Notes: generated by a model from the letters alone, not told the origin. A stretch of DNA of 64,000 nucleotides from Scenedesmus sp. PABB004 (GCA_014905635.1 JABVCE010000004.1:1054001-1118000); one strand, 5' to 3'. Shown: positions 1 through 64,000, numbered from the stretch's first letter. Numbers and translations are program-made.

Positions 1-608
1 GGCTTGGGAAACCCGCTGCACGTACGCCAGTGTGAGGCCGGCTGGCGCCGGGCCGTCGTACGCAGCCAGCGCGCGGTGCAGCAGCCGCCAGGGGTCGTGT
101 GCGGGCGCGCAGGGCCGCTGCGCGTGCGGCACGTCGCTGTCGTCGTCGTCGTCGGCACCGCTGCTGCTGTCGCCGGGCGGCGGCTCCGGCGAGCAGGGGG
201 GTGCCGCCGGCCCGCCGTCGTACGGCACGCCGTCCAGCTCCTGCAGCAGTGCCTGCTCAGCGTCCAGGGCGAGCTCCTCCACCTCTGCGCCCATCAGGTC
301 GGCCCCGGCCAGCAGCTGCCCGTGCTCGTCGCGCACGCGGCGCAGCGCGTCGCAGAAGCACACCAGCACGTGGTGCTCCTGCTCCAGCTGGCTGTGCTGC
401 GCCTGCGGCAAGGTCGCCGCGGCGGCAGAGCAGCACGGCGCTGAGCTGCGGTTGCGCGCACCGCGGCTGGCGGGCGGGCACGCGACACGTGCGCCGCGCG
501 CACCTCCAGCTGGTTGAGCTGGCGCCGCTTGGCCCACAGCGACTTTTTCAGGCGCCGAATGACGTCCGTGTCAGACCGCCGATGCGACACGACCTTGGCC
601 AGATACAT
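1..608 (-). CDS. Uncharacterised basic/coiled-coil (bZIP-like N-terminus) protein, 3' end outside the window
   Basis: ATG at 608 gives MYLAKVVSHRRSDTDVIRRLKKSLWAKRRQLNQLE. GT donor at 503, acceptor near 403, then AQHSQLEQEHHVLVCFCDAL...ELALDAEQALLQELD, open to the window edge. Confidence 0.55.
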
Positions 609-1259
609 CCTGCGTGGGGGCAGCAGAACGCGTGGGCGGCGGAGCTGCAGCGGGGCGTTCGGCGCAGCGGCGGCGGCTGCGGCCGTGCGGTGCCGCGCAT
701 GTGACGGCCGCACCTGCCTGCTGCCCACCGTCACCAGCCTGCGCGGGCTTCCTGCAGGCTGCGCGCCGCGGGCGCGGCGGCACCGGCGGCAGCAGCAGCC
801 TGCCGGCCGGCCCCGCTCAGCCCCCTGCTCTGCAGGCTGCTGTTGGCGGCTACAGCTGCTGTCGGGACGGAGCAATGAGCCTGGGGGTGCCTGGTTAGCG
901 CTGCGGGCCACCGCGCGGGGGCGGCCGCAGGTTCGTCGCGAGCTGCGCGCGCTGGGCGCGCGCGGCTGCCTGCCGATGCGGTCGGCCTGAGCGCTGTGAC
1001 CGCGGTGGTGTTGAGCAGGGCGGGTAATCGTGCGAGTCACTCGACGGGCCAATGTGTTACGCGCTGAGCTTGGCAGGGCTGACGCGCGCGCCAACGCGTC
1101 GCCCGGCTCCGGCGCTTGGCCAGGAGCCTCACAACTGCTGTTCAAGTCGACTGCAAAAGGACTGGCATGCGGCGCTGCCGTGGCGGCGCCGTCCGCTCCG
1201 CCGAGCGCGGCGCGCCGGGCGGCCCACTCGCGCCACGGATGGCGCCCGTGTGCCCCGCC

Positions 1260-3710
1260 TCAGAAGGCGCCCAGGTGGCCCGCCACCTCGTGCACCACGC
1301 GCTGACGCACGAGGCGTGCAAAGGGCCGGCTCACCACGCCGCCGACCGCGAGCAGGCGCCCCAGCAGCGCGTCGCGCGCGCCGCCACCGCCGCCGCTCCC
1401 GCCGACCGCGCCGTGCACGACCGGCGCGCTGCCCGACGGCGCGTGCGGGCCCCCCTCCTCTGCCGCCCCAGCCACGCTGGCCACCGCGTCCGCGGCGGCG
1501 CCGAGGCCCCTGGCCACGCCGCGCTCCACCTCTGCCGCGACGCGCCCGAGCGACCCGCGGCGCGCCCCCGCGCTGCTGCGCCCGCCGCCGCCGCGCCGCC
1601 AGGGGGCCAGTAGCTGCGCGAGCGCCACGGCAACGCCCCAGCCCGCCAGCGCGAGCCCCGCGCTGCGCAGCAGGCGCCGATGGCTGCCGGCTGCGCGGGG
1701 GCGGGGCTGCGGCGCCGCCGGGCGCAGCTGCACCAGGGCCGTGTCGCGGCCAGCGAGCTGCGCATAGCAGTCCAGCAGGCCCTGGCGCAGCGAGACGCCG
1801 CCTAGGTCGTAGGTGGACCCCAGCGCCTGGCTCACCTGCCGGCCGGGGCAGCGGCGGCAGGGCCGGCTCGGCACCGCCGGCCGACGGCGCGCTCCCCCAG
1901 CGCCAGCGCCGGCGCAGGTGGCGCCCAGGTGTGGGAGGCGGCGCCCCGCTCACCTGCATTGCCAGCCGCCAGCGCGCGCCCCGCGCGAGCTCGCAGCGGC
2001 GCAGCGCCTCGCGGCCGAGGCCCGCCGACATGACCGCGGCGCCGAGCGCCGCCGCGTCCTCGATCGCCTGCGCCACCTGCTGGCCCATGGGCCGCAGCGG
2101 GTGCGCCGCCTCGCCCAGCACGACCACGCCGCCGCGGCCCATGCTCGCCGGCAGCGCGCGCGCGGCGCGGCAGTGCACGGGCGCCCCCAGCACGCTCGCC
2201 GTGGCGGCAAGCATGTCACGGACGGGCGAGGGGAAGGTCTGAAACAGCGCCAGCAGCAGCGCCTGCGCGAGCGCCGTGCACGCCCGGGCTCGGTGTGGGG
2301 CTGCCAGCTCAGTGCCGCCACGGTGGCGCGCGCAGCGCGGCGCGGCGCACCTGCGCACGGCTGGCGCCAGCGCCGGCAGTCGGGCCGGCGGCGTCGGTGT
2401 CGGCGTCGGCGCCCTCGCCGGCGGGCGCCGCTGCCTCGCCGGCGGGCGCCGCTGCCACCACCTTGCCGCCGGCGGTGGGCACGTCCACAAGGCAGCCGCG
2501 CTGCGCGTCCCAGCGCAGCCCTGCCGCCACAAGGCTGGCGGCGCTCGCCTGAGCCTCCCAGGCGACGTCGCCGCTGCGGGCGGGCGGCCGGGCGGGCGGG
2601 CGGCGGCTCAGCAGCCGGGGAGACCACAAGGTCTTGTGCAGCGCAGCCACCGACTGGCGGGCCGCACCCCCTCAGCGGGTGCGACGAGAACGTCAGCCCC
2701 TCCCCCAGCCACCAGGCCTCGTGCGCGACCGGCAGCGTGGCCAGCAGGTCACCAGGCAGCCGGCCGACCCAGCGCATCACGCCCTGCGCAGGCGCGGCAG
2801 TCGCGGCAAGCCAGTGGCGCGACCGGCAGCGGCGGCAGCGCGCCCGTCGCCGCCGCACAGCGCCCGCGAGGCAGCGCCGCGGCAAGCCGCCCGCACCTCA
2901 AACGTGGCGGGGCCGTCCCCCACGCACTGATCGCGCAGCAGCGATAGCGGGCCGTCTGCGGCGATCAGCAGCACCGCGTGCACGTCTGCGCGCTCCACGC
3001 CGCCGCCGCTGCCCGGCGTGCCGAGGCTTGCGGCGCGCTGCGCCGCCGCCTGAAAGGGCGACGTCCCGGCGGGCGCGGGAGCCGGCGGCGCCTCGAGCTC
3101 GGCGGCCGTGCCAGCGGCGTGGGGCGGCGCATCGGCGCCGGCCTCGCGCAGCAGGTGCAGCGTGACGCCGCCGTCGCGCGCCGCGCTGACGCCCGTCGCG
3201 GCGGCGCGCCAGCGCACGGCGCCCGCCGGCAGCGCGGCCAGCAGCTCGTGCTCGAGCTCGGCCCAGCCGACCACGAGCGCCGGCGCGCGCGTGCTGCCCG
3301 CGCCGGGCGGGTCGTGCAGGCACTCGATGACCGCGCCGGCTGGGGAGCGGGGGTGGGGGAGGCGGCGGAGCCATCGGCGCGCGCGGCCGCTGCGCCCGCG
3401 CGGCGGCGCGCGCGTCGCGGCACCCACTCTGCACGTCGTGCACGACTGCGCGCCGAGCAAACACCCCCGCCGCGACGACGCAGCGCGCGAGGCCGCGGTC
3501 GATCGCGGCGAGGGCGGCGAGCGCGTTGGGCTCCAGGCGCACGCCGCCGCCGAGCGGCTGCGCCGGCGCCGCTGCCGCCGCGGCGGGCGGCGGCGCGCGG
3601 CGCTCAAAGATCGCTACCGACGCGGTCGGCGCGACGGCATGCAGCGCGGCGGCGGCGGCGAGGCCGCACACGCCAGCGCCCACGATGGCCACGTCCACGC
3701 GCTCGCCCAT
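1260..3710 (-). CDS. FAD-dependent monooxygenase (UbiH/zeaxanthin epoxidase/salicylate hydroxylase-like), multi-exon
   Basis: N-terminal [14 protein letters not shown]...FER dinucleotide fold, LLIAADG motif, and second fingerprint [24 protein letters not shown]. Stop at 1260-1262. Confidence 0.85.
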
Positions 3711-4003
3711 GGGGCCGCGCTGGCGGCTGCGGGGATCGATCGCTGGCGGCGCCGCTGCCCGCTGCTGCCCGCGTGCGGCGAGCAGCGCTCCGGCGGCGCT
3801 GGCAGTCGCGTGTGGCCGCGCCCAGGCGTCGAGGGGCCACGCGAGTGCGCGCCGAGGGCGCGGAGAGGGGTGGCGGCCGCGCGGCGGGCGGCCCGGGCGT
3901 CGCGTTACACTGCGCAGCGACCGCCGCGCCGCCAAGGCCCCTCGACGCGGCTCGCACCCGCGCCTGCCCAAAGCGGCCACCCGCCGCCGCCGCCGGCGCG
4001 CCG

Positions 4004-5227
4004 CTACGGCGCGCTGTCCTTGACGGCGACTGCGATGTTTGCGACCTGCGGCGCGGCCGCGCGCGTCGGCCGGCCGGCGCCGCCCGCCGCCCGCCGCGCG
4101 CGCCGCGCCCCTCTGCCCAGCCGGGCGCGGCGGCGCGCAGCACGCAGCGCGCGGCGCAGCGCGCACCTCGTTGCCGTGCTCGTCCAGCGTTGCAGGGTTC
4201 TCCACAACCACTGTCTGCATCGACTTTGGCGGCGCCGCGGGCCGCGGCGCCCCGCCCGGCGCGCCCGCGCCGCCGCCCGGCGCGGCGGCGGGCCACTGCG
4301 CCGCCGCGCCGACGTGCGTGACAAAGTGGCAGACGGAGCACTTGACCGACTGCGCGCCGAGGGGGTACATCAACATCACGCTGCACCCGCCGCACGAGAC
4401 GTGGCCATACACCGGCACCTGCAGGGTTTAGGGGTGTAGGTGGCACGCGGCGCGGGCGGCGCAGGGGCGCGCGTCGCCGGCGGGCGCGCGTGCGGCGCTG
4501 CGGCGGCCGGCGCGGCGCGGCGCGGCGCTGCGCTGCGCGGCGCGGCGCGCCGGGCGGCGCACGGCGCCACGCGCCGCGCGCCTGCGTCACTGTGTGGCAG
4601 AGGCTGCACTGCACGCTCTGCGCGCCGCGCGGGTAGCTCAGCAGCACGCGGCAGCCGTTGCACACAATCTGGCTCTGGTCGGGGCTCTCCGCTGCGCGCG
4701 GTGCGGGCCGCGGCGGCGTGGGCGCGCGGCGCGCGGCGCGGCGCGCGCCGCGCGACATCGCGCAGGCCGCCAGCCGCGCACCTGGCGCCTGGGGCGCGGG
4801 CGTGATGTGCCCGCAGCGCGAGCACCGCACTCTGCTGGCTCCTTGCTGCGGCGCGAGCGCGGCGCGGGCGGCGCGGGCAGATCGGGCAGCTGCTCCGCGG
4901 CCCCCGCAGCCCCCGCGGCGGCGGCGCGCTGCCGCGCCCGGCGCCGTGCGACGCGCACCGACGGGAACATGAGCACCGTGCTGCAGCCCTCGCAGGTGAC
5001 GTGGTTGTGGGGGCCCGGCGCCATGCCTGGGGCGCGCGTCGTGGGGTGAGGGGCAGCAGCGGCGCAGGCGGCGGCTCGCCCCGGCGCGGCGCGCGGGCGG
5101 TGCGGGCCAGCGGCGCCGGCTGAGGCGCGCTGCCGACCGGCCTGCACGCCCGGGAGCGGCGAGCGGGCCACCCGGGGCCGGGGGCGCGCGCGAACGCACC
5201 GCTGGGCGGCATGGCGTAGGGAAACAT
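4004..5227 (-). CDS. LSD1: LSD1/LOL1-type zinc finger protein with three LSD1 fingers
   Basis: [66 protein letters not shown], plus the conserved tail [30 protein letters not shown] on the minus strand at 3905-3909. Confidence 0.92.
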
Positions 5228-5632
5228 GGCGCCCTGAGGCGTGCCCCGGGGGCGACGGCTGCTCGGGGACGGTCCGAAGCTCCCGGCGGGTACTGGTGGC
5301 TGGCTTCGCGGGCTGCTGGTGGCGCGGCTTGTGGAGCAGCAGTAGCGCAGAGCAGCAGCTGAAAGTCGAGCTCGAGGGTTGCAAGGAGCAGTGGCTTTGG
5401 CCGTGCCGCCCGGCAAGCACCGGGCGCCGGGGCGCCCGCGCCGCGCCGCGGCGGCGCAAGCGGGCCTGCGCCGCCGCCGCGCCCGCCCCCGCCCGCCCGC
5501 CCGCCCGCCCGCGGCGGCGCCGGCGAGGAGCACGCGGTCGCGAGCTCCACACCCCGCGCCACACACACTCCCCGCCACGCCGGCCACACACTCCCCCGCG
5601 GCCCCGCGCCCGCCAGACAGCGCGCATCAAAG

Positions 5633-7930
5633 ATGGCCCTCCTGGCGCCCCGCACCGGCGTGCCGGCCTGCGCCCGCGCGTCCGGCCGCTCCCGCGTGCC
5701 CAGCGTGCGCGTGCTCGCGCAGAAGAAGAACGGCAAGGGCCGGGCGTCGAGCGCGGGTGCGAGCAACCGCAGCCCCCGCTCACCGGGCGCTGGCCGCGCG
5801 GGGGAGGCTCAGATCGACGCGCGCGCTCGCTCAGAGAGGCAAGGCAGCTTCCTTCTGGCCTCCAGCGCGCCGGAGCACGCGGCGGGCCCGCAGGACGCCG
5901 CGGCGGCCGGCCCGCGCTGGCGCGAGGCGCTGATTGCGCGTGCGCGCCGCGCCGCGCCCCGCTGGCGTCGCACATGCCCGGATCTCGACGCGCCAGCGGA
6001 TCCGTGGCGCCGGGGCAGCTCGACGGCGCCCCGGCGCGCGGCCAGCAGCGGGCGCTCCCGCGCAGCCCGCCCGCCCGGGGCGAGCCCGCAGCAGCAGCAG
6101 CGCGTGCGCGCGCGGCCCCGGCCGCGCTCGCCCAGCCCCCTGACGCGCCGCCGCGCCCGCCCGCCGCCGGCCGCCGCCGCGCAGCCGGCCGCGTCGCGCT
6201 CGGCGCGCTCGCCGGCTCGGCCCTGCTCGCGCGCCCCGCGCTCGCGGAGCTGGCCGCCGAGGGCGACGCCGTGGACACCGCGGTGAACAGCCTCACCGAC
6301 GCGGTCAAGGTGCGGATAGCGCCGTCCCCGCGCACTCCCCGTGCGCCGCCCGCGCCCCGCGCCCGTGCCGTGCCCCCGCCGCCGCCGACACCGCGCCGCG
6401 CGCCGCGCGCCGCGCCGCGCTAGGCCGCGGGCGTGGGCGTCAAGGCCGCGCTGGACCTGGTCGGCGCGGGCGTGAAGATCGCCAAGGAGGGCTACGACGT
6501 CGCGGCGCCGGTCATCAAGCAGGGCGTCGACGCGGTCGCGCCGGTCGTGAGCGAGGCCGTCAAGGTCACGACCGAGACCGCCGCGCCGCTGCTGCAGAAG
6601 GCCACGCCCGTCGTCACGGTGCGCGTGTGTGTGCGCGCGGGCGCGGCCGGGCAGTCGAGGGAGGGGCTGGCGGGCGGGGCGGCAGCGTCTGCACGCAGCG
6701 ACCGCCCGCGCGGATGCGCCGCGCGGGCCTCGCACGCCGCCCGCCGCCCGCGCCGCCCGTCGCGCAGGACTCGCTGCAGTCGGCGATCAAGGGCGCGGGC
6801 GTGGACGTGGACAGCCTGCAGCGCACGACCGCGGTCGCCGCCAAGACGGCGACCGAGGCCGCGACCACCGCGCAGCCTTTCCTCACCAAGGCCTACACCT
6901 TCCTCACCACCACCGAGCCCGTGCGTGCCGGGGCGCCGCAGCTCTCCGCTGCCGCCGCCGCCCCGCCGCCGCGGCCGCTGCCGCCGCCGCCGGCCCGCCG
7001 CCGCGCAGCCGGGCGGCCGCACCGCGATTGACGGCCGCCACGGCCGCCGCCGCGGTCAGGTGCTGCTGGCTGAGTACGGCCTGGGCGCGCTCGCGCTGTA
7101 CTACCTGGCCCCTGTGCTCGCGGGCGGGCTGTTTGGCAGCCTGCGCGGCTACGCCGGCGAGGTCACCGCCGCGCAGGCGCTCGACCTGGTCGGCTCCGAC
7201 GGCGGCGCGGTGATCATCGACATCCGCACCGAGGTGACCCCCCGCGCGGTGCCGCGCAGCGCGCGCCCCGGCCGCCGCGCCGCCGCCGGCGCGCGCCCGG
7301 GCCCGCCGCCGCGCCCCGGCCGAGCGCGCCCCAACCGCCCGCGCGCGCCGCGCCGCGCGTCGCGTCGCAGCGCGAGAAGGAGGCGAGCGGCCTCGCCGAC
7401 GTGCCCGGCGGCGCGCGCGGCAAGCTGCTGGAGGTGGAGTATGCGTTCACCGAGGACAAGAAGCTGCGCGGCCAGCTGCGCGACGCCAACGCCATCGAGG
7501 CGCAGGTGCGTGCGGGGGCCGGGCGCACCCACGCGCGCGGGCGGCCGCGGCGGCGCTCGCCGACCCTGCCCGCCGGCCCCGCCCGCCGACGCCGCCGGCC
7601 CCGCGCGCCGCGCAGATCACGGCGCTGCAGATTGCGTCGCTGAAGCGCGTCGGCCGCGGCAACAAGGTGGTCCTGCTCGACCGCTTTGGCAGCACCTCCA
7701 AGGCGGTGGCCAAGGAGCTCAGCCGCCGCGGCTTTGGCCGCGTGTTTGTCGTCGCGGGCGGCTTTGACGGCCGCGGCGGCTGGGTGCAGAGCAAGCTGCT
7801 GGTCAAGCCCACGGCCAGCATGTTTGGCGGCGTGTCCGGCAGCCCCCTGCCCGCCGCCCTGGCGCGCACGCTGAGCACGCGCACCGAGTCCTCGCGCGGC
7901 CGCAAGGCCCTGCCTGCGCCCAGCAAGTGA
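5633..7930 (+). CDS. CAS: Chloroplast calcium-sensing receptor (TM helix + rhodanese-like domain)
   Basis: Transit-peptide-like start, Ala/Val-rich lumenal region, TM segment YGLGALALYYLAP, then LRGYAGEVTAAQALD...IIDIRTE...KKLRGQLRD...ITALQIASLKR...GGFDGRGGWVQSKL. First intron boundaries uncertain. Confidence 0.92.
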
Positions 7931-8383
7931 GGCGCCGCGCGGCGCGGCGGCGGCGGCGGCGGTGACGAGCGGGGCGGCGCGGCGCTGCAGGGCGCCCGCC
8001 CGGGTGTGAGCGACGTGCGTGTGCGTGTGTGGTCGTTGGTGTGCGCGCTGCGGGCTTAATTCTGCCCCGGGGGCACACACATAGGGACGCCTCTGCCCTC
8101 TGACGAGCGAGGGGGGCCCCGGGCGCCCGCGCGCCGGAGGGCGTGGCTGGGCGAGCGAGCGCACGCGGCGCGCCGCGGGGCGGCGGCGCGTGGGGCAGTG
8201 ACTGAGCTGAGCTGAGATGGCGGGTGCTGCGAGGCGGCCGGGTCAATCACGATCACGCACCACAGGGCCGGAGAGGCGCTGCAGCGGGGGCCTCGCGGGC
8301 GGGAAAGGCAACGTTCCAGCTTTTCTCGCGCGCAAAGCACGGCCTCGGTAAACACACGGACACTGCTCTTCTTCCTGCCCCAT

Positions 8384-8815
8384 TCACCAGCGGCCGTGCG
8401 GCCCGCCGCCCCGCTGGGCGCCGCCGATGGCCGGCCGGCCACGCCCCGGTCCGCCTCCCTGATCGCCGCCGCCGCCTCCGCCACCCGGCCGACCGTGCCT
8501 GCGCCCGCCGCCGCTGCGGTGCTGGCGCCCGTGCCTGCGGCCGCGCGCAAAATCTGCATCATCGAACCAGTCCTCATCAAGCGCAGGCGCGGACGCCGCA
8601 GGCGCTGGCGCGGGCGCGGGCGCGGGTGCGGGCGGCGCCGGCGCGGCCCACGCGTCGGCGGCCGGCGGCGCCGCGCCCCCGGCCGCGTCGCCGCCCGGTG
8701 CGCCACGCTGCGCGCCGTCGCTGACGGCGCCGGGTGCTGCACCGCGCGCCGCCGCGGCTGCCAGCGCGGCGGCGTACGGCTGGTATTCCGCCTGCTGCTG
8801 CTGCTGCCACTGCCA

Positions 8816-8846
<31 letters not shown>

Positions 8847-11385
8847 TGCCACTCCTGCTGCTGCCACTGCTGATGCTGCCAGGCCTGCAGCGCCTGCTGC
8901 TCCTGCGCCGCCTGCTGCTGCAGCGCCGCTTGCTGCACGAAGCTGTGGGCCCGGACCAGCTCCGCCAGCAGCTCGTTGGTCGAGAGGTCAAGCCGTGAGA
9001 AGTGAGGCGCGAGGTCGGTCGCCGCCTGCCAGGCGCGCGCGTCCATGAGCTCCGCGTTGGTCTCCAGCAGCTGCCGCGCCGCCGTCACCAGGTTGTCGAG
9101 CTGCAGGCGCGCGCGCTGCAGCTGGAGCTGGAGCTCCGGGTTGGCGGCGGCGGCGGCGAGCCACTCGTGGGCGCTCAGCTCCATCGCCGCCGCCTTGCGC
9201 AGCGCAGGCGCGACCGTGCCGCGCAGCAGCGCCAGGTAGGCCTGCGGGGCGCGGCGGCAGCGATCGACGAGGGGCGCGCGGCAGGCGGGGCGCGGCGGAC
9301 GCAGGCGCGGCGCAGGCGCGCACGTTGTAAGCGATGATGCTGTCCCTGTGGCGCTGCTCGTCGGCGTGCCGTACGAAGCTGGGCGCTGCGGCCGACAGGC
9401 CGCCGTGCGGCGCGGCGGCGGCGACGGCGCCAAAGCCCGGCGGCGGCCCCGCGGGGCGGGGCCTGCAAACCGGGCAGGGCGTGGGCCAGGTGGTGGCGTC
9501 GCCGGGCGCCTCCCACTTGCGCAGCTGCTCGCCGACGCGGTGGGCGGCGCACAGCGCCTGCAGGCCGTGGCGCGCGGACTCGGTCTCCGCGTGCTGCCGC
9601 AGCAGCGCCGAGCAGGCCGCGGTGTCGTCGGCGTCCACGCCCCACGCCTCAAAGGCCTCCCGCGGCAGCCACGGCACCTCGCTCCAGGCCCCGTCGCCAG
9701 CGGCGGCGGCGGCGGCGGCCTCCTCGGCCGCGGCGCGCGCTGCCTCGGCCGCCGCGTCTGCGGCGTGGCGCTCCGCGATGCGCGCCCGCGCGGCCGCAGC
9801 GAGCCGCCGCAGCGCCGCGCGCACGGGCGGGCTGGCGCGCAGCCAGCGCAGGCGGCCAGCCTGGAGCTGCTCCTCCAGCTCCCGCGCCTGCTTTGCAGCG
9901 CGCTCCATCGCCTCGCGCTCCGCCGGGGTGAGCCGGTGCCTCAGGCCGATCTCAGCCAGGCTCGGCAGCGCCAGCGCCGCCGGCGGGCCCGGGCCCACCT
10001 GCGCCGCCGGCCGCATGATGACGCCGGCGAGCCGCCGCTCGCCCTCGGGCATGTTCTCTTGGCTCCTGGCGCCGAAGCCGTGGAAGGCCCGCTCACCGCC
10101 CCCGCGCGTCACGAGCAGCAGGTCCACGCCCAGCGCCCGGCCGAGGTCGACCAGGCTGTCTGCAAACGCCTTGGCCGAGACCTTGGAGCCGGCCGCAGCC
10201 GCCGCCGCGCCGTCAACGCCGGGCTGCAGCGGCGCCAGGCGCTCCTGCAGCTTGCCCACCGCGGCCAGCAGCCGCTCCTGGCCCGCGCGCTCCGCGAGGC
10301 GCGCGGCGAGCCCAGCCATGCGCTGCGCGGCGGCCACGGCTGGTGGCATGAGCTGGTCGAGCTGCCCCCAGGCGCCCTTGCCCGCGCGCCCGCCGGCGCC
10401 GCGCCCGCCGCTGCGCCCGCCGCCGCCGCCCGCGGGTGCGTCGGGCGCCGCGAGGGCCTGGACGCTGATCACCGCGCAGCCGGCGAGCAGCGCGCCGCGC
10501 GCGGCCACCGCGGGCATGCACGCGACGGTGGCCACCGCGCCGCCGGGCGGCGGGAGCGCCTGGTAGTTGCCCGCCGCGAGCGCGGCGAGGTGCTCGCCAA
10601 ACACCAGGGGCGTGGCCGCCGGCGCGTTGTCGGTCTCCTCTGCTGGATCAAACACGTCCGCCCAGGCTGCGGCGCAGTGGAACTCTGCCCGCGCCGCGCG
10701 CGCCAGCGCACGCCGGCGGCGGCTGCTCCGGGCTGGGCGGCTGCCGCGCCGCCGGCTGCGCGGTGAGAAAGCCGGCGCGCAGCCCGGGGGACTGCTGAGC
10801 CGCCGGCTGCGGCGCCGGCGGCGCTGGCTGCGGCGCCGGCCGCGCTGGCTGCGGCGCCGGCCGCGCTGGCTGCGGCGCCGGCGGCGCTGGCTGCTTCTGC
10901 AAGCTGGCACGCGGCGGGCTGGCGAGGAAGCCCTTCTTCAGCCCGCCGCTGGGGCTGCTGCCTGCGCCGCTGCCGGAGGTGCTCGTGTCGGCCCTGCTGC
11001 CAGCCCCGCCGCCGGCGCCGCCACGCGCTGCGGGGCTGGGGCTGCCAAGGAAGCCGGGCCTCAGGCCGCTGCGAGCGCCGCCGGACGACGGCGCGGGCGG
11101 CGGCGCCGCCGCGCCTGCGGCAGCAGCAGAGGCGGCAGCAGCGGCGTGCGCAGCGCGCGTGAGCGAAGGCACATGGCTGCCAGCGTACTCGTGACGCGGC
11201 ACAGGCTCGATCGCCGCGCAACGGCCGGGAGCGGGCGGCAGCGGCCGCCCCGCGGCGCCCGCACCGGGCGTCGCGGCGCCGCTGCTGCCAGCAGTCGCAG
11301 CCGCCGCCTCCTCGTCGTCCGCCGACTCCCACGACGACTCCGACGACTCCGACAGTTCGTCCAGGATCTCGAACGGGTTCATCAT
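8384..11385 (-). CDS. Uncharacterised multi-exon protein (acidic N-terminus, 3x GL[RK]xGFL motif, possible CxxC...H...H zinc site, Q/W-rich and RGG-rich tail)
   Basis: Coding-like frames join across GT-AG introns (e.g. ...DSIIAYN | AYLALLRG...). Starts MMNPFEILDELSESSES and ends ...GGPHGRW*. Confidence 0.65.
10811..10892. repeat. 21-nt coding tandem repeat, about 4 copies (PAPQPAP/PAPQPAR)
   Basis: ggcgccggc[g/c]gcgctggctgc repeated in tandem. Confidence 0.85.
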
Positions 11386-11628
11386 CGCTCGTGGCGATCG
11401 GATCAGGCAAACCGTGCTGCTTGCGCGCCTTTCCTTTTCACGCACGTCGCGGGGCCTGCGCCCGGCCTGGCCGTGCTGGGACACCGCCGGATGGTCCCAG
11501 CGGGCGGTTTGGTGGCGGTGCCAAAGAGCGGGGTGCGGTGCGGCTTGAGCCCCGCGGCGCGGTTGAGCGCCGGCGTTCGAAGAGCGGCCGTGCCGACGGT
11601 CTGGATTCACTGAGCGGCGTCTGCTGCT

Positions 11629-11838
11629 CGCAGGCCGTGCAGGCCGCGCGGCGCCAGGGCCTTCACGCTGGCGGGAACGCCGCCTGCGCGTGCGGAGCGG
11701 TCCGGCAGGGGGCTGGCTGGTGGCGAGCATGGTGTCGGGGTGCTGGCTGTGTGCGGTCGCTGGCGCGGGCGGTGGCGGGCGTCGTCTGCGACTCGGGCCG
11801 GGCGCAGGCGCGGGGCGCCTTAAGAGCGCGGCGAGCGG
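11629..11838 (-). pseudogene. Truncated duplicate of the small-HSP 5' end (TATA-like box, 5'UTR, first ~35 codons with indels)
   Basis: Aligns by eye to 13211-13437 (e.g. ggccgtgcaggccgcgcggcgccagggccttcacgctggcgggaacgccgcc; tggtggcgagcatggtgtcggggtgctg; ccttaagagcgcggcgagcgg). Confidence 0.88.
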
Positions 11839-12252
11839 CCGCTCGCCGCCCGCGGGCGGGGATGCTGGCGCTGCGTCCGAGGTTTCGGGCGTGCTCATGT
11901 TACAGTTGGGAGCCGCGGCCAAAAAAGCGCTGCTGCTGTACAACATGGCAATCAATCAGGTACATCGCGCCCGCGCGGGCGGCCACCAAGGCGGCCGCGC
12001 GCGACGCGGCGTGTGCGCGTTGTTCTTGTGCGCTGCGCTCGAGCCGGCCAACGGGAGGGCTGGGCCTGCCGGGTGCAGTGGCGTGCGTTCGGGGCCACAC
12101 ACAAGCAGCACGCTCAATCGATCAAAATGACGACGTGCCCAACGTCTCAGCTGCGCACAGCGCGCGCGCCCCGCCGCCGGGGCGCGCCGCTTTTATTGTC
12201 CACCCACCGCCGTTCACCGCCGTGCACGTAGCCGCTGCAGTCCCTCGAGGGC

Positions 12253-13323
12253 TCACTCGATCGGGATCTCCTTGGCCTTGGGCTCGGCCTCGGGCTTCTT
12301 GGGGATGGTCACGACCAGCACGCCGTCGCGCGCGGTCGCGGTGATGCCCTCCGCGTCGACGTGCGGCGGCAGCGTGAACGAGCGCATGAAGCTGCCGAAG
12401 CGCCGCTCGACGCGCGTGGCGCGGCGCGGCGCGGGCTCAGCGCTGCCCTCCTTGGCGCTGGCGCCCTCCGCGGCCTCGCCGCCCTCCTTGGCCTCGCCCT
12501 CCTTGGCCTCCGCGGGCTCGCCGCCCCAGACGCGCTCCTCGCGGCGCTCGCCCGAGATGGTCAGCGTGCCGTCCATCAGCTGCAGCTTCACGTCGTCCTT
12601 GCCCCTGCACACCGGCGGCGGCGGCGGCGGCAGCGTGAGCGCGGCATGCCGCGCGCGGCAGGCAGGCGGCCGGGGCGCGCGCGGCGCGCTGCGGGTGCTT
12701 CCGGGTGCGTCCGGGCGCGCGCTGCGGTGGTGCAGCCGCGCCGCTCACATGCCGGGTATGTCGGCCTTGATGACAAACGCCTTCTCATCCTCCTCCACGT
12801 CGGTGGCGAGGCGCAGCGCCGGCAGCGCAGGCGCCACGGGCGCGGCGGCGGCGCCGCGCGGCGCGTCGAGGCTGCCGCGCCACGGCCCGAACAGCAGGTC
12901 GTCGTCGAGCAGCCCGAAGCCGCGTGTCAGGGCGGCCATCTCGCGCTCCATGTCGCTGAAGATGCTCGGCAGGCGGCCAAACCTGCGGCCGGCGGCGAGG
13001 GCGCGCGTGAGCGGCGGCGGCGGCGGCGGCGCGGCGCGGCCAGCGCAGGCAGCGCGGCGGCGGCGGCGGCGGCGGCGGCGCGCCCAGGCTCACATGGGGA
13101 AGGGGTCGCTCCGCATCATCATCGCGCCCATGCCCTCCGGCGCGCGGCGGGCCACGTGCTTGCCCTGCTCCTTCGGCGCCGCGTCGGCGGCGTCGCCCTC
13201 CTTGTAGGCGCGCAGGCCGTGCAGGCCGCGCGGCGCCAGGGCCTTCACGCTGGCGGGAACGCCGCCCGCGCGCGCGGAGCGGACCAGGACCGCCCCCGCG
13301 GGGCGCAGGCTGGTGGCGAGCAT
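12253..13323 (-). CDS. Organelle (plastid-type) small heat shock protein, HSP20/alpha-crystallin family, 3 exons
   Basis: Transit peptide, Met-rich segment (SIFSDMEREM), alpha-crystallin domain DVEEDEKAFVIKADIPGM...RVERRFGSFMRSFTLP...DGVLVVTIPK, C-terminal IxI (EIPIE). TGTAA on minus strand at 11900-11904. Confidence 0.95.
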
Positions 13324-13476
13324 GGTGTCGGGGTGCTGCTGCTGGCTGTGTGCGGTCGCTGGCGCGGGCGGTGGCGGGCGTCGTCTGCGACTCGGGCCCG
13401 GCGCAGGAGCGGGGCTCCTTAAGAGCGCGGCGAGCGGGCGGGTCGCGAAGCGGCGGGGGCGCGCCGAGGCGCGCCG

Positions 13477-13491
13477 CGAAGCTTCTCGAAC
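13477..13491. promoter_or_regulatory. Heat shock element upstream of the small HSP gene
   Basis: cGAAg-cTTCt-cGAAc, three perfect alternating nGAAn units, ~55 bp upstream of a TTAA TATA-like box (13419-13422) and ~155 bp upstream of the ATG. Confidence 0.85.
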
Positions 13492-13883
13492 CTCCGCGAC
13501 GCCGCGCGCTGCCGAGCTCGCCGGGCCGCCCGAGACCGGGGATGCGCCCCTGAGATTCGCGCTGGCGCCGACGCGCGATCCCGGGGCAGCAGCAGCGGCG
13601 TCACCAGCCTCGCCGACCGCCGCTGCTTCGTCCACTCTCTCGTCTCTCCAGCGTCAGCGCAGGATTGCAAGCAAGAATTCGAGGAGGACGCGTTAGGAAC
13701 AATCATGTGATGAATGAGCGCCGTGACGCGTGCACACTCCGCATTGGCGGCCCTGGACGCGCGCGCTGGCCCGCCCGCCCGCCCGCCCGCCCGCCCGCCT
13801 GCCCGCCCGCTGCCCGCCCAGCCGCCCTCCCCCTGCGCCCCCAGACGAATGCCGCCGACGCGCCGGGATCACCATCATCCGCA

Positions 13884-16800
13884 TCACCAGGCGGAGCCGT
13901 TGCCGAGCATGCGGTGGTGCGGCACGACCACGGGCGGCGCGTGCGCGCCGCCGCCCGGCGCCGCGCCGCCCGGCTGCAGCACGCCCTGCAGCACCAGCAG
14001 CCACAGGCCCAGCACCGCCGCGAGCAGGCCGTTGAGCAGCGCGAGCGCGCACACGCCGAGCGCCCAGCTCGGCGGCAGCGCCGCGGCGCGCAGCGCGGCC
14101 AGCCCCGCCGCGCAGGTGCCGGCGAGCGCGAGCACCACGGCCCACTGGTACAGCGGGCGCAGCAGCCGCGGCGGCGCGACGAGCGGGTTGGCGCACATCG
14201 GCATGCCCGGCCCGCCGAGGCCGCCGGCGCCGCCGCCGCCGCCGCGCTGCACACTCGCGGGCTGGTGGTGTGCGCGGCCGCCGCCGGCGCTGCAGGCCCC
14301 GCGCGGGGGAGCGGCGTGCGCGTGGTGCGCGTTGAAGTGCGCCTGCTCCGCCGCGGCCTTGCCCTGCGCCGCGGCGACCGCGTCGACGCGCGCCGCGAGC
14401 GCCTCCAACCCCGCGACGACCGCGGCCTGCTGCGCCTGCAGCGCCGCCGCGAGCGCCTCGAGCTCGCCGCCGCGCTTTGCGAGGCCGTCCACGCGCTTGG
14501 CGACCTTGCTCTGATCCAGTTTGAGCCCCATGATCTCGCCCTTGATGACGTCAAACAGGTTGCCGCTCTGCTTCGGCTTGGCCGCCGCGCCGCCGGCGCC
14601 CCAGCCGTCCGCGAGCGCGGCGGCGCCGGCGTCGCGCAGCGGCTGCGGCTGCTGCGCCGGCGGCTGCTGCTGCTGCAGCAGCGGCGGCGACGACGGCGCC
14701 GGCAACGGGACAGCCGCGACCTCCCCTGGAGCTGCTGGCACGCCAGGCTCGGCGCCGCCGGCGCCGTCGCCGCCAGCGGCAGCAGCCGGCGCGGCCGGCT
14801 CGCCCGCAGCGGGCGCGCTGCGGGCGGCGCTGGCCGTCGCCCTCGACGCGTCCGCGCCGCCGGGGACGTCCGCCGCCGCTGCGGGCGCTGCCGCAGGCAC
14901 AGCCGCCGCGTCGCCTTGCTGCGCCGGCGCGGCTGGAAGCTGCGTGGCGTTACTGGGCGCTGCTGCCGTGCCGGCGCCGCCCTCGCCGGCAGCCTCGCCA
15001 CCGGGTGCGGGCGCGTCGGCTGCCGTTGCGTTGGCGCTGCTGGTGGGCAGCGGCTGCTGCTCGCCGGGCGCCTGCGGCGTGGCCTCAGCCGCAACCGCAG
15101 CGGGCGCTGCTGCGTCCGCGAGCGGCCGTACGCTCTGCCGCTCTGCGCCGCTGCCACCCCCCTCCGGCAGGCCGCCGGCGTGCTGCTGCGTCGGAGCGGC
15201 GGGTGAGCTGCCGCCTGCCGCTGCGCCAGACGCCGCAGGCTGCTCCACGGCCGGCGCGCCCCCGTCGGGCGCACCAGCTGGCGTCGCCGACTGCTGCGCC
15301 GAGGGGGCGCTGCCAGGCGACCGGTCGCTGGGCGCGTCCTGCTGCGCGGGCAACGACGGCTGCTCCTGCAGCGGCGCCTCGCCCGCTGGCGGCAGCTGCT
15401 GGCTCGAAGGCGCCGCCGGCAGCGGGGTGGTGGGCCATGCCGTGACGCTGGCGTCTGCTGCCGCGGGCGCTCCCGCGTGCGCGCCTGGCGCCGCGCCAGC
15501 CGCCTGCTGATGCTGCTGCACCGCCGCCTGCTGCCCCACCGCCTGCGCCACCGGCGCGGTCGCCGCAGCCGCCGCTGCCGCCGCTGCCGCCGCTGCCGCC
15601 GCTGCCGCGGCTGCCTCCTGCGCGGCGTGGTGCTGCTGCTGCGCCGCCGCGATCGCCGCGAGCGCCGCCTGCTGCTGCTCCTGCTCCTCGCCCTCGCCCT
15701 CCAGCTCCTGCAGCGCGAGCGCCTCCTCCAGCTCCTGCGCGGCGCTCACGCCCAGCACCTGCGGCGGCCGCGGCGGCGGTGGCGGCGGGGTGTCGCGCCC
15801 CCATGCGCGCGCCGGGCTGGCTGGAGGGTGGTCACGGACACGGCCAAGCGGCGGCGGCGCCGCCGCACCTCAATGCTGTTCATTGCGCACATGGCCTCGG
15901 CGCCGTAGTGCGTGTCGAACGAGAGCAGCAGGTAGCGCACGCGGCTGCGCGCGGGCAGGCTGAACGCCTGGGTGCCGCGCCGGTTCTCGGCCGTGAACGC
16001 GCCGAGCAGCGCCCACGCGTCGCTCGCGACGCTCGCCGCGAGGTCGGCGCCGTCCTTGCGCGGGTGGCTTGAGCGGCCAAACACGCGGAAGCCCTGCACC
16101 CGGCTGGAGTAGAGCTCCTTCATCGTCAGCCGCACCGCCTCGACCGTGCCCAGCTGCGCGGCGCGGCCGCAGCGGCGGCGCGCGTCGGCGGCAGCGCCAG
16201 CGGTGGCAGCCGTGGCGGCGGCGGCGCGCGTGCGGGCGGCGCGAGCGCGCGCGCGGCGGCGGCTGCGAGGCGGCGCCCGCCGCGGGCGCGCCTGCGAGAG
16301 CTCGATCATCATCCACTTGTGCGCGGCGCAGTCGTTCTTCATGAACGAGTCCACGTCCTTGTCGATCGCGCGCTCGGGGCGCTTGGCCTCGGGGTTGGCC
16401 GCCAGCACGCTCGCGCCGTCGCCCGAGTCGGCGAGGTTGAGCAGCCGCCGCACCGGCGGCGGCGCGTGCTCCGCCGCCGGCGGCACGGGCGCCGGCTCGC
16501 CCGCAGCCTGCGGCGCCTGCGGCGCCTGCGGCGCCTGCTGCTGCGACTGCTGCTGCTGCGACTGCTGCGGCGGCTGCACCTCCTGCGACTGCTGCTGCTG
16601 CTGCTGCGACTGCGACTGCGACTGCTGTGCCGGCTCCCCCAGCTGCTGCTGGGGCGCCGCCGCCGGGTCGACGGGAGCGGCTGCCGCTGCGCCGCCGGCC
16701 TGCGCGTCGAGCTGCGCCGCCGCGGCACTGCTGCAGCGCAGCGGGTCGCTGCTGCACTGCTGCTGCGGCGGGGCGTGATCGAGCTCTCGCGCCGCCGTCG

Positions 16801-17501
16801 CCGCCGCCGCCGCCGCCGCGTGCTGGACGTGCGCTTGCTGCTGCTGCCCCGAGTCCTGCGAGTGCTCCGCTCCCTGCGCTACCTGCTGGTGCTGCTGCTG
16901 ATGCTGCTGCTGTTCCTGATGCTGTCCCTGCTGCTGCTGCCCCTGCTGCGCCCCTCGGCGGGCGGACGTGCCCTGGATGAAGGTTGGGTGTGGCGAGAAG
17001 GCGCCGCCCCAGCCGCCCGCCCGCGCCGTCGGCTTCATCATCTGCGGCGGCCGCGCGGGGCCGCGAGCGGGGCGGCAGGGGCGTCAGCCAGGGCGCGAGA
17101 AGCGGGCGCGGGCGCCCCGGCGGCGCGCGGCGGCGCGCGCCAGGCCGCGCGCCGCTGCTGCGCACCGGCCAGGGCGCCAGGGCGGCCGCGCCGAGCGTGC
17201 CGGCGCGTCCTGCGGCGTGCGGGAGTGGTGAGGCGGCCGGGGCGGCACGGCCGCGCGGGCGGGCGCGGGTGCGGGCGGGCGGGCGCCGACCATGGCTCGC
17301 GGGGCCGGCGCAGGCCAGCAGCAGTCCCAGCAGCAGGACCGGCACCATCCACGCCAATCGTCGGAACCGTGAGACCCGCCCCAGAGCCGTGCGCTGCCCC
17401 ACAGCGCGGGCGGGGGCCGCTCGCGCCGTTCGGCCTAGTCGCCCGCGCCCGGCGGCCCCCCACGCTGCCGCGGCGGTGCCTTGACGGGTGCGTCTGGTCA
17501 T
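13884..17501 (-). CDS. Mid-SUN domain protein (SLP1/SUCO/SUN3-5 family)
   Basis: N-terminal TM, SUN domain NLADSGDGASVLAANPEAK...FMKNDC...IELSQ...ELYSSRV...VRYLLLSFDTHYGAEAMCAMNSIEVLG, coiled coil (NLFDVIKGEIMGLKLDQ) and C-terminal TM helices. 5' exon structure uncertain. Confidence 0.88.
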
Positions 17502-17716
17502 GCGGGGAGCGCGGTCGCGGGGCGGCGGCGGCGCGGCGTGGCGGCACAGCAGAACCTGAGCAGCAGCGGCGCCGCACTCAACCGGCGCTGCCAGCGGCCG
17601 CCGCACAATCCGGTCTTCTGCCGCTCTCCCGTGCGCGCACGCAACTCCAGCACTTTCACCTGTTCGCCTGCGCACCCAGCAGCAGCAGCAGCGATCAGCG
17701 GCGGCAGCGGGCGGCG

Positions 17717-18879
17717 ATGGCGGACCTACCGAGCGAAAAGGCGGCGGCGCGATCAAAGTTCCGGTCCACCCAGGCCCTCAAGCGCGCCCACGGCTCCCGC
17801 GGGCGTGGCCGGGGCGGCGGCGGCGCGCGGCCCGCCGCGCGCGCGGCGCCGGAGCTCGACTCCAACGCCGACAGGTGCTCGCACCGCGCTGGCGCCGCTG
17901 CCGGCGCCGCTGCGGGCGCAGCCGCTGCGGGCGCAGCCGCTGCGGGCGCTGCCGCTGCGCTGCCGCGCCGACCGCCGCGCGCGTGGGCCGCCGCCCGCGC
18001 AGGTACGCGGCGTCGGACGAGGACGCCGGCTCCGGCGACGACGGCGCCGCGCCGAGCCGCCGGTCGGAGGGCGCCGACCTGTCGGTGCTGCTGGCCGAGG
18101 GCGAGCAGTTCTTCGCGCAGGCGCACTACCGCTACCGCTCGTTCGCGGACGCCGGCGCCGACGTCGTGCCGCCGCCGGTGGACGTGGCGGCGCTCGAGGC
18201 GGAGCTCGCGGTCGACGCGGGCGCGCTGCTCGCCGCGCTGCAGCAGCTGCCGCTGGGGCGCGTGCTGGGCCTGGAGCCAGAGTACCTGCTGGACCTCGGC
18301 CTCAGCCTGCAGCAGTCGGCGGCCGCGGCCGCCGCCGCGGCGGACGCCGCCGCGGCCGCCGTCGACGCGCCGCGCCAGCAGCAGCAGCCGGCGCCGGCGC
18401 CGGCGCCGGCGCCGGTGCACGCGCCGGCGGCCGTGGCGCAGAGAGGCCCCCCGCAGGCCGCTGCCGCGGCAGCACCGGCGGCAGGCAGCGCGGCAGCAGC
18501 CGCGCTGCGCACCAGCTGCGGCGGTGGCGGTGACGATGACGACGTGCTGCAGCAGCTGCTTGCGGCAAGCGGTGGCGGGCCGGAGGCGGCAGCGCCGCGC
18601 AGCGGCGCGGCGCCCAGCAGCTCCGCGCGGCTGCCGCCGCACCTGCAGCCGCGCCAGCCGGCGCCGGCGCCGGCGCCGCGAGCACCAGCGCCCGCAGCGG
18701 CGGCGGCAGCAGCGGGCGACGACGAGCTGGACGAGCTGCTGAGCCTCTGCGGCGCGGCGGCGCCCGCGCCCGGCGCGCCGCAGGCCGCCGACGCTGCGGC
18801 CGCAGCGCCGGCGCCGCGCGGCGCGGCCGCCGGCGGCAGCAAGAAGCAGAGCCTGGAGGCATGGCTCGACGGCTTCTGA
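17717..18879 (+). CDS. Aven / RIPR(CER16)-like protein, 2 exons
   Basis: RGG-rich N-terminus, [38 protein letters not shown] and terminal SLEAWLDGF resemble recalled Aven blocks (SNWDRY, DFSVLL, ALQELPL, LEDWLD). Confidence 0.72.
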
Positions 18880-19048
18880 CGGCCAGCGCGTGCTCAGGGC
18901 CGCGCCAGCGCTGGTTACCCCACACGCCCCGCCCGCCGCGCAGCAGCCGCTCGCTGCTGTAGTAGTGCGCCCCCTCCCGGCAAGAAAACCTGCTCCACGG
19001 CGCACGGGCGCCGCGCCGCGCTGCTGCTGCCGCCAGCCTGCCGCGCCG

Positions 19049-19619
19049 TCACTTGCCCGACCCGAGCAGCTGCCCCACGATCGCCACCGTCTGCGGCGCG
19101 CGCCGGGGTGTCCCAGCGGCTCAGCGGCGGCGGGGCGCGCGTGCGCGCGGGGGCCGCGGCACGCACGCCTGCCCGCCATGGCCGCGCCGCCGCGCACCTG
19201 CCAGTACTTGGCCGCGCAGCGGTCGATGCAGCTGCTCTCGCCCACGCTGAGGATGCCCTCCTTGTACGGCTTGGCCGAGCACTTCTCGTGACAGCTCGCC
19301 ACCATCCTGCGGGCGCGGCGCGGCCGTGCGCGCCGCGCGTCAGCGCCCGCCGGCGCTGCCGCTGCAACTGCCGCCGCGGTGCCGCCGCGCTGCGACCACC
19401 GGGGTGCCGCACCTGTTGAGCAGCTCCACGCGATACTCCAGCTCTGCAGGCGGGGCAGCGGCGGCGGCGCGGTCGGCGGCAGCAGCGGCGGTCGGCCGGC
19501 GGCAGCGCTGCTGCCGGCACCGGCCTGCGGCGGAGCGCGCGGCGCCTCCCGCGCGGCGCACCGGTGGCGGCCATGGCCATGGCGGACGCCGCGGCCTGGG
19601 CGTCCTCCTGGGAGCCCAT
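19049..19619 (-). CDS. TIM10: Mitochondrial intermembrane-space small Tim chaperone Tim10
   Basis: [20 protein letters not shown]...[18 protein letters not shown] with twin CX3C motif across 4 exons. Confidence 0.93.
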
Positions 19620-20030
19620 CTCGCAGCCGGCGGCGCGGAGCGGCGGGCGGCGGGCTGCGCTGTGCTCTGCTCTGCCGCCTGTCGTCCGGAGGGAGCGCGT
19701 GGTGAGGCAGTGCGCAGCCCGCGTTGCCCCGCGGCACGCACGGCTGCGCCGCCGCCTTGGGCTTTGGCACGCGGCTGCGTCGCGCCTTGCCGGTCGCGCC
19801 TCTCGGTCGGCTGACCGCGACGACAACCTGCAAGGCAATCGGTGGGCCGCGCCGCTTGGCTGCGGCGGCCACGGCGGGGGCCATCGGCCGCCACGCGGCG
19901 CGCGCGCAGCACGCGGCCGAGCGAATTACACGCAAGTGCCGGCGCATCGCTGCGCCCCTCGCTGCGCCCCACCACGGTGGCCGGGCAGTCCGATTGAGCA
20001 GCGCGCCCTTGGTCCGGGCGCCGCTAGCGC

Positions 20031-21995
20031 TCAGCGCCGCGCCGCCTCGGCCGCGGCGGCCGCCTCGGCGACCGCGTCCGCGCAGTCCGCCATGCCCGCG
20101 TCGCGCAGCTGCTCCACGAGCGCCTCCACCTCGGCGGCCTGGATCGCGTACGGGCTGTACGCCTGCCCCGGGAACAGCCCGTCCACGACCTGCGCGGAGG
20201 GCAGGCGCCGCGGGCCGTCGCGGTCGGCGCCGGCGCGCGGGCCGCCGCCGCCGGCCGGCGCGCGCGCCGCCGGCGCCGCGTCCCCGCAAAGCCGGCGCCC
20301 GCACCTCCTCGCGGTACTGCACGAGCGCGCGGTTGATGGACTCGCCGACCTCGGCGTAGCGCTTGCAGAACTTGGGCGTGACCTTGGCGTGGTGGGGGTG
20401 GGTCATCATGCCCAGGAGGTCGTGGTACACCAGCACCTGCGCAGCAGCAGCAGCAGCGCGGCGCGGGGCGGGCCGGGGCAGGGGCGGCGGGAGGGGCAGG
20501 GACGGCACAGCGCGGCGCGGCGGGGGCGCGTCGGCGGCGCGCGGCGGGCGGCGGGCAGCGGGCGGCGGGCGGCGGGCGGGCCGGCGCGGCGCGGAGGCGG
20601 CGCGCGCCTGGCCGCTGCACTGCGGCCCCGCGCCGATGCCGATGGTGGGGATGCGCAGGGCCTTGGTCACCGCAGCCGCGATGGGCGCGGGGATGCACTC
20701 CAGCACGAGCGCAAAGCACCCGCTCGCCTGCGGCGCCGGGCGGTGCGGCGGGCGGGCTCGGCGTCCTGGCCAGGCCGCGCCGAGGCGCGGCCGGGTGGCG
20801 CCGGCCTCGCCGCCGGGGCCGCCGCGCCGCACCTGCAGCGCCTTGGCCTGGTTGATCACGCGCAGCGCCTCGCTCGCGACCTGCGCCTGAGGCCGGAAGC
20901 CGCCTGCGGCGGCGGCGGCGGCGGCGGTCGAGCCGTGCGCGGCGCTTGAGCGCGGCGGCCGCCGGCGCCGCTGCCTCGCATGCGCACGCGCGCGCGCGCG
21001 CGCCGCCGCGCACCCAGCACCGACACGCTCTGCGGCGTGAGCCCCACGTGCCCCATGACCGCCACGCCAGCCTCCACGATCGCGCGCGCCGCCTCGACGC
21101 GCGCAGGGCTGCCGCCTGCGCCGGCGCGGGCGCGGCTCGGCCGCGCGCCCGCCGTCACAGCAGCAGCAGCACCAGCACCAGCAGCCGCAGCTCTGCACTA
21201 TCCCGCGCCGCCGCCCCTCCGTCCCGCGCGCCGCTGCGCCGCCACGCACCCTCGAGCTTGACCGCGTCCATGCCGCCCTCCTTGAGCATGCGCACCGCGC
21301 TGCGCACCGCGTCGGTCGCGCTGAGCTCGTAGCTGCCAAAGGGGAGGTCGCCGACGAGGAACGCGCGCGCCGCGCCGCGCGACACGGCCTTGCAGTGGCT
21401 GAGCATGTCGTCGAGCGTGACCGGCAGCGTCGTGTCGTGCCCATGCACGACCATGCTCACACTGTCGCCCACGAGCAGCACGTCGATGTCCGCCTGGTCC
21501 ACCTGGGCGCGCGCGCGCGCGCCGGCCCGCGGCGGCGGCGGGGAGGCCTCGGCGGGGCGCGCCCGCGCGGCCCAACCGCCGCGCCCGCCGCGCCACGCCG
21601 CGCCGCGCCCGTCGTGCCCGCCGCGCCGCGTCGCGCCGCGCCGCGCCGCGCCGCGCCGCGCACGTGCACGGCTGAGGGGTAGTCGTACGCGGTGCACATG
21701 GAGATGGGGACCCCCTTTTCGTACTTGGCCCGCAGCGTGCGCAGCGTGACGGCCTTGCGGCTCGGCTGCGGGCCGGCGTAGACCTGGATCTCGGGGTGCG
21801 CCGACGCAAAGCCCCGCGCGCCGCCCCCACACGCCGCCCACGTGCGCAGCAGGCCGCCTGCGGCCGCGCCGGCGGCGGCGCGGCTCGGCGGGCCGCCGCG
21901 GGCGCGCAACCGCCGCCGCCGGCGGCCGCCGCGCCGCGCGCACCCGCCGCCGCGGCGTGGCCCGCCGCCGCGTGCCGCAGGGCCGCCAGCAGCAT
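20031..21995 (-). CDS. panB: 3-methyl-2-oxobutanoate hydroxymethyltransferase (ketopantoate hydroxymethyltransferase), mitochondrial-type presequence
   Basis: [72 protein letters not shown] on minus strand at 19926-19930. Confidence 0.96.
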
Positions 21996-22381
21996 CGTGG
22001 TGACTCCCGGAATCAGGCGCGGGGCCTCATTGGGCCCGTGCGGCGCGCGCTCCGCGAGACGCAGCGGTGCTGCTGCTGCTGCCCAGGGCGGGCGCTGGAC
22101 GGCGCGCTGGGCGGGCCGGTTGAGCGCACGGCGATGCGGCGGTGCCGACTGGATGGCGAGCGCGGGCACGCGGCCGTCGCGCGCCGCCGCCCGCTGCGTG
22201 ACGCCCATCGTTAGCGGAGGCGGCGTGTTAAGGGCGCCCCGCCGCTCGGGCCGCCCCCACAACCGCGTGTCCCGACGCCATCTCCGCTCGCGCACTGCGC
22301 ACGCGCCGCTGCCGCCGCACGCTGCTGCCGCTGCCGCCGAGTGGACCGCAGCCGCACGCCGCTGCCGCTGCCGGCGCGAGC

Positions 22382-23220
22382 ATGCGCGTGCAGGCCTGCA
22401 TCAGCAGTAGAGCGGGCCAGGGCGCCGCCGGCGGCGCGCCGCTGCGGCGCAGCGCGGTGCTGCGGCGGGCCGGCGGCGGCGCTGCGTGGCTCGCGGCGAC
22501 GGGCGGGCTGGCCCTCGCGGCCGCGGCCGCGGCGTCGGCGCGCGGCGCCGGCGGCGGCGACGCGCAGTCCCTCGTGCGGCGCGGCATGGACAAGTTCCGG
22601 CGCGGAGACGTCGAGGGCAGCGTTGAGGACTTTGACGCCGCGCTCGCGGCCGACCCGCGCCTGCGGCCGTACCTGTGGCAGCGCGGCCTGAGCCTCTACT
22701 ACACCGGCGAGTTTGAGCAGGGCGCGAAGCAGTTCAGGTCCGGGGCGCGACGGCGGGGCGGGGGAAGCGGGCGGTGCGCTGGCCGGCCGCCGACCTGCAC
22801 ACGCGCCCGCCGCCGCTGACCGGGGCCAGGGACGACGTCGCGGTCAACCCGAACGACACGGAGGAGTCCATCTGGGCGCTGCTCTGCGAGGCGCAGCTGG
22901 TCGGACCCGAGGCGGCGCGCGCGCAGGTGCTGGCGGTCGGGCGCGACCCGCGACCGGTCATGCGCGCGGCGTGGCAGTGCTTTGCGACGGGGCGCGATCC
23001 GGACGCCATCCTGGCCGCCGCGCGCGGCGACGCGGGCGGGCACGACACCTTTTACGCGCAGCTCTACGTCGGCCTCTGGCACGAGGCGCACGGCGACGCG
23101 GAGCGCGCGCGCGCCGCGATCACGGCGGCGGTCGAGACGCCATACGCGCGGCAGTCGGGCGACTACATGGCCGCGCTCGCGCGCGTGCACGCCCAGCGGC
23201 GCGGCTGGGCGGCGGCGTGA
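22382..23220 (+). CDS. NlpI-like TPR protein, probably plastid-targeted, 2 exons
   Basis: RGMDKFRRGDVEGSVEDFD...PYLWQRGLSLYY...QFRDDVAVNPNDTEESIW...FYAQLYVGLWHE...DYMAALARVH. Confidence 0.85.
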
Positions 23221-23571
23221 ACGATGCGGCGCTCGCGGCACGCGCGGGCGCGGCGGGCTCGCGTGTGACCATCCGTTACAGAAAGGCCCCTCCCCCCTAA
23301 AACGCGAGCCGAAAGTGATCAATCAAATGAAGCAGCGCGCGGGCCGCGCGCCAGCCAGCGCGCGCGGGCCGCGCCGACCCCCACCCCGCCGCCGCTCGCG
23401 CTGCCGCCCGGCCCGGCCCAGGCCAGCCGGGCGCCGCGGTGCGCGCGTGGTCCCGGCCGCTTGCGTCGCCGTCGGAGCGTCTGGGCGCTCACGGGAAGAC
23501 GTGTGAGCGCTCGCTGGCAGGCGTGCAGTGTGTAAACACTGTTTAACCGCCGTTTAAACACCGTTTAGGCA

Positions 23572-24226
23572 CTACTGGAAGACGTCGATGAAGGCCATGA
23601 GCGTGATGGCGAGCAGCGTGACCATGACGATGCAGCCGAGCGTGATGGGGCCGACCTTGTCGTCAAAGAACCCGACCTGCTTGCGGTGCATGAACTTGGA
23701 GCGCCACTCGTAGGTGAAGAGGGCGTAGCAGATCATGAGCACCGCGACGGGGACGTACACCGCGCTCACGAGGTCGACCGTGCGCCGGCTGATGAGCCGG
23801 CCCTCGCTCGACCCCGTCGCGCTCATCGACAGGCCCACCATCGCGCTCGACACGCCGCCCATGGTCGTCGCCATGGAGCACCAGGAGAGGAAGGTGCGCT
23901 CGTTGGCTGCGCGCGCGCGGCGGCGCCGCGGCGGCGGCGCGGCGGCGGCGCGGCGGCGGCGGGGCCGGTGGTGGGCCGGGGCGCGCGACACGCGGCGCGG
24001 CGGCGGGCACCGGCACGGGCGCGCACGGCGGCCGCCCGGCTGCCCGGCCGCAGCCCGCGGGCCCGGCCACCTGTCTGCCCGCGTGCGCCGCAGGCGCCGC
24101 ACCAAAGTACGACTTGGGCTCCACGCGCATCGGCACCTTGCGCGGCAGCTGCAGCGCGGCGCCCGGCGTGTGGTAGCGCGTGCCAAAGAGCGTGTCAAAC
24201 ACCTGCGCCTTGGCCTGGTCCGCCAT
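23572..24226 (-). CDS. VTC1: Vacuolar transporter chaperone 1 (polyphosphate synthesis complex, DUF202), 2 exons
   Basis: PRKVPMRVEPKSYF|ANERTFLSW, three TM helices, YEWRS...GFFDDKVGP. Confidence 0.93.
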
Positions 24227-24943
24227 GGCTGCTGGTCGCCTGCGCCGGCCCCGCTGCCGCTGCGACTGCTGCTGCTGCTCCGGCGCCGGCGGGCACCGCA
24301 GTGCCGGTGGGGCGGGCCTGCGACGGGCGGCGCGGGGCAGGGCGTCGATCGCGGCGCCGCGGCGAGCCGTGCGGCGCGCGTGGGGTCGCTGCCGGCCTTG
24401 ATACCCGCGCTGCTGCTGCCGGGCGGCCTCCGCGCGCCTCCCGGCCCGCGGCCCCGCGGCAGCCGGCGCCCCCGCACGCCCGCGGCCGGAGAGGGCTCCT
24501 CGCGGGCGCCGCGGGCCGCCCGGGCCGCTGCCGCGCGGCGCTCACCTGCGGGCGCTCCGCGCGGAATCTGGCCCTGCAGCCTCCGCTGAGCCGGCACGCG
24601 CGTGTGGCCGCTCAGATCGGGCGGGAGGCGGCACTGGCTGCGGCGCGGGCGGCGGCGGCCTGGGGCGGCGGCGCGGCGGCGCGTCACTCCGGGGCGCAAG
24701 GGCTTCCTGTGGCCGGCGCGAGCAGGAGCGGAGCAGCGAGGGGAGCTGTAGTAGAGCGTCCCATCGTGAACGGCGCGGTGGGGGCGCGAGCCGCGCGCGA
24801 CGGGGGCAGCCACCGGCTGCGCCGCCCCGCGCCGGCGGCGGCCGCGCCCCCGCCCAAGGTCCGAGCTCGTGGCCGCTGCGCCCAGGCCACTGCTGGTGCT
24901 CCCTCACGCCTGGTGAGCGCTGCGGCGCTGTACGCGGCTCGGC

Positions 24944-25848
24944 GCGGCAGGGCGCGCCGCCGCGGTGCCGCGCGGGTCGCGCCGCGCGGCGCGGTCGCCC
25001 GCGCCGGGGGCCGGGCGGCCGGGCCCTGCTGCGCGCTCGCGCGCGCCCCGCCGCACCCTCGATTTTGCGCCACTGGCGCCCGTAGAGCTTGAGCGCCTCC
25101 ACAAACGCCGCATGCTCCTCGTCCGTCCAGCGCTCGCGCGGCTTGGTCACCGTGTAGCGGCGCCGGGCCGCGAGGCTGCTGGTGCTCTCCCCCGGGCCCT
25201 CGCCCCGCCCGGGCTCGCCCGGCCCCGGGGCGCCGCTCATGACGCCGGGGCGGCCTAGCGCCCCATTCCCGTCGACCGTGCGCGCGCCGCGGCGCCTGCG
25301 CGCGGACGCGCTGAGGGCTGCCTGCGGCACGGTGCCTGCTGGGGGGCTGCGGCGCGGCGGGGGCGTGCCTGGGCGTCGACGCGGGGCCGACTGTGGCGGC
25401 GCCGGCGCGCGCGGCGCGCCGGGCCTCGGCGAATCGGGCGCCAAAGTGACGCCATGTAACATATCAGGCGCGCCCCGCGCTCCCCCTTTTCCCTGCGCGC
25501 CTCGCGACGGGTCCGGGCGCTGCGACGCCGCGACCGCTGCGACGCGGAGGCCCGGCGCTGCGCCCCGCGGCCGTGGTCGGCGCGCAGGCCGGGGTCCCTG
25601 CACACCCCGCCCCCCTCTCTCCCGCCGCGCGCTCCGCCGCTCACTCTCGCTCTCGCTTGCCGCAGCGGCTCCTCCTCGCTTTCTCTCGTGCACCAGCCGT
25701 CAGCAGCAGAGCTCCGGACAGTTGCGCCCGGAGCAAATCGGCGCTTGGGTCACGCGCGCGCTCAGTGCGGGCGTCTGGTCGAGATACCCCAAAAGCACAG
25801 CCGGCCGCCCCGGGCGTCCAATTCGCCCGGGGGCGTCGCGCCTGCTGG
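24944..25848 (-). pseudogene. Truncated duplicate of the CCA1/LHY-like gene 5' region (upstream region, exon 1, part of intron 1)
   Basis: Matches 32044-32947 at an offset of 7100 bp. No difference seen by eye over 24944-25657, then more diverged. Lacks exon 2 (SHAQKF helix). Confidence 0.92.
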
Positions 25849-26233
25849 CCGTCAGACCCGTCGCTCCCAAGTGCGTCAGCGGCAGCAGACGAGCAAGCGC
25901 GGTGGTTGCGGGCGCCGCCCCGCCGCGGCTCGGGCGGCCGCAGCAGGGCGGCGCGTGTCGACGTGATGGGATGCAGGCCAGGCTCAGGGAGACCAGTCTT
26001 GCAGACACGGGATGGCGACAGACGGGCAGTGCGAGCAAAAAAACCAGGTGCCACACAGAGACGTGAGGGATGTGCGAGACCGGCCGCCCGGCACAGCTCC
26101 AAACACGAACAACGCACCCAGGAACGCGCTCACTCCCCCGGCAGGTCTCGTGTCCCTCGCTCCCCGTCAAACGCGCGCGCAGCGCTGCCCCGCACGCTGC
26201 ACCAGCTTCCCCCGGGTCTTCCCCCTCGCCCCC

Positions 26234-27675
26234 TCACTTGGCGCCGGCCGGCGCGGCGGGCTCCGCCGGCGCGGCGGGCTCCGCCGGCGCGGCGGGCTCC
26301 GCCGGCGCGGCGGGCTGCGCCGGCGCGGCGGGCTCCGCCGGCACTGGGGGCTCCGCCGCCGGCGCGCCAACGCCAGCGCCCACGGGCGGCGCGCCCGCCG
26401 CGCTGGTGCAGGTGCCGTTGCCGGCGCCAGCGCCGGCGCCGGCGCCGTTGCCGTGGCTGCCGTTGGCGCTGCCGTTGTGGTTGGCGGGGTCGTTGCTCCC
26501 CAGGGCGCTGCGCGGCCCCCCGCATTGCTCCCCCCGCCGCCGCTGCCGCTGCCGCCGCTGCCGCCGTCCGTGATGGCGGCGAGGTGGCTGCCCTTGGGCC
26601 GTGGCGCGGCACCCGGCCTGCTGCCGCCGCTGCCGCTGGAGGGCCCCGCGCCGCCCTGCTTGCCGCTGCCCGCGTCGTCCATGCTGCGGTCGGTGGCGGG
26701 GGCGGGGGCCAGCGCGCCCGGCGGCGCCGGGCCCGGCCCGCCGCCTTCGTGCTGGCCTGCAGGGGCGCCGGTCGAGCTGGCACGCGGGCGCTTGTGGCCG
26801 GCCAGCTTGCTGCCCGGCGGTGCGCCGGGCCCGCTGGCGGCCGCGGCGTCACCGGCAGCGGGGGCCGCGCCCTCTGGCGCGGCAGCTGCAGCGGCCGTGC
26901 CGGCCGCCGCCGCGAGGCGCAGCGAGGCACCGCCAACCACCATGGGCTCGCCGGGCGCCGCCTGCGCAGGCTCGAGCACCTGCGTCTGCGCGGGCCCGTG
27001 CCCCACCGCGCCAGCAGGCGCGGCCTCGGCGGGCGGGGGCGGGACCGCCGCGCCGGCTGGGCCCTTGGCGCGCTTGTGGTCGCGGCGGTCCGCGACCGCG
27101 CAGCTCGCAGGCGCCTCGCCGCGCTGCACCGCCGCCACGCCGGCGACCTCGCCTGCGCCGCCGTCCACCTGCATGCGCGCCGCCTCGCCACCGCCAGCTG
27201 CGGCCGCCGGCGGGCCGCTGCCGCCCGCGGTCGCGGGCGCGGCCGGCGCCGCGCCGCGCGCCGTGCCGACGGCGTGGCCCAGCTGCCGCGCCGCGCCGCG
27301 CGAGGGCTGAACCACGCTGAAGCTGCGCGACGTGCCGGCGTCGCGCTTGCCATCGTCGCCGCGGCCGCGCTTGTGCCCCGCGCCCGCGCCTGCGGCGGCG
27401 CCGCCAGCCGCGGCGCCGGGCGGCTTGTCGCTGCGCGCCGCGCGGCTGTCGGGCTGCGCCGCGAGGTGGTCACCCGGCGGCACGCTGCCGGGCTCGTTGG
27501 AGCCCTCGTCGCTGCCGTTGAGACTGCCGTCGCCCGACGTGCCGGTGCCCTGCCCCCGCTGCTGCCCGTGCCGATGCTGCGCGAGCCGGCCTTGGGGTTG
27601 CTGCGCTCCGGCGACAGGCTGCGCCCGCTCGCCGCGCCTGCCGCGCCGACCGCGTGCATGGGCGGCAGCGGCGCG

Positions 27676-27726
<51 letters not shown>

Positions 27727-30170
27727 GCCGCCGCCGCCGCCGTGGCCGCCGCCGCCGCCGCGGGCGCCGCGCCGCCCTCGGGTGGCGCGGCGCCGCCTGC
27801 AGCTGCCGCGGCGGCGGCGCCGGCGCCCGGCGCCGCGCCCTTGAAGTGGTGGCGCGCCAGGCCGCCCAGCCCGTGCGCGGTCGCCGACGCCGCGAGGCGC
27901 GCCGCGGCGCGGTTGTACGCCGCCGCGGCCGCTGCCGCGGCCTGCAGGTCGCCGCCGCTGGTGGCGGTGTCCTGCTGGTCGTGCTGGTCGCCGCTGCCGT
28001 TGCCCTCGTAGCGCGTGACGCGCGGGCAGTTGGCCTCCTCGCCGCCGGAGCGCTCGCCGGCGCCGTGGAAGCCGCTGCTGCTGGCGCCGCTGCCCACGGA
28101 GCAGGCGGGCGAGCCGGTGCGGTGCTTGCGGCGGCCGTGCTTGCGCGGGCGGCCGCCGGGCAGGTGGCCGTAGCCGTCCGGCGCGGCGCGCTTGCGGTTG
28201 GAGGCGCCGTCGGCGCCGCCGCCGTCCTGCGCGTGCGCGGCCGGCTGCGGGGGGGCGGGGGGCGCCGGGCGGGTGCGCGGGGCGTGAGCGGGGCGCGGGG
28301 CGGGGACGTCCTCGACGGCGCGGGCACGCGCGGCCCCACGCCGCCCTGCAGCGAGCGGGCCCCAGCCCTGGCGCGGAGCGCACCTTGGCGCCGTCGCCGG
28401 ACGCGCGCCGGCCCGCGCTGTGCGGCTTGGCGCCCGCCTGCGGCTCCGCGCCGCCGGCCGCGCCGTCGCGGTCCGCGCGCGCGGGCCGCGGGCTGCCGGG
28501 CGCGCCGCCGACGGCCGCCGCGTCCTGCGCGGCGGACATGCCCTGGTTGGCTCCCGCCATCGCCGCGACTGCCAGGTGCATCGTATAGGGCAGGAAGCTG
28601 GCCGACATGTTGGCCCCGCCCGCCGCGGCGAGGCTGTTGATGGCCGACGGCAGCGCGCCCATCGGCTGCAGCCCAAAGCTCAGCGCCGCGGCCTGCCACT
28701 GCTGCTGCAGCTGGTTCATCGCCGCCGCGCCCTCGGCGCCGGCGGCGCCCGCGCCCGCGCCCGCGCCGGAGCCCTCGGCGCTGCCGCGCTCGGCGCCAGA
28801 GCCCTCGGCACTGCCGCCCTCGGCGTCGCCGGCCGGCGCGCTGTCGCGCCCGCCGGCCGCGCCGCCGCTGCTGGGCGGCAGCTCGGACGACAGCGGCGTG
28901 GCGTTGTGCTCGGCCTTCACCTCTAGCGCGGACGCCAGCGCCGGGGGCGCCGCCGCGGGGCGGGCGCGGCCTCGCCGGGCGCGGCCGTGGCCTGCGCCGG
29001 CGCAGTGCGCGCGCCGGGCGCGGCCGCTGCGGCGGCCTCGCCGCTCGCCGCTGCTGCCAGCACCGCGGCCGGCTGCCCCGCCAGCACGGCCGGCGACACC
29101 GAGCGCTGTGCAGGCTTGGGCGGCGCCGCTGCCAGCGGGGGCGGCGGCGGCGGCAGCGGCGCGGGCCGCGGCACGGCCGTCGCCGGCGTCACCGCCTGCA
29201 CGGCTGCCGCGGGCCTGTCCACCGGCTCGGGCTCCTTGAAGGCCACGCGCTTCTGCGCCGCCCCGCTGCTGCCCGAGCCGGTGCAGCTGGCGCGCCGCAC
29301 CGCCGACGGCGCTGCGCCCTGCGCAGAGCCGCCGGAGCCGCCGCTGCTGCCATCCTCCTTGCCGGCGAGCCGTTGGCTGCCGGCGGCCGCCGCACCGGCG
29401 CTGGCGGGCAGCGCCGCGCCGGCCAGCGAGCTGCCGTGCAGCGCGGTCCCCGTCGCCGTGGCGCTGCCCGGCGTGGACTTGGCGGCCTGCGGCGAGCGCT
29501 CGTGCTGCTGCGGCGCGACGCGCTGCTGCTGGCGGCTCGCGAGCTTGCCCGCGAGGCCTGCCTCGTCCTGGCGGCGCAGCGTGTGCAGCTGCTGGCGAAG
29601 CTGCTGCTGCTGCTGCTGGTTGGCCGCGCCCTGCAGCTCGGCGGCCAGCAGCGCCTCCTGCAGTTGCGCCGCCTGGCTGCCGGCGGCGGCGGCGGCGGCG
29701 GGCCCCAGCAGGCCCGCCGCCGCCGCAGCCGACACCGCCGCCGCCAGCCCGGCGCCACCGTGGCCGTCTGGCTGCTGCTGCATCAGCAGCAGCTGCTGCT
29801 GGTGCTGCTGCTCCACCTGCTGGCGCTGGTGGTGGTGGTGGTGGTGGTGCTGGTGCGCGTTGGCGTGGCTCCAGCCGCCCGCCGCGGCCGTGGCGGCCGC
29901 GAGTGCCGCCGCAAACGGGTTTTGCGCCGCAGGCTCCGCCTGCACCACGTGCATCGCATGGAGCATCGGGTTGATGTGCCCTTGCAGCGTGGCCTGCATC
30001 TGCAGCACGTCGCTGCGCAGCGCCGAGTTGTGCGTCGAGCTCTGCAGCAGGGCGAGCTGCTGCATGAGCAGGAGCTGCGCCTGCAGGTCGGCCGGCGAGT
30101 ACGCCACGCCCGGCCCGACGAGCCCGCCCAGCCAGGGCTGGGCACCGCCGGCCAGCAGCAGCTGCTGCGC

Positions 30171-30201
<31 letters not shown>

Positions 30202-32340
30202 GCCTGCTGCTGCGCCCGCAGGTGCTGCGCCTGGTCGGTGGGCGCGCCCGTGCCGTCGGCGCGCTGCCCGCCTGCGCCCCTGCTGCCGCTACCGCTGCCG
30301 CCGCCGCTGCCGCCGGCGCTGCCGCTGCCGCCCGCGCCGCCGCTGCTGGAATGGGGCGGGCCTGCTGCGGGGGGCCCGCTGCCGCTGCCGCCCGAGCCCA
30401 GCGCACTGCCGCTGCGCACGCCCAGCGCAGCCAGGCCCCTGCCGGCCGGCCAGGGCGTGATGCTGCTCGCGTTGCTGCCGCCCGCGCCCAGCGCGCCTGC
30501 CAGGCCCGCGCCCGCAGCGGCCTGGGTGGCGGCCTGTGCCTGCCGGCTGCTGCGCGGCCGCTCGTCCGGCTGCTGCTGCTGCTGCTGCTGCGCGTCCCTG
30601 CCGCGCAGGTCTGAGGCGTCCGCCGCCGCCCGCGCAGCAACCGCCGCGGGGGCGCGCGTAGACGCGTGCCGCGACGCGTCGGGCGACGCGTCGGGCGCCG
30701 CCTGCGCGAGCTCCGCAGCCTGCAGCTCGGCGCCCTGGCTCACGCGCTGCTGCTCCCGCTGCTCCGCGCGCTCGCCGCTGTCGGCGCGCGCCGCCCGCGG
30801 CAGCTCCTCCGCCTGTGCGAGCTGCGACGCCGACATCTGCACCGGCTGCGGCGCGACGAGGTGCAGCGCCTGCAGCTGCGGCAGCAGCGCCGCGAGCGGG
30901 TTGAGCTGGCCGCCAGCCAGCGTGCTGCCGAGCAGCAGCGCCTGCAGCGCCGCGTCGCCGGGGGGCTGCCCAGCGAGCTCGCCGAGCGGGTGCACCAGGA
31001 ACGGCAGGCACCCGAGCGCCGCCTTCTCCTGGATGCGCGCCTGCACCTGCTCGCCCGCCGCCTGGATGACCGCGGTCGCCGCCGCCGCGGCCGCCGCGGC
31101 CGCCGCCGCCGCGACCGCCTCGACCGTGCGCATGTCGGCCGCCGTCGGCGGCGCGGCCGCGCCGCCGCCGGCCGCCGGCGCCTGCTGCTGCTGCTGCTGC
31201 TGCTGCTGCGCCCACTGCGCCATGTTGAACGCGATGCGCCGCGCCATGTTGCCCGTCAGGTCGCCGCCGGCGCCGCCCAGGAGCTGCTGCGTCGCGCTGT
31301 CCGACGGCGTGAGCTGCTGCTGCTGCTGCTGCGCCGCGGCCGCGTGCCGGTGGTGCTGGTGGTGGCTGTGCGCATGGCGCTGGTGGCCGTGCGCGTGGTG
31401 GTGCGCCGCCAGCGCGGCGCCCCCCAGGCCCACCGGCGCGCCGGGCGGCTGCCCTCCCGCCGCGGCCGCTGCAGCGAGCGGGCTGCCGCTCGTGCCCAGC
31501 TGCGCGCCCGCGAGCAGCTGCCCCAGCAGCGTCGTGCCTGGGTGCGCCGCCGCCAGCGGCGCCTGGCCCAGCGACAGCGCCGGCAGCTGGCCCGTCAGCA
31601 GCGCGTGCTGCTGCTGCTGCGACGAAAGCGGCTGCGACAGCGGCTGCGACAGCGCAACGGACGGCGCTGCTCGCGGGCGCGCGGCGGCGGCGGCAGCAGC
31701 GGGTGAGCGGGACCCCGAGCGCGCGCGCCTGCGCGTCGCGCCGCGCGGCCCCCGCCCGCGCACCCGAGACCGCCGGCTGCGCGCGCTGCCCGGGCTTCTT
31801 CTTGGGGCGCGGCGGCGGTACCTCGATGCGCTCGCCTGCGGCGCGGCGCGGCCGGTAAGCGCGGGCGCGGCTACGGCGGCGGCCGCGGGTGCGGGAGCGC
31901 CGCCGCGCACTCTCGCTGGCGGTGCCCTTGGTGAGCTTGGAGAAGAACTTCTGGGCGTGGGAGCGGATCTGGACGGCGGTCTTGGTGCCGACGTGCTCTG
32001 CGCGCGCGGGGCGGTGGCCTCAGAGACGCGGCAAGGCTGGGCAGCGGCAGGGCGCGCCGCCGCGGTGCCGCGCGGGTCGCGCCGCGCGGCGCGGTCGCCC
32101 GCGCCGGGGGCCGGGCGGCCGGGCCCTGCTGCGCGCTCGCGCGCGCCCCGCCGCACCCTCGATTTTGCGCCACTGGCGCCCGTAGAGCTTGAGCGCCTCC
32201 ACAAACGCCGCATGCTCCTCGTCCGTCCAGCGCTCGCGCGGCTTGGTCACCGTGTAGCGGCGCCGGGCCGCGAGGCTGCTGGTGCTCTCCCCCGGGCCCT
32301 CGCCCCGCCCGGGCTCGCCCGGCCCCGGGGCGCCGCTCAT
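26234..32340 (-). CDS. CCA1/LHY/RVE-like SHAQKYF-class MYB transcription factor with a very long low-complexity tail
   Basis: RRYTVTKPRERWTDEEHAAFVEALKLYGRQWRKIE|EHVGTKTAVQIRSHAQKFFSKL...IEVPPPRPKKKP and the LHY-like [17 protein letters not shown] block. The 3' part needs two +1 corrections, so the end point is tentative. Confidence 0.88.
26247..26345. repeat. 18-nt coding tandem repeat, about 5 copies (AEPAAP)
   Basis: gccggcgcggcgggctcc repeated in tandem. Confidence 0.85.
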
Positions 32341-33423
32341 GACGCCGGGGCGGCCTAGCGCCCCATTCCCGTCGACCGTGCGCGCGCCGCGGCGCCTGCG
32401 CGCGGACGCGCTGAGGGCTGCCTGCGGCACGGTGCCTGCTGGGGGGCTGCGGCGCGGCGGGGGCGTGCCTGGGCGTCGACGCGGGGCCGACTGTGGCGGC
32501 GCCGGCGCGCGCGGCGCGCCGGGCCTCGGCGAATCGGGCGCCAAAGTGACGCCATGTAACATATCAGGCGCGCCCCGCGCTCCCCCTTTTCCCTGCGCGC
32601 CTCGCGACGGGTCCGGGCGCTGCGACGCCGCGACCGCTGCGACGCGGAGGCCCGGCGCTGCGCCCCGCGGCCGTGGTCGGCGCGCAGGCCGGGGTCCCTG
32701 CACACCCCGCCCCCCTCTCTCCCGCCGCGCGCTCCGCCGCTCACTCTCGCTCTCGCTCGCCGCAGCGGCTCCTCCTCGCTTTCTCTCGTGCACCAGCCGT
32801 CAGCAGCAGCGCTCCGGACAGATGCGCCGGAGAAAATCGGCGCTTGGGTCACGCGCGCGCAGTGCGGGCGTCTGGTCGAGATACCCCGAAAGCACACAGC
32901 CGGCCGTCCCGGGCGTCCAATTTGACCGGGGGCGTCGCGCCTGCTGGGCGTTTCGTCCGCCGCGCGCAGTGCGCCGGCCGGGGGTTGAGCGGCGCTTCGG
33001 CCGGCGGCGCGCCCCGTCGCTTCATCGCGCCCCGGCCGCGCGCCGCCCCCACACAGAGCGTGAGGGCGAGCGTGAGAGCGAGAGAGCGCGAGGGGAGAGA
33101 CGGCTGCCACTCCCACCGCGGGCAGCCAGCGCCCACCGGCGCTCGCTCGCGGCTCCCCGGCGCCCGCCGCCCGCTCCACGGGCGTTCGTTGGCGCGGCAG
33201 GTCGACGTGGCGGCAGGCGGGTCAGGGTGCGGGCCAGGAATGCACGCTGCGTGAGGCCGACGAACGATGGGTAGCGCGGAGCGAGCGGTGAGCGGTGGCG
33301 GGCGGCGGGGCCGCGAGGGTGGGTTTGGGCGGCCGGAGGCGGGCCGCGACCGGCCATGCGGCCCCGCGCCGCGCGCCGCCGGCTCAGCGCCGCCGCCGCC
33401 CGCCGCAGGCGCCGCCGCCCTGG

Positions 33424-36031
33424 ATGGCCCTGCACAGCGCGGCGCGCGGGCTGCTGCTGGCGTGCCTGGCGTGGGCGGGCCTGGTGCTGGGCCTGGGCAT
33501 CGCGATCAGCGGCGCTGCGCCGCCGTGGCTGCTGGCGCTGCCCCGCAGCGCGGCGGGCGGCTGGGCGGCGGCCGCGGCCGTCTCCTGGCTCGCGGGCGAG
33601 TGCGCGGCGCGCCTGTACGCACCGGCGCGCCCGCGCAAGCAGGGCCGGTCGCCGCGGCCGCGCGCGGAGGCGGCAGCGGCAGCGGCCCCCGGCACGCCCG
33701 GCGGCGCGGCCGCGCCCGGCGCCGCGGCGGCGCCGCGCGGCCCGCGCGGCAGCGCGGGCGGCGCGGCCGCGGGCGGCGCGGCGGGAGCGGCGGCCGCCGC
33801 GGCCGCGGCGGCGGGGCTGCCCAGCCTGGGCGTGCAGCGCCTGCGCCGCTTCTCGCTGCGCAAGTCGGCGCCGCGGCAGGCGTACAGCGAGGCGCCGGCG
33901 CACTGCGGCGTGGCGCTCGTGCTCTGCGTCAACGCGAGCCCCATCGACCAGGCGGTCGTGAGCGCGCTGCTCGGCGGCGAGGCCTCGCTGAGCCTCGCGT
34001 TTGCGGGCAGCGGCCAGGCCGCGCTCGACGCGGTGCTGTGCGGCGCGTGGCTGCCAGACGTGCTGCTCATGGACGTGGCGCTGCCAGACATGCGCAGCAG
34101 CGAGGTGGGCCGCGCGCCGGCCGCGGCCGTCCCCGCCGCTGCGCGCTGCGCGCTGCGCGCTGCGCGCCGCGCACGCGCGCGCACTCACGTGCCGCCCACG
34201 CGCGCCCACGCGCGCCCGCCCGCGCCACAGGTGACGGCCGCGCTGCGCGCCGTGTACTCGCCGGCGGAGCTGCCCATCGTGCTCATGAGCTCGCGCAGCG
34301 GCGAGGCCGACATGCTCGCCGCGCTCGAGGGCGGCGTGAACGACTTTCTGATCAAGCCGATGCGCCGCACCGAGCTCCTCGCACGCATCAACAGCCAGGT
34401 GCGCCAACAGCCCGGGCGCACGCGGCCGGCCGCCGCCGCAGCCACGGACGCGCCCCGGCGGCGCCGGGGGGCCAGCCGCTGGCGGACGGCTGACGCCGGC
34501 GCCGCGGCGCCCGCGCCCGTCCGCGCCGCGCCGTCGCGCAGCTGATGATCCGGGCGAGCGTGAAGCGCGAGGCCGAGTCGCGCAGCCACTACGAGCTCCT
34601 GGTGCGCATCCTGCCGCCCCACGTGATCCGCCGCCTCGGCGCGGGCGAGACCTGCCTCTCCGACACCCACGACGAGGTGCGGCGCCGCACGCGCCTGCGC
34701 GTGCTGCGCGCGGCTCGTGCGCCCGGCTCGCGCGCCCGGCTCACGCGCCTGCCCGCGTCGTGGGGCCCACCCCAGGTCACCATTCTCTTCAGCGACATCG
34801 TCGGCTTCACCGAGCTCTGCTCCGAGTGGCCGACGCGGGACGTCGTGGAGATGCTCGACGCGCTCTTCACCGCGTTTGACGACCTCTGCGAGACGTGCGC
34901 CCGCGCCCGCGCCCGCGCCCGCGCCGCGTGTGCCGCGCGTGCCGCCCGCCCGCGCGCGCGCCGACCGCCGCGCCGCCGCCGCCGCCGCCCCACCGCCGCC
35001 GGGCCGTAGGCGCGGCGTGTTCAAGGTGGAGACGATCGGCGACTGCTTCATGGCGGTGTGCGGCCACGACGGCTGCGCCGACCACAGCCTGCGCATGGCC
35101 GCGCTCGCCGTCGACATGCTCGCCGCGGCGGAGGGCGTGCAGCGCGCGCTGCTCGCGTCGGGGCGCGGCGGCCCGCGCGTCGCGGTGCGCGTCGGCCTGC
35201 ACACGGGGCCCGCGATGAGCGGCGTGGTCGGCAAGAATCGCCCCCGCTTCTGCTTCTTCGGCGACGCAAGTGCGTCGCCGCCGCGCACGGCGCGGCCGCG
35301 GCCGCGGCCGCGGGCTGTGGCTGGCTGCAGCGGCGGACTGGCCGCCGCGCGGCTCAACAACACGCCGCCGCGCCGCGCGCCGCCGCAGTCAACACGGCGA
35401 GCCGCATGGAGTCGTATGGCTTCCCCATGACGGTCCACGTCAGCGACGCGTGCGCGGCGAGCATGCGCGCGGGCGCGGGCAGCGGCGAGCTGCCGTGGGA
35501 GCTGCTCGACCTCGGGGAGCGCTACATAAAGGGCAAGGGCGTGATGCGCACGCACCTGCTGCGGGTGAGCCGCGCGGGGGCGCGCGCGCTCGCGACAGGG
35601 GGGCCGTCGCCCCGCGCGCGCCGCCGCGCGCCGCGCCGCCCGCCGGCCCGCGCGGCGCCCGACCCCGCGCGCCCTCCGCCCCGTCGCCGCAGGCCGGCGA
35701 GTGGCTGCCTGCGCTGTGCGCGCACCGCATGCGGCAGGAGGCGGGCGCGCCCACGCACGACAGCAGCACCTGCAGCACCAACAGCCCCGTCGCGGCCGCC
35801 GCGGTCGGCTTCCCCGCCGGCACCGGCGAGCAGCGCCTCACCCTTGCCCAGGCGTTTGACAGCCAGGACGACAGCCAGGACGACGAGGAGGCCCGCCTGC
35901 TCGGCCTCTGCTCCGGCGGCGTCCTGACGCCGCCGCCCAGCCCCGGCGCGCGCGTGTCGGCCTGCGGCGGCCCGGGCGCGTGCGGCGGCCGCGCCGAGGA
36001 CTCGGCGCTGTTCTTCAGCCGGCCGCCGTAG
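33424..36031 (+). CDS. Membrane-anchored response-regulator receiver + class III guanylate cyclase
   Basis: Two hydrophobic N-terminal segments. REC domain LPDVLLMDVALPDM...LPIVLMSS...NDFLIKP. Cyclase ILPPHV...VTILFSDIVGFT...FKVETIGDCFM...RVGLHTGP...PRFCFFGDAINTASRMES...IKGKGVMRTH. The E and C specificity residues indicate GTP. Confidence 0.92.
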
Positions 36032-36936
36032 GCGGCGCTCGCCAAGGAGCGGGCCGGCGTCATGGGCGGCCTCGGCGTGCGCGGGCTGTGTGCCTAGGCG
36101 CGTGCCACCAAACACTGGCGGGGGGAGGGGAAACTGCTGCGTTTGTAGTAGAATCGCCGCGCTCCCCAGAGCGACGCGTGCACTGAGCGGCGCGCCCAGC
36201 GTGCTGAGACTGTGTGTGTGCGCGTACGCGCGCGCGTGCGTGTGCGCGTGAGCATGAGAGAGAGAGAAACGGGGGGGGGGGGGGGGCAGGGCCAGCGCTG
36301 CAGCAGACGCATGCGTGTGCGCCTGCTGGAGCAGCTGCTGCCCAGCGTCTCACACGTGGGCTGCTGGCGTCGGCGCCGCCCGCCGTATTGGAGCGCGCCG
36401 CACCTTTGCGCGCGCTCGCCTCACCTCAGTTCAATCTCCCGGAACCTGTTGCGGCACTTGAAAGGGGCGTGCTCGCCCCAGCGTCGTCAACAACAAGCGG
36501 CGGCGCCCGCCGCCGCGGCGCGCCGCGGACGCGGCCGCGCACGAGCGTGGGGTGTGGGGAGGGGCAGAAGCGGCTGCGGGCGGGGCGGTTGCTGCGCACG
36601 AGCGCGGCTGTACAGTGGGCTTCAGAACACCGCGAGTACAGTGGGCTTCGGAACACCGAGTGGGGTGCGCCAGCGCCTTGCTTCTGCTTCCCTCATCAAG
36701 CTACGTTTGCGCGCCGTGCTGTGTGGCACCCACGCGCCTGGAGCGCTGCGCGGCGGCGTGCGTGCGGCGTCTCCCGTCTCTTATTCTGCGTGCGCAGGGC
36801 ATCCCTTCCCGCGTGTGCGCGCGCGCCCCGCCTCGGACCAGGCGGCAGCGCCGGGTAACAAACACTTGCGTTTCCTCTCTCTGTTTGTACACGGCCGCTC
36901 CCGCTCGCGCCCCGCTCCCAGCCCGCTCGCCCGCGG

Positions 36937-38933
36937 TCAGCTCGGCTCGCCGCCGCCGCCGCCGCGCGGCTCGCCGCCGCCGCCGCCGCCCGGCGGCGCG
37001 TGGCTCGCGGGCGAGTTGATCATGAACACCGCGGCGAGCGTGACGCCCGCGCCGGCGAGCTGCAGCGGCGTGAGCGTCTCGCCGAGCGCGAGGAAGCCCG
37101 CGCCCGCGGCAAACATGGGCGTCAGGAAGGTGAGCGAGCTGATTGCGGTCAGGCTGCCGTGCGTGGCCTCATAGAAAAAGATACCGTAGCTCGCCGCGCC
37201 GCCGAGCAGCGACACGTACGCCATCGCGGCGGCGTCGCGGCCGTCAAAGAGCGCCAGCCGCGACGCGAGCTCGCCGCCGCCGGCGGCCGCGTCCGACGCG
37301 AGCGCGGCCGCGCCGAGCAGCGCGCCGCCGAGGACCATGTGCCACGCGGTCGCCATCACCGGGTCGGCGTGCTTCGTCACCCACCTGCCGGCCGGCGGCG
37401 GCGGCGGCGGGCGGCGGCGGCGGCGCGTGGGCAGCGGCGGCGGCGCACGCGCGCGGGCGGGCGGCCCGCTGCGCCGCGCGCTGCGCCGCGGAGCGGCGAC
37501 GGCGCCGTGCGCCCGACGGCGCCGTGCCGGGCCGGCGCGTGCGCACACCTGACCATGACTGTGCCCACCGCCATCGACTGCGCGGCGAGCAGCATCCAGA
37601 ACTCGCCGCTGTCCAGCAGGCTCCAGCCGCCGGCGCCGCCGCCCGCCGCGGCCGCCGCGGCCGCCGGCGCCGCCGGCGCCGCGAGCAGCGCGGCGCCCTC
37701 CGGCGCGCCGCCGCCGAGCAGCGCCGCCGCGCCGGCGAGCGCGTCCGGCGGCACCTCCAGCAGCAGCAGCCCCGCGACGCCGATGAAGAGCCCCGCAACG
37801 CCCACGCCGCTGAGGGCCTCGCCAAACAGCAGCGCCGCGAGCAGCGCGACGCTCAAGGGCTGGCTGTCGATGATGACCGAGCCCAGCCCCGCGCTGGTGC
37901 GCTGCAGGCCCTCCGCCAGGAAGCCCTGCGGCGCGGCGCGGCGGCGCGGTCGGCACGGCCCGAGGAGCGCCGCGGCGCGGCCGCCGGCGCGGGCGGGCGG
38001 GGCCCCCTCCTCGCGTGGAGCCTCAAACCTCAGCCGCCTGCGCCGCCCACCTGGAACGCGGCGCCGTCGACCAGCCCGAACGCCAGGATCCACAGCCACG
38101 CCTCGGCCGTCTTGGGCTGCGGCCGGCCCGTGGCCGCCGCCCACGCGACGAGCGCGGCGCCCGCGGGCAGCAGCCGCATCGCGCCCAGCAGCAGCGGCGT
38201 CGTGTGCGCCGTGACGGGCTGCGCGGCGGGCGGCGTCGCGGTGGCGTCGCGGCGGCGTCGCGCGCAGCGCCGCGTCGCGCATCGGCCGCCGCCGCCCGCC
38301 GGCGTGCGCGGGTGTGCGGCCCGCCACGGCGGGCCGCCGCCGCACCTTCATGGCGACCATCGATGTCCCCCAGAAGAAGAAGGGAGAGACCAGCAGCGCC
38401 ACGCCGAGCAGCTGCGCGAGCGGGCCGTCGCCGCCCGCCGCGGCGGCCGCGGCGGTCGCCGGCCGCGGCGCCGCGGAGGCGCCGTCCGCGCCGCCGCCCG
38501 GGTCGTCGTCCGCGACGAAGCAGCTGGCGCCCATGCCCGTCTCGACGCACTCGATGTGCTGCCCCGGGCCGGCCGCGTCGTCGCTGAGCGCGAGCAGCGG
38601 CGCCGCCTGCCCCGCCGCCGCGTCCGCGCCGCGCGCCGGCGCCGCGCCGTCGGGCACCACGCACTCCACGTCCATGCCAGTCGCCACGCAGTCGATGCGC
38701 GGCGCCGCCGGCTGCTCCGCCGGCGCGCCGCCGCCGCCGTTGCCGCTGCCGGCGGCGCCCGCCGGCGGCGCGGGCGCCGCCTGCCGCACCTCTCGGCCAG
38801 CGGACGCTGGCAGGCAGCGCCGCCGCCGCGCGGCGCCCGCCACGGCGCGGCGGGCGCGGGGCAGCAGCGCGGCGCTGCTGCTGCGTCCGCTGCCGCACGC
38901 CGCGGCTGCGGGCCGCCCCGGTCGCAGGATCAT
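36937..38933 (-). CDS. Plastid EamA/DMT transporter (WAT1-related, At3g02690-like)
   Basis: LLVSPFFFWGTSMVAMK, FQGFLAEGLQRTSAGLGSVIIDSQPL, SGEFWMLLAAQSMAVGTVMVR, DPVMATAWHM, SLTAISSLTFLTPMFA. Confidence 0.92.
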
Positions 38934-39325
38934 GGTGCTGCGCGCCTCCTGGTTGGCGGCGCTGCTGCTGCGGTCCTGGGGCGGCGGCGGGAGGCGCGAG
39001 GGCCGCGGCGGAGCGCCGTCTTCGCGGCGCAACGTGGGGCGGGCGCGCCTGGCGCGGAGATGCGCGCGGTTGTTCTGGTCGCGCCCGCGGGAGCCCGCCA
39101 GGCAGCAGGGTTTGACAGGCGCTTGCGCCGCCGCGGCGCTGCTTTGTGGCCGCGCCGCCCGGCCCAGGCGCCCACACCGCCCTCCCCCCCCCATCTCCAC
39201 CGCGCCCGTGCCGACAGACAGCAGCATTAGCAGCCGTGCCGGCGCGTGGTGCGCGCGCTGTGCGACACAGCAGCGGCCCGAGCAGCGGCGGTGCGCCGCC
39301 GCTCCATGCGGCGGCGGCGCGCGCC

Positions 39326-40770
39326 ATGAGCAAGCACGGGCGGGATGAATCGCCCGAGCGGGAGCGCCTGGGCTGGATCGCGTCGTCGTCGCAGCCCGCG
39401 AAGCGGGCGCGCACGATCGAGGGTGCGGCGCAGCTGCCGCCGCCGTCGCGGCGTGCCTCGGCGCCTCACCCCGCCCCCAACACACCCGCCCGCGCCGCGC
39501 CCGCAGGCGTGAGCGGCAAGGGCGTGGTGGAGCTGCAGGCGCAGCTCTACCGCGCGCAAGAGGCGGCGCGGCTGCGCGCCGAGGGTGGCGGCGGCGACCC
39601 CGCCGACCGGCACTTCCGCCGCAAAGCGGGTGCGCAGCCGCGAGTCTGCCGGCACGCCGCGCGGCGGCGTGCTGCCGGTCCGACGCTCGCCCGTCGCCGC
39701 CGCGCCGGCGTCGCCGCAGGCATCGACGTCGCGGCCATCAAGAACCCTGGCGTCGAGGCGCGCGAGGCGCGGGACAAGGCGCTCACGCTGCGCACGGCCG
39801 GCGACGGCCCCGAGCGCCTCGCCGAGAGCAGCGCCGCGCTCGCGCGCAAGGCCGCCCTGTACGACCGCCTCGCGCGCGGGCAGGCGCCGGACGAGGAGGA
39901 GAAATACGAGGTGCGCCGCGGGGAGGCAACCGCCGCGGGGCCGCACGCGCTGCTGGCACGCACGCGCTGCTGGCACGCATGCGCTGCTGGCACGCACCCG
40001 CTGCTGGCACGCACGCGCTGCTGGCACGCACGCGCTGCTGGCCGCCGCCGACGGCCGGGTGGGCGGGCAGCCGGGGGGGCGGCGCCGGGCGCCCACGCCG
40101 GGGGCGGGGCGCGGCGCAGGTGGAGTTTTGGCGCAAGGGCGCGTCGCACCAGGAGGAGGAGCGCGACGCCGAGTGGCTGGCGGAGCAGCGCCGCGAGGGC
40201 CACGGCCGCGGCGGCGCCGTGGACGTGGCGGGCGAGGCGCTGGACGGCAGCGGGGCGATGATGAGCGAGGACCTGGCGCGGTGCGATGCGGCGGCGGCGG
40301 CGGCGGCGGCGGCAGCGCTGCACGGCGGGCGCGGGGCGCGGCCGTGACGAGCGCGCGCGCATGCGCACGCAGGGAGCGCGAGCGGCGCGAGTGGGAGGAG
40401 CGCGAGGCGGCGCTGGCGGCAGCGGCGGAGGAGGAGGACGCGCGGCGCGCCGCGCGGCGCGCGGCGGTCAAGGAGCTGAGCGGCATCACGCAGGTGCGGC
40501 GCCGTGCCGCGCGCTGTGCGTGCTGTGCGGGCACGGCACGCCCCGGCAGCCCGAGGGCGCCGCGCGCGCACCGACCGCCGGCCGCGCCGCGCCGCGCAGG
40601 CGGTGCGCGAGGCCGCGGCCGAGGCGCGCGCGGTGCGCGAGGAGGCGCTCGCGGCCAAGCGCGCAAAGCTCAAGGCCGCGTTCGTGAGCCAGCAGATCGC
40701 GGCGCTGAAGCAGAAGCAGCAGCAGAAGCAGCAGAAGAAGGGCGGCCCCGGCGGCGCCGGCGCCAAGTGA
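39326..40770 (+). CDS. CCDC174-like coiled-coil nuclear protein
   Basis: LGWIASSSQPAKRARTIEGV...VVELQAQLY...KNPGVEAREARD...ALARKAALYDRLARG...EKYEVEFWRKG. TGTAA at 40833-40837. Confidence 0.8.
39943..40040. repeat. Intronic 17-nt minisatellite, about 6 copies
   Basis: gcacgcacgcgctgctg units head to tail with no spacers. Confidence 0.88.
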
Positions 40771-41065
40771 GGGCACGGCCGCGGGCGCGGCGCGCGCGGC
40801 CGGCAGCCTTCTGTTGCCGGCCGCGCGGCGGTTGTAAGGGGAGCACGCTCGCTTGGCGCCCGCCGGGCGCCGCACCCCGCGCCGGCGCGCGCGCACCCGC
40901 ACAGCCCCCGGCGGCGGCGCAGGGCGCAGCCGCGCCGCTGCCGCCCTCGCCCGCCGCTGCCGGACGCGGCGCGCCTGCCCGCCCGCCCGCCACTCCCCGA
41001 GCGCCCGGCGCCACCGGCAGCACTCGCCTCCGCTGCCCGCGCGCGCCCGGCGCCCCGGCAGCACC

Positions 41066-43915
41066 ATGCTGCTCTCCACGCTCGCGCGGCAGCAGGGCCC
41101 GCTGGCCCAGCTCGCCGTGCGGGCCTTTGGCAGCGCTGCGGTCGAGGTGGCGAGCGGCAGCCCCTTCCTGCGCTTCAGCAACCCCTTCCCCGCGGCCATC
41201 GACCATACGCCGCTGCTGTCCAGCGTCCCCGACACCGAGGTGCGCGCCGCGGGTGCTGACGGTGGCGGGGGGCGCGAGAATTGGGCGACGCCGGCGGCGC
41301 GGCCGCGGGCGGCGCGCCTGGGGGGCGGGGGAGGGCGCCTCGGATCGGGCGCCGCTCGGCGTGGTAGATCGCCGCCCCGCGTGCGCGCCTCGCCGCGGCG
41401 CGTGGCGCACCGCGACGGGGCCCGCCGTGCCCACGCGCAGGTGTCCACGCTGGGCAACGGCCTCCGCATCGCGACCGAGGCCAACCCCTTCGCGGAGACG
41501 GCCACCGTGGGCATCTGGATCAACTCCGGCAGCCGCTTCGAGACGGACGCCAACAATGGCACCGCCCACTTCCTGGAGCATATCCTGTTCAAGGGCACCA
41601 AGGCGCGCGCCGGGCGGCAGCAGCAGCGGCAGCAGCGGCGGCAGCAGCGGCCGCGCGCGCGGGCCCAGCGCGGGGCTGGCGCGGCCGCCGGTTCGGCGGC
41701 GGCGCAGCGGTGGCAGCGGCGGCGCGGCGGCGACAGCGGCGGCGCGGTGGCGCGGCGGCGCAGCGGCGGCGGCAGCCGCGGCGGCGCTCACCCGCGCGCG
41801 GCGCCGCCCGCGCGTGCGCGCGCAGAGCCGCACGGTGAAGGACCTGGAGGTGGAGATTGAGAACATGGGCGGCAGCCTCAACGCCTACACCGGCCGCGAG
41901 CAGACCTGCTACTACGCCAAGGTGGCCGCCGGGCGGCACGCGGCAGCGGCGGCGCCGGTGGCGGCTGCGGCAGCAGTGCGCCAGCGGCGGCAGCGGTCGC
42001 GTGCGGAGCGCGCACGCCTCGCAGCAGGAGACGGCGCAGGGCAGCTACGCCAGCAGCCGCGTCCCAGCAACCGCCACGCCTCCCGGCTGGTGGCAGCCGC
42101 AGCGCCGCCGCCGGCAGCAGCCCGGGCGCCCGCCAGCAGTCAGCCCCCTGCCCGCCCGCCGGCCCACCCGCGCACTCGCTCATGCACTCACGCACGCACG
42201 CGCGCTGCTGCCGTGCGTGTCCCAGGTGATGAAGAAGGACGTGGGCAAGGCGGTGGAGATCCTGGGCGACATCCTGCTCAACTCCAAGCTCGACGAGGGC
42301 GCGATCGTGCGCGAGCGCGACGTCATCCTGCGCGAGATGGAGGAGGTGCGGCCCCGCCGCACGCCCAGCGCACATCTCCGGCGCGCGCCCGCCTGCGGCG
42401 GCGAGCGCGCGCGTGCGCGCACGCACGGCGGCGGGCGCCGCAGCGGCGGGCGGACGGCGGCGGGCGCCGCCGCAGCGGCGGGCGGCGTGGCCGCGCGTGC
42501 TCACACGCATGCTCACGCGCGTCGCCGCGCGCGTGCACAGGTGAACAAGCAGACGAGCGAGCTCGTGTTTGACCACCTGCACGCGACCGCGTTCCAGCAC
42601 AGCCCGCTCGGGCGCACGATCCTGGGGCCCGAGGAGAACATCCGCAGCATCAGCCGGCAGGACCTGGTCGACTACATGGCCGCGCACTACCGCGGCCCGC
42701 GCATGGTGCTCGCCGCCGCGGGCGCGGTCGACCACGGCGCGCTGGTCAAGGCGGCCGAGAAGACGTTTGGCGCCGTGCCGGACGAGACGCCCGACACCAG
42801 CGTCGCGGCGCTCGTGGCCAAGGTGCGGCGGCGGGGGGCAGCCGGCGGCGGCGGCGGCTCGCTGCTGGGCAGCGGCGCGCGCGGCCGCCCGCGCCCGCGC
42901 TCATGCGCGCACCGCCGCGCCGCCCGCCCCGCCCGCGCCGCGCGCGCCCCGCGCCGCCGCCAGGAGCCGGCGATGTACACCGGCTCGTCGGTCATGGACC
43001 GCCACCCCGACACGGCGCAGTGCTGCGTCGCGGTCGCGTTCCGCGGCGCCGCGTGGACCGACCCCGACAGCGTGCCGCTCATGGTCATGCAGACGATGCT
43101 CGGCGGCTGGGACCGCAACAACACGAGCGGCAAGCACGCGGGCAGCCTGCTGACGCAGAAGATCGCGACCGACGAGCTCGCGGACGCCTACATGGCGTTC
43201 AACACCAACTACCACGACGCGGGGCTCTTCGGCGTCTACGCCGTCACCGACCGCGACCGCAGCCACGACCTCAGCTGGACGCTCATGTGCGCGGCGCGGG
43301 GCGCGCGGCGCGGGCCCTGCCGCCGCAGCGGGGAGGCGCGGGGCGGACGCGGGGCTGCGCCTGCGCGCGGGGGCGTGCTTGTTGCCGTCCGCCGCGCTCA
43401 CCGCTGGCGCCCGCTGCGCTTCGCTCTCCCTCCCTGCCTCCCTCCCTGCCTCCCTGCCTCTGCCCTGCCAGGAACGAGATGACCAAGATGTGCTACGAGG
43501 TGAAGGAGGCCGACGTGGCGCGCGCGCGCAACCAGCTCAAGGCCAGCCTGCTCTTCCTGCAGGACTCGAGCCAACGTGAGCGCCGCCGCAGCGAGCGACT
43601 GCCGCCGCGGCCGCACGCCCGCACGCCCGCGCCGCCGCCGCGCCCGCGCACACGCCCGCGCTGCCGCCGCACGTGCGCGCGCGCGCGCGCGCAGACGTGG
43701 CCGAGTCGATCGGGCGCGAGCTGCTCGTGTACGGGCGGCGCATGCCCAAGGCGGAGATGTTTGCGCGCATCGACGCGGTCGACGCCGACACGGTGCGCGC
43801 GGTGGCCGACCGCTTCATCTACGACCAGGACGTCGCGATCGCGGCGGTCGGGGACACGCAGTTTGTGCCCGACTACAACTGGTTCCGCCGCCGCACCTAC
43901 TGGATCCGCTACTGA
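41066..43915 (+). CDS. MPPB: Mitochondrial processing peptidase beta subunit / complex III core 1 (M16B)
   Basis: ATVGIWINSGSRFE...NGTAHFLEHILFKGT (HxxEH), LNAYTGREQT, RERDVILREMEE, FNTNYHDAGLFG, YNWFRRRTYWIRY*. Confidence 0.96.
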
Positions 43916-44236
43916 GCGGCCGCGCGGGCGCGGGCGGGCGCGCGGGCGGGGGCGGGGCGGTGGGGGAGCGCGAAGCAGGCGGGGAGTAGGTCGGCGCCGC
44001 GCGCGCGCGCGCGCGCGCGCGCGCGCCGTCAGCGCGGGCGCGGTGATGATGACGCAGCGGCGAGCGGGCGCGGCAGCGCCGCTGGCCCCGCGGAGCGGGC
44101 GGCGCGCGCCGCGGCGAGTAACTAAGTCCTCGCGGCCCCGCGGCGCGCGGGTCAAATGCGCAACCGCCGCGCTTGCCCGCCAGCTATTGATTGAGGCGCT
44201 CCATTCACCAACCTCCAAAGCAGACACACGAACACC

Positions 44237-45855
44237 ATGGCCCGGCGCGCCTGGCTGCTCGCGCTCGCGTGCGGCGCGGCGCTGCTGTTCGCGCGCGCGG
44301 CGGCGAGCGAGCAGCAGCCGTCCCCCGAGGGCGGCGACGCGGACTTCGCGTCGGGCAACACCTCCGTGCGCTTCCTGGGCCGCGCTGCCAAGTTTGTGGC
44401 CGGCGCCGCCGGGGCCGACAACGCAACCAGCTTTCTGCGCGTCGAATTTAGCCGCGTCACGGAGCTCGACGGCAGCGGCAGGGCCGTCTCCGGGAGGCGC
44501 ATCGCGAGCCTGGCGGCCGAGCGGCCGCTGCTGAGCGCAGGTGCGCGCGTTCTCCGCTGCGCCGCGCCGCTTTGACCGCCGCGGCTGAGCGCAGCCCGCC
44601 CCGTTTTGACCGCAGGCACGCAGCTGGTCGACGCCAAGAACGTGAGCTACGCGCTGCTGGAGCTGCCGCTCGCCAACGTGAGCGGCCTCGAGCGCGCTTG
44701 CCCGGGCGGCGCGGACGCGCTGCCGAGCGCGGAAGAGTTTGCGGCCGGGCGCCTGGCGATCCGGGTGCTCTTCGGGATGACCGAGGACACCACCTTCCCG
44801 TACGGCCTGAACAACTCCCTCGTCGCGCCGGCAAACTCGACCAAGTTCAAGTGAGCGCGGGCCCGCGCAGAAAGGCGGTGTCCAGAGGCAGGCGCCGCCG
44901 GCGCCCCGCGCGCGCTGCGCGCGCTCACCCAAGCACCCTTGCGCCGCCGCCTCCGCGGCCGGCCGCAGCATCGAAGTGGAGGCCTGGCCCTTCTGCGGCG
45001 CGGATCACTCGCTGGAGGTGGACCTGGTGATCAGGACAGGCGCCCCGACCGCCTCGCCAAAGCTCACCAACCGCACCGACGACGGCGAGGGCGGCGACGA
45101 GGGCACGGGTGCGCCGCGCGCCGCGGCCCCCGCCCGAAGCCGCCGCGCCGCGCCCCACCCGCCGCGCTGCGCCGACTCGCCGCCCCTCGCCAGACGCGCC
45201 GGAGCTGGACGGCGGCAGCGCCAACGGCACCAGCGCCAACGAGACCAGCGGCGCGCCCGCGAGGCGCAAGCTACTCGCGCCCGCCGCCGGCCACGCGGGC
45301 CCGGGCAACGACACGCCCAACGGCGGCGCGGGTGGGCGGCCGCAGCCCGGCTCGGGCGCCGGGCCCCACGCGGGCGGCGCCGGCGGCGGCGGCAGCGCGC
45401 GTCCGCAGCCCGGCTCAGGCGCCGGGCCCGCCGCAGGCGGCGCCGGCGGCGGCGGCGCCGGCGGCGGCGGCGGCCGGCCGCGCCGCCCGCGCGACCCCCG
45501 CGTCTCCGGCCGCGCGGAGCGCCGCGTCGCGCTGCTGACGGGCGAGGCCGCGACGGCGGCGACGCTCGACCTGTCGAGCTATGCCTACGACGCCGTCGAC
45601 GGCAGCGAGCTGCTTAACGTGACCACCGCGGTCGAGCCGCGCGGCGCAGACGTGCTCATCACGCTCGGCTTCCCGGCCGCGCCGCGAGTCTATTACGACC
45701 CCACCATACAGACTGCTGTGCCCGCGGCCGACGCGGGCTATACGTCGGCGGAGGTCGCGGCGGCGGTGGCGGCCGGCAACGGCGCGGCGCGCCGCGGCGG
45801 CGGCGTGACCGCGGCACTTGCGGGGGGCCTGCTGCTCGCGGCGGCGCTGCTGTAG
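44237..45855 (+). CDS. Secreted, N-glycosylated, probably GPI/tail-anchored protein (SAARP-like fold suspected)
   Basis: Signal peptide, several N-x-S/T sites, KFNIEVEAWPFC and FPAAPRVYYDPTI motifs, Gly/Pro linker, hydrophobic C-terminus ending at the stop. Confidence 0.75.
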
Positions 45856-46011
45856 GCGGCGGCCGAGGGGCGGCGGGGGTGACTTTTTCGACTCGGACAG
45901 CTGCCGGCAGCAGGGGGTGGCAGCATAGCTCGGGCACCGGGCGGCGGCGCCGCTGCGACGGAGGCAGGGGAGAGCGAGGGGCGCACAGACTGTCGGTAAC
46001 ACATGCCCGCC

Positions 46012-49000
46012 TCACGCTGCGACCGAGCGCCGCAGCACAGCCGCCAGCCAGGCCGCGAGGCCGGCGTCGGTGGCTCGCAGCCCGCCCTCGACGTCGAGCA
46101 GACCCTCGATCTTCGTCCAAGTGCCCGCGCTCCGCCAGTCCAGCTCCGCGACGCCGCCACCCCCGGCACCGCCTGCCGCCGGCGCCGGGGGCGGCGCGCC
46201 CTTGTTGGCCGCGGCGGCACCGGGCGGGGCGCCACCGGGCGGCGCCGGCGCTGCGGCGGGCGCCGCCGCCGGTGCGGCCGGCAGCTCCTCCGGCGGCGCC
46301 GGCAGGTCGTCCTCGGCCACGCCGCCCAGCAGGCCCTCCAGGGCGTGCTTGGCCGCCGCCAGCTCATCCGGCGCGGGCCGCGCGACGAGGTCGGAGGGCC
46401 GCCCGGGGCACTCGAGGCGGCGCCGCAGCGACTTGACCTGCGCGCAACGCGCGGCGCGGCGCGGTGGGGGGCCGGGTGGGCCGGGCTGGGCGCACAGCGT
46501 GTGCTGCGGCGCCACGGACGACGCGCCGCTGTCTCACCAGCAGCTGGACGCGCTTCAGGCGCTCCAGGCCGACAACCACCTCGCCCGCCAGCGGCGCGGC
46601 CTGCGCCGCCGCGGGCGCCGGCGCCTGCGCGCCCTTGCGGTCCGTGCGGGGGCTGCCGCCTGGCGCCGCGGCGGCGGGGCTGCCACCGCTCGCTGGCGGG
46701 CGGAGCACGTAGAGGCAGCTGGCAAAGCTGGGCAGCTCTGGTAGCGCCGCGAGCGACTGCGCCGTCACGGGCGCCGGCGCCGGCGGCAGGCTGCCGTCGC
46801 TGCGCCAGCTCGCCGGCGCCTGCCACAAGCAGTCTTGGCGGTGCCACTGCACCAGCACGGCACCTGCGGGGCGCACGGGCGGGCCAGGATGCGCGTGGCG
46901 CGGCGCGGCAGGGCGTGAGCTGCACTGCGCGCGCGCGGCGTGCCCGGCCGCGCGTTGGCCCGCCGCCAACGCTGGCCGCCGCTCCTCACCCGCGGCCAGC
47001 GCCGTGCCGGCCGCCGCTGCTGGCCCCACAGCCGGCGCCTCGGCCCAGCAGCAGTCCGCCACCAGGCGAGGACAGGCGGTCTTGAGCGCAGGGTGCAGCG
47101 CGGCCGCCTGCGCCGCCGCAATCTCGCGCTCGCCCAGGCCACCCAGGCCCTCGGCGGCGGCTGACAGGAGCTGTGTCAAGACGCCCACCGCCAGCCGTCC
47201 CAGCGTGGCGTCAGGCACGGCGTCTCCAGCTGTGAGGCCGCCGCTGTCGTGCGGCGACGGCTCCTGCTTCTTGGGCGAGCGCGCCCCCGCCGGCCGCCCA
47301 GCCCCGGCAGCCGCCAGGGCAGCTGCCTCAGCCGCCGCCGCCTGCTGGGCGCGCGCGAGCTGTTCCTCGCCGCGCGCGCGCTCCAGCAGCCAGCCTGGCA
47401 GCGCGGTGGACGGGCTGTTGACGGGCTGCAGCGTGTGCGGCGCGAGGCACAGCACGCGCGCATGGCCCGCCGTCGTCTGCGCCGCCTGCAGCGCCGCGGC
47501 CATCTGCCGCAGCGCCGTGCCCGGCGCGTCCGGCGCCTCGCCGCCGCACAGCTGGTGGCGAGCCAGGGCCGCCGCCGCCAGCTCCAGCAGCGCCGTCCGC
47601 AGCGCCACGGGGCCGGCGCCGCCGCCGTCGGCCGCCAGGCACTGCACCGCGCCGGCCAGCAGCGCCGTCGCCTCGTCCAGGCGCGCGAGCTGCAGCTCGA
47701 TGCCGCGGCTCTGGCCCACCGCCGCAGCGGACGGGGGAGGCGCGTCGCCGCCGGCGGCCGCCCCGCGCGCGGCCTTGGAGGTGGCCGGCAGCTGCAGCCC
47801 CGCCTGCAGGCGCAGCACCTGCGCGAGCTGCGTGGCCGCCGCGGCGCGAGCCGCGGGCAGGCTGCGGCAGCGGCCCAGCAGGCCCGCCGCGCCGCGCAGG
47901 TGGCGCTCCGCCGACGCCAGCTGGCAGCGCCGCGTGGCTGCGCCGGCGGCCAGCAGCAGCGCCGACGCGTGCGCGGCCGTGGCCGGCAGGTATATGTTGA
48001 CCAGCTCGGGGCGCTGCTGCGCCTCGTCCAGCCCCATCGCCGTCGCCCGGCGGCAGCTCAGCTCCAGCGCTGCGGCCGCCAGCGCGTCGACCTCGCCACG
48101 CGCGCCCACGGCCTCACACAGCAGCGCGGCGTCCAGCTGCAGCGACAGCAGCAGCGGCCCCTCCAGCGCCAGCAGCCGCAGCCTGGGCGCGCGCAGGCGT
48201 GCGGCGGCAGCGCAGGGTGAGCGCGGAGAAGGCGCCGCCACATCGCACTGGCAGCAGCGCGCCCCGGCCTACCAACCCGCCTGGCCATGGCATCGCGCAG
48301 GCGGTTGAGTGCCGCGACCGCGTCGCCCTGCGCCGCCTGCGCGTTCGCCGCCAGCTGCTGCAGCCGCGCAGCCCAGGCCGAGGCGCCCACAGCCTCGGCG
48401 TCCTCCAGCGCCCGCGCAGCGACGGCGACGGCCGCGGGGTGGTGCCGCAGCGCCAGCAGCGCGCGCGCCAGCTGCACGCGCCGCGGGGGGCGGCCGGCGG
48501 CGTCAGCGGCCGCGCGCGAGTCCGGCGGAGCCGTCGCCGGAGCCGCCCCCCTCCCCCAAGCGCCGCACCTGCCAGCGCGCCGCCAGCCACGTGCCAGGCC
48601 GCAGCACGGCGCGTTCGACCGCGTCGTCGCCCCCACTGCTGCCGGCGCCGCCGCCGCCGCCGTCGGCGGCCCTTGCGCTGCCGATGGCAGCGCTGGCAGC
48701 GAGGCACAGCTGCAGCGCCGCGCCCGGCATCCATCGCGCCATCTCAACCTGCGAGGCGGGCGCAGTCAGCGGGCGCGCAAAAGTGGCACTGCGTGCGCGC
48801 TCGGCAGCCCCCGCACCTCGGCGAGGCGCAGCAGGCCCTCGACCACCAGCTGCTGGTGCTGCGCCGCGCCGTCGCCGCCCGCGCCCGCCTTGCCGCCAGC
48901 GTCGCCGGCCGCGGCCGCCGCACCGGCCCCGCCGTGATGCTGTCGGTCGGCTGCTTTGCCGCCCTTGGCACCCTTGCTGCCCCTGGGCGCAGCGGCCTTG

Positions 49001-52000
49001 GCGCCGCCCGCCTTGCGGCCGCCGTGGCCGCCGCCGGCTGCCTCGCCCTCGTCGCGGTCCCACGGCAGGCCCGCGAGCGCCGGCAGGCCCCCCGCCTTGC
49101 GCGCAGCCGCGACGGTGCCCCGCAGCAGCTGCGCTGCGCGGTCCAGCAGCCGCGCCTCGACGGCGGGCCCCGCGCTGGCTGAGCCCCTGCCGGCGGCCGG
49201 CTGGGTGCCGCTGGTGCTGGTGGTGCCGCCAGGCACGCCACCACCTAGTGGCGCCGCCTCTCGGCCCCTGCAGTCCGCCACGCCCCCGGCCGCTGTCAGC
49301 CACGCCGCCTGCGCGAGCGCGACCTGGCCCGCCAGCCAGGGGCCGTACGCTGCCGCCAGGCTGGGGTGGAGCGCCGCGCCGCCGAGGCGCTCCAGCAGAG
49401 CCGCGTTGCCGGGATGCGACGGCCACTGCGCCGCGTCAAACGCGCCGACGCTGTCAGCTGCGCTCCCGGACGAGCCCCCGCTCCCGGCCTTGCTGGTCTG
49501 CCCGCCCCCCGCGGGCGCGGCGCCGTCGCCCTCGCACAGCCCCACGGCGACGCCGTCCGGGCCGAGCACGGGCTGGGGGGCCGGCAGCAGCAGGCCCGGC
49601 AGGTTCGCGCCCGCCAGCAGGCCGGCCAGCACGGCCGCCGCCTCGGCCAGCAGCCCGAGCTCGCTCAGCGCCTTGACGCGCGCGACACGCGCTGCCGTCA
49701 CCGACCGCGCGTCGCGCGTCGCCGCCGCCGCAACGTGCTCCCACAGCGCGAGCAGCGGCAGCGCCTCCAGGCACAGCCCCTGCTCGAGCAGCGCGGCAAC
49801 CAGGGTCTCCAGGCCCGAGGCGAGGTCGGGCGCGTTGCAGCTGCGGCGCGGCACAGCCGCCGCGCGGCGTGACAACTCTGCCGCGGCAGCGCACTCGGCG
49901 CGCCCCAGCCCCCTAGTCCTGCGCCACTCCGGGCCCGCCGCACCGGTGGGGGTCATCAAACACGTCCACGCCCGGCCACAGCTCGACCGGGACGTAGCGT
50001 GCACAGTCGAGCGCGCGCTGCGGGTGGACCGCGCTGCCCGCAAACACGCCGGGCAGCAGCTCCGCGGCGAGCCGCGTGCAGCTGAGGCGGCGGTCAAGGT
50101 CAGCGCCGTGGGCGTACCTGCGCGGCGGTGCGGGGCTGCGGGCTTGCGGCCCCCGCGGCGCCGCGCCGAGGCCGCGGCACGAGCCGGGGCGAGCGAGCCG
50201 CGCCGCCGGGCGCGCCGCGCACCGCGCCAGCTTGCCCAGCAGCACCCCGGCCAGCAGCAGGCCGTGCACGCCCCAGCGCGCCAGGCGGTCCGGCCAGCCG
50301 CCGGGCGCCAGCTTGGTCGGCCACGTGTCGACGACGCAGCGCGGCCCCAGCAGTGCGTCCAGCGCGTCGCCCCACGCCGTCGCGGCGGCGGGCCAGGCGC
50401 CGGCGGCCGCGTGCACGTCGCCCATCTGCGCGCCGCGTGGGAGCGGGTCGGGCGGGCCGACCCGCTCGCGAACGTGCCGCGCTGGCCAGCGCGCAACTAA
50501 GCTTGCAGCCGGGCAGCCGGCGCACCTCGTTGAGGGCCAGCAGCATGTGACCCTTCTCTCCTCGGGACTTGAGCTGCTCGGCCACACGCGCGTACTCGCC
50601 GGCCAGCGCCGCCGCATCGGGCGCGCCGCCGCCGGCAGCACTTCGCGCCGTCCCGGCGCCACTCTCGGCGAGCGCGGACGCGCACGTGGACGGCTCTGCG
50701 CTCAGCGCCGCCTGGCCGGGCACGCGGCGCGCCCTGCTGCCCCGCGGCGGGGGGCCCGGCTGGCTCAGCGGCGGCAGCTCCCCCGGGCGCCGCGCGGCGA
50801 GCGCGCGCACCTGCGCGGGCGCGCCCGGCCGGGGCGTCAGTGCGGCGCATGGGCAGCACGCGCCCCGTGCAGGCCCCGCGCTGCCCACGGCACGCAGACG
50901 TACCCTCTCCAGGGCGTCGAATGCTGCATTCCTGTCGCGTGCAAGCGCCGCCGCTGCCTCCGCCAGCGTGGCGGCCTCGGCCAGCGCGCCCGCCCTGGGC
51001 GCGGCCGCCGCCAGCAGTGGCAGCAGCGCGGCGTGTGCCGACCCGCCGCACGCGTCGAGCCAGCGCTGACCTGCGGCCAGGCGGACGGTCAGCGCTTGGC
51101 GGGCGCAACAGGGGGAGGCAGCGCGCAGCAGCCCTCGTCGCCCCAGTGCTTCTGCCCCTGCACCAAACGCCGCTCACCGACGCTGAGCACCGCGTGCCAG
51201 CGCTCAGCGCGGCGCAGCGCTCGCAGCACCAGGCCCACGAGCCGCGTCAGCGCCGCGACGTCCACCGGGCCGTTCGCATGCCAGGCGTCCGCCGCAGCGT
51301 CCGCGCTCAAGCTGAGCTCGCTGGCCGCGCCGCTGCGAGCGGTGGGCGGGCCGTCCGCCGCCTCGCACGGCAGGCGAGCGGCCGCGCCACCGGCTGCGCT
51401 GTCGGCTGCAAGGTCCACGGCAGCCGGGATCACGCCGGCGTGGAACGCAGCGCCCCGGGTCGCGCGCAGCTGCGCCAGCGCCTCAAGCAGCGCCTCGACA
51501 AACGCGCGCAGCGCGCCGGCGGAGCTCGGCCCGCGCAGCTCCGGCAGCGCCAGCTCCCGCGCCGGAGCGTCTGGCGGCGCCGCCCGGCCCTTGGCGCCCG
51601 GCGGCTTGGCGGGCCTGTCTGCCGCTGCCTTGCCCTTGTCACCGCCAGGCTTCTTGTCGGCCGCCCCGCCGCCCTTGCCCTTGCCGCCCGGCTCCGCGCC
51701 CGGCGGCGCCAGCCGCTCCGGCGCGCTCGCCGCGAGTGGCGGCACCCTGGGCGCCGGCAGCGGCCCCGGCGCCCACGTCACCGGCGCCAGCGGCGCGGTC
51801 AGGCCCGGCAGGCGGTCGAGCAGCACGCTGGCGGCGCTCCACAGCGCTGAGCTGGCAATGAGCAGGGACTGCCACCCTGGGGGTCCCGCACGGGCCGCCA
51901 GTGTGCCCGCCTGCGCAAAATTCTGTACAGCCTGTACACTTAGCACGCGTGCCATACCCTCCACGCTCAGGAGCGACTGGCCGCCCTGGCCGGGCGGCGG

Positions 52001-54916
52001 CGCAGCCGCGTCCTTGCGCGGGCTGGCGCGCGGGGTGGCCTGGCTGCCGGGGCTGCCCGCCCTGCTGGGCGAACCGGGCCGGCTGCCGCCGCCACTGCCG
52101 GCAGCAGCGGGCTCGGCAGCCGGCCCAGCGTCCGCACCCGGGCCCGCGCCTGTGGGGTCACCCGCGCCGCTCCTGGCGTCGTCGGTGGGCGGGCAGACCA
52201 AGCTCGCCGCCGCCTCTGCTGCCAGGCCACCCAGCAGCGTGCGCAGGTGCGCCAGCCAAGGGCCCCACTCCGCCAGCTGCCGCCGCGCCGCCAGGATCAC
52301 GCGGCGGCGGTGCAGCAGCACGGGCAGGCGCTGCTGCAGCAGCAGCGCGGCCGCCAGGCGCCGCGCCTCCACGCCCAGCAGCCGCTCCTGCGCCCCGCGC
52401 CAGCCCGCCAGCGCCGCGGCGTGCTCCTCGGCCGACGCGCCCGGCGGCTTGTCTGGCGGGGGCGACGGCGCCGCTGTGCCCTGCTCACCCAGTGCCAGCC
52501 CCTCCGCCACCAGCTCCGTGCCAGCCGCGTCGGGCGTCCAGCACGGCCGCGCCGGCCAGTCAAGAAACTGCGGCCGCCGCGCCGCCAGGCGCACGTGCTG
52601 CTCCACCGCGCTCAGCACCTCGGCCGCCGTCGCAGCCGCGGCCTGCAGCGAGGCGCTCAGCACTGGCACGCCGATGCAGCTGGGCGGCTCGCGGGCGGCG
52701 CCGAGGCCGAGGCCCAGGCCAGCGCCCCGCGGCAGCCCGCCGCCGCGTCCGGGCGGCATCGCCAGCACCAGCGCGGCGCCGTGCTGCTGCGCCGCCGCCT
52801 CCAACACCCGCACGCACAGCGGCAGCCAGCGGCCGTCGGCGCGCGCAGCCTCTGGAGAGAGTAGCGGCCAGCAGGCGGCGAGCGGGTCGGGCCTGCGCAG
52901 GAGCGGAAGCACCTGCGCCGCCAGCGAGCTCTGGCCTGCATCTCGAGCCCTGCGGGACGCACGCGCGTCAGCAGGGCCCTGCGCTGCGCCGCGCAGCGCC
53001 GCTCCGCAATAGCTGCCGCGCGCAGCCGCCGCGGCGCACCAGCAGGCAGCGCCCTCGGGCGCCCAGCTGTGGCCGTCCGGGTGCAGCAGCACCAGCTCCT
53101 GGGCAGCGTGCAGCTCAACCAGGTCCTCAGACGCCGCCGGCGCCACGTCGGGCAGCAGCGCGGGTGCCGTGAGCTGCGCCTCTGCGGCGGCCGCCTTGTG
53201 CCGGGCGCCGCCGCCCCTGCCCGGCCTGTCTGCCGGCGGCGCAGCGCTAGCCGCGGCCGGGGCCGCGGGCCGGAGCGTGCGGAGCAGCGCGCAGTCAAGC
53301 CGCGCCACTGCAGACGCCGTCGGCCCGGCGGCCGCGCTGCTGGCGGTGCCCGCGGCCGCGCCCGCTGCGAGCGTGGGGCTGAGCGGCGCCGCCAGCCGCA
53401 GCAGCCAGTAGCTGGCCGACGCCGCCACGCGCGCTGCCATGCGGTGCTGCTGCGCTGCGCCGCGCAGTGCGGGCGTGCCGCCGTTGCTGACGGCGGCCAG
53501 GCCAGCGTGCAGCGCCGCGAGCGGCGCCCGGAGCAGCCCCGGGCTGGCGTCGGCCTGCACCAGCAGCGGTGCGAGCAGCGCGTGCGCGCGCAGCGCGCCC
53601 TCCTCCACCAGCATCTCGTCGCCGATGGCGGCTGCCACCTGGCAGGGAGCGGCGGCGGCGGCGGCGGGTGGGGAAGCTAGTCGTCGCGTTCTCGCGCAGG
53701 CACACAGCGCCAGCGCACCCTGCCCAGCCAGCGCACCTGCATGCCTGCCAGCACCTTGGCTGCCGCCTCAAGCACGGCAAGCTGGAGGGGAACCTGGCTG
53801 CGGCTGAGCTGCAGCAGCAGCGCCCGGCTGGCCGCGGTGCTCGCTAGGCCGCCGCCTGCCCCGGCGCCAGCGCCCGCACCGCTGGGCTCACCCTCAGCCA
53901 AGCTGAGCTGCTGCTCGCCCGCGTGGTGGGCGACCGCAAACACGACCTGCGCCAGCAGCCGAAGCAGGGGCGCGGCGGCCGCTGCCACCTGCGCCGGCTG
54001 CAGCACGTGCCGGTCGCCGGGGTGCGCCGCCCACAGGGGGCGCGCGGGCGTCGTGGCGATGAAGCGGGGGAGCAGCGCGCCCGCCGCGCGCCGCGCGGCG
54101 CCCCAGTGCCGCAGCCGCGCGGCGGCGAGCGCGACGTGTGCCCAGCAGGCGTGCAGCGGCAGCGGCAACGCGGCCAGCACGCCGGGGCTGCTCGGCCCCA
54201 GCTCGCCCATGAGCGCGCCTTGGTCGTCGTACACTGCGCGTGGCGGTGCGCGGGTGCTTCCTGCCGCGCCGCACGCCGCCAGCCTGGCGGGGCGCCGCCG
54301 GCGCGCGCGCTCCTCCCCGTGCCGCGCCCGCACCTGCCAGCGCAAGCGCGTACTCCTCGTTGGGTCGGAGTCCGGTGATCGTGACGCGGCTGCCGAGCGG
54401 CGCGCGCTCGCCCGCGCCCGGCAGCTCCGCGGCGGTCGCGTTGAGGCCGAGCGCGACGCCCGCGCCCGTGGGCTTGCAGTACGCGGCCCACGCCGCCGCC
54501 GGCCGCGGCCAGCGCGCCGGCGCGCCGAGCGGGCAGTGCGTGAGCGTGACGCTGTCGGCGGTGCGGCACAGAATCCTGGGCGGCGGCGCGACGCCGCCGA
54601 GCCGGGCTCCCCCGGCGGCGGCGCCCGCCGCCTGCGCCGCAAAGAGCGCCGCCTCGGCCGACTGCGCCTTTTCCAGCAGGTCGCATGCCTCCTGCGAGGG
54701 CGCCGGGGGCGCGGTGGGCCTCCGCCCTGTGCACGCCGCGCGCACGCGGCTGGCGGGTCGGCGGCGCCGCACCTCGAGCAGGGCCGCCTGGCGCGCCGCG
54801 CCCGGCTGGCAGGCAGCAATCCCCGTCAGCAGCAGCGCGCGCTGTGCAGAGTTCGTCCCGCACTCCTCTAGCAGCTCCTGCTCCTGCGCCTTGCGGCGGC
54901 GGCGGCGGCGGCGGCG

Positions 54917-54948
<32 letters not shown>

Positions 54949-57422
54949 TCGGGCGCCCCCTGCCCAGCGCCGGGCGGCCCACTTGAGCGAGGCGCGAGCG
55001 CCCGGGGCCTCACCGCCGCGCTGGCCGGCTGCCGGCCCGCCGCCTCGAGGCGTGCCTCGTTGCGCCGCCGCTCCTTCATGCTGCGCGGCCCAAAGATTGC
55101 AGCCTTGGCGTCGCGCGCGAGCGTTGCCGCGAGCAGCTCCTCGCGCCGCGACGCAGCCTTGGCGCGCGCGTCGCGCAGGCCCGCCGCCAGCCGCAGGCGC
55201 TGCAGCACAAGCAGCACGTCGGCGTGAAGGCACGCCAGCTCCTGCTCCGCTGGCGACATGCCTGCGCAGCGCGGGGGCAGTGCGCCCTGGCTCGGCCAAG
55301 GCAGCAGCGCGCCGCCAGCTGCCGTGCGAGCCCGCGCGGCGCACCTGCGACCAGCTCGGCCGTCGCGTCGTCGGCCTGCGTGCGCGCGCCTGACACCCAG
55401 CGCAGGTGCTCGTCCGTGGCGTCCCGCAGTGCCAGCAAGGCGTCGCCGCGAGCCTCCACGATGGCTGCCAGGCCCTGCGGGGGGCGGGCGAGGGGTCAGC
55501 GGCGTGAGCGCGGCCTCGGATGCTTGCACGCGCCAGCCCTGGCCGCCCCTCTGGCTCGCCCTTGTTGCACCTGCTGCGCCACTGCAATGCCTCGGTCCAG
55601 GTCGCCACACTCGTGGCGCAGCAGCGCCAGCCGCACCGCCACGCAGCCGCACAGAAGGCCGTTGCCTGCGTCAGACTGCTGCAGCGCCCCGTGCACGCCC
55701 GCCAGCACCTCCTGCGCAAGCGTCGCGCCGCCGTCTTCGCGGCCGAAGCACCCGTGCAGCAGGGGGAGCGCCGCGACGTGCAGGCGCTCGGCGGCCGCCT
55801 CCAGCAGGCGAGGCTGGCAGGGGGCCAGCGCGGTGCTGTGCTGCATGAGGCAGGCCGCCATGTCCCGCACCCCTTGGCCTTCGCTGTCACCGCCCGCTGC
55901 AAGCCCCTGCGCGGCGCGCAGCACCGCCGCCGTGGCCTGCACGCTGCTCGCAGGCTCCCCGCGCCCGGCGAGCGCCACGCCCGCGGCGTCGGCCGCAGCG
56001 GTGAGCCGCAGCAGCAGCTCCTGCTGGCTGTGCCGGTGGCTCACGGTCAGCAGTGTCTGCGATTGGCGGAGGCGGTGCAGCGTGCGTGGACGCTGCGCTC
56101 GAGCCCGTGCCGCGCCCACGGCTGCTGCACCCCCTGCGGCCTGCCCTCGGGCGGCCGCCCACCACGTGCAGGTCGTCCGGCAGGCCAGCAGCGCCGGGCT
56201 CCAGGAAGGGCGCCAGCAGCTGTGCCGCCGCCGCCAGCACTGGCTGCAGGTGCGCTGGCAGCGACACCTGCGCGAGCGGCGCGCCGCCGCCGCCGCTTGC
56301 GACGAGCAGCCCCGCCAGCACGCGCAGCTGCTCCGCCTCGGGGCCCAGCGCCCGTGCCAGCTCCAGCACGGCGGCGGGCGACGCCGCGGGCGCGGCCGGG
56401 TCGGGCACCAGCAGGCGCAGCAGCTGCAGCCGCGCGCGCGCGGCGCGCAGCTGCACCGCGACGGCCAGTGGCACGGGGTCGAGCGCCTGCGCGGACAGCA
56501 GCTTGTCAACCTCTGCCGCGCCGCCCTGCAAGAAGGCCTGCGCGGCACGCTGCTGGGCCGCGCCCTCGTCGCCGCCGGCCGCGGCGAGGGCGGCGTGGCA
56601 GCGCGCCGCCGCCGTGTACAGCTGCAGCCGCCAGGGCAGGTGCTCCGGCGTCACCAGGCACAGGTGCGCCTCGAGCGACTTGGCTGCGGGACGGCAGCGG
56701 CGGCGGCGGCGGCGGCGGCGGCCGCGGTCGTGGGCACGCGCGCGCGCGCGTGCGCTGGTGTGCGCGAGGCAGCGCTGCGTGCTGTGCGTGCCGCGGTGTG
56801 CACCACCTGCGTAAGCGTAGGTCGGCAGCGCGTCGGCATGGTGCCCCGCGAGCAGCAGCGGCTCGGCGGCGCGGTGCATGTCGGCCGTGACGGCCACAAG
56901 CTCGTCCGCCAGCGCCGGGTGCGGCAGCGCCGCCGCGGCCGCGGCGCGCAGGCCGCCGAGCGCGTCGCGCAGCGCGGCCAGCGTCTCGCGCCGCGCGAGG
57001 CGGCGGTCGCGGCACAGCGCTGCGGCGGCCCGGCACGACTCCAGTCCCCGCAGCGCGCGCACGTGCAGCACCAGCCGCCCCGTGGCGTCCAGGGCCTTGC
57101 CGTCGTGCTCGGGCCGGCCCGGCAGGTCCAGGGCCGCGACGCGGCCGAAGCACACGGTCGCGGCCAGCTCGTGCGCGCCGCGCGCGGCGGCGTCCTCGCC
57201 GGCCGAGAGCAGGCACCGCGCGAGCGCGTGCGGCGGCAGCCGGGCGGCAAAAAAGTCGACCAGCTCAGCCAGCTTGCGGCCAGCGCGGTGCCGCGCGCGC
57301 GCTGCCCCGTGCGTCGCCGCGCTCGGCAGGCCGCCGGCGCGCTCGCGCTGCGGCAGCGCGGCCAGCTGCTGCGCGAGCGCCGCGGCGAGCGCCGCGCCCG
57401 TGTGAGCCGTCGCATCCGACAT
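46012..57422 (-). CDS. CFAP54: Cilia- and flagella-associated protein 54 (central apparatus C1d), large multi-exon gene
   Basis: N-terminal block ALPTYAYA|AKSLEAHLCLVTPEHLPWRLQLYTAAARC and the Fn3-like block AAYCKPTGAGVAL.LN...GLRPNEEYALALA|VYDDQG...LAALPLP match recalled CFAP54 motifs. Size of 11.4 kb fits. Confidence 0.82.
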
Positions 57423-57793
57423 GATGGCGTCAGCTGCGGGAGTGCCGGCGCGGTGCGATCATCCGGCTGCGCGGACGCGAACTGCGCCGCCGTCGCGCTG
57501 CTGCGCGCGCGCGGGCCATGGAGCGGACGCCCGCGGGAACGTGTCGGCCGATGGTGAAGCGGAGTGATGCGGCGATGGAGCGCGCCGGGAGGCTCGCAGG
57601 GCCGCCAGAAACGCGGGGCGGCGCCGCCGGCGCGCGAGCGTCAGCGACGCTCTGGCCGCCCTCCCTGCCGCCCTGAGCTGCCCGCCGCCGTGGTCAGAGC
57701 GGCCTTCAGTCACAAGCGCCTCAATTGACCCCTACCGCTCACCGCGCGCCCTCAGGCGCGCCCCGCGGGCCGCGGGCGCCGGCGTTGACCGCC

Positions 57794-59195
57794 ATGGCGT
57801 CGTCGCCGCCTGAGGCGCAGGAGCCGCGGCGGCCGCGCACGAGCGTCGACATCGCCGTGAGGAGCGCGCACGACCACCTGGCGGAGGCGCTGGCCGACAT
57901 GGAGGCGCTCGGCATCGTCACCAGCCTCGCGGGCAAGGTGCGCGCCGCCGCTGCTCTTCCCGCGCACGTGCGCCCGCTGCGCGCGGCCGCCCACGCCGCG
58001 CGCCGCCCCCTGCAGATTGTGGGCGGCGTGGCCGTGAGCCAGTCCTACTACGCGCACGTCCTGCAGACGGAGGGCCACAGTGAGGCGCCGCCGCCGTGCC
58101 AGCTCCTCATCGCCCGCGCCCAGCGTGGCGGCGGCGTGACGATGCTGCCGGCGCAGCAGGCGGCGCTCGAGGGCGGCGAGGCGGGGCTGCCGCGCGAGTC
58201 GCCGGTGCTGTCCAAGATCATGTCGCCCGCCGCGCTCGCGGAGCTGCACTGGGCGCGCGTGCCGGCGGTGGCGATCTTTGGCTGCTTCGTCGCCGACGAC
58301 GACGGTGCGGAGGTGGCGCAGAGGCAGCAGCGGCGCCGCACGGGCGCCTCGCCGTCCCCGCCGTGCGCGCACAGCGCCGCCACCGTCCGCGACCGCCGCG
58401 GCCGCGCCGCAGAGCTGAAGGAGGCGGCCGCGGCGGGCATCCCGATCAGCCCCAGCATGACCGGGCCGCACCCCGAGGAGCTCATGACGCAGCTGGAGGT
58501 CTTCTTCAAACAGTTCAAGTACCCCGACAGCAAGTGCTTCATCCTGTGAGCCGCCAACCCGCGGCGCGGCGCACGGGGTCGCCGCTGCGCACGCACGTGG
58601 GGCCAGCCTGCTCGGGGCCTTGCGCGGGCCGCAGCTGCCTGCCCGGCCCCGCACGCGCCCCGCCCACGACCTGCCCACGCCCCGCGCGCGCCCCGCCCGC
58701 AGGCGCGACTGGGGGTTCCTCATCTTTGGCGCCGATCTGGCCGACGCGGTGGCGACGTTCAACGACCAGCTCAAGGAGGCCCTGGTTGCGGGCGCCGAGG
58801 GCGGCGACAGGCTGCCCGGCGACGGCGACGGCGACGGCGCGCCCGCCGGCGCGCCCGCGCGCGCGAGCGCCGACGGCGGTGGCGCCTCTGGCGGCGGCGC
58901 CGCGACGCCCAGGGGCCTGCACGGCGCGCTCGCGCACGCGTTCCGGCGCCTCGGCGCGCACGTGGGCATGCTGCGCACGCAGAGCCTGCCGACCGACGAG
59001 GGCGGCGCCGGCGACGGCGGCGCAGGCGTGCGCAGCCTCAAGGCGCCCGGCGAGCGCGGGCCGGTGTCGGAGCCGAGCAGCCCCATGATCGGCGCCGACC
59101 TGCCCGACAGCATCCGCGTGCTCAGCACGGTCGCGCACCGCCAGAGCAGCGAGTACCGCGTGCCCTCCTTCGCGGTCGGCCTCAAGCCCTGGTGA
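57794..59195 (+). CDS. Uncharacterised protein, possibly a degenerate class II aldolase/adducin-like fold
   Basis: Four exons with clean GT-AG joins. C-terminal KCFILRDWGFLIFGADLADAVATF resembles the aldolase II HG...G.s..eA end motif but lacks the His. Confidence 0.6.
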
Positions 59196-59429
59196 CGACG
59201 GGGTGTCGCGGTGGTGTGGGGAGGGCGCGCCGCGTGCTGTGGCGGCGGTCAGCGCGCGGCGGCGTGCGCGGCGGCGTGCGCTGGTGGCTTGGTGAACTCA
59301 ATTTATTCTTCCTGCTTGCCGCGGGACCCGTGCGCCGGCTGTGTGGGTGCGCGCCGGAGGCCGCGCGGCGGCCGGGCGGCGCGGGCACTGCGGCGCTCAA
59401 CCCCGTGCGGCGCAGTTTGTGCGCGCATG

Positions 59430-59843
59430 GGCGTGCTCCCCGGCCTCGCTACCGCCGTGGGAGCGCCGGCCGGTGGTCTCAACACCGGCGGCTGGGGGAT
59501 GGGGGCTGCCGGGGCGCCCCGGGGGGCGCCCCGGCGCCGCGGGCGCGCGGCGCGCGTGCGCGGCGCTGCCACCGCCGCGCGCGCGCGCCGCCGCCCCCAA
59601 CACCGACCATGGGCATCCTCTGATCGCCGGCCGCCTGAAACAGGCCACAGCGGCGCGAGGCATGACGGTTTGGGACCGGCCCGCAGGTCGGTGCCCCGCG
59701 AGGGGTCCCCCCCACCCGGAACGGGTGACAAGGCGAGAAACGCACGCGCACACGCCTGACCTAACCTGGCAACACAACACAACAGCAAGAGGCCTTTTAA
59801 CGTCCTGCCCAGGACGGAGAGCGCAGCGCACCGCACACGCCGC
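59430..59843 (-). ncRNA. Candidate Fanzor omega-RNA (fRNA) scaffold and element 3' end
   Basis: Directly downstream of the Fanzor stop and dense in stems: 59801-59816, 59713-59727, 59672-59709, 59633-59645, 59508-59535, 59469-59489, 59435-59464. Boundaries unknown. Confidence 0.6.
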
Positions 59844-61655
59844 TCACGCCGGGGGGTCCACCGCGGCGGCGGCCGCCTGCCGGAACGCGCCGGCGAGGCG
59901 CGCGCCGCCCGCCGTGCCGCGGCCGCCGCGCAGCAACTCGTGCAGCGTGAGCGCGCAGATGTTGCGCGCCGCGTTGTCGTCGCGCGGCGCGACGACCGTG
60001 CACCCGGGGCACTGCACCAGACCATAGATGCCCCGCAGCTTCTCCACGCGCGCCCCGCAAACAGAGCAGGTGATGCTGGTCCGGTGCTCGTCCATGAGCA
60101 CCGCGGCGACGCGCCGGCGCGCGTAGTACGTGCGCAGCAGCGCCAGCAGCGCCTGCCGCGGCGGCCCCGGCCCCGAGATGCAGCCCCCCATGCCCAGGCT
60201 GGCGTCCCCGATGCCCAGCACCACCGCGGGCAGGTCGGCGGGCAGGCGCGCGTGCTGCCGGACGCGCCCGCGCACAAAGACCCGGCCGTATGCAGTCAAC
60301 TGAATCGCCGCATGCAGCGCGCGCTGCTTCAGCCCGTGCTTCCGCAGCCGCCACGCACACTCTGCACGGCACGCAAGCAAGCTATATGCGAATGCATTGT
60401 CCAACACATGATGCACCCGGCCGTTGCGCCACGCCCCGGCGGCGGCGACGCTCGTGCCCGAGTAGGCAGGCACGCGGTTCAGGCAGGCATGCACGCAGTC
60501 GCCGCCGCCGGGCGGGCGGCGGTCGTACCGCCCCGGCCGCCCCGGCCGCCCCTGCTGCCACAGGCAATGCCGCTCGATCCCGCGCGAGTCGCGGTGCGCG
60601 GCGGTCTTTATTCGGATGATGCGCTCCGCCTCGTAGCGGCGGCCGTGGTCGCCGCGGTGGCGCGGCGCGTTGGGGCAGCGCCGCTGCGCGATGCGGCGGT
60701 GCGCGACACGCGTGCAGCCCGGGCCCTGCCGCCAAGTCGCGGCGCATATCATGCGCGCCCGGCCCGGGTCGATTCCAACTATGCGCACGCCCGCGTGCAC
60801 GGCCGCGGCCGCGCCGCGCAGCGCGTGCCCCGGCGGCAGGCCCTCCACGCCGCGCAGCTCGCACGGGTCGAGCGGCAGCGCGTCGAGCGCCGCCTCGTCG
60901 GCCACGCCGTGCGGCGCCAGCGCGTCGCAGAGCAGCCGCCGCGCTGCCTCCACGCCCGCGCGGTGCTCTGCCGCGCGCTGCGCCGCCTTGGCGGCGCGCG
61001 ACTGCTGGCCGCGGCGCGGGGCGGGGTCGGCGGCGCCCTCAACGCGCACGCGCACGTGCAGCGCCGCCAGATCAAACGTCACAGAGCCCGCGAAGCGCGT
61101 GTTGGCGTGCAGCACGCCGCGCGCGCGCCCGGGGCGCCGGCCAAAATCAAAATATGCATCCCAAACGGGATCGTAGCCCCCGCCCTCTTGGGTCGGCGGT
61201 GGCGGCGGCGGCGGCGGCGGCGGCTGGCCTGCCGGCTGGCCCCCCGCGGGCGCCCTGGCCTGGCGCGCGCGCAGCGCCGCGTCCAGCGCCTGCATGCCCG
61301 TGGTGGACAGGTGCAGGTGCTGGGTGCCGTACTTGGGCACCGGCGCCAGCGTGAAGGCGCGCCGCTTGGGCAGCGCCACGCGCGCGGCGTGCCGCGAGCG
61401 CAGGCCGCGCAGCACCTTGCACGCGCCCGTGACCGCGACGAGCGCGTCGGGGTGCTGCCCCGCGCCGCCGGCGCGCTGCGGCGGCTGCGCGCCGCCGCTG
61501 CGGCCGCCGGGCGGCGCCGGCGCCGCGCCGGCGGCGGTCGCCGCAGCCAGCACCGCCTCGAGCGTCGCGCACACCGCGTGGCGCCAGCCGGCCGAGACAT
61601 CGCGACGCAGCGCCGCGACAGCCGCCGCCGCCTCCTCGGGCGTGCGCGGCGCGCG

Positions 61656-61712
<57 letters not shown>

Positions 61713-64000
61713 GCCGGCGGCGCCGGCGCAGCGCGACCCTGCGCGGCCGCTGCGGCGGCCAGGTGGCCGCGCGCGGCCGCCAGGTGGCCGCGCGCGGCCG
61801 CCAGTCGGGCGCCGCAGTCGCCCAGCAGCCGCGCGCCCTGGTCGCGCGCGGCGCGCGCGGCGTCCGCCGCGCGGCGGGCCGCGTCCGCGTCGGGCGCCAC
61901 CGCCGCGCCGTGCGGTCGCGCGAGGGCCCGCTGGTGCTGCACGAGCGCCGCGTCGCGCTCGTGGTGCTGCGCCATGGCAGCCTGCCACTCCGCCTCCACG
62001 GCTGCGAGGTCGGCCCCCACCGTCGCGTCGCCGGCGGCGGTCAGCGCGGCCAGCGCCAGCCGCAGCCGCTCCGCGGCCGCGGCCGGCAGCGCCGCGCCCG
62101 GCCCCTGGCCCGGCGCCGCGCCCGGCGCGGCGCCTTGCCCCCGGGCGCGGAGCAGCCGCGCCTCCTCTACGGCCAGCCGGCGCCGGAGCGCCGCCGCGTG
62201 CGCGTCCTTGCGCTGCAGGCGGCGCAGCCGGTTGCGGGCGTGGCGATCAGGGACCGTAGCGCCGGCGACCTCCCGCTGCAGGCCCTTGAGGGGTTCCTTG
62301 CGCAGACGCACGGCCGCCTCGCTGGCATCCACGGCGGCGCGCAGGCGCTGCACCGCCGCCTCGAGCTTGCCCAGCTCGCGCGCCCGCTGCAGCTCGCGCA
62401 GGCGCGGCTCCTGGGCGCTGGCGTCCAGCAGCTTGGGGGGCGCCGGCGGACGCTGGCCGCGGCTGCGGCTGCTGCTGCTGCTGCCGCTGCCGCTGCCCCC
62501 GCTGCTGCCGTCCAGCGCCTCTGCCAGCGACTCGACGGCCGCCGCGAGCGCGCCGGCCGACGCCGGCTCCGGGGCCGCCCCGAGCGACGCGGCGCGGCGC
62601 AGCATCGCCTCCAGCGCCGGCCGCGCCGCCGCGCCCTGCTGGGCTGCCAGCGAGTCCGCGAGCCGCGGCGCGCAGGCAGCAAACATGTGCTGTTGGCCGA
62701 GCATGACGACAAAGTCGCGCGCGACGCGGCGCGCCATGGCGTCGGCGTCGCCCTCCCGGTACGCCAGGCCCTCGAGCTGCCGGGCCAGCGCCGCGCGCCA
62801 GGCGTCGTAGGCCGCGTCGTGCTGCTGCCGCGCCGCCGCGCCCGCGCCGTGCGCCAGCGGCTCCGACGGCTGCGGCACGAGCGGCGCGCCCCCTGCCTGC
62901 GCGCCCGCGTCCGGCGCGCGCGGCATGCCGCTCCGCGCCCAGTCGAGCACGCGGCCGTGCTTGCCGGCCGCCTCGTCCGACTCCCAGCGCTGCAGGCCGG
63001 GCGTCGCCTGCGCCCCTGCCGCCTGGCGCGTGCGCGCCGCGCCGGCCGCGGGCGCGCGCGCCTCGCCGTCCGCCGCCGCCGGGAAGGGCTGCTCCAGGTG
63101 CAGGCGCATCCGCGCGAGCATGTCGCGCATCATCGCCATGGCCAGCCGCAGCCGGCCGGCGTCCTGGCCGTCGCCCGCCGCTGCGGGCACCACGCCCTCG
63201 CCCGGCTGCAGCACGCCCTGGCGCTCCCAGAGCAGCGGCGACGCGCTGTACAGCAGCGCCGCGCCGCCGGCGATGAGGCAGTCGCGCGCGGCGCGGCTGG
63301 GCGTGCCGGCGCAGCCCGCGGCAAACCACGCCTGCAGGGCGGCGGCGTCGAGCGCCTTCTCCAGGCGCTGGCCGTCAGCGAGGTGGAGCTGCATGTTGGT
63401 GTTGTACAGCTCCGCGAGAGGGTTGAGCAGGTGGTGGTGCAGGGTTCCGGTCACCCAGGCCGGCAGGGGCACGCGCTGCAGCTCGTTGACGCCGCAGGCC
63501 TGCTCCAGCGCGTGGCGCAGGTCGCTGGACAGGCCGCCGCCAACGCGCCGCCAGTTGCCCTGGCTAAAGAAGTTCATCAGGTCGTACACGAGCGGCGCGC
63601 CGCCGCACGCGGCCTGCAGGTAGCAGGCGCACGCGGGCGGCGGCGGCGCCGGCTGCTGGGCTGGCGGCGCTGCGGGCGGGGGCTGCTGCTGCTGCGGGCC
63701 CTGCTCCTGCGCCGCCGGCTGCGGCGGCGGCTGGCGCGTGTCCAGCCCGTACAGCCGGCTGCGCAGCGGGCGGGCGGGCGGGCGGGCGGCGCGACTCGGC
63801 GGGCGGCGCGGAGGAGGGGGCGCAAAGCGCGCGGGCGCGCCCCACCCGCGCGCGCGCGCACCTCGCCCCATACACGAGCGCCACGTGGTGCGCGTCGCGG
63901 CCGAGGATGCCCAGCCGGCTGTAGGCGCACACGAGCGCCTCGAGGTAGGGGACCACCTCTGGCTTGCGCACGGCGCCGCGCAGCGCGCAGACGCGCACGC
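59844..64000 (-). CDS. Fanzor1 (TnpB-derived RNA-guided endonuclease), intron-containing, start outside the window
   Basis: RuvC-I RIVGIDPG (D codon 60768-60770), VVLGIGDA, rearranged RuvC-II LMDEHRTS (E codon 60087-60089), zinc finger CSVC...CPGC, RuvC-III PRDDNAARNI (D codon 59979-59981). WED-like FTLAPVP...HLHLST and FAGSVTFD upstream. Intron 63759-63861. Confidence 0.93.
61658..61711. repeat. Perfect (CTG/CAG)18 microsatellite inside the Fanzor gene
   Basis: 18 uninterrupted ctg units. Confidence 0.95.

Follow-up and report, generated by a model that had tools for sequence, protein, structure and literature searches.

What does the stretch of DNA that follows the stop codon of a large minus-strand open reading frame (ORF) in the alga Scenedesmus sp. 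PABB004 encode, and is it the source of a guide RNA? The sequence-only reading of this locus took the ORF for a Fanzor gene and the region behind its stop, described as dense in hairpins, for the scaffold of an omega-RNA. In the characterised TnpB and Fanzor systems, the nuclease gene's 3' end and the transposon's right end together give rise to the guide RNA, and the guide itself consists of the first 14-21 nt of the flanking DNA, as described in PMC10432273 and PMC10530073. Two issues are thus at stake, namely, the identity of the ORF and the nature of its tail. Throughout, the window denotes the whole stretch of DNA that was analysed (64,000 nt, with a GC content of 79%), and the interval flagged in the sequence-only reading is one of the features in Table 1.

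Table 1. Coordinates of the features of the nuclease locus, counted from the first nucleotide of the window
Feature	Coordinates	Strand	Basis
Nuclease ORF, 714 codons	59844..61988	minus	PF07282, alignment with mimivirus Fanzor, RuvC and zinc-finger motifs
Stop codon of the nuclease ORF, TGA	59844..59846	minus	sequence read on the minus strand
Stretch covered by whole RNA-library contigs, at least three sequence variants	59562..59883	unassigned	two metatranscriptome libraries of one study (X13, X7)
Flagged interval: non-coding tail adjoining the stop, with four small hairpin elements	59590..59843	minus	sequence, folding, hairpin counts
Hairpin 1, CGUCCU-gggc-AGGACG, followed by UUAAAA	59801..59816	minus	pair probability 0.00-0.95, depending on context
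U/G-rich linker, with six SNP sites and, in its UGUUG repeats, an indel of 3 nt	59728..59800	minus	composition; contig variants
Hairpin 2, CACCCG-uuc-CGGGUG	59713..59727	minus	robust in the ensemble (0.82-0.98); no listed variant
Claimed multibranch element, closing stem GGGACC/GGUCCC (59709-59704 / 59677-59672)	59672..59709	minus	probability of closing stem 0.02-0.09
Hairpin 4, GCCUG-uuu-CAGGC	59633..59645	minus	robust (0.78-1.0); no listed variant
Cluster of four GC-rich hairpins (59598-59539, 59538-59504, 59492-59465, 59464-59435)	59435..59598	both	folding
Non-coding spacer between two convergent genes, 648 nt	59196..59843	unassigned	no codon-position GC periodicity
Last coding stretch of the convergent host gene	58620..59195	plus	GC1 > GC2 << GC3 pattern

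The nuclease gene and the composition of its tail

The translation of the ORF reads GIDPG ... EHRTSITCSVCG ... CPGC ... RDDNAARNI. GIDPG corresponds to RuvC-I, the segment MDEHRTS-ITCSVCG...CPGC combines a Fanzor-type glutamate with a zinc finger, and RDDNAARNI corresponds to RuvC-III. This arrangement conforms to the C-terminal motif that defines Fanzor and TnpB proteins according to Bao and Jurka 2013 (PMC3627910), D-X(125,275)-[TS][TS]-X-X-C4 zinc finger-X(5,50)-RD. The C-terminal part of the protein (residues 621-677) matches the Pfam family PF07282 (Cas12f1-like TNB) with an E-value of 8e-10 and a score of 39.2 bits, the cutoff being 26.3. Among proteins of solved structure, the best match is L79, a TnpB-like protein, or Fanzor, of mimivirus (9b0l, ApmFNuc; E 0.0026), and the glutamate of MDEHRTS lines up with E467 of this protein, the relocated, or 'alternative', catalytic glutamate that is described as characteristic of Fanzors in PMC10530073; accordingly, the RuvC-II glutamate of the ORF occupies the relocated position.

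When all 1.84 billion representatives were scanned with HMMER, only 30 proteins reached E <= 1e-3, with a top identity of 37%. PF07282 was detected at E <= 0.01 in all nine of these relatives that were scanned, and above the curated cutoff in seven. An alignment of 10 sequences shows no variation at the glutamate, the threonine or three of the zinc-finger cysteines (C342, C345 and C364), and hardly any at C361, the RD pair or the asparagine of NAARN; the relatives stop shortly past a common F-R-Q/R motif, and so does the ORF. An AlphaFold2 model of the last 415 residues was too poor for a fold search (mean pLDDT 48.3). Because the PF07282 match, the alignment with E467, the D...E-TS-CxxC...CxxC...RD motif and the alignment of the relatives concur, the minus-strand ORF that ends at 59844 is, by its sequence features, a Fanzor-type TnpB homologue, and the premise that a Fanzor stop codon is located here is sound. 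The GC3 of the ORF resembles that of the host, which, together with the identity to a further PABB004 protein described below and the enrichment of TGTAA in the window, places the gene in a eukaryotic genome, as befits a Fanzor.

The coding sequence ends where the stop codon indicates. Codon-position GC periodicity in the nuclease frame extends from ~59850 to ~61600, and the codon-position GC spread, 0.24-0.44 in the ORF, ends at the stop codon; from about 59200 to 59845, it is at most 0.10. Because this periodicity is absent, the 648 nt past the stop, up to the end of the convergent gene, are assigned to a non-coding spacer. As regards position, therefore, the tail lies directly after the stop, where a guide RNA of this kind would be encoded.

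The composition of this tail had been described as unlike that of host 3' UTRs, and the actual difference is greater than claimed: the linker is the most T-rich 73-nt segment of the window, with 37% T on the minus strand, a value that is matched by none of the 6393 73-nt windows on either strand, and its G+T content of 70% is within the top 0.66% of windows. For the flagged stretch as a whole, the GC content is 68.5% and the T content 22%, compared with 67-85% and 6-18%, respectively, in the 250 nt preceding the nine TGTAA sites of the window. This pentanucleotide, taken in the sequence-only reading as the host poly(A) signal and reported absent from the region, occurs nine times in the window against 2.5 expected, and is indeed missing here, the nearest instance being at 40833, ~19 kb away. 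Both observations bear on the main alternative to a guide RNA source, namely, that the flagged stretch merely represents an ordinary 3' UTR, either of the Fanzor mRNA or of host transcripts that read through truncated copies, such that its hairpins are due to chance in GC-rich sequence, and any scaffold is either confined to the segment close to the right end (59435-59598 and beyond) or no longer made. The uniqueness of the linker composition in the window and the lack, throughout the tail, of TGTAA as a poly(A) signal argue against this possibility, which we regard as unlikely, albeit with an appreciable probability.

Folding and variation of the tail

All four hairpin elements are found on the minus strand exactly where the sequence-only reading placed them. 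The density of hairpins that it deduced from them does not hold up. The flagged interval contains three perfect hairpins (stem of at least 5 bp, loop of 3-8), compared with 1.74 +/- 1.33 in 1000 dinucleotide shuffles, 24.7% of which contain three or more; across the 64 kb, 502 windows of the same size (254 nt) contain 6.9 on average, and 87.6% of these have at least three. The flagged stretch is hairpin-poor by the standard of its window, and its hairpins are no more than chance would produce.

The same applies to its folding energy. The minimum free energy (MFE) of the flagged interval is -121.4 kcal/mol, versus -120.2 +/- 5.0 for dinucleotide shuffles (z -0.24; 69 of the 200 shuffles equal it), the core at 59600-59830 gives z -0.59, and none of the 80- and 120-nt sub-windows inside 59590-59843 on the minus strand has a z below -1.4. 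Folding no better than dinucleotide-shuffled controls had been named beforehand as an outcome that would refute the scaffold, and since the interval folds no better than its shuffles, this is the outcome obtained. In Boltzmann ensembles computed in three sequence contexts, only hairpins 2 and 4 are robust (0.78-1.0, mostly >0.9). The other two elements, hairpin 1 and the multibranch, are thermodynamically unfavoured: the pair probability of hairpin 1 is 0.00, 0.01 or 0.9 depending on the context, and the multibranch, claimed as a fold closed by GGGACC/GGTCCC, has a closing stem of low probability (Table 1).

Variation in the tail can be gleaned from contigs of public sequencing runs. Parts of the stretch are present in 17 such runs, mostly freshwater metagenomes, and four were compared over 58400-62100. 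The listed variants comprise at least 13 SNP sites and at least four indels in 59596-59835, compared with eight SNP sites and one indel in the part of the ORF at 59888-60500; among the listed variants, the tail is thus more variable than the adjacent ORF (13 SNPs and 4 indels per ~320 nt against 8 and 1 per ~650 nt). Indels of 1 nt are among the tail variants, as fits a non-coding stretch. Hairpins 1, 2 and 4, which together span 44 nt, contain none of the 17 listed variant events, a deficit that is non-significant (estimated p about 0.08). When the variants are placed on the MFE structure of 59883-59556, nine variant positions are paired, with 10 alternative alleles, of which five keep the pair and five break it; among these nine positions, the listed contig variants include no two-sided compensatory substitution. 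In two RNA-library runs, X7 and X13, and in one contig of the DNA run X5, 1-nt insertions extend a C-run (59705-59702) and a G-run (59697-59694) together. The CCCC-UCGC-GGGG hairpin that these runs would form has a low predicted probability, and because another X5 contig, a third haplotype, has just one of the two insertions, the joint extension may be due to homopolymer slippage.

Thus, the stable, conserved structure that is expected of a guide RNA was not found in the flagged interval: the z values are close to zero, the hairpin counts are at or below the background level, and the alleles at paired positions are split 5:5. Folding and hairpin counts at the chance level, a tail more variable than the ORF, and the breakage of pairs by half of the changes at paired positions all speak for an ordinary 3' UTR. 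On the other side of the ledger, hairpins 2 and 4 are invariant among the listed variants.

RNA-library contigs, further copies and the right end of the element

In the RNA run X13, six of the seven contigs lie wholly inside 59562-59802. In X7, three whole-length contigs among the eight listed of 30 span 59627-59806, 59670-59806 and 59777-59883. Records 25 and 27 of X7 share an overlap of exactly 30 nt across hairpin 1, as neighbouring unitigs would, so that RNA-library sequence crosses hairpin 1 into the last codons of the nuclease. The variant contigs match across 59562-59883 with differences of a few per cent. These contigs give no strand, ends or level, RNA libraries can contain DNA, and both RNA runs come from one study. 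That the RNA-library contigs centre on this segment, and do so in several variants, argues against an ordinary 3' UTR. Over the part of the ORF at 59888-60600, DNA contigs are present and RNA-library contigs absent; missing cover carries no evidential weight.

The confinement to ~320 nt of the RNA-library contigs, which could derive from either strand, could also be accounted for by a separate non-coding RNA gene, or by antisense transcription from the plus strand, in either case merely adjoining the Fanzor gene. The chance of this appears very slim: at E <= 10, the Rfam search over 59560-59880 returned no family on the tail, and the ARAGORN scan found no tRNA there; the segment is joined to the 3' coding part of the Fanzor gene in DNA contigs (record 4 of the run X1 and record 18 of X5); and no RNA contig connects it with the gene on the plus strand whose end is at 59195. 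The Rfam scan gave two matches inside the nuclease ORF, which were judged to be chance.

The DNA contigs that contain the tail come from two studies other than the RNA-library study. Record 4 of X1 (896 nt) covers 59665-60560 with three differences. Records 17-22 of X5 together cover 59556-60498 except for two gaps (59649-59701 and 59882-59986), record 16 of the same run covers the neighbouring plus-strand gene up to 59292, and one X5 contig joins 59522 to 59593, skipping 70 nt (59523-59592), and extends to about 59461. The depth of the X5 contigs is 20.8-32.3 across 59702-60498 (records 18-22) versus 2.7 on the neighbouring gene (record 16), a contrast that hints at multiple copies, although metagenome depth is not the same as copy number. 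Several contig joints or loose ends (at 59871, at 59570, from 59881 to 59984, and from 59595 to 61834) were discarded; their short sides are in GC-rich low-complexity sequence, and they probably represent other organisms or repeats.

A further copy of the 3' coding end was detected in the same alga. A word-indexed protein search identified a hypothetical protein of Scenedesmus sp. PABB004, a member of the Chlorophyceae (P0031, 271 aa), that is 100% identical to the ORF over the last 115 codons and continues past the shared end into an OB-fold protein, a part that is not encoded in this window. Given this different context, there is at least one further locus with the same Fanzor 3' coding end; its gene model probably adopted the GT at 59847-59846, which overlaps the TGA, as a splice donor. 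The copies are consistent with 5' truncation: P0031 retains the last 115 codons only, and the DNA contigs, which come from metagenomes and do not amount to a census of copies, stop or diverge at ~60498-60560. Together, P0031 and the DNA contigs of the 3' part (59556-60560) suggest a mobile, 5'-truncating element similar to the CRe families of Chlamydomonas. The gene model places the second locus upstream of, and on the same strand as, an OB-fold gene, so the RNA contigs could be read-through or 5'-UTR transcripts of such copies, which is another point in favour of the 3' UTR alternative. Self-BLAST of the 64-kb window revealed no second copy within it, and an exact 22-mer comprising hairpin 2 and its flank had no matches in either metagenome or viral contigs. 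Protein-seeded locus searches retrieved 16 metagenome loci, with 30-48% identity over short segments, and one viral locus with 39% identity; these TnpB-like loci are too distant for their tails to be compared.

The significant structure at this locus is located downstream of the flagged interval. The segment 59430-59600 folds with -135 kcal/mol, compared with -113.9 +/- 4.4 for its shuffles (z -4.76; none of 200 equals it), and the signal is seen on both strands. That the sole significant structure lies beyond the flagged stretch again agrees with the 3' UTR alternative. The GC-rich cluster has the appearance of palindromic DNA close to the terminus of an element; it may be a subterminal part of the element, and it may or may not belong to the RNA. 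Because record 16 of X5 ends at 59292, and the joint contig from that run reaches ~59461, the right end of the element is probably between 59293 and about 59461. The element thus appears to extend at least about 130 nt past the flagged interval, through the GC-hairpin cluster, and it follows that the 3' end of the scaffold and the guide would not be found at a boundary at 59590. A boundary at the junction of TTTT and hairpin 1 (59795-59816) was considered as well and rejected, since it is spanned without a break by contigs of both DNA and RNA origin.

A palindromic cluster that folds on both strands would fit a DNA-level cis element, that is, hairpins of the terminus of a rolling-circle (Helitron2-like) transposon that function in transposition and have no RNA role. 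The occurrence of the 3' part without the 5' part in the metagenome contigs and in P0031 points the same way, given that green-algal Fanzor1 genes are described in PMC3627910 as residing on non-autonomous Helitron2 elements with 3' subterminal hairpins and frequent 5' truncation. Helitron hairpins, however, are located within ~20-30 bp of the 3' end, whereas the flagged interval is at least 130 nt away from any possible end. A repeat search of 58900-64000 for terminal inverted repeats recovered only low-complexity GC pairs, and no flanking TTTT target was found, the sole plus-strand TTTT in 57000-64000 being at 59795, within the sequence shared between copies. Pfam and PDB searches with neighbouring ORFs identified no family, and no RepHel or other transposase domain was detected in the four of them that were scanned. 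We consider a purely DNA-level role of the flagged stretch improbable.

The tail as a possible source of guide RNA and comparison with known systems

Because the nuclease frame is intact, the odd non-coding tail is represented in RNA libraries, and the existence of 3'-only parts matches the pattern of CrFNuc-1 and CRe elements, we read the flagged stretch as the tail of a Fanzor element that would supply the 5' part of a guide RNA or a processed leader, and give this reading an even chance of being correct. Of the original claim of an omega-RNA scaffold, the Fanzor and the non-coding 3' tail stand, and the RNA-library contigs are in its favour; the structural argument fails, and the multibranch is disfavoured.

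In the proposed scheme, the tail would extend at least about 385 nt past the stop and would begin with a U/G-rich segment of lower GC content that contains the two robust small hairpins (59562-59843), continue with the GC cluster (59435-59598) and finish at the right end. It would be transcribed with or after the nuclease gene, as in the characterised TnpB and Fanzor systems, and the resulting RNA would be processed to a guide RNA (omega-RNA, fRNA). The flagged segment would contribute the 5' part of that RNA or a processed leader; the scaffold would extend to the right end of the element, beyond 59461, and the guide would be the 15-21 nt of host sequence immediately past that end. The strand of the RNA, its processing, its binding by the nuclease and the position of the guide are all inferred from the features of the locus and the analogy with these systems. 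A bolder version of this scheme, to which we assign only a slight chance, is that the tail represents an unusually long, two-part guide RNA (at least ~385 nt), with a U/G-rich low-GC module and an expandable GC-palindrome module, which is made mainly from 5'-truncated, nuclease-less copies beside host genes and serves one or a few intact Fanzors in trans, so that the copies form a dispersed guide array in a eukaryote.

A guide RNA at this position would be expected in an element of this known type; in the lineage concerned, it has no earlier description. No Scenedesmus Fanzor is present in the supplements of two 2023 censuses, as far as these are searchable, and a full-text literature search combining Fanzor and Scenedesmus produced none either, the match listed concerning Auxenochlorella. 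Within the literature searched, Chlamydomonas CrFNuc-1 and Klebsormidium KnFNuc are the only green-algal Fanzors that have been studied; if confirmed, a Fanzor and guide RNA from Sphaeropleales (Scenedesmus) would join these few cases. Confirmation would also shed light on how transposons behave in GC-rich algae, and as the source stretch is 79% GC, it could interest searches for RNA-guided nucleases with unusual target-adjacent motifs.

In ISDra2 TnpB, the guide RNA (reRNA or omega-RNA) stems from the nuclease gene at its 3' end and from the right end of the element. In principle, a 3'-end guide RNA of this kind is what we propose here; unlike the Scenedesmus locus, ISDra2 is a bacterial IS200/IS605 element, in which the RuvC-II glutamate is canonical and the scaffold, pseudoknotted and well defined, overlaps the ORF.

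Among the eukaryotic systems, the omega-RNA scaffolds of SpuFz1 and GtFz1 are reported to be ~75-90 nt long and to lie immediately next to an inverted repeat that is well delimited (Saito et al. 2023, PMC10432273). The likeness would consist in an RNA located between the stop, or the last codons, and the right end, with a guide of 14-21 nt past the conserved part; in contrast, the tail here measures at least about 385 nt, and no inverted repeat was found. The elements CRe-1, CRe-2 and CRe-3 are described as non-autonomous Helitron2 Fanzor elements that are often 5'-truncated with intact 3' ends (PMC3627910), and the marks of such elements are a 5' T, a 5' hairpin, asymmetric terminal inverted repeats (ATIRs), a 3' subterminal hairpin and insertion after TTTT. 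The Scenedesmus element resembles them in the occurrence of the 3' part without the 5' part (P0031, and contigs that reach ~60500-60560) and in the GC-rich hairpins towards the 3' end, and differs from them in that no termini, ATIRs, TTTT target or target site duplications (TSDs) were identified.

The closest comparison is with CrFNuc-1 of C. reinhardtii, a Fanzor1c carried on Helitron2 elements, for which Jiang et al. 2023 (PMC10530073) report small RNAs that map to the 3' UTR and 20 extra copies of the fRNA in the genome. The same source describes an upstream part of this 3' UTR that is conserved and yet missing from the mature RNA. This precedent lends support to the ordinary 3' UTR alternative, and the stop-proximal segment in Scenedesmus could likewise fall outside the mature scaffold. 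Unlike CrFNuc-1, with its Helitron2 association, the Scenedesmus element has no Helitron termini that we could find, its protein relatives are at most 37% identical, and the ORF lacks an evident intron in the last ~590 codons. The two systems have in common a green-algal host, the relocated glutamate typical of Fanzors, and extra 3' copies apart from the full genes; and the candidate tail in Scenedesmus, known from sequence and contigs, occupies the position from which the CrFNuc-1 fRNA originates, namely, the 3' UTR immediately following the nuclease gene.

Both ends of the Fanzor coding sequence

Judging by GC content by codon position, minus-strand coding upstream of the Fanzor nuclease ORF is unbroken from an ATG and runs in a frame different from that of Fanzor, with the switch between frames located close to CAG/GCN repeats. 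Continuous coding in another frame therefore leaves two possibilities: these sequences may constitute an N-terminal extension of Fanzor, of ~750 residues, joined via an intron or a frameshift, or, alternatively, they may represent two abutting genes. No Pfam family was found in the 930-codon ORF of this region.

At the other end, the final 115 Fanzor codons recur at another locus of Scenedesmus sp. PABB004, where the deposited gene model of P0031, a 271-aa protein, runs them into an OB-fold protein. This model apparently uses as splice donor a GT overlapping the stop codon of Fanzor. The fusion is probably an annotation error, arising because a truncated copy of the element lies upstream of a host gene.

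Coordinates of the features discussed
Feature	Position	Strand	Properties
Upstream coding stretch	63871 (ATG) to ~61620	minus	
Region of the frame switch	61600-63871	minus	
CAG/GCN repeats	61645-61725	minus	
T-rich linker	59728-59800	minus	37% T
GC-rich hairpin cluster	59430-59600	both	z -4.76 vs shuffles
Segment missing from a variant contig	59523-59592		
Long direct repeats	24936-25852; 32035-32951		917 nt each; 98.3% identity; 7.1 kb apart
Short direct repeats	11626-11838; 13208-13437		~215-230 nt; 88.7% identity

The non-coding tail

The linker within the non-coding tail has the highest T content among 73-nt stretches of the entire 64 kb, and contains short UGUUG-type repeats that vary by 3 nt from contig to contig. 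Further downstream, four GC-rich palindromic hairpins form a cluster whose folding is much more stable than that of shuffled sequences, on both strands; part of this region is absent from one variant contig assembled from a DNA run. The cluster may correspond to the element's subterminal part.

TGTAA motifs and direct repeats

TGTAA occurs 9 times in the whole window, vs 2.5 expected from shuffles, an excess that fits its use as a poly(A) signal in Scenedesmus sp. PABB004. The window also harbors a pair of short direct repeats and a long pair that could be the LTRs of a ~8 kb retrotransposon; each long repeat contains TGTAA.

Follow-up and report, generated by a model that had tools for sequence, protein, structure and literature searches.

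A probable Fanzor1-type nuclease gene, or a very recent relic of one, in the nuclear genome of a highly GC-rich eukaryote

Introduction

Among the RNA-guided DNA endonucleases of the TnpB/Cas12 family, Fanzor1 proteins make up the eukaryotic branch. They are carried by eukaryotic transposons of the Helitron2, Mariner, Sola, IS4 and MuDR types, and Fanzors are being developed as compact genome editors. In green algae they have been known since 2013 from Chlamydomonas, Volvox and Chlorella, and later from Auxenochlorella, Chloropicon and endogenous giant viruses. To our knowledge, only one green-algal Fanzor enzyme has been assayed so far and it gave no cleavage. Descriptions of intron-bearing green-algal Fanzor1 genes go back to 2013 (PMC3627910, PMC10530073). 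Those of Chlamydomonas reinhardtii are described as having 5-10 exons with EST support (PMC3627910; PMC10530073), and for the C. reinhardtii protein CrFNuc formation of an RNP is reported, with cleavage not detected in the in vitro assay given there (PMC10530073).

Two characterized proteins are of particular relevance here. SpuFz1 of Spizellomyces punctatus (PDB 8gkh, 9ceu-9cez) is a protein of 638 residues encoded by a single exon, with flanking 30-nt inverted repeats and a defined omega RNA; its catalytic set is given as D383/E541/D606 (PMC10432273). ApmFz2, or ApmFNuc (mimivirus L79; PDB 9b0l), is a member of Fanzor2, a group whose proteins are described as shorter, as closer relatives of TnpB and as associated with viruses and IS607 elements (PMC10530073). 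According to the same source, Fanzors are marked by the replacement of the canonical RuvC-II Glu by an inert Gly or Pro, an alternative conserved Glu lying about 45 residues downstream; this residue was essential in the assays reported, mutation of Glu467 in ApmFz2 abolishing cleavage (PMC10530073). A glutamate relocated in this way, its former site being taken by Gly or Pro, is not confined to Fanzor1 and also occurs in a TnpB subset named 'TnpB2', for instance in TvTnpB (PMC10530073). A more general signature for TnpB and Fanzor proteins is the motif of Bao and Jurka, D-X(125,275)-[TS][TS]-X-X-C4-X(5,50)-RD (PMC3627910).

Here we analyse a locus at one end of a 64-kb window, by which we mean the whole stretch of 64,000 nucleotides examined. 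It is highly likely to represent a Fanzor1-type gene, or what such a gene has very recently left behind, in eukaryotic nuclear DNA of very high GC content. The host resembles a green alga, to judge from its GC content, the type of its intron donors and the appearance of the relatives.

Results

The nuclease core

The Fanzor core, comprising the end of REC, the C-terminal WED strands, RuvC and the zinc ribbon, occupies 59847..61655 of the minus strand in one uninterrupted frame. Residue numbers below refer to P0001, the last 600 codons of this frame (61649-59847, minus strand). Following the direction of translation, the core carries the RuvC-I motif GIDPG with Asp294 (60776-60762), which is conserved in relatives, GIGDAS (60215-60198) where a canonical TnpB has its RuvC-II Glu, and MDEHRTS with the alternative catalytic Glu521 (60095-60075). 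Two residues past the latter comes CSVC (60068-60057) and then CPGC (60011-60000), the second half of the C4 zinc ribbon, so that the whole block from MDEHRTS to CPGC covers 60000..60095. The RuvC-III motif PRDDNAARNI with Arg556-Asp557 (59987-59958) precedes the TGA stop codon (59846-59844). All of these motifs lie in one and the same minus-strand frame, just as the first-pass annotation of this DNA had listed them (GIDPG, DEHRTS followed by CxxC, a second CxxC, RDDNAARNI).

The motif of Bao and Jurka is found here as Asp294, 229 residues, Thr524-Ser525, two residues, Cys528/531/547/550, five residues and Arg556-Asp557. The rearranged RuvC site is also present, with GIGD at residues 479-482 and Glu521 about 40 residues later. 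The annotation had read the Glu beside the zinc finger and the GD at the old Glu position as the mark of Fanzor1; both features are there, but they mark Fanzors generally and TnpB2 too.

That the nuclease lobe contains no stops is true, since the frame holding the motifs is open from 62246 to 59847 (800 aa). With a GC content of ~79%, stop-free frames are nevertheless weak evidence: three other frames over the locus are likewise open for 856-1016 codons, and the window holds 292 ORFs of at least 150 aa with 97,037 codons in total. Better evidence of coding comes from homology and from the codon-position GC periodicity, which in this frame extends from about 61655 to the stop codon. A candidate intron within the nuclease lobe (60528-60362) was discarded; removal of its 167 nt would break the frame, while the read-through sequence aligns with relatives. 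The nuclease half cannot be translated alone because there is no ATG ahead of the WED strands, and structural alignment to SpuFz1 shows the N-terminal WED and the greater part of REC to be missing from it.

Family assignment

Pfam family PF07282 (TNB / OrfB_Zn_ribbon) matched residues 707-763 of the 800-aa frame above its gathering score (38.9 bits, cut-off 26.3; E 1e-9). HMMER returned 25 matches at E<=1e-3 among 1.84 billion representatives, the best relative (P0002) being 36% identical (E 1e-20), and the description of the protein as a divergent member stands. Alignment of 14 of these 25 matches to the query showed GIDPG, WRLRKH, G-x-G-D/N-A-S, DE-x-R/K-TS-x-x-CS-x-C and DRD-x-NAARNI to be shared by them. 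Taken together, the motif set and the homology are far beyond chance. Other protein-homologue searches, with the whole of P0001 and with its residues 425-580, gave no matches. Of 489 matches to the pattern among viral contigs, 85 specify related proteins, none of them close, with 25-49% identity over at most ~130 residues of the zinc-ribbon region. A metagenome locus (L001) turned out to be a false positive, an 8-residue word being shared within a bacterial-type helix-turn-helix ORF.

A profile built from the family matched ApmFz2 (9b0l), GtFz1 (9cer), PpFz1 (9cf0) and SpuFz1 (8gkh) with E 3e-9 to 8e-8, and aligned over 109-237 positions with the three Fz1 proteins compared with 70 for the Fz2 protein. 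In this alignment GIGDAS falls on the G(D/N)W strand of SpuFz1, PpFz1 and GtFz1, and the match to SpuFz1 extends from the helix ahead of RuvC-II across the zinc ribbon as far as RuvC-III. ApmFz2 is the best single-sequence PDB match, its zinc ribbon, RD and Glu467 aligning with their counterparts (Glu467 with Glu521), but the alignment is significant only over the last 50-70 residues.

An AF2 model of the core reached a pLDDT of 58 overall and of 60-87 in the RuvC core. All 12 Foldseek matches at E<=1e-3 were Fanzor or Cas12f chains, and the top four were all SpuFz1 (E 1.6e-6 to 7e-6). With VIA-align, SpuFz1 gave a Z of 13.8 over 234 residues; since AsCas12f (13.2) and TnpB (12.3) come within about 1 of this value, for model residues ~221-594 of a model with pLDDT 58, Fz1 cannot be told apart from related proteins by fold alone. 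The match to SpuFz1 begins only at SpuFz1 residue 357, and identity in the structural alignments is 14-19%, with the three catalytic positions of SpuFz1 all present. The profile search and structure prediction against Fanzor1, TnpB and Cas12 that had been proposed for this locus thus came out positive for the core frame (PF07282, Fanzor PDB profiles, SpuFz1 as best fold match). These data support the conclusion that the locus, situated in eukaryotic DNA that contains introns, encodes a TnpB homologue of the Fanzor type. Its probable placement in Fanzor1 follows the best structural and profile matches rather than a tree.

Host setting

The DNA around the locus is eukaryotic nuclear DNA, with spliceosomal introns and eukaryote-specific neighbouring genes. 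The window encodes a Sad1/UNC (SUN) domain, and its PanB and M16 peptidase genes consist of exons in different frames bounded by GT..AG (in one case GC..AG). The earlier description of the nuclease as flanked by ordinary host genes is not confirmed: only its 3′ flank lies within the window, the ORFs closest to it (57677-59192, plus strand) seem to be coding and match no family, and the nearest host gene recognized by Pfam, that of the M16 peptidase, ends near 43.5 kb. No second copy of the nuclease is present in the 64-kb window, and no transposase or helicase family was found among the 42 ORFs scanned between 44.8 and 59.3 kb, i.e. over ~15 kb downstream of the gene.

The upstream half and its intron

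A fragment that looks like an exon runs off the window edge (63862..64000, minus strand; codon-position GC 0.47/0.97/0.82 for codons starting at 63998-3k). As it contains no Met, it implies that the gene starts beyond 64000, with its 5′ end outside the window. The fragment is followed by a 103-nt candidate spliceosomal intron, GTGCGC...GCGCAG (63861-63759, minus strand), whose donor matches four of the six delimited host-gene introns and whose CAG acceptor is that of all six. Periodicity drops to 0.06 within it, compared with 0.24-0.41 in coding DNA, both flanks are periodic, and its removal joins the flanking frames in phase. This intron had been called clean; with its host-like ends, low periodicity and in-phase join it is a plausible candidate. 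Alternatively, there would be no intron and translation would start at an ATG (63871-63869) in the downstream frame.

If the candidate intron is accepted, it leads into a coding region of 699 codons (P0027; 61658..63758, minus strand), which is read in a different frame from the nuclease half and has strong periodicity throughout (periodic frame 63757 to 61661). The predicted product is helical, with an abundance of Ala, Arg and Gln. Searches, including one with residues 42-240, detected no homologue, Fanzor or other protein, and the all-helical AF2 single-sequence model (pLDDT 44) was too poor to be used for a structure search. P0027 is most likely the N-terminal half of the nuclease gene, presumably its WED-N/REC part, to judge from adjacency and strand.

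The frame change

The two large frames differ, a point that the first reading had left unaddressed, and the switch falls in a (CAG)18-(CG)n microsatellite (61711-61640). The perfect (CAG)18 tract (61657..61711, minus strand; Tandem Repeats Finder: period 3, 18.3 copies, 100% matches) encodes polyGln in the upstream frame and is located just before the frame change, which takes place in a (CG)n-rich zone where periodicity switches frame (61640..61660, minus strand). A continuous frame requires that 2 nt be skipped, 1 nt be added or an 80-nt intron (61737-61658) be removed. The donor of this candidate (61737, GTCGCG) is the sole in-phase GT pairing with a CAG acceptor at the break and it is a poor one, given that the six host introns start with GTGCG (four), GTGGC (one) and GCGCG (one). 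Another in-phase intron (61988-61750) was set aside on account of its coding-like periodicity of 0.30. A scan of in-phase donors and acceptors and of periodicity thus revealed no convincing, clean intron across 61660-61640. We note that the start of the best relative, P0002, roughly coincides with that of the second frame. The frame change could be a 2-nt gain or a 1-nt loss, either genuine or an assembly error, or it could be an unusual intron.

The 3′ tail

A non-coding tail extends from the stop codon to the convergent neighbouring ORF (59196..59846, minus strand, stop codon included). By analogy it would be the place to expect a guide-RNA scaffold and the end of the element, both putative here. 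It contains a 7-bp hairpin (59816-59801, minus strand) followed by TTAAAAGG. RNA folding of 59900-59560 gave a z-score of -0.29, i.e. no structural signal, and the tail had no Rfam match at E<=1.

Variation in metagenome contigs

Variants were collected from contigs of four freshwater-metagenome DNA runs that had been chosen with the nuclease gene itself. The repeat at 61647-61725 was left out of the comparison, which hence does not cover the frame break. At least 32 sites vary. Of the 32 listed, 14 are synonymous compared with 27.5% expected, a weak excess (one-sided p 0.035) in that some sites share a codon and seven further differences lie outside the 32. None of the 32 listed sites creates a stop or hits a catalytic motif. 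The contigs diverge more in the 3′ tail than in the adjoining coding part. Fifteen listed contig joints had sides of only 20-25 nt and were regarded as spurious. Among the pieces listed, none from a whole contig covered 56001-59585, to which we attach no meaning as the runs had been selected with the gene.

Discussion

Among the described systems, the Fanzor1 genes of C. reinhardtii (CRe-1, 2, 3; CrFNuc, 'Fanzor1c') resemble the present one, as far as their descriptions go, in being nuclear and intron-containing, in lying in a genome of green-algal type and in having the same motif order and the relocated glutamate. They differ in that those genes reside in non-autonomous Helitron2 elements of which there are many copies, while the 64-kb window has a single copy, and neither Helitron nor another transposase family is visible in the 15 kb downstream of it. 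Compared with SpuFz1, the present locus has a putative upstream half of 699 codons and at least one candidate intron, and no defined ends or RNA. TnpB2 proteins share the relocation of the RuvC-II glutamate (PMC10530073) but are prokaryotic, short and intron-free and reside in IS200/IS605 elements together with TnpA, in contrast to the eukaryotic setting observed here with its SUN domain and spliceosomal introns.

The last 600 codons form one periodic frame with the C-terminal WED strands, the RuvC domain with Asp294, the relocated Glu521 and Asp557, and the CxxC...CxxC zinc ribbon. We propose that the 699 upstream codons, which follow a plausible intron (63861-63759), most likely encode the N-terminal half of this gene, and that the reading frame changes after them at the microsatellite. 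By homology with SpuFz1, ApmFz2 and TnpB, the protein would bind a guide RNA made from the 3′ end of its own element and recognize a short motif beside a matching target, and a single RuvC site would cut both DNA strands. The cutting half looks complete, but nuclease activity is unproven because the assembled gene is not one continuous frame. The first-pass designation as intact, spliced and potentially active is not supported in that form for a nuclease half that has no ATG, no WED-N and little of REC, whose join to the upstream frame lacks a convincing intron and whose gene has its 5′ end off the window. That the locus is a translatable full-length gene has somewhat less than an even chance, and we lean slightly towards a disabled or truncated copy.

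How the two halves came to differ in frame can be viewed in several ways. A complete, correctly spliced and active Fanzor1, in which the break is an intron in the mRNA or an assembly error, is a serious possibility that we would still not wager on. Neither half has a stop or a frameshift, periodicity is strong in both, every catalytic and zinc residue is present and the upstream intron has consensus ends. The break itself sits in a slippage-prone microsatellite, where the 80-nt candidate or a 2-nt skip would give a continuous frame and where the start of P0002 could mark a shared exon boundary. It is less easily reconciled with a GTCGCG donor unlike the six host donors, a missing 5′ end and an N-terminal half devoid of Fanzor homology. 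A recently disabled copy seems rather unlikely, if not to be dismissed: slippage in the (CG)n next to the (CAG)18 would truly have added 2 nt to a single Fanzor1 gene, or removed 1 nt from it, the rest being undecayed. The frame change lies within ~20 nt of the microsatellite without any intron-like loss of periodicity on either side, and partial Fanzor loci are frequent elsewhere, full-length ones being given as 19 of 42 in S. punctatus (PMC10432273). The same data do not distinguish this from an assembly error, and in the variant contigs there are no additional lesions but a slight excess of synonymous sites.

The upstream protein might also have nothing to do with the nuclease. In that event the 3′ end of a host gene unrelated to it, encoding a Gln/Ala-rich protein, would have received a 5′-truncated Fanzor1 element, and no nuclease N-terminus would ever have existed here, which we consider improbable. 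The upstream protein is indeed unlike any Fanzor, detectable homology to relatives begins at the break, and the CRe-1, 2 and 3 elements are described as often 5′-truncated with intact 3′ ends and target-site duplications of ~7-19 bp (PMC3627910). A 13-nt direct repeat occurs exactly at the break (61652-61640) and again ~280 nt past the stop (59566-59554). As a target-site duplication this repeat was rejected as not significant (empirical frequency 0.06-0.09), a shared word of at least 13 nt being found in 5.8% of 4000 random placements in the window and in 8.7% of 1500 CG-rich ones. Moreover, its second copy sits in a (GC)n tract, it is not preceded by a T-rich target, no periodicity is seen in the 24 codons needed to finish the host ORF, and an empty site is absent among the metagenome contigs listed. 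Finally, the gene could be a domesticated Fanzor1, present at a single locus without a transposase partner and fused to a helical Gln/Ala-rich N-terminal extension of ~700 residues, which purifying selection would maintain in wild freshwater populations for a function of the host and not for the spread of a transposon; this we regard as very improbable.

The locus is a divergent further member of the Fanzor family, of a kind already well described in green algae. Since the kind is known there, the assayed relative showed no cleavage, the frame is discontinuous and the 5′ end lies out of reach, we value the locus as an addition to the catalogue and as a follow-up candidate rather than as something surprising. 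Each divergent, catalytically complete Fanzor is a possible new enzyme, and the present member is remote from database proteins and comes from an extremely GC-rich genome.

Results

GC content around the locus is ~71-84% (0.71-0.84 in 500-nt windows); the 64-kb window contains 292 ORFs of at least 150 aa (97,037 codons in total), and between 59.8 and 64.0 kb four different frames are each open for 800-1016 codons. At such GC, open frames carry almost no information, and the length of an ORF does not help to recognise genes in this window. We therefore used homology and codon-position GC as evidence, genuine coding frames giving values of ~0.8/0.6/0.95; this measure separates coding frames from introns well in the window. 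On the minus strand, coding periodicity is found in one frame from 64000 to ~63880, is absent from 63861-63759, occurs in a second frame at 63757-61661 and is back in the first frame from ~61655 to the stop codon at 59846-59844.

The last of these segments carries the nuclease half (P0001, 61649-59847), whose sequence identifies the locus as a genuine and divergent gene of Fanzor1 type, in which this half is predicted to be catalytically complete by residues. Pfam PF07282 (Cas12f1-like TNB zinc ribbon) matches above its cut-off (38.9 bits, E 1e-9). When the 601-residue core was run with HMMER against the full set of 1.84 billion representative proteins, only 25 relatives scored E<=1e-3, the closest having 36% identity (E 1e-20). 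Aligned with 14 of these 25, the query has in common with them GIDPG, a WRLRKH helix, G-x-G-D/N-A-S, DE-x-R/K-TS-x-x-CS-x-C and DRD-x-NAARNI, and the profile from this alignment matches ApmFz2 (9b0l), GtFz1 (9cer), PpFz1 (9cf0) and SpuFz1 (8gkh) at E 3e-9 to 8e-8, Cas12f and TnpB ranking after the solved Fanzors. The AlphaFold2 model of P0001 averages pLDDT 58 (60-87 for residues of the RuvC core, <50 for the WED region), and SpuFz1 chains are its top four Foldseek matches (E 1.6e-6 to 7e-6). VIA-align scores the match to SpuFz1 at Z 13.8 (234 residues), a tie within ~1 with AsCas12f (13.2) and close to TnpB (12.3).

Every motif named in the first-pass annotation was found, all within the last minus-strand segment (~61655 to the stop). 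The translated P0001 frame contains GIDPG (60776-60762), GIGDAS (60215-60198), MDEHRTS (60095-60075) with CSVC (60068-60057) starting two residues on, CPGC (60011-60000) and PRDDNAARNI (59987-59958). The Fanzor/TnpB motif as published, D-X(125,275)-[TS][TS]-X-X-C4-X(5,50)-RD (PMC3627910), occurs in P0001 with spacers of 229 and 5 residues. Jiang et al. report that cleavage by ApmFz2 requires Glu467 (PMC10530073), the residue with which P0001 Glu521 aligns residue for residue. The same source describes how Fanzors and a subset of TnpBs lost the canonical RuvC-II Glu to Gly/Pro and gained a Glu ~45 residues downstream (PMC10530073); in P0001, GIGD occupies the old RuvC-II Glu position and Glu521 follows ~40 residues later. 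The earlier reasoning from a relocated Glu was thus correct, but the relocation marks Fanzors generally and not, as had been supposed, Fanzor1 specifically (PMC10530073).

As a splice reference, six host introns with inferred boundaries were delimited by Pfam profile coordinates in the M16 peptidase gene and the PanB (ketopantoate hydroxymethyltransferase) gene, the latter having at least four exons (19190-21750, minus strand). Their donors read GTGCG (four), GTGGC (one) and GCGCG (one), all six acceptors end in CAG, and their codon periodicity is 0.04-0.16 versus 0.24-0.41 in coding stretches. The first delimitable M16 peptidase intron (41603-41825, plus strand, 223 nt) appears to start with GC, not GT (GCGCGC...GCGCAG), its exon ends being inferred from continuity of the Pfam profile (positions 1-52 lie in one frame, 50-81 in the next); alternatively, the donor could be a GT lying 90 nt downstream, which would add a low-complexity insert. 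The intron proposed earlier for the Fanzor gene (63861-63759, minus strand, 103 nt, donor GTGCGC, acceptor GCGCAG) has a periodicity of 0.06, and its removal leaves the two flanks, both strongly coding, in phase. There could instead be no intron, translation starting at ATG 63871-63869 in the downstream frame. Given its consensus-like ends, lack of periodicity and in-phase join, we grade the segment, from the DNA, as a probable intron; if it is real, the true start would lie beyond the window, since exon 64000-63862 has no Met.

In four DNA runs from a single freshwater-metagenome study, short contigs (depth 2-13) match parts of both halves (59586-64000) at ~97-99.7% identity outside the repeat at the frame break. 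Either the organism itself or close copies of its gene must therefore be present in nature. The contigs represent two or more variant types, and one contig has an insertion of 21 letters, a number divisible by three, at 62243-62263. Among the 32 variant sites listed, some of which share a codon and beside which there are seven further differences, 14 are synonymous (27.5% expected; one-sided p 0.035), none creates a stop and none touches a catalytic motif, a pattern that is a weak hint of constraint. The sole metagenome 'relative' (L001, 6001-6405) was a false positive, a bacterial-type helix-turn-helix ORF that has a single 8-residue word in common with the query.

There is no second copy of the gene in the 64-kb window, and the 42 ORFs scanned at 44.8-59.3 kb gave no match to a transposase or helicase family. 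The convergent neighbour (57677-59192) is coding-like with no family match; recognised host genes lie farther off (HSP20, SUN domain, PanB, Tim10, response regulator with cyclase, EamA and M16 peptidase). The Tim10/DDP zinc-finger match is ~1.4 kb beyond PanB on the same strand and in the same long open frame. At 33292-35006 (plus strand), response-regulator receiver and adenylate/guanylate cyclase domains on neighbouring exons look like a two-component-type cyclase gene, a kind common in green algae. The 3' tail of the Fanzor gene has a short hairpin (59816-59801, minus strand), no significant fold (z -0.29) and no Rfam match. Between the two convergent genes lies a (GC)n-like tract (59534-59591), near which metagenome contigs tend to stop, containing a 22-nt inverted repeat (59547-59568 and 59570-59591, 91% complementary).

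Discussion

The first-pass description of the gene as intact and spliced is not established, as the core lacks a start codon, the two halves lie in different frames and the break between them offers poor splice options. No ATG precedes the WED strands in the core frame, and the P0001 model matches SpuFz1 only from SpuFz1 residue 357 onward (VIA-align). Since SpuFz1 is reported to have N-terminal WED residues at 21-25 and a REC domain at ~96-269 (PMC10432273), a working protein needs upstream sequence. The 699 upstream codons (P0027, 63758-61658) are in a frame other than that of P0001; comparison of P0027 with the PDB, with word-indexed proteins and with the 25 P0001 relatives detected nothing related to it, and its single-sequence model is all-helical and unusable (pLDDT 44). 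The frame switch is confined to ~20 nt (61660-61640), where a perfect (CAG)18 ends and a (CG)n run follows. This polyGln repeat (61657-61711, minus strand) and a 21-nt unit repeated 2.9 times in tandem (61745-61804, minus strand) are slippage-prone and lie within the coding-like frame immediately upstream of the change.

The break may be a real indel, an assembly error or an unusual intron. The sole in-phase GT donor there able to pair with a CAG acceptor, at 61737, reads GTCGCG, and splicing from it would take out 80 nt, mostly CAG repeat; a further in-phase candidate intron (61988-61750) has a periodicity of 0.30 and looks coding. Skipping 2 nt at the break likewise restores the frame. A minor rival is that the break represents the 5' end of a 5'-truncated Fanzor1 insertion flanked by a duplication; the green-algal Fanzor1 elements CRe-1, 2 and 3 are reported to be often 5'-truncated, with 7-19-bp flanking duplications (PMC3627910). 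One copy of a 13-nt direct repeat does coincide exactly with the break (61652-61640), the other lying 280 nt beyond the stop (59566-59554), but this second copy sits in a (GC)n tract, random placements in the window gave shared words that long in 5.8% of 4000 trials (8.7% of 1500 when CG-rich), and the 24 codons needed to complete the host ORF show no periodicity. That the locus encodes a full-length, active enzyme we consider possible, if on balance somewhat doubtful.

Fanzor1 genes with 5-10 exons were described in 2013 in Chlamydomonas Helitron2 elements, and Fanzors also in Volvox and Chlorella (PMC3627910). CrFNuc ('Fanzor1c') is reported to have bound its RNA with no cleavage in vitro (PMC10530073), Fanzors are described as the most abundant repeat in Auxenochlorella and are present in Chloropicon too (PMC12633428), and an endogenous giant virus of Chlamydomonas carries them as well (bioRxiv 10.1101/2024.09.03.611062). 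This kind of gene is therefore already known from green algae, and what is new here is a divergent member.
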